DNA of 22,116 nt. Origin: Candidatus Eiseniibacteriota bacterium (lineage in GTDB: Bacteria > Eisenbacteria > RBG-16-71-46 > JABDJR01 > JAWXBZ01). The stretch lies in contig JAWXBZ010000165.1 in the NCBI GenBank assembly GCA_034440375.1, forward strand, positions 1 through 22,116. The letters are read 5' to 3'. Each line of letters begins with the position of its first letter. Positions within the stretch are counted from its first letter, which is position 1. A program made the translations under genes and the position numbers. Positions 1 through 22,116 of this stretch are shown here, one piece after another. The notes below the pieces were generated by a model. That model did not search any database and was not told the DNA's origin. It saw nothing but the letters and a program-made list of their open reading frames with translations.

Positions 1-1869
1 GGCGGCGGCCGCCGAATCGCCGCTGAGGAGCGCGACATGAAGCCCCATGGACTTGAGCCGTGAGACGACCGCCGCCGCGTTCGGCTTGACCGTATCGGAG
101 AGGCCAATCAGCCCGGCAAGTTTTCCGTCGACCGCCACGAACAGCGTCGTCCGGCCCGACTCGGCGAGGCGGGCCGCATCGAGGGCCGGCCCGGAATCGG
201 CGGCGATCACGATTCCGTGAAGGGCGAGAAACGCGGCCGTTCCGAGTCGAATGTCGCGATCCCCGATCCGCGCCGACACGCCGCCGCCCGGCATCGCCTC
301 GAATGATGTCACCTCGAATGATTGGATGACGCCGCGCGCCTCGGCCTCGGCCACGATCGCCCGCGCCAGGGGGTGTTCGCTCCGCCGCTCGGCCGCGGCC
401 GCGAGTGCCAGGAGATCGGACTCCGACCCGAGCGCCATCACATCCGTCACGCGCGGACGCCCTTCGGTCAGGGTACCGGTCTTGTCGAGCAACACCGTGT
501 CCACGGATGCCGCCACCTCGAGCGCGGCCGCATCCCGAATCAGGATACCGAGCTCGGCCGCGCGGCCGGCACCCACCATGATCGCCGTGGGCGTGGCAAG
601 GCCGAGGGCGCACGGGCAGGCGATGATCAAGACCGTGACCGCGGCGGTCATGGCGTAGAGGGCGCGCGGCTCCGGCCCCACGAGCAGCCAGACGGCCGCC
701 GCAACGAGCGCGATGAGAATCACAACCGGAACGAAAACCGAGGACACCCGGTCGGCCAGACGCTGAATCGGCGCCCGCGATCCCTGCGCCGATTCCACCA
801 GCCCGGCGATCTGGCCCAGGAGCGTGTCACCCCCGAGGCGGGTGGCGATGATTCGCAGCGAGCCGTTGCCATTCAAGGTGCCGGCGAAAACGGCGGCGCC
901 CGGCGCCTTCTCGACCGGCATTGATTCCCCCGTCAGCATCGACTCATCGATGGCCGAACTTCCCTCCGTAACCCGGCCATCTACCGGAATTCGTTCACCG
1001 GGCCGAAGGACGAGTTGATCATCCAGCGCCACATCCTCGACTTCGAGATCGACCTCGCGATCATCCCTCAGAACATGCGCGATGGGCGGCGCGAGGTCGA
1101 GCAGGCGTCGGACGGCACCGGCGGCCCGGCGGCGCGCGCGTGATTCAAGCAGGCGGCCGGTGAGCACCAGCGTGATGATCCAGGCCACCGCCTCCCAGTA
1201 GACATCCGGCGCGAGACCGGCCGCCTCGTACCACCGGCTCCCCAGCGTAGCCAGAAGGCTCTGAATGAAGGCTGCCCCCGTGCCGACCGAGATCAGCGTA
1301 TTCATGTCGGCAACGCGATGCCGGGCACCGTTCCAGGCGGCGCGATAGATATCGCGGCCGGACCAGAGAACGATCGGGAGCGTCAGGAGAAACGAGGCCC
1401 AGCGGAGCCCATCTGCCGGCAGCCGGTACAACCAGGGAAGGGCGAGCCGGCCGAAGGAATCGACGGGAGCCATGAGTCGATGAAGCAGATCGTGCCCCGC
1501 GGGTCCCGTCGTCGTCATGAGCGGCATGGCCAGGATAGCCACCACCACCGACAGGACGCCCGAAACCGTCACGCGCCGAACGAGAGCTTCGTGCCGCGAC
1601 TGCCGACGGGCATCCTCCTCGTCGAGGCTCCGCCCGCGGCGCGATGCCGCGGAGGCCCTGGGCATGGCACCGTAACCGGCATCCTTGACCCGCTCGATCA
1701 ACCGCTCGACCGATGTGGCCGTCTCGTCGTGCGCCACCGTCGCCCGCTCCGTGGCAAAGTTGACGTAGGCCGAATCGACCCCCGGCGTCGCGCCGAGCAC
1801 TTTTTCGATGCGCCCGGCACAGGCCGCGCAGTACATGCCGGTCAGGTCAAGAGTGGTGGTGCGTTTCAT
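1..1869 (-). CDS. copA: Heavy-metal (Cu+-type) translocating P1B ATPase, 3' end runs off the window
   Basis: Not in the ORF track because there is no stop inside the window. Translated by hand from ATG 1869: [23 protein letters not shown] (N-terminal HMA CxxC). Same-frame motifs: ADMNTL, YWEA (~1200), MLTGES (~939), [16 protein letters not shown] (~630), [11 protein letters not shown] (~486) and SEHPLAR (~381). Lies directly downstream of copZ and csoR. Confidence 0.95.
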
Positions 1870-1879
1870 GGGAGGCGCC

Positions 1880-2095
1880 TCAACCCGCGGGCCTGGCCTC
1901 GAAGCCGGCGTTGGTGATCCGCGTCACCAGCGTTTCGACCGACGTCAGCGCCGGATCATAGGTGACGAGGGCGGACTTGCCGGCCAGGTCGACCTGGCTC
2001 GACGCAACGCCCGGCGTGGCTTCCAGCACGCGTGTCACGCTTGCGACGCAGCCGCCGCAGGTCATCCCATCAACATGAAATTTCGTGGTGGTCAT
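1880..2095 (-). CDS. copZ: Copper chaperone, single HMA domain
   Basis: 71 aa with a [10 protein letters not shown] motif and a C-terminal AGF loop. AAAGGAG RBS upstream. Sits between csoR and copA. Confidence 0.93.
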
Positions 2096-2114
2096 CGGAC
2101 TTGCTCCTTTTCGG

Positions 2115-2423
2115 TCAACGGGTGAAGCGATCCAGCAGCTCGCTCATTTCCTTGCTGACGCGGGCGGCCTCCGCCGCATCACCGGAGCGCATCGCGCCGG
2201 CCACGCAGCTCTGCATGTGGTTCTCGACCATCTGCCGGCTTACCGCCCGCAACGCCTCGTGCACCGCTGCCACCTGCGTCAGGATGTCGATGCAGTAGCG
2301 CTTCTCCTCGACCATCCGTGCCAGGCCGCGTACCTGGCCTTCAATCCGGGCCAGGCGGACCGGAATTTCACCCGGCGGGCCAGCTGTTCCGGAACCCTGT
2401 GTGGTTGATGGCTTTGCCGTCAT
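2115..2423 (-). CDS. csoR: CsoR/RcnR-family metal-sensitive repressor with the Cu(I)-type x-C-H-C fingerprint
   Basis: RLARIEGQVRGLARMVEEKRYCIDILTQVAAV...ENHMQSCV. Start 2423 chosen for its GAAAGGG RBS; in-frame ATG 2441 is the alternative. Confidence 0.92.
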   Translation of the reverse strand: MTAKPSTTQGSGTAGPPGEIPVRLARIEGQVRGLARMVEEKRYCIDILTQVAAVHEALRAVSRQMVENHMQSCVAGAMRSGDAAEAARVSKEMSELLDRFTR

Positions 2424-2497
2424 TCGCACCCTTTCCGCCATGTCTGGCCTGACAGTTGCAACCTATTTATAGGAGCCTGATCCCCCCTTCGCTTCAG

Positions 2498-2516
2498 AGT
2501 ATACCCCCGGGGGGTA
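2498..2516 (-). promoter_or_regulatory. CsoR-type operator (TACCCCC-G-GGGGGTA, 2502-2516) overlapping a -10 box TATACT (2498-2503, minus strand)
   Basis: 15-bp palindrome of the TAC-C-tract/G-tract-GTA form typical of CsoR operators, immediately upstream of csoR-copZ-copA. No convincing -35 seen. Confidence 0.85.
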
Positions 2517-2547
2517 GGATACAGGGAAAATGGATGCCGGGGTTCGC

Positions 2548-3615
2548 TCAGCCGGTTCGTCCGTGTCGATGCCGGTGGTGGATATCGGGGTAGTGCGGAT
2601 GGGTATGTTCCAGGGGCTCGTGCCGGTGCCAGTGGGTGTGCGGCTCGCCGGGCGGATCGTCCGGACCATGTTCGTGCTGATGGTGAATGTCGTGATGATG
2701 CCGGTGCCGATGTTCCAGTGGCTCGTGAACGTGGTGGTGCGCATGGGCCTCGGTCAGATGGATCCAGAGACCGATGGCCATGAGCGCGGCGGCGCCGAGG
2801 ATCAGGGGCGTGAAGGGCTCGCGCCAGAGAATCAGCCCGGTGGCCGCGCCGACGAACGGGGCGAGTGAGAAGTAGGCGCCGGTGCGCGCCGTCCCCAGAT
2901 CCCGCAGGGCCGTGATGAACAGCACGAGGCTGATGCCGTAACTCAGGAGTCCGAGCAGCAGGGCGCCACCGACCAGCGGCACCGGGGGAAGCGCCCCGCC
3001 CCGCGCGAGTCCGATCGCCAGGTTGACGCTCCCGGCCACGAGTCCCTTGAGGGCCGCGGTACGAACCGGATCCGACGCCGACACTTTCTGGGTGAGGTTG
3101 TTGTCGATGCCCCAGGCGAGGCACGCTCCCGCCACCGCCAGCGGACCCGCGAGCGATCCCACGGCCAGCCGTCCTTCCCATGACAGGAGCGCGCCGCCTG
3201 CCACGATGGCCAGCATGCCGACGATAATCCGCCGGTCGGCATTCTCGCGGAACACGACCCAGGCGATCAGGGCCGTGAAAACCCCTTCCAGGTTCAGGAG
3301 CAGCGAAGCCGACGACGAGGTGGATCGTTCGAGGCCGAACATCAGGAGGAAAGGTCCGATGATCCCGCCAAAGAAAATGGCGCCGGCCAGCCATGGCCAG
3401 TCACGCGGAGATCGCGTCTCCTTCGAAGTCGTCGGCGCGCTTCGACCGGTGCGACGGATGAGAAACCAGAGGCCAAGGCCAAGCCCGGATCCGAGGTAGA
3501 GCAATCCGGCGAGCACTTGAGGAGAAGTAACACCAAGCAGCCCCTTGGCGATGGGCGTCGAGATCCCGAACAGGATCGCGGCGAGCAGGGCGGTCAGGAC
3601 AGCCGGTCGATTCAT
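2548..3615 (-). CDS. EamA/DMT-family transporter with His-rich C-terminal tail (CnrT-like metal exporter)
   Basis: 355 aa with about 10 hydrophobic segments and EamA motifs (LAAILFGISTPIAK, ASLLLNLEGVFTALIAW, LAWGIDNNLT, LGTARTGAYFSLAPFVG). The last 70 aa contain 26 His. AAAGGA RBS. Confidence 0.9.
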   Translation of the reverse strand: MNRPAVLTALLAAILFGISTPIAKGLLGVTSPQVLAGLLYLGSGLGLGLWFLIRRTGRSAPTTSKETRSPRDWPWLAGAIFFGGIIGPFLLMFGLERSTSSSASLLLNLEGVFTALIAWVVFRENADRRIIVGMLAIVAGGALLSWEGRLAVGSLAGPLAVAGACLAWGIDNNLTQKVSASDPVRTAALKGLVAGSVNLAIGLARGGALPPVPLVGGALLLGLLSYGISLVLFITALRDLGTARTGAYFSLAPFVGAATGLILWREPFTPLILGAAALMAIGLWIHLTEAHAHHHVHEPLEHRHRHHHDIHHQHEHGPDDPPGEPHTHWHRHEPLEHTHPHYPDIHHRHRHGRTG

Positions 3616-3761
3616 GGTGTCGATCCTTTCGTTCGGCAGGTGAACGTGTGCCGGTTCTCGTCATCTTGAGAGCTGGAGACGACGCCTGGCAAGCTGGCAG
3701 GATCCGGTGGTCCAGGCCCAGGTGATTGTAGTGAGTGCCTTCGACGTGATACGACTTATGG

Positions 3762-4175
3762 ATGAACGTGAGCGGAGCAAGACGGTTCAGCCTCGGGATC
3801 CTTTCCGGGATTCTGCTCATCTGGGCCATGCTGGCACCCGCCGCCCATGGGTGGCTGCACGATGCGGTTCCGCCGGGGCACTCCCACGAGCCGGAGGTGC
3901 CCGCTCATCACCATGACGACGGTACCCCGCCGGATGCCCATGGGGACAACCCGGCATTGGTCGCCGACCACTTCGATCATCACCATTATCAGACGGACCT
4001 TGCGGGCGCTCGACCTCGCGCCCAGGCCAGCGCCCTCGCGCCATGTCCGATCCAATGGCTCTGCGCAAGGCCGCCCCTCCTTTCGACGCTGACCGGCCGT
4101 CAGGCTGACGGTCAGCCGGGGCCAATCCCCACATCCCAACGACCCGCGGCACCCCGGGCTCCCCCCACGACCTGA
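3762..4175 (+). CDS. Putative leader/ribosome-arrest peptide (DUF2946/CruR/CutF-like layout): signal peptide, His-rich segment, Cys pair, C-terminal RAPP
   Basis: 137 aa. Hydrophobic N-terminus (LGILSGILLIWAMLAPAA), 12 His in residues 29-75, C95/C101, Pro-rich linker, ends PRAPPTT-stop (RAPP codons 4155-4166). First ORF upstream of the RND operon. Confidence 0.72.
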   Translation: MNVSGARRFSLGILSGILLIWAMLAPAAHGWLHDAVPPGHSHEPEVPAHHHDDGTPPDAHGDNPALVADHFDHHHYQTDLAGARPRAQASALAPCPIQWLCARPPLLSTLTGRQADGQPGPIPTSQRPAAPRAPPTT

Positions 4176-4209
4176 TCGTCCTCTTCACGAAAAGCTGATT
4201 CCGTGACGC

Positions 4210-4316
4210 CCCCGACCTCCTCGGGGATATCTGTGGTCGCTCGATCCGGGCCGCAGTGGACGCGTCGCCTGCCCAACGCTTGTTCGCACGTGGTCCCACA
4301 CGGGTCCACCCGGAGG
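4210..4316 (+). promoter_or_regulatory. Structured inter-cistronic RNA that can occlude the SD of the OMF gene
   Basis: Hairpin CCCCGA-[CCTCC]-TCGGGG (4210-4226) presents an anti-SD loop. TCCGG (4245-4249) and GTGGAC (4256-4261) are complementary to CCGGA (4310-4314) and GTCCAC (4304-4309), overlapping SD GGAGG (4312-4316). Pairings read by eye, not computed. Confidence 0.4.
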
Positions 4317-4322
4317 ATGTTC

Positions 4323-5657
4323 ATGCCGTTTCGTTCCCCTCGAGCCCGCCGACTGGCTTCGGCACGCCTTGCCGTATTGACCGGCATCTTTCTTCTGTTC
4401 ACCGGTCCGGCGTATCGCCTGCGGGCCTCCGAGACGACAGGCTCCCTGAATACCGATGATCGTCCGGAGCTCCGGCTCTCGCTGGACGACGCTCTGGGGC
4501 GCGCGCGCCGTCAGAATCCGGGTGTTCGTGCCAGCCGCGAGGCCGAAGCAGCGGCCCTGGGACTCTTTCGTCAGGCTGGTGCCTGGCCGAATCCCGAGTT
4601 TCAGTATGAGCGGGAGCAACTCAAGGAATCGGGAGTCGCCACAACAGAGCAGCGTGTCCAGATCGTTCAGGAGTTGGACTGGAGCGGCGCCCGGGGAGCC
4701 CGGCGCACCGCCGCCCGTCATCGCCGCGAGGCCTCATCGGCCCGCGTTTCCATCGCCGAACTGGATCTCGATCTGGAGGTTCGCCGGCAGTACGCCGCGC
4801 GCGCGGTGGCCGAGCGTCACGTCACGATCGCCGACTCGCTCGTCAGTCAGTTCGAACGGGCCGTGGCCTCGAGCGAAGAGCGTCGGCTCGCCGGCGAGGC
4901 CTCGGACTACGAGGTCCGCCGACTGCGGATCGAGGCGGCTCGGCTGCGGAGCGAGTCCATGGCACGACGGACCGAGCTCGATGCCTCCCGCATCGGCCTG
5001 CCGTTGATGCTCGGACTTCCGATCGATTCGGTCCGCGTGATCACCGACTGGAACGAGCTGGTTCGATTGTCGCCTCTCGGTGCCTGGCCGGATTCGGAGT
5101 TGCCGGATGTCGTGGCGAACCACCCGGAACGGCTCGAGATCGATCGGGAGCGTCAGGCGGCGGCGGCCGAGCGCCACAGCGTTCGCGCCTCGCGGTGGGC
5201 CGGTCCCAGCCTCGGCCTGGGCTGGAAGTGGAGCCGACTCGAGCCGACAGGGCAGGCCGACGGGCCGATTGTTTCCATAGCCATCCCCCTTCCGCTCTGG
5301 AACCGGTCGGCCGGCCAGGTGGACGCGGCCGAAGCGGAGATCCGGCGGCTGACGATCGAAATGGACGGCATTGAACGGCGCCTGTCCGCCGACCTGCGTC
5401 GCATGTGGGAGGCCGCCCGTTCCGCGGACGCGCGCCTCGCGGAGCTGGACGAATTGATGGATACCGAAATGCCGTTGCTCCTGACCACTGCGGAGACGGC
5501 CTGGCGCGAGGGGGAATTCACGCTGCTCGAATGGCTGGATGCTGTCCGGGCCGCGGCCGACCTGGAATCCGAGCATCTCGCACTGCTGCTTCAACGATTC
5601 GTTCGTCGGGCCGAGCTCACCCGTGCCCTGGCGCGTTTGACCATGGAGGCCTCATGA
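4323..5657 (+). CDS. TolC/CzcC-family outer-membrane efflux protein
   Basis: LSLDDALGRARRQNP...QAGAWPNPEF and SIAIPLPLWNRSAG...AWREGEFTLLEWLDA are typical OMF motifs. Start reassigned to ATG 4323 (GGAGG 6 nt upstream, signal-peptide-like N-terminus). Confidence 0.9.
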   Translation: MPFRSPRARRLASARLAVLTGIFLLFTGPAYRLRASETTGSLNTDDRPELRLSLDDALGRARRQNPGVRASREAEAAALGLFRQAGAWPNPEFQYEREQLKESGVATTEQRVQIVQELDWSGARGARRTAARHRREASSARVSIAELDLDLEVRRQYAARAVAERHVTIADSLVSQFERAVASSEERRLAGEASDYEVRRLRIEAARLRSESMARRTELDASRIGLPLMLGLPIDSVRVITDWNELVRLSPLGAWPDSELPDVVANHPERLEIDRERQAAAAERHSVRASRWAGPSLGLGWKWSRLEPTGQADGPIVSIAIPLPLWNRSAGQVDAAEAEIRRLTIEMDGIERRLSADLRRMWEAARSADARLAELDELMDTEMPLLLTTAETAWREGEFTLLEWLDAVRAAADLESEHLALLLQRFVRRAELTRALARLTMEAS

Positions 5658-7150
5658 CCATTGGCAGAACCCTTCGATCATTGCTGCCGGTACTGGCGCT
5701 CTGGGCCGCGGCCTGCGCGGGACCGGAAAAGGCGGCGGACTTGTCCGCACCCGAACTGCCCGGCTCGTCCGTCACCCTCTGGACGGCGTCGACGGAGCTC
5801 TTCATGGAAGTACCGGCATTGCTCGTGAACCAACCCGAAAAGTTCGCGGTCCACCTGACACGTCTCTCGGATGCCACGCCGCTCCGGACGGGACCGGTGA
5901 CCTTTCGCTTCAAGCCGGTCGACGGCGGCGAGGCGCTGGTCGTCATGCAGGCCGAGCCGCGGGCGCCGGGAATCTTCGGCCCCGCCCCGTCATTTGCGCG
6001 AGCCGGGACATACGACCTGGTGATCGAGATCGCGAGTCCCGATCTGACTGATCGGATCGAGGTGCCGGGCCTCACGGTGTACGCAGCGGCGGCCGACGTT
6101 CCACACGAGCATGGCGAGTCAGACGCGGGTGGCATCGCTTTTCTCAAGGAGCAGGCCTGGAAAACCGAGGGCTTTCAAACGGCGTTCGCCACCACTGGCC
6201 GTCTCGCGGAGATCGTGGCCGCGCCGGCGAGAGTAACTCCCGCGGCCGGTTTCGAAAGTTGGATCACGGCCCCGATCGCGGGACGATTTGATCTGGCGCG
6301 TCCGGACGCGGTCACACCGGGCCGCATGGTCCGAAGGGGTGAGACATTGGCCCGACTCTGGCCCATGCCCGGGGACGGCGGCTCCTCGTTGCCGGAGGCG
6401 CGCCGTGAACTGGCGGATGCTGAGGCGGAAATGACGCGGGTGACACGCCTCTCGAAGGCCGGCGCCATCCCGACCCGCCGGGTCGCCGAGGTCGAGAATC
6501 GGCTGCGGGCCGCCCGCGAATCCCTGGCAGGACTGCCAGGCAAAGCCAGCAGCGACGGTTCGGTCCAGTTGATAGCAGCCATCGATGGGCAGGTGGTGGA
6601 GGTTCGCCAGGTGACCGGCGTCCGCGTCGAACCGGGTGAACCGCTGATACGGATCCTGAACCCGCGGCGACTCTGGCTCGTCGTCGACGTCGCATCCCCG
6701 ACCCTCACGTCCCCGGGGGACATCGGTCCCGTGACCTATCGAATTGAAGGAGAGGCGGACTCACGCCGCTCGGGCGATTTCGTCGGGTCCGCCCCCGAGA
6801 TTGATCCCGTCACGCGCTCGCGGAGGCTCATCTTCAATCTCGACAATAGCGCTGCCGACATCCAGGCCGGAAGCCTTGCCCAGGTGGAATTGCCCACCGG
6901 CCAGGAGCAGGACGGCGTACTCATCGCGGCCAGCGCCGTCATCGAGGAAGACGGTCAGCCCATCGCGTACGTTCAGGTATCCGGCGAATCGTTCGAACGC
7001 CGAACGCTGACGGTGGGCGCCCGTAACGGGGATCAGGTCCTTGTCCTTGCGGGCATCAACGCGGGCGAGCGCATCGTGACGGGCGCCGCCTTCCAGATTC
7101 GCCTGGCCTCCCTCTCCACGTCCGTGCCGGCGCACGGCCACGCCCACTAG
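5654..7150 (+). CDS. RND periplasmic adaptor (MFP), probable lipoprotein with an extra N-terminal domain
   Basis: ATGA overlap with the OMF stop and GGAGG upstream. Lipobox-like LWAAAC. MFP motifs ITAPIAG, LIAAIDGQV and GESFERRTLTVG...GINAGERIVTGAA. Ends HGHAH. Confidence 0.9.
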   Translation: MTIGRTLRSLLPVLALWAAACAGPEKAADLSAPELPGSSVTLWTASTELFMEVPALLVNQPEKFAVHLTRLSDATPLRTGPVTFRFKPVDGGEALVVMQAEPRAPGIFGPAPSFARAGTYDLVIEIASPDLTDRIEVPGLTVYAAAADVPHEHGESDAGGIAFLKEQAWKTEGFQTAFATTGRLAEIVAAPARVTPAAGFESWITAPIAGRFDLARPDAVTPGRMVRRGETLARLWPMPGDGGSSLPEARRELADAEAEMTRVTRLSKAGAIPTRRVAEVENRLRAARESLAGLPGKASSDGSVQLIAAIDGQVVEVRQVTGVRVEPGEPLIRILNPRRLWLVVDVASPTLTSPGDIGPVTYRIEGEADSRRSGDFVGSAPEIDPVTRSRRLIFNLDNSAADIQAGSLAQVELPTGQEQDGVLIAASAVIEEDGQPIAYVQVSGESFERRTLTVGARNGDQVLVLAGINAGERIVTGAAFQIRLASLSTSVPAHGHAH

Positions 7151-7159
7151 GAGCGACGC

Positions 7160-10100
7160 ATGCTGAATCGATTGATTGCCTGGTCGCTCGCGAATCGCGG
7201 AATGGTTCTCGTCCTGGCTGGCCTGTTGCTGGTGGCCGGAACCTGGACAGCCACCCGCACGCCGGTGGATATCTTCCCCGACCTGACGGCGCCGACCGTC
7301 ACGATCATTGTCGAAGCCTCCGGCATGGCCCCGGAGGAAATTGAAACCGTGGTGACATTTCCGCTGGAATCCGCCGTGAATGGGGCCCCGGACGTGCGCC
7401 GCGTCCGATCATCCACCGTCACGGGCATCAGTGTCGTCTGGGTGGAGTTCGAGTGGGGCGTCGACATCTTCCGAGCTCGCCAGGCCGTGCTGGAACGGAT
7501 CCAGGGCGTGGCATCGGCCTTCCCGCCGGGTGTTGACGAACCCATCCTCGCGCCGATCAGCTCCATCATGGGCGAAATCCTGATGGTCGGACTGGGCGGA
7601 ACCGCCAGTCCGGAAGACCTTCGCTCCGTAGCCACCTGGGAGGTACGACCGAGGCTCCTCGCGATGCCCGGCGTGGCCCAGGTCATTCCTATCGGCGGCC
7701 ATGTTCGCGAGTACCAGGTGCTGATCGACCCGGTGCGCATGGGGGCCGCCGGCGTGACGCTGGATGAAGTTCTCCGCGCGGCCGGCGAAGCGGGCGTCAA
7801 CAGTTCCGGCGGAGTGGTGGTCAGCAAGGGACAGGAATACCTGGTCCGGACACTGGGCCAGGTGCGCGGCACCGGCGACATAGCCGGCACGGTGGTGGCC
7901 GTGCGAAACGGTGTACCGCTCCGCCTCGGGGATGTGGCCGAGGTCATGATCGGCCCGGCGCCCCGGTTCGGCGACGGCTCCGTGAACGGGAAACCGGGTG
8001 TCGTCCTGGCCGTCCAGAAACAGCCGGGCGCCAACACACTGGCGCTGACCCGCGACATCGACCAGGCGCTGGAGGAGATTCGATCACGGCTCCCGCCCGG
8101 CATGACTCTACATACCGACCTCTTTCGCCAGTCGAGTTTCATCGAGCGAGCCATCGAGAACGTGGTCGAGGCCCTGCGGGATGGCGCGCTCCTGGTCATC
8201 GCCGTCCTCGCGGTCTTTCTCTGGAATCTACGGGCGACCGCCATTTCGGTCCTGGCCATTCCCCTCTCGCTGTCCGCGGCCTTCCTGGTGCTTCACGTGC
8301 TCGGCCTGACCTTGAATACGATGAGCCTCGGGGGGCTGGCCATCGCCATTGGTGCGCTGGTCGACGACGCCATCATTGATGTCGAAAACGTCGACCGACG
8401 GCTGCGGGAGAACCGGCGCCTGCCGGTATCCGACCAGCGCCCGGTCATGACCGTCGTCTATGACGCCTCCCGGGAGATCCGCGCCTCCATCGTCAACGCC
8501 ACGGCCATCATCATTGTTGTCTTCCTCCCGCTCTTCTTCCTGGGCGGTGTCGAGGGGCGGCTGTTAAAGCCGCTCGGCGTGGCATACATCGTCGCACTCC
8601 TGGCGTCGCTCCTGGTCGCCGTCACCGTGACGCCGGCCCTGGCCTCCTGGTGGCTGGTCGGGCGGAAGGACGCACCGCCGCGCGGCGACAGCGCCGTCGT
8701 CACGGCCCTCAAATCGGTTTACCGACGCCAGCTGGCGTGGGTGCTGGCCCGACCGCGACGGGTGATTCTCGGCGCCGGTGTGGCGCTCATCGGCGCCCTG
8801 GCCGTCCTGCCGTTCCTTGGCAGCTCGTTTCTTCCTGAATTCAACGAAGGCGCCCTCACCATCTCGGTCGTGACGGTGCCCGGGACATCTCTCGACGAGG
8901 CCAATCGGATCGGACTCCGCGTCGAGAGCATGCTCCTGGCTCACCCGGAGGTGGCGGCCACCGACCGCCGCCAAGGGCGCGCCGAACTGGATGAGCATGC
9001 CCAGGGCGTCAATGCCGGGGAAATCGATGCACGATTGCATGACGGTGTCGATCGCGACGAACTGCTGGCAACGCTTCGGGAGGAATTCACCTCGCTGCCC
9101 GGCACGAACATCACGATTGGCCAGCCGATCGGGCATCGCATTGATCACATGCTGTCCGGGACCCGCGCCAGCATCGCGGTCAAGCTCTTCGGTCCGGACC
9201 GGCAGGAGTTGCGTCGCATCGGGACACTGATCGTCGAGGCGATGCGGGATGTCCCGGGCCTCGTGGATCTGCAGTTGGAACCGCAGGTCGACATACCCCA
9301 GATCCAGATTACGCCCGATCGGCCAACCCTGGCCCAGTACGGCCTCACGGTCGGCGATTTGAGCGGAAAGATCTCGACGATGGTGCGCGGCGAGGCTGTG
9401 GCCACGATCCTGGAGGAGGGGCGGCCCCTTGACCTGGTCGTCCGACTTGCCGAAGCCGGGCAGCATTCACCGGAAAGTCTGAAAGCCTTGTTGATCGATA
9501 CGCCCACGGGCGCCCGGGTGCGACTGGATCGTCTGGCCCAGGTGCGCGTGGATCGAGGCGCGAACGCCATCTCCCGCGAAAATGCCCGCCGGAAAATCGT
9601 GATCCAGGCCAACGTGGCCGGTCGCGATCTGGGTGGTGCCGTGGCCGAGACGCAGCGCCTCATCAAGCAAAGTGTTCCGCTTCCAACCGGGTACCATCTG
9701 GAGTACGCCGGGCAATTCGAGAGTCAGATTGCCGCCGCCCGTCGGCTCGGGATTCTGTCGATCCTTTCGGTGGCAGCCATCTTCATCATCCTGTTCAGCG
9801 AGTTTCGATCCGCCCGCATCGCGGCGGTCGTCATGGTCAACCTGCCGCTCGCCCTGATCGGCGGCATCCTGGCGGTCCTGGCGACGGATCGAATTGTCTC
9901 GGTCGCATCGCTGGTCGGATTCGTCACGCTGTTCGGTATTGCCACCCGCAACGGCATCCTGATGATCAGTCATTTCCGTCATCTCGAGGCGGAGGGTGTG
10001 CCCCGGAGTGACGCCATCTTCCAGGGATCACTCGAACGACTGTCGCCGATTCTCATGACCGCGCTCACGGCCGGGCTGGCCCTCGTTCCGCTGGCGCTGA

Positions 10101-10264
10101 GCGGCGGCGAACCGGGCAACGAAATCCAGACGCCGATGGCCGTCGTGATTCTTGGCGGCCTGGTGACCTCGACGGCACTGAACATGGTGGTCGTTCCGGC
10201 GCTGTATGCCCTCTTCGGAGATCGCGAGCGTGAGCGAAGCGGTCAGGATCCGATGCGGCGATGA
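7160..10264 (+). CDS. CusA/CzcA-family heavy-metal efflux RND permease
   Basis: 1034 aa. PVDIFPDLTAPTV, NTMSLGGLAIAIGALVDDAIIDVEN, GIATRNGIL, ERLSPILMTALT, GNEIQTPMAVVILGGL. AGGAG RBS. Confidence 0.95.
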   Translation: MLNRLIAWSLANRGMVLVLAGLLLVAGTWTATRTPVDIFPDLTAPTVTIIVEASGMAPEEIETVVTFPLESAVNGAPDVRRVRSSTVTGISVVWVEFEWGVDIFRARQAVLERIQGVASAFPPGVDEPILAPISSIMGEILMVGLGGTASPEDLRSVATWEVRPRLLAMPGVAQVIPIGGHVREYQVLIDPVRMGAAGVTLDEVLRAAGEAGVNSSGGVVVSKGQEYLVRTLGQVRGTGDIAGTVVAVRNGVPLRLGDVAEVMIGPAPRFGDGSVNGKPGVVLAVQKQPGANTLALTRDIDQALEEIRSRLPPGMTLHTDLFRQSSFIERAIENVVEALRDGALLVIAVLAVFLWNLRATAISVLAIPLSLSAAFLVLHVLGLTLNTMSLGGLAIAIGALVDDAIIDVENVDRRLRENRRLPVSDQRPVMTVVYDASREIRASIVNATAIIIVVFLPLFFLGGVEGRLLKPLGVAYIVALLASLLVAVTVTPALASWWLVGRKDAPPRGDSAVVTALKSVYRRQLAWVLARPRRVILGAGVALIGALAVLPFLGSSFLPEFNEGALTISVVTVPGTSLDEANRIGLRVESMLLAHPEVAATDRRQGRAELDEHAQGVNAGEIDARLHDGVDRDELLATLREEFTSLPGTNITIGQPIGHRIDHMLSGTRASIAVKLFGPDRQELRRIGTLIVEAMRDVPGLVDLQLEPQVDIPQIQITPDRPTLAQYGLTVGDLSGKISTMVRGEAVATILEEGRPLDLVVRLAEAGQHSPESLKALLIDTPTGARVRLDRLAQVRVDRGANAISRENARRKIVIQANVAGRDLGGAVAETQRLIKQSVPLPTGYHLEYAGQFESQIAAARRLGILSILSVAAIFIILFSEFRSARIAAVVMVNLPLALIGGILAVLATDRIVSVASLVGFVTLFGIATRNGILMISHFRHLEAEGVPRSDAIFQGSLERLSPILMTALTAGLALVPLALSGGEPGNEIQTPMAVVILGGLVTSTALNMVVVPALYALFGDRERERSGQDPMRR

Positions 10265-11772
10265 ACCTCGAGATCCCCGATCCGGACCTCGGATGCATAG
10301 TTCGCGGCCAGCCAGGAGGCCAGTCGCGGGTTTGCCGCAAGTTGTGCCGCCGAGTCGCTCCGCTCCACCGGATTCGAATCGTTGTGGATGACGACGACGC
10401 ACGATGGCGGCGCGGCCTCGACTTCCTGCCAGAATGCCGTCCAGTAACGGGCCTGTCGCTCCGGGTTGATGTGGCCCGATGTCAGAAACCAGTCGTAAAG
10501 GAATCGCGTCGGGCTTCGGCGCCGCGCGAGAAAGTTGACACCGGGCTCGAACCCCCAGACCAGGACCGTTTCCTCCGGCCGGGTGTGGGTGGCCAGCCAC
10601 GCCGCCACCCGTTCCGTCTCGGCCGGATTCACATCAAAGCCGGAGCCGGGCGGGGCAAGACTCTCGAGAAATGCGGCACGCGGGAGCGTGCCGCTCCGCA
10701 CCCGCCATCGCTCTCCGACATCGCGCCAGTCGAGTTGCAGCAAGGCCACCAGCACGCACCCGGCGAGCCCGATCCGAAGCGCCGGCCCCGCCATCCGGTT
10801 CCTGATCGGCGTCCCTTCCGCAGCCACCCAACCGATCGCCAGTGCCAGCGGCGCCACGATGGGCCAGTAGTGATATCCGAAGAATCGCCCCTGGATCAGG
10901 ACCTCGGCGTACGCCCCGGCCAGCCAGAGGCCGAGGGAGCAGGCCCGCCGGTCCCCCGAACCCGCAGCCAGCACGAGACCCACCGCCGCCGGCACCAGCA
11001 GGAGGAGCGGGATGACGCTGGCATGGCTGCCCACAAACCCATCGAGATGGCGAAGTCCGAGCAGCAGGCCCCGCCGTCCGTAGTCGACGTCGACCAGGAA
11101 CACCCCATCAACAAATTCCGGAAGGGCGCCACGGACCAGGAAGTAGCCGAACGTGACCAGCCACGGCAGGGCGATGCCGGCAGCGAACTCCAGCGCGCGC
11201 CTGGGTGAAGTGGCCACCCCGGCAGCGAGAAGCGCCGGAACAATCAGAATCGCCAGCGGCTTCCCAAGCGTGGCCACGCCGAGGGCCGCCCCGGCGGCGA
11301 GCGGATGTCCGCCCAGCGCCAGGAGCACGGCCCCGGCGACAAACGGCTCCATGAACGACTCGGCCTGCGCGCCGGACCACCAGGTGGAGAGGCCGCCGGC
11401 GCCGACGACGAGGACATAGAGCACACCGATCAGCACCGCCGGCCATTCGCCAGATTTCGAGCATGATTGAAGGCGAACACCGATTGTCATCAGCAAGGCA
11501 GCGGTGACCAGCATCGCCAACCAGGCCAGAAGACGGGCGGCCAGGATGGTGTGTCCGAAGAGGATCTGTGAGAGCGCGTAGGCCGCGAACGGCAGCGGCC
11601 CCTTGTGTTCCAGGCCGGCGGCCGCGTAGGGCGTGTCCCCCGCCAGGCATCCCCATCCGATCGTGGCAAAAACGCCTTGATCGCGCGCGACGGGATCCTG
11701 GGTGAACAGAAACCCCGGAATCGACGCAAGGAGGATTACCGCAGCCGGGAACCACCACCGCCGAAATCCCAT
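10243..11772 (-). CDS. GT-C superfamily (ArnT/PMT-like) membrane glycosyltransferase
   Basis: Polytopic. First loop RDQGVFATIGW...PY...EHKGPL resembles the RDEG..Y/DHKPP pattern, followed by AQAESFM, GRFFGYHYW and a C-terminal soluble domain (VLVWGFEPGVNFLARRRSPTRF). Start reassigned to ATG 11772. 3' end overlaps the RND gene by 22 nt. Confidence 0.75.
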   Translation of the reverse strand: MGFRRWWFPAAVILLASIPGFLFTQDPVARDQGVFATIGWGCLAGDTPYAAAGLEHKGPLPFAAYALSQILFGHTILAARLLAWLAMLVTAALLMTIGVRLQSCSKSGEWPAVLIGVLYVLVVGAGGLSTWWSGAQAESFMEPFVAGAVLLALGGHPLAAGAALGVATLGKPLAILIVPALLAAGVATSPRRALEFAAGIALPWLVTFGYFLVRGALPEFVDGVFLVDVDYGRRGLLLGLRHLDGFVGSHASVIPLLLLVPAAVGLVLAAGSGDRRACSLGLWLAGAYAEVLIQGRFFGYHYWPIVAPLALAIGWVAAEGTPIRNRMAGPALRIGLAGCVLVALLQLDWRDVGERWRVRSGTLPRAAFLESLAPPGSGFDVNPAETERVAAWLATHTRPEETVLVWGFEPGVNFLARRRSPTRFLYDWFLTSGHINPERQARYWTAFWQEVEAAPPSCVVVIHNDSNPVERSDSAAQLAANPRLASWLAANYASEVRIGDLEVHRRIGS

Positions 11773-11825
11773 GCGTTGAAGTGTGCCGCGCGGGCCGGCC
11801 GCGGTCAATTGCGGGTGGTAATCGA

Positions 11826-11858
11826 ATGGGGGTAGCGGGACGAACCCGCCACCCCCAT
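11826..11858 (-). terminator. Strong stem-loop downstream of the CARDB lipoprotein gene (terminator or stabiliser)
   Basis: Minus strand ATGGGGGTGGCGGG-TTCGT-CCCGCTACCCCCAT: a 14-bp stem with one G.U pair that forms only on the minus strand. The U-tract is weak. Confidence 0.55.
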
Positions 11859-11884
11859 CTTGATCATTAGCGGCCTCAGTGGGT

Positions 11885-13135
11885 CTAGGGCCCGGACATC
11901 CCCGGCGTCGGGACGGTCCTGATGTTGTCGCAGGCGCTGAGCGAGCACCCGTCATTCAAATCAGCCGTGAGACAAGCCTCGGTGTCACCTGACTGGATGC
12001 CCGTTTCCTGGGTCGGGAAATGGAGCACCAGGTCGACATACCCGTCGCCATTCACGTCCTCAAAGTGTCCCCCCTGCTTGTGGGTATCCATGGCCGAGGG
12101 GCCAAACGCAATGGTCGACTGGTCAATGTCATGAACATCGAGGTCGGCCGATCCCAGGATTGCCACGGGAATGACGCCCTTGCTTTTCGGATTTATCCGA
12201 TTCACATCGCTGCCCGGCTTGATGTCGATCTCCATTTCGGGGCAGCAATCGATCGAAGCAGCCCGAGTGTTGTTGGTCTCGTCGGATTCGTCCACCACAC
12301 CGCCCCAGTCGACCATCAGCACGAGGTAGGCGAAGCCGCAGGGATCCTGGCTGGGCGTTGAACTGAACGATCCGCTCCGGCTCTCACCCGGGTTAAGGAC
12401 GCCGATGGGCGAAATGCCGACGACCGTGCCGCCCGCCGCCACATCTCCGGCGTTGTTGAATATCGTGTCCTGGGACAGGAACGCCTGAACCGAAACGTTG
12501 TCATGCGTTGCACTGGTGGGGCCTTCCAGGTCTGCCGGAGCAGACCCGATGTTCTGGATGGTCCAGGAATAGCTGATCGAAGTGGCCGAGACAGACGTAA
12601 CCGTCAGTTCGGTCAGGATCAAATCGGGGCCGCAGCCGATCGGTGTGGCCAGGGTGTTGTTAGCCTCGTTGACTTCCGCTACCGATTCACCCCAGTCGGC
12701 CTTGAGCGTCAGGTAGGCAAAGCTACAGGGATCCTGAAAGGTGCCGGAGGAGAACGATCCACTGACGCTCTCACCCGGATTGAGAAATCCGAGCGGCGAA
12801 AGCCCGAGGATCGTGCCACCCGCCGGGCTGTCTCCGGCATCCCCAAAAACAGTGTCCTGGGACAGAAACGCCTGCACCGAAACGTTGTCGGTTTCGGAGC
12901 TCGTGGGGCCATCGAGATTCGCCGGAGCATCACCGATGTTCCGGATGGTCCAGGAATAGCTGATCGAATTGGCCGTCTGCGCCGTCACCGTCAGCGAGGT
13001 GAGGATCAGATCGGGTCCGCCCCCTCCGAGAGGCCGCAGCGGGGCGTTTCGCGAGGATCCGGGATCCTCGGAATTAGAGCAGCCGGAAAAGGCGGCGATT
13101 GCCGCAAGGGCCAGAGCGGTGGTGACGTTTCTCAT
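11885..13135 (-). CDS. Secreted lipoprotein with two tandem CARDB-like Ig domains and a C-terminal IDIKPG domain
   Basis: Lipobox FSGC (C19). Two 129-aa repeats PDLILT...WTI.NIG...E..E.NN. C-terminal IDIKPGS..N.IN.KSKGVIPVAILGS...EDVNGDGYVDLVLHF. AAGGGGG RBS. Confidence 0.8.
   Translation of the reverse strand: MRNVTTALALAAIAAFSGCSNSEDPGSSRNAPLRPLGGGGPDLILTSLTVTAQTANSISYSWTIRNIGDAPANLDGPTSSETDNVSVQAFLSQDTVFGDAGDSPAGGTILGLSPLGFLNPGESVSGSFSSGTFQDPCSFAYLTLKADWGESVAEVNEANNTLATPIGCGPDLILTELTVTSVSATSISYSWTIQNIGSAPADLEGPTSATHDNVSVQAFLSQDTIFNNAGDVAAGGTVVGISPIGVLNPGESRSGSFSSTPSQDPCGFAYLVLMVDWGGVVDESDETNNTRAASIDCCPEMEIDIKPGSDVNRINPKSKGVIPVAILGSADLDVHDIDQSTIAFGPSAMDTHKQGGHFEDVNGDGYVDLVLHFPTQETGIQSGDTEACLTADLNDGCSLSACDNIRTVPTPGMSGP
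12245..13018 (-). repeat. Intragenic tandem duplication, 2 x 387 bp
   Basis: Units 12632-13018 and 12245-12631 share runs such as ggatggtccaggaatagctgatcga, gtgtcctgggacag and accgaaacgttgtc. Confidence 0.85.
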
Positions 13136-13371
13136 GCATTCCCCCTTCTAGCGATGTCGAACAAATGCGCGAACGAAGCAGGGGGGCAATATAGCAAAGC
13201 AAACTCGGCCGTCCAATTCAAATTCGGAGACGTCTAGGAGCCTCGTGAGAGAGCCCAGTCCCGAAATTCCCTTGTCTACGACCCATAACATTGCTGTTGC
13301 AACACGGATTCGCCGTTACCGATGGGGGCCGGGCAAGAGACCTGTGCTCGCCCTCCCTATCGGCTCTCCAT

Positions 13372-14163
13372 TTATTTGGAGAGAATGAGCTTCCTCGCCG
13401 ACAGGAACCCGTCAGCGGTCATGCGATAGAAGTACATGCCGCTCGGAACGATGGAACCACCATCCCCGGCACCATCCCACACGACCTCGTGAACGCCGGC
13501 CGGCAGCTTCGAATCCACGAGCGAGCGGACCAGCCGACCGGTGACGTCGAAGATTTCGACCTTCACGCGACCGTTTGACACGCCGTTGGTAAACTGGATG
13601 CGCGTGGTTGGATTCATTGGATTTGGATAGGCATTGCCGAGGGCGTGGCGGAAGGACGGGGGGAGCGGCGGGTCGATGATTGGCACAGATCCCTGAGTCG
13701 GTGGGCGGCAGATGGTGGCCGATTCGAACCACTCAAGGATGTCATCGGTGCGGGCGTGGGACGCCGTCACGTCATCGCAGCCGGCGCCGAAGAAGCCCGG
13801 GTTGTTGCGCAGGCGGCCGACCGGGATACCGTCCAACACCGTCTTGTACGTGACGTCCACGGTGTTGAAGTTGGTTACCGACGCGAAGTCAATATTGGTC
13901 GGTACCCCTCCCGCCCCGGGAACCAGCCGCACATAGTTCATCTGGCCCCTGGACGTGGCGATCGCGGCGTTTCGGCTCAAGCGATCGAAGGAGTGGAGAT
14001 CCGGGCAACCGTTGCCACGACCGCGCGGCTGGATGGTGCTGACGAACTCCGACCCGACAACGGCCGACGTCGGAATGCAGTACGTGGTGTCGATGGCAAC
14101 CCCCCCGCAATTGGCGAGACGAATGCCGGTACAGTTCTGGAGGACGCCAAGCGTGTTGTTCAT
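13372..14163 (-). CDS. C-terminal part of a secreted protein with a FlgD-Ig / T9SS-type-A-like sorting domain; apparently 5'-truncated
   Basis: C-terminus LGNAYPNPMNPTTRIQF...VEIFDVTGRLVRSLVD...AGVHEVVWDG...VPSGMYFYRMTA...RKLILSK. No signal peptide. The reading frame runs into the ATPase gene at about 14168. Confidence 0.75.
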   Translation of the reverse strand: MNNTLGVLQNCTGIRLANCGGVAIDTTYCIPTSAVVGSEFVSTIQPRGRGNGCPDLHSFDRLSRNAAIATSRGQMNYVRLVPGAGGVPTNIDFASVTNFNTVDVTYKTVLDGIPVGRLRNNPGFFGAGCDDVTASHARTDDILEWFESATICRPPTQGSVPIIDPPLPPSFRHALGNAYPNPMNPTTRIQFTNGVSNGRVKVEIFDVTGRLVRSLVDSKLPAGVHEVVWDGAGDGGSIVPSGMYFYRMTADGFLSARKLILSK

Positions 14164-15250
14164 GAAGGAGACCGGAAAGAGCACACTTCTGCGAGCCGCC
14201 TACCCCGATGCCCTCTGGATTGACCTATTAAAGACGGACGAGTATCGCCGATTCCTACAGGAGCCGCAGATTCTGCGATCGCTTCTCCTGGGGTCCCCGA
14301 AGACTCGTTTCGTCGTGATCGATGAGATTCAAAAGGCGCCGGGCCTCCTGGATGAGGTGCACTGGCTCTTCGAAAATCGCGGCGTTCACTTCGCCTTGAG
14401 CGGCGCGAGCGCGAGGAAAGTGCGCAAGGGGCAGGCCAATCTGCTCGGTGGCCGCGCCGTGCGGCATGAACTCTTCGGGCTGGTCTCAGCCGAGCTGGGC
14501 GATCAGTTCGATCTGGATCGGCTGCTCAACCGGGGTTACCTGCCGCGAATCTACACGGCAGAAGCACCCGGGCCGTTGCTGGAGTCCTATGTCGGGGACT
14601 ACCTGAAGGAAGAAATCGCCGCCGAGGGGCTCGTCCGAAATCTTCCGGTATTCTCGGAGTTTCTGGGGATCGCCTCGCTGTCGGATACCGAAATAGTCAA
14701 CTTCTCCACCATCGCCCGGGAGTGCGGAGTCTCCGGGCCGACCATTCGGAATCACTTCGACATCCTGGTCGATACGCTGATCGGTCGCTGGCTGCCGGCT
14801 TATCGCCGCCGGCCGAAACGCCGGGTGATCGGCGCCCCGAAATTTTACTTTGGGGATGTCGGCATTGTGAATCGATTGGCGCGACGCGGTCGGCTCCTGC
14901 CAGGCACGGAACTCTATGGCAAGGCCTTCGAAAACTGGGTCTGTCACGAGCTCACCGCCTACCGAAGCTACTCGGGCCTGGACAATCAACTGAGCTACTG
15001 GAGACTTGCCAGCGGCATCGAGGTGGATTTCATCGTCGACGATGTGCGGGTAGCCATCGAAGCCAAAGCAACACGCCGGGTCGAGGCGGATCATTTGAAA
15101 GGGATGAGGAACCTGATCGTGGATCACCCGCGGGTACAGAAACGCCTCATTGCCTCTCTCGAGACGCGGCGCCGCGTGACGGAAGACGGGATATTGATAC
15201 TGCCTGCCCGGGAGTTTGCGGACGCCCTATGGGCCGGCGAGCTGTTCTGA
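14162..15250 (+). CDS. AAA_14 + DUF4143 ATP-binding protein, apparently missing its N-terminus (incomplete Walker A)
   Basis: TGKSTLL, Walker B VVIDEIQK, SGASARK, LLGGRA, PKFYFGDVG, GKAFEN and YWR...EVDFIV...AIEAK. The expected LFGPRQ before TGKST is absent. Confidence 0.82.
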   Translation: MKETGKSTLLRAAYPDALWIDLLKTDEYRRFLQEPQILRSLLLGSPKTRFVVIDEIQKAPGLLDEVHWLFENRGVHFALSGASARKVRKGQANLLGGRAVRHELFGLVSAELGDQFDLDRLLNRGYLPRIYTAEAPGPLLESYVGDYLKEEIAAEGLVRNLPVFSEFLGIASLSDTEIVNFSTIARECGVSGPTIRNHFDILVDTLIGRWLPAYRRRPKRRVIGAPKFYFGDVGIVNRLARRGRLLPGTELYGKAFENWVCHELTAYRSYSGLDNQLSYWRLASGIEVDFIVDDVRVAIEAKATRRVEADHLKGMRNLIVDHPRVQKRLIASLETRRRVTEDGILILPAREFADALWAGELF

Positions 15251-15253
15251 GTT

Positions 15254-15286
15254 CAGTACCCGCAGCCTGGCTGGAACGGCGTACTG
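15254..15286. terminator. Imperfect hairpin between the convergent ATPase and RidA genes
   Basis: CAGTAC-CCG-CAGC-ctg-GCTG-gaa-CGG-c-GTACTG, starting just after the ATPase stop. Confidence 0.3.
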
Positions 15287-15350
15287 TAAACCGTCAGGCC
15301 TCCGGTTTTGCTGCTCATGACGAGCCGCATCCACCCCGTGCTCCCGAAAA

Positions 15351-15737
15351 CTACTCCCCCACCCACGCGTCCGCCTCGACCTCGACCAGCATCGCGGGGT
15401 CGATCAGACCCTTGACGACGACCATCGTCGCGGCGGGTTTGATGGTGCGGAAGAATTCGGCGTGGGCGCGGCCGACGGCGTCCGAGTCGGCGGCGTTGAT
15501 CAGGTAAATCCGGGTGCGGATCACTTGATCGAGGCGGGCGCCGGCCCTTTCCAGCGCCGCCTCGATCGTCTTGAATGACTGGATGGCCTGGGCGTAGGCA
15601 TCATCGACGCCAACGAGCCCCTGGGGCGTCATGGCGGTGGAACCGGCCACCGCCACGAACGGACCGACACGCACGGCTCGCGAATAGCCGGCGATGTCTT
15701 CCCACGGGCCGCCGCTACTGATGTTCTGTCGTGTCAT
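15351..15737 (-). CDS. RidA/YjgF/UK114-family protein
   Basis: 128 aa. ISSGGPWEDIAGYSRAVRVG, VIRTRIYL, VGRAHAEFF...PAATMV, LVEVEADA. ATGA overlap with the czcD stop. Confidence 0.9.
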   Translation of the reverse strand: MTRQNISSGGPWEDIAGYSRAVRVGPFVAVAGSTAMTPQGLVGVDDAYAQAIQSFKTIEAALERAGARLDQVIRTRIYLINAADSDAVGRAHAEFFRTIKPAATMVVVKGLIDPAMLVEVEADAWVGE

Positions 15738-16699
15738 GGCTTCTCCGAAGGTTGCCGGAGTAGTAAGTTGGAGAAAGTCGTCGTACTACCGCCTGATGGT
15801 AAGATCCGGCATCCCCCTTTACAGTCGGCCGAGCCCGGCCCGACTGCTTCGACCTGCAGGGTCACATGGTGGATGCCAAAGCGGTGGATCAGGTCCGTCG
15901 TCATGCTTCGGAGCAGTCGGTCCCTTTCAGTTCCGCTCGACACGACCAGATGTGCCGTCACGGCGATTTCGGTCGTACTCAATGGCCAGATGTGAAGATC
16001 GTGAACATTGGTGACTTCGGAATGATCGGCCAGGTATTTCCTCACCTGTTCCGCATCGATCGCGCTGGGTACCGCATCCAGAGACAGGTTCAGCGATTCC
16101 TTCAGCAGGCCCCAGGTGCCCGCGAGGATGACACCGGCAATCCCAAGGCTGACTGCCGGATCCAGCCAGGTCCAGCCGGTCGCCCCCATGGCGACAGCCG
16201 CGACGATCACGCCCAGCGAGACGCCGGCATCGGCCGCCATGTGGATGAACGCACCCTGAATATTGAGATCCTCCTTCCGACCCCGCAGAAAGAGCACGGC
16301 CGTCGAGGCATTGATGATGACGCCGACGGCGGCAACCCAGATCAGCACCCCGGTGGCGGGCAACCGGGGATCGCCAAAACGCCGGACCGCCTCGGCGACG
16401 ATGGCACCAACGGCGATCAACAACAGGACTGAATTGAGCAATGCGGCAACGATGGATGATCGCTTGAGACCGTACGTGCGACGGAGCGTCGCCTGCCGCT
16501 GACCCAGGACAACCGCGATCCAGGCGATCACCAGGCCGAGAACATCGCTCAGGTTGTGCCCGGCATCCGCCAGCAGAGCCAGCGAGTGTGCGGTGAATCC
16601 GGCCACGGTTTCGACGATGACAAAGCCGAGGTTGAGCGCGATACCGATGGAGAACGCACGGCCACGCGCCGGGAGTTCACCCCCATGCGCGTGGCTCAT
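15734..16699 (-). CDS. czcD: Cation diffusion facilitator (Zn/Co/Cd) transporter
   Basis: SLALLADAGHNLSD (TM2 HxxxD), RTYGLKR, DLNIQGAFIHMAAD (TM5 HxxxD), VHDLHIWPLS, FGIHHVTLQVE. Lies downstream of czcA. Confidence 0.92.
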   Translation of the reverse strand: MSHAHGGELPARGRAFSIGIALNLGFVIVETVAGFTAHSLALLADAGHNLSDVLGLVIAWIAVVLGQRQATLRRTYGLKRSSIVAALLNSVLLLIAVGAIVAEAVRRFGDPRLPATGVLIWVAAVGVIINASTAVLFLRGRKEDLNIQGAFIHMAADAGVSLGVIVAAVAMGATGWTWLDPAVSLGIAGVILAGTWGLLKESLNLSLDAVPSAIDAEQVRKYLADHSEVTNVHDLHIWPLSTTEIAVTAHLVVSSGTERDRLLRSMTTDLIHRFGIHHVTLQVEAVGPGSADCKGGCRILPSGGSTTTFSNLLLRQPSEKP

Positions 16700-16727
16700 G
16701 ACTTACCCAGCCGACTGATCTGAACCA

Positions 16728-19928
<3,201 letters not shown>

Positions 19929-19939
<11 letters not shown>

Positions 19940-21014
19940 GGCCGGCCTCCGACTTCAGCTTCTCCGATTTCAGCAGGAATGCCCCGCGCGTCACGTATTT
20001 CTGCCCTTCGGCAAGGCCGGATCGGATCTCGGTCCAATCCCCGTCGGTCACGCCGGCTAGCACCACCTGGGCGAGATAGACCCCGTCACTTTCCTCGACG
20101 AAGACCACCGTTTCGCCTTCCAGCGTCTGCAGGGCTTCGTCGCGGACGGCGATGGGAACGGCGGAACCCGGTACGAAAACGCGGGCGGTGACGAAGAGTC
20201 CCGGGCGCAGCGCGCCGTCCCGGTTGGGGAGCACGACACGAGCCAGCGCGGTTCGGGTCACCTCACCGACGATCGGTCCGATGTAGTTGATCTCGCCGCG
20301 CACCTCCGTGTCGAACCCGGTGACGCTCACCGCCACCTTCTGCCCGACGCGAATCGCCGACATGTCCCGTGGATAAACCGTCAGGTTGATCCAGACGCGG
20401 GAGAGATCCGCCACGACATAGATGTCGCTGTCGTCGGTGACGAATTCCCCGAGGGTGATGTGCTTCTCGATGACGACCCCGTCGGTCAACGAGGTGACTT
20501 CATACGTGGACAGGCTCTGATTGCTGTTGATGACGGCGAGAACATCGCCGGCGTGAACCCGGTCGCCGAGGCGCTTCCGCACCTCACTGGCCACGCCGGG
20601 AAATCGCGGGACGATGTGACTCAATCGATCCGCATCCAGAACCACCTCACCGGGCAGTTCCAGCGGTCGGCCGATCAATGCCGATTGGGTCATTTCCAGC
20701 GTAATGCCGGCCCGGCGTCGTTGCTCCACTGTCAGGCGAACAGCTTCATCTTCGGCGTGCCCGGCGTGTCCCTCTCCCTCGTGCTCGGCGTGCCCCTCTC
20801 CCTTGTGCTCGGCGTGTCCTTCCTCTTCGTGCCCGGCGTGTCCCTCTCCCTCGTGATCGGCGTGTTCCATCGCGCCCTCTTTTCCACCCGATTTCGGTGG
20901 AGTCTTTCCCGAGGAGCCACATCCGGAAAGCATCAACATCAATGAGAGTGCCAGGAATCCGGTGCCGGCAACCAGGAGCCCGCCGGGCGTTCGTGTTGTC
21001 CCGAATCGAATCAT
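19929..21014 (-). CDS. czcB: CzcB-like RND periplasmic adaptor, lipoprotein with a His/Glu repeat
   Basis: Start reassigned to ATG 21014 (ATGA overlap with the czcC stop). Lipobox MLSGC. IVPRFPGV, VADLSRVW, TRTALARVVLPN...LRPGLFV, GLAEGQKYV. Ends GHDH. Confidence 0.9.
20757..20864 (-). repeat. 4.5 x 24-bp in-frame tandem repeat encoding (HAxHxxEG)n
   Basis: Plus-strand units gtgcccggcgtgtccctctccctc / gtgctcggcgtgcccctctccctt / gtgctcggcgtgtccttcctcttc / gtgcccggcgtgtccctctccctc / gtgatcggcgtg. Confidence 0.9.
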
Positions 21015-22116
21015 CGTGAACCCTCCCAGATGGCCGGCAGTGACCGGCCAATCGTCCATTCCAGTTCGGCGCGCAGCGAATAGAGTCGCGCGAGCCAGTC
21101 AATTTCAGAAAGGCGGGACTCCGCCAGCAATCGACGGGCCTCCAGTAGATCGAGATAGGTCAATCGCCCCTGGCGATAGGCGGTCTCCACTTCGTCGTAG
21201 GAAACCTGCGCGGACGGCAGGACGTCGCGACGAAGCCCCCTGATTGCGCCCTGCGCGACGGCCAGGTGGCCGAGCGTTTGTTCCAACCCATTGGACAATT
21301 CGTTGGCGGCGGCCTGTTCCGCCAGGTTCGCCTGCTCGACCAGGATGTCGGCCGCGGCAATGTTTCCCTGGTTGCGATCCGAAAAGGGGAGACCCATGGA
21401 GAGGCCCACGAGGAAGGTGCCATCGTCCGCGCCATCCAGCAGGCGGAATCCGGCGCCCAGGCTCAGATCCTGGCTGGAGTGGCTCTTCTGCAGGACGACT
21501 CCCGCCCGGGCGCGCTGGGAATCCGCGCGGTACTTTAGAATCAGCGGGTGACTGGCCAGCATCGAGTCCAGGTCCGCGACAACTGGAATCGTTCGCAGCG
21601 TGTCCATCGTCCCGGCAAAGAGTCCGAAGTCGGGGACCATGGCCCCCCACAGGCGGGCCAGGCTCTGGCGGGCGAGATCGAGGTCCTGAATCGCGGCGGC
21701 GTACTCGATGGCTGCGAGGTTTCGAGTGACCCGGCTGCGAGTGGCTTCGGCCTTGAGGACCGCGCCCAGCGCCACCTTCTGCTCGGCGGATTCGACGACT
21801 TCCTCCGCAAGGGACAACATCGCCCGACGGAGCGCCCGTCGATCCTGCGCCGCAAGACCGGCCGCGAACGCATGGGCTACGTCCCGCGCCAGTTGAAGTT
21901 CAAATTCCCGCCGCTCCGCCACGGCCACCGGGCCGCCGGCACGGGCCAGCCGGCGTCGGGCGTTGCGTTTGCCGCCTCTTTCGAACTGCTGGCTAAGGAA
22001 GATCGTTGATTCGCTGCTGTTGAAACCGGGAAGGGAGCCGGAAAAGTTCTCCAGCTCCAGGTCCAGCTCGGGATTTGGCCGGCGACCAGCCTGCCGTTGC
22101 AGCGCCTCGACGGCTA
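21011..22116 (-). CDS. czcC: CzcC/TolC-family outer-membrane efflux protein, 5' end beyond the window
   Basis: The frame is open to the window edge: QAGRRPNPELDLELENF...SQQFERGGKRNARR, LSMGLPFSDRNQGNI, AYRQGRLTYLDLLEARR. Confidence 0.9.
   Translation of the reverse strand, partial: AVEALQRQAGRRPNPELDLELENFSGSLPGFNSSESTIFLSQQFERGGKRNARRRLARAGGPVAVAERREFELQLARDVAHAFAAGLAAQDRRALRRAMLSLAEEVVESAEQKVALGAVLKAEATRSRVTRNLAAIEYAAAIQDLDLARQSLARLWGAMVPDFGLFAGTMDTLRTIPVVADLDSMLASHPLILKYRADSQRARAGVVLQKSHSSQDLSLGAGFRLLDGADDGTFLVGLSMGLPFSDRNQGNIAAADILVEQANLAEQAAANELSNGLEQTLGHLAVAQGAIRGLRRDVLPSAQVSYDEVETAYRQGRLTYLDLLEARRLLAESRLSEIDWLARLYSLRAELEWTIGRSLPAIWEGSR

Follow-up and report, generated by a model that had tools for sequence, protein, structure and literature searches.

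Locus and leader anatomy

The window analyzed here, a 22,116-nucleotide stretch of contig JAWXBZ010000165.1 of Candidatus Eiseniibacteriota bacterium, carries a small ORF that is followed, across a spacer of 147 nt, by a three-gene heavy-metal efflux operon. The features needed for the discussion are these:

3762..4175, + strand: leader ORF of 137 aa, comprising an export signal, a His cluster, a variable linker and RAPP-TT-stop (translation)
3762..3851, + strand: predicted export signal, residues 1-30 (sequence and hydrophobicity filter)
3846..3986, + strand: His cluster, residues 29-75, 12 His, putative metal-binding part
4044..4064, + strand: Cys95-x5-Cys101, not conserved (sequence and homologue comparison)
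4125..4202, + strand: C-rich, G-poor stretch, possible Rho loading site (base composition)
4155..4166, + strand: RAPP codons (sequence; by analogy, P site 4161-4163 and A site 4164-4166)
4173..4184, + strand: predicted anti-Shine-Dalgarno arm, formed by the stop codon with its immediate 3' flank (folding)
4312..4316, + strand: Shine-Dalgarno (SD) sequence GGAGG of the outer-membrane factor (OMF) gene (sequence)
4323..5657, + strand: outer-membrane factor, OEP, PF02321 (Pfam scan)
5657..7150, + strand: HlyD-type membrane-fusion protein (MFP) with a lipoprotein-like N terminus and a His-rich C-terminal end (Pfam/NCBIfam scans)
7160..10264, + strand: CusA/CzcA-family heavy-metal RND pump, ACR_tran (TIGR00914 cut-off passed)

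Translation of 3762-4175 (+) confirms what a first-pass annotation had read from the letters: a hydrophobic start, 12 His, Cys95/Cys101 and RAPP at residues 132-135, the last followed by TT and the stop. The N terminus runs RR, then FSLGILSGILLIWAML, then APAAHG; the signal was called by a simple hydrophobicity filter, which this segment passes, and both the signal and its cleavage are accordingly putative. The His residues stand at positions 29, 33, 40, 42, 49, 50, 51, 60, 70, 73, 74 and 75, so that the last dense His lies 57 residues before the Arg of RAPP, and the Cys pair is 31 to 37 residues N-terminal of that motif. At 137 aa, with PP at 134-135, the leader falls inside the limits used for CutF-like proteins (under 150 aa, PP in the last 15 residues, a same-strand downstream gene within 1,000 nt, which here is the OMF gene at 147 nt). 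It likewise has the R-A/G-P-P near the C terminus of a small secreted upstream ORF by which RAPP arrest peptides are recognized, and the C-terminal RAPP feature of the DUF2946 family.

The ATG of the OMF gene, at 4323, stands 6 nt behind GGAGG, and leader and operon share one orientation, as the first-pass placement of the leader 147 nt upstream of an OMF-MFP-RND operon had implied. The RND pump scores 788 bits against TIGR00914 (CusA/CzcA; cut-off 701). Its scores against ZneA (512 bits) and CusA (498 bits) are nearly the same, and the solved structures therefore do not decide its substrate.

What in the window might regulate this operon? A CsoR-family repressor gene is present at 2115-2441, and a perfect C/G palindrome, TACCCCCCGGGGGTA, which we take to resemble a CsoR operator, lies at 2502-2516 in front of csoR-copA. 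We rejected CsoR as the pump regulator because this is the sole perfect CsoR-like palindrome and the interval 3616-3761, before the leader, contains none; for the same reason, the earlier statement that the window holds no dedicated regulator for the pump operon stands. A sigma-70 scan of 3550-4400 gave no promoter-like site, and the spacer contains no terminator-like site.

Pfam and NCBIfam scans of the leader returned no match (Pfam at E<=0.05 or 0.1). Membership in DUF2946 (PF11162) was rejected on this ground and because the leader has no CxxC about 45 residues before RAPP; in the search with the DUF2946 model that the first-pass annotation had proposed, the window leader was not matched, and 1 of 27 homologues was matched weakly (E 0.006). 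Nor does the leader match DUF6769 (PF20558), although 7 of the 27 aligned leaders do, and DUF6769 is found in 35% of the members of a neighboring ESM Atlas cluster. An Rfam scan of 3500-4450 gave nothing at E<=1.

Conservation of the leader before related pumps

A search for related pumps gave 79 loci, of which 23 were dropped for having less than 3.8 kb of upstream DNA and 56 were kept; to count as a leader, a same-strand ORF had to be 90 to 200 aa long, begin with a hydrophobic segment, contain 4 or more His and end in R[AG]PP. Such a leader precedes 33 of the 56 pumps, a count that, like those that follow, shows recurrence among non-independent kin and is not a statistical test. The same filter found [AK][AG]PP in 0/56, R[AG]PP leaders on the opposite strand in 0/56 and downstream leaders in 1/46. 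The 33 positive loci are labeled Gemmatimonadota, Bacteroidota, Balneolaceae, Acidobacteriota and Planctomycetota, plus one Bifidobacterium-titled record. Inspected by eye, 12 of the 23 negative loci have a similar His-rich ORF that ends in xSPP, WQPP, RSPP, LAPP or RPP or carries RAPP more internally, one further His-rich ORF is without PP, and two loci have genes resembling BlaI/BlaR1 types in its place; about 10 of the 56 pump loci show no leader. Among the Gemmatimonadetes, where 27 OMF loci were examined and 24 had enough upstream DNA, the leader is present in 12 of 24, and the 12 leaderless loci look alike and probably form one clade. RAPP is thus conserved in syntenic homologues, one of the points on which the first-pass annotation had staked its reading.

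In an alignment of 27 leader sequences, the positions conserved at 90% or more are limited to the start, three His columns, one Pro and R-x-P-P; no stretch other than R[AG]PP is near-invariant, and it is always C-terminal. A profile built from 26 homologous leaders, with the window leader excluded, gives the window leader 25 bits and matches 2,234 cluster representatives at E<=0.001; R[AG]PP ends 148 of 150 profile matches, which is not independent support, since the profile was built from such sequences. A His-rich segment is present in all 33 strict homologues, as the filter used demands, and the distance from the last dense His to the Arg of RAPP has a median of 84 residues in the profile matches, compared with 57 in the window leader.

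The terminal position of the motif bears on the suggestion that the leader is a small periplasmic metal-binding protein that acts in trans, in the manner of CzcI, and that its RAPP is incidental. CzcI does head czcCBA and is CutF-like without a proline motif, which lends the idea some plausibility. However, an incidental motif would hardly be the one near-invariant stretch, fixed at the C terminus, and proteomes avoid RAPP-type motifs, which are strong arrest signals; we give this explanation very little credence.

Several variants of the leader were seen along the way. Leaders of the same layout end in xSPP at L012, L014, L022, L024 and L053 (Ignavibacteria, Calditrichaceae and Nitrospirae titles), in WQPP at L004 and L039 (Saprospiraceae) and in RSPP at L060 and L074. 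Exported His leaders, some with Cys, also precede related pumps without RAPP (L113, L114, L115, L120, L125, L128, L130, L131, L056 and L064), and these end in ...ILLI, ...ILRL, ...ILRI, ...VLRI, ...RLLL, ...FPLLI or ...LPLLA before the stop; such ends may represent another kind of motif for arrest or termination. A doubled motif, either RAPP...RAPP or with a degenerate first copy, is frequent in Gemmatimonadetes leaders (L133, L134, L136, L137, L139, L141, L142 and L143), and the QRPAAPRAPP of the window may be a worn doubled RAPP. At two Myxococcota/Bradymonadia loci (L044:1861-3335 and L062:3132-4115), other genes stand in the leader's place, which we take to be of BlaI/CopY type and BlaR1 type.

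The Cys pair and the His cluster

The first-pass annotation had placed the His/Cys segment just outside the tunnel of a stalled ribosome; on this geometry, Cys95-x5-Cys101 at the tunnel exit would bind cytoplasmic metal and alter the arrest. A precedent exists in that CruR needs a CxxC 45 residues before RAPP, at a tightly conserved spacing. The family, however, does not keep the pair, and the closest leaders are without it. The pump search gave seven leaders from Gemmatimonadota, each with 0 to 3 Cys (0 or 1 in six of them) and none with CxxC or CxxxC; among the 33 leaders, 6 are without Cys and 5 have CxxC or CxxxC; and among the 150 profile matches, 39 have no Cys and 36 have one, with CxxC in 8 and CxxxC in 2. 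We therefore rejected the Cys pair as the sensor and regard the geometry built on it as highly doubtful. Of the "His/Cys segment" that the annotation had set roughly one tunnel length before RAPP, the His part is conserved and the Cys part is not, and the His cluster lies far beyond that distance (57 residues here, a median of 84 in the family).

The ribosomal exit tunnel holds about 30 to 35 residues and the translocon about 20 more. Because the distance from His to RAPP exceeds the two combined, the His cluster of a chain exported during translation would be in the periplasm at the moment of a stall, that is, in the compartment that such pumps clear.

Other RAPP leaders in the genome

If RAPP leaders serve metal transport, where else do they occur in the same organism? 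We filtered the 3.96-Mb genome for free-standing ORFs of 70 to 220 aa that begin with a hydrophobic segment and carry a given motif at the end. Only 2 RAPP-ending ORFs pass, and each heads a metal-transport operon; six control motifs together gave 3 free-standing matches (RPPA 2, AGPP 1). We take the RAPP occurrences to exceed chance. The second RAPP leader is Cys-rich (G000:C127:14289-14774, equivalent to L112:1290-1775) and heads genes for a lipoprotein, a probable P-type metal ATPase (an assignment based on the N-terminal sequence, hence "probable"), an OMF, an MFP and an RND protein. His-type and Cys-type RAPP leaders thus coexist in one genome, and the His-rich one heads the window pump.

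This pairing is relevant to the proposal that the leader is a secretion monitor like SecM or ApdP. Its arrest would then register envelope stress or the capacity of Sec and simply couple pump synthesis to export, and its His cluster would be a periplasmic metal buffer set free with the peptide rather than the switch. The first RAPP peptides were indeed found before sec genes, and the remoteness of the His cluster from the tunnel suits a buffer. Yet both leaders of this genome combine a His or Cys cluster with metal-transport genes downstream, and metal motifs are needed for regulation in CruR and CutF, and we consider a secretion monitor improbable.

Predicted RNA structure between leader end and pump start

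Folding predicts that the end of the leader pairs with the start of the OMF gene. The predicted helix joins 4177-4184 with 4312-4319 and 4173-4175 with 4321-4323, and it would hide the SD together with the A of the ATG. Pairing of 4179-4184 with 4312-4317 has a probability of 0.84 to 1.0 in five folding windows, and the helix has 15 expected pairs, a value that 0 of 40 shuffles of the stretch reach. As a whole, 4090-4360 folds no more stably than its shuffles do (z -0.08), so it is where the helix lies, and not overall stability, that makes the case. When the footprint of a ribosome whose P site holds Pro134 is masked (the stall register was taken from the arrest data given in PMC10951233 and PMC12992588), the predicted cost of opening the start region falls from 16.5 to 9.1 kcal/mol. 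After the mask, alternative pairings partly cover the SD again, and its unpaired probability is mostly below 0.5.

Do the homologues share this arrangement? Folding suggests that they do in part. Masking the footprint lowers the predicted opening cost by at least 2 kcal/mol in 6 of 19 homologous loci. Start codons in these loci and in the Gemmatimonadetes set below were assigned manually or from the SD score, and some assignments may be mistaken. In Bacteroidota and Balneolota, most start regions are predicted to be almost open (1 to 4 kcal/mol), so that most of these homologues must couple leader and pump differently. In the Gemmatimonadetes loci, 11 of 12 have at least 7 expected pairs between leader end and start, 5 of 12 exceed all 8 shuffles, and the mask gives a drop of at least 2 kcal/mol in 5 of 12. 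Closer to the window, seven of nine leaders from the host genome and its class have about 10 or more such pairs, and a like anti-SD layout is predicted for 6 RSPP/RGPP leaders from the host's class. The consensus helix of those six is nearly invariant with covariation near zero, as expected of close kin, and hence is not proof by covariation.

The same region allows a second reading, modeled on CruR, in which the stalled ribosome covers a C-rich Rho site and its release leads to Rho termination in the spacer; this may act alongside SD masking. Were metal to relieve the stall, as in CruR, the pump would be made under metal limitation. Much at the locus is compatible with such a mechanism. The 147-nt spacer resembles the 162 nt of CruR, the stretch 4125-4202 has the second-highest C minus G among the 78-nt windows of the + strand, the last 7 Pro codons of the leader are CCC in 5 of 7 cases versus 13 of 56 in the RND gene, Rho is encoded in the genome, and many homologues lack SD masking. 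On the other hand, any end rich in Pro codons is C-rich, and the spacer is predicted to be structured, a property of RNA that disfavors Rho loading. Moreover, repression of an exporter by its metal would be counterintuitive, and the predicted anti-SD helix requires no Rho. We judge Rho-based control unlikely, though less so than the other alternatives considered here.

A proposed model for translational control of the pump

The leader has a conserved anatomy, synteny and terminal motif, and from these we are confident that a RAPP arrest leader very probably controls the pump operon. We lean, with less assurance, toward a fuller model in which this is a cis-acting arrest leader of the CutF/CruR kind, with His residues as the sensor and with stalling as the event that turns the pump on; arrest, the identity of the metal and the direction of control are what we infer in it.

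In the SD-masking model that we favor, the signal would route the nascent chain through Sec during translation, and when the ribosome reaches RAPP, the His cluster, at least 57 residues upstream, would be just past the tunnel and translocon. If the leader is translated in full and released, 4173-4184 would pair with the SD and start of the OMF gene, and pump translation would be low. Without metal, pulling by export would clear the RAPP pause, the helix would form and little pump would be made. We posit that a divalent metal bound to the periplasmic His cluster prolongs the pause, so that the SD opens and more pump is made. Such prolongation has been proposed for Cu and CutF, in which Cu-induced stalling is reported (bioRxiv 10.1101/2025.02.05.636593). 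At the window locus, Ni, Co or Zn would be more likely than Cu, a specificity that the His-rich sequence makes plausible.

To generalize the model, could His-type RAPP leaders be periplasmic Ni/Co/Zn sensors that replace two-component systems for one RND subfamily across many phyla? We raise this tentatively, as something that could well prove wrong. In such a scheme, the ligand (His versus Cys) would set the metal and the arrest module would be interchangeable (RAPP/RGPP, RSPP, xSPP, WQPP and possibly an undescribed ...ILRI/LLI-stop). If it were true, metal sensing by arrest peptides would reach beyond copper, the sole metal tested in the work cited here. If the model favored for the window locus is right, many heavy-metal pumps of Gemmatimonadota, Bacteroidota, Acidobacteriota and other little-studied phyla would be regulated at translation by peptides that are mostly annotated as hypothetical, and arrest-based sensing would again extend past copper.

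Relation to known systems

The leader is most likely a metal-responsive ribosome-arrest leader that is functionally CutF-like and not a DUF2946 member. With CutF of Rhodobacter capsulatus and the CutF-like proteins it shares a small ORF, a C-terminal PP and, both putative in the window leader, a Sec-type signal and a metal-ligand cluster. As in CutF, a detoxification gene lies downstream with its SD sequestered by a stem (here a predicted one). It differs from CutF in having a His cluster instead of CxxxC, RAPP instead of PPP and a pump instead of an oxidase, and in that its predicted helix is long-range, across the 147-nt spacer. CruR (Bp2923; DUF2946/PF11162; PMC9426467), as described there, has in common with it a RAPP two to three residues from the end, an export signal (putative in the window leader), a long spacer and a C-rich 3' end. 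Unlike CruR, the window leader has no conserved CxxC 45 residues before RAPP and no DUF2946 match, and it heads an exporter, whereas CruR heads an importer. ApdA/ApdP and SecM share the RAP/P arrest core and the position of an export-coupled leader upstream of a regulated gene, but in the account of PMC10951233 they regulate Sec components and have no metal-ligand cluster.

Published surveys already contain this architecture, and the window locus is a further example of it. According to PMC9973294, RND outer-membrane factors are the commonest neighbors of 5,334 CutF-like proteins, 40% (normalized) of the list comes from Bacteroidota, and File S1 of that work may list the family of the window leader. 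Its His-only clusters (14 and 17) precede HupE/UreJ and not RND genes, and it already suggests Ni/Co sensing. In the source data of PMC12992588, upstream ORFs ending in RAPP versus AAPP number 620 versus 148 before RND adaptors, 530 versus 380 before TolC and 50 versus 7 before CusA/CzcA, with enrichments of RAPP over AAPP given as 16-fold, 5.5-fold and 28-fold, respectively, and proteins of the form signal+PHHHH...LRAPP, several labeled DUF6769, appear before RND adaptors. That work reports arrest in vitro for all seven C-terminal RAPP/RGPP proteins of Streptomyces lividans and for CruR, although with E. coli ribosomes six of the seven yielded mostly full-length product; its main text is without the words "efflux," "RND" and "TolC," and no RND-linked leader is among the peptides it lists as tested. 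From PMC10434189, data on Bacteroides under iron limitation have CusA/CzcA operons shifting in both directions, with no tie to leader type.

It follows that the novelty once claimed for exporter control outside the Proteobacteria does not hold, given that PMC9973294 and the source data of PMC12992588 already show such RND-linked leaders. Together with the Cys geometry, this is the part of the first-pass reading that falls; a conserved exported leader, CruR/CutF-like and heading an RND operon, is the part that survives. What is new in the window is the predicted pairing of the stop codon and its immediate 3' flank with the SD and start of the pump operon. A literature search that took in few subscription journals turned up no experimental test of a His-type leader linked to an RND pump. 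The gain is to come from such a test of the His-type, pump-linked branch and not from discovery, and the window locus offers a clean case for it, with a predicted anti-SD helix that is strong and begins at the stop codon.

Origin of the cassette and neighboring genes

The RND pump is 62 to 67% identical to Gemmatimonadota pumps, and over its first 600 aa it is at most 56% identical to the pumps of 100 sampled relatives, a pattern of identity suggesting that the cassette may have been acquired horizontally. As to the host, a 1000-aa piece of its RpoB is 56 to 60% identical, over the best segments, to four named genomes (two Gemmatimonadota, one Acidobacteriota and one Binatia), and no RpoB of solved structure emerged as a close relative; the host thus probably belongs to none of these groups, and a non-proteobacterial lineage is likely. 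Between csoR-copA and the leader lies an EamA/DMT transporter gene (2548-3615, - strand), directly upstream of the former and divergent from the latter, whose product has a long His-rich C-terminal tail. A second czcA-type gene (16728-19939, - strand) is split near 17492 into ORFs of 815 aa and 254 aa, which is a frameshift or an assembly error, and the head of its operon is cut off by the end of the contig.
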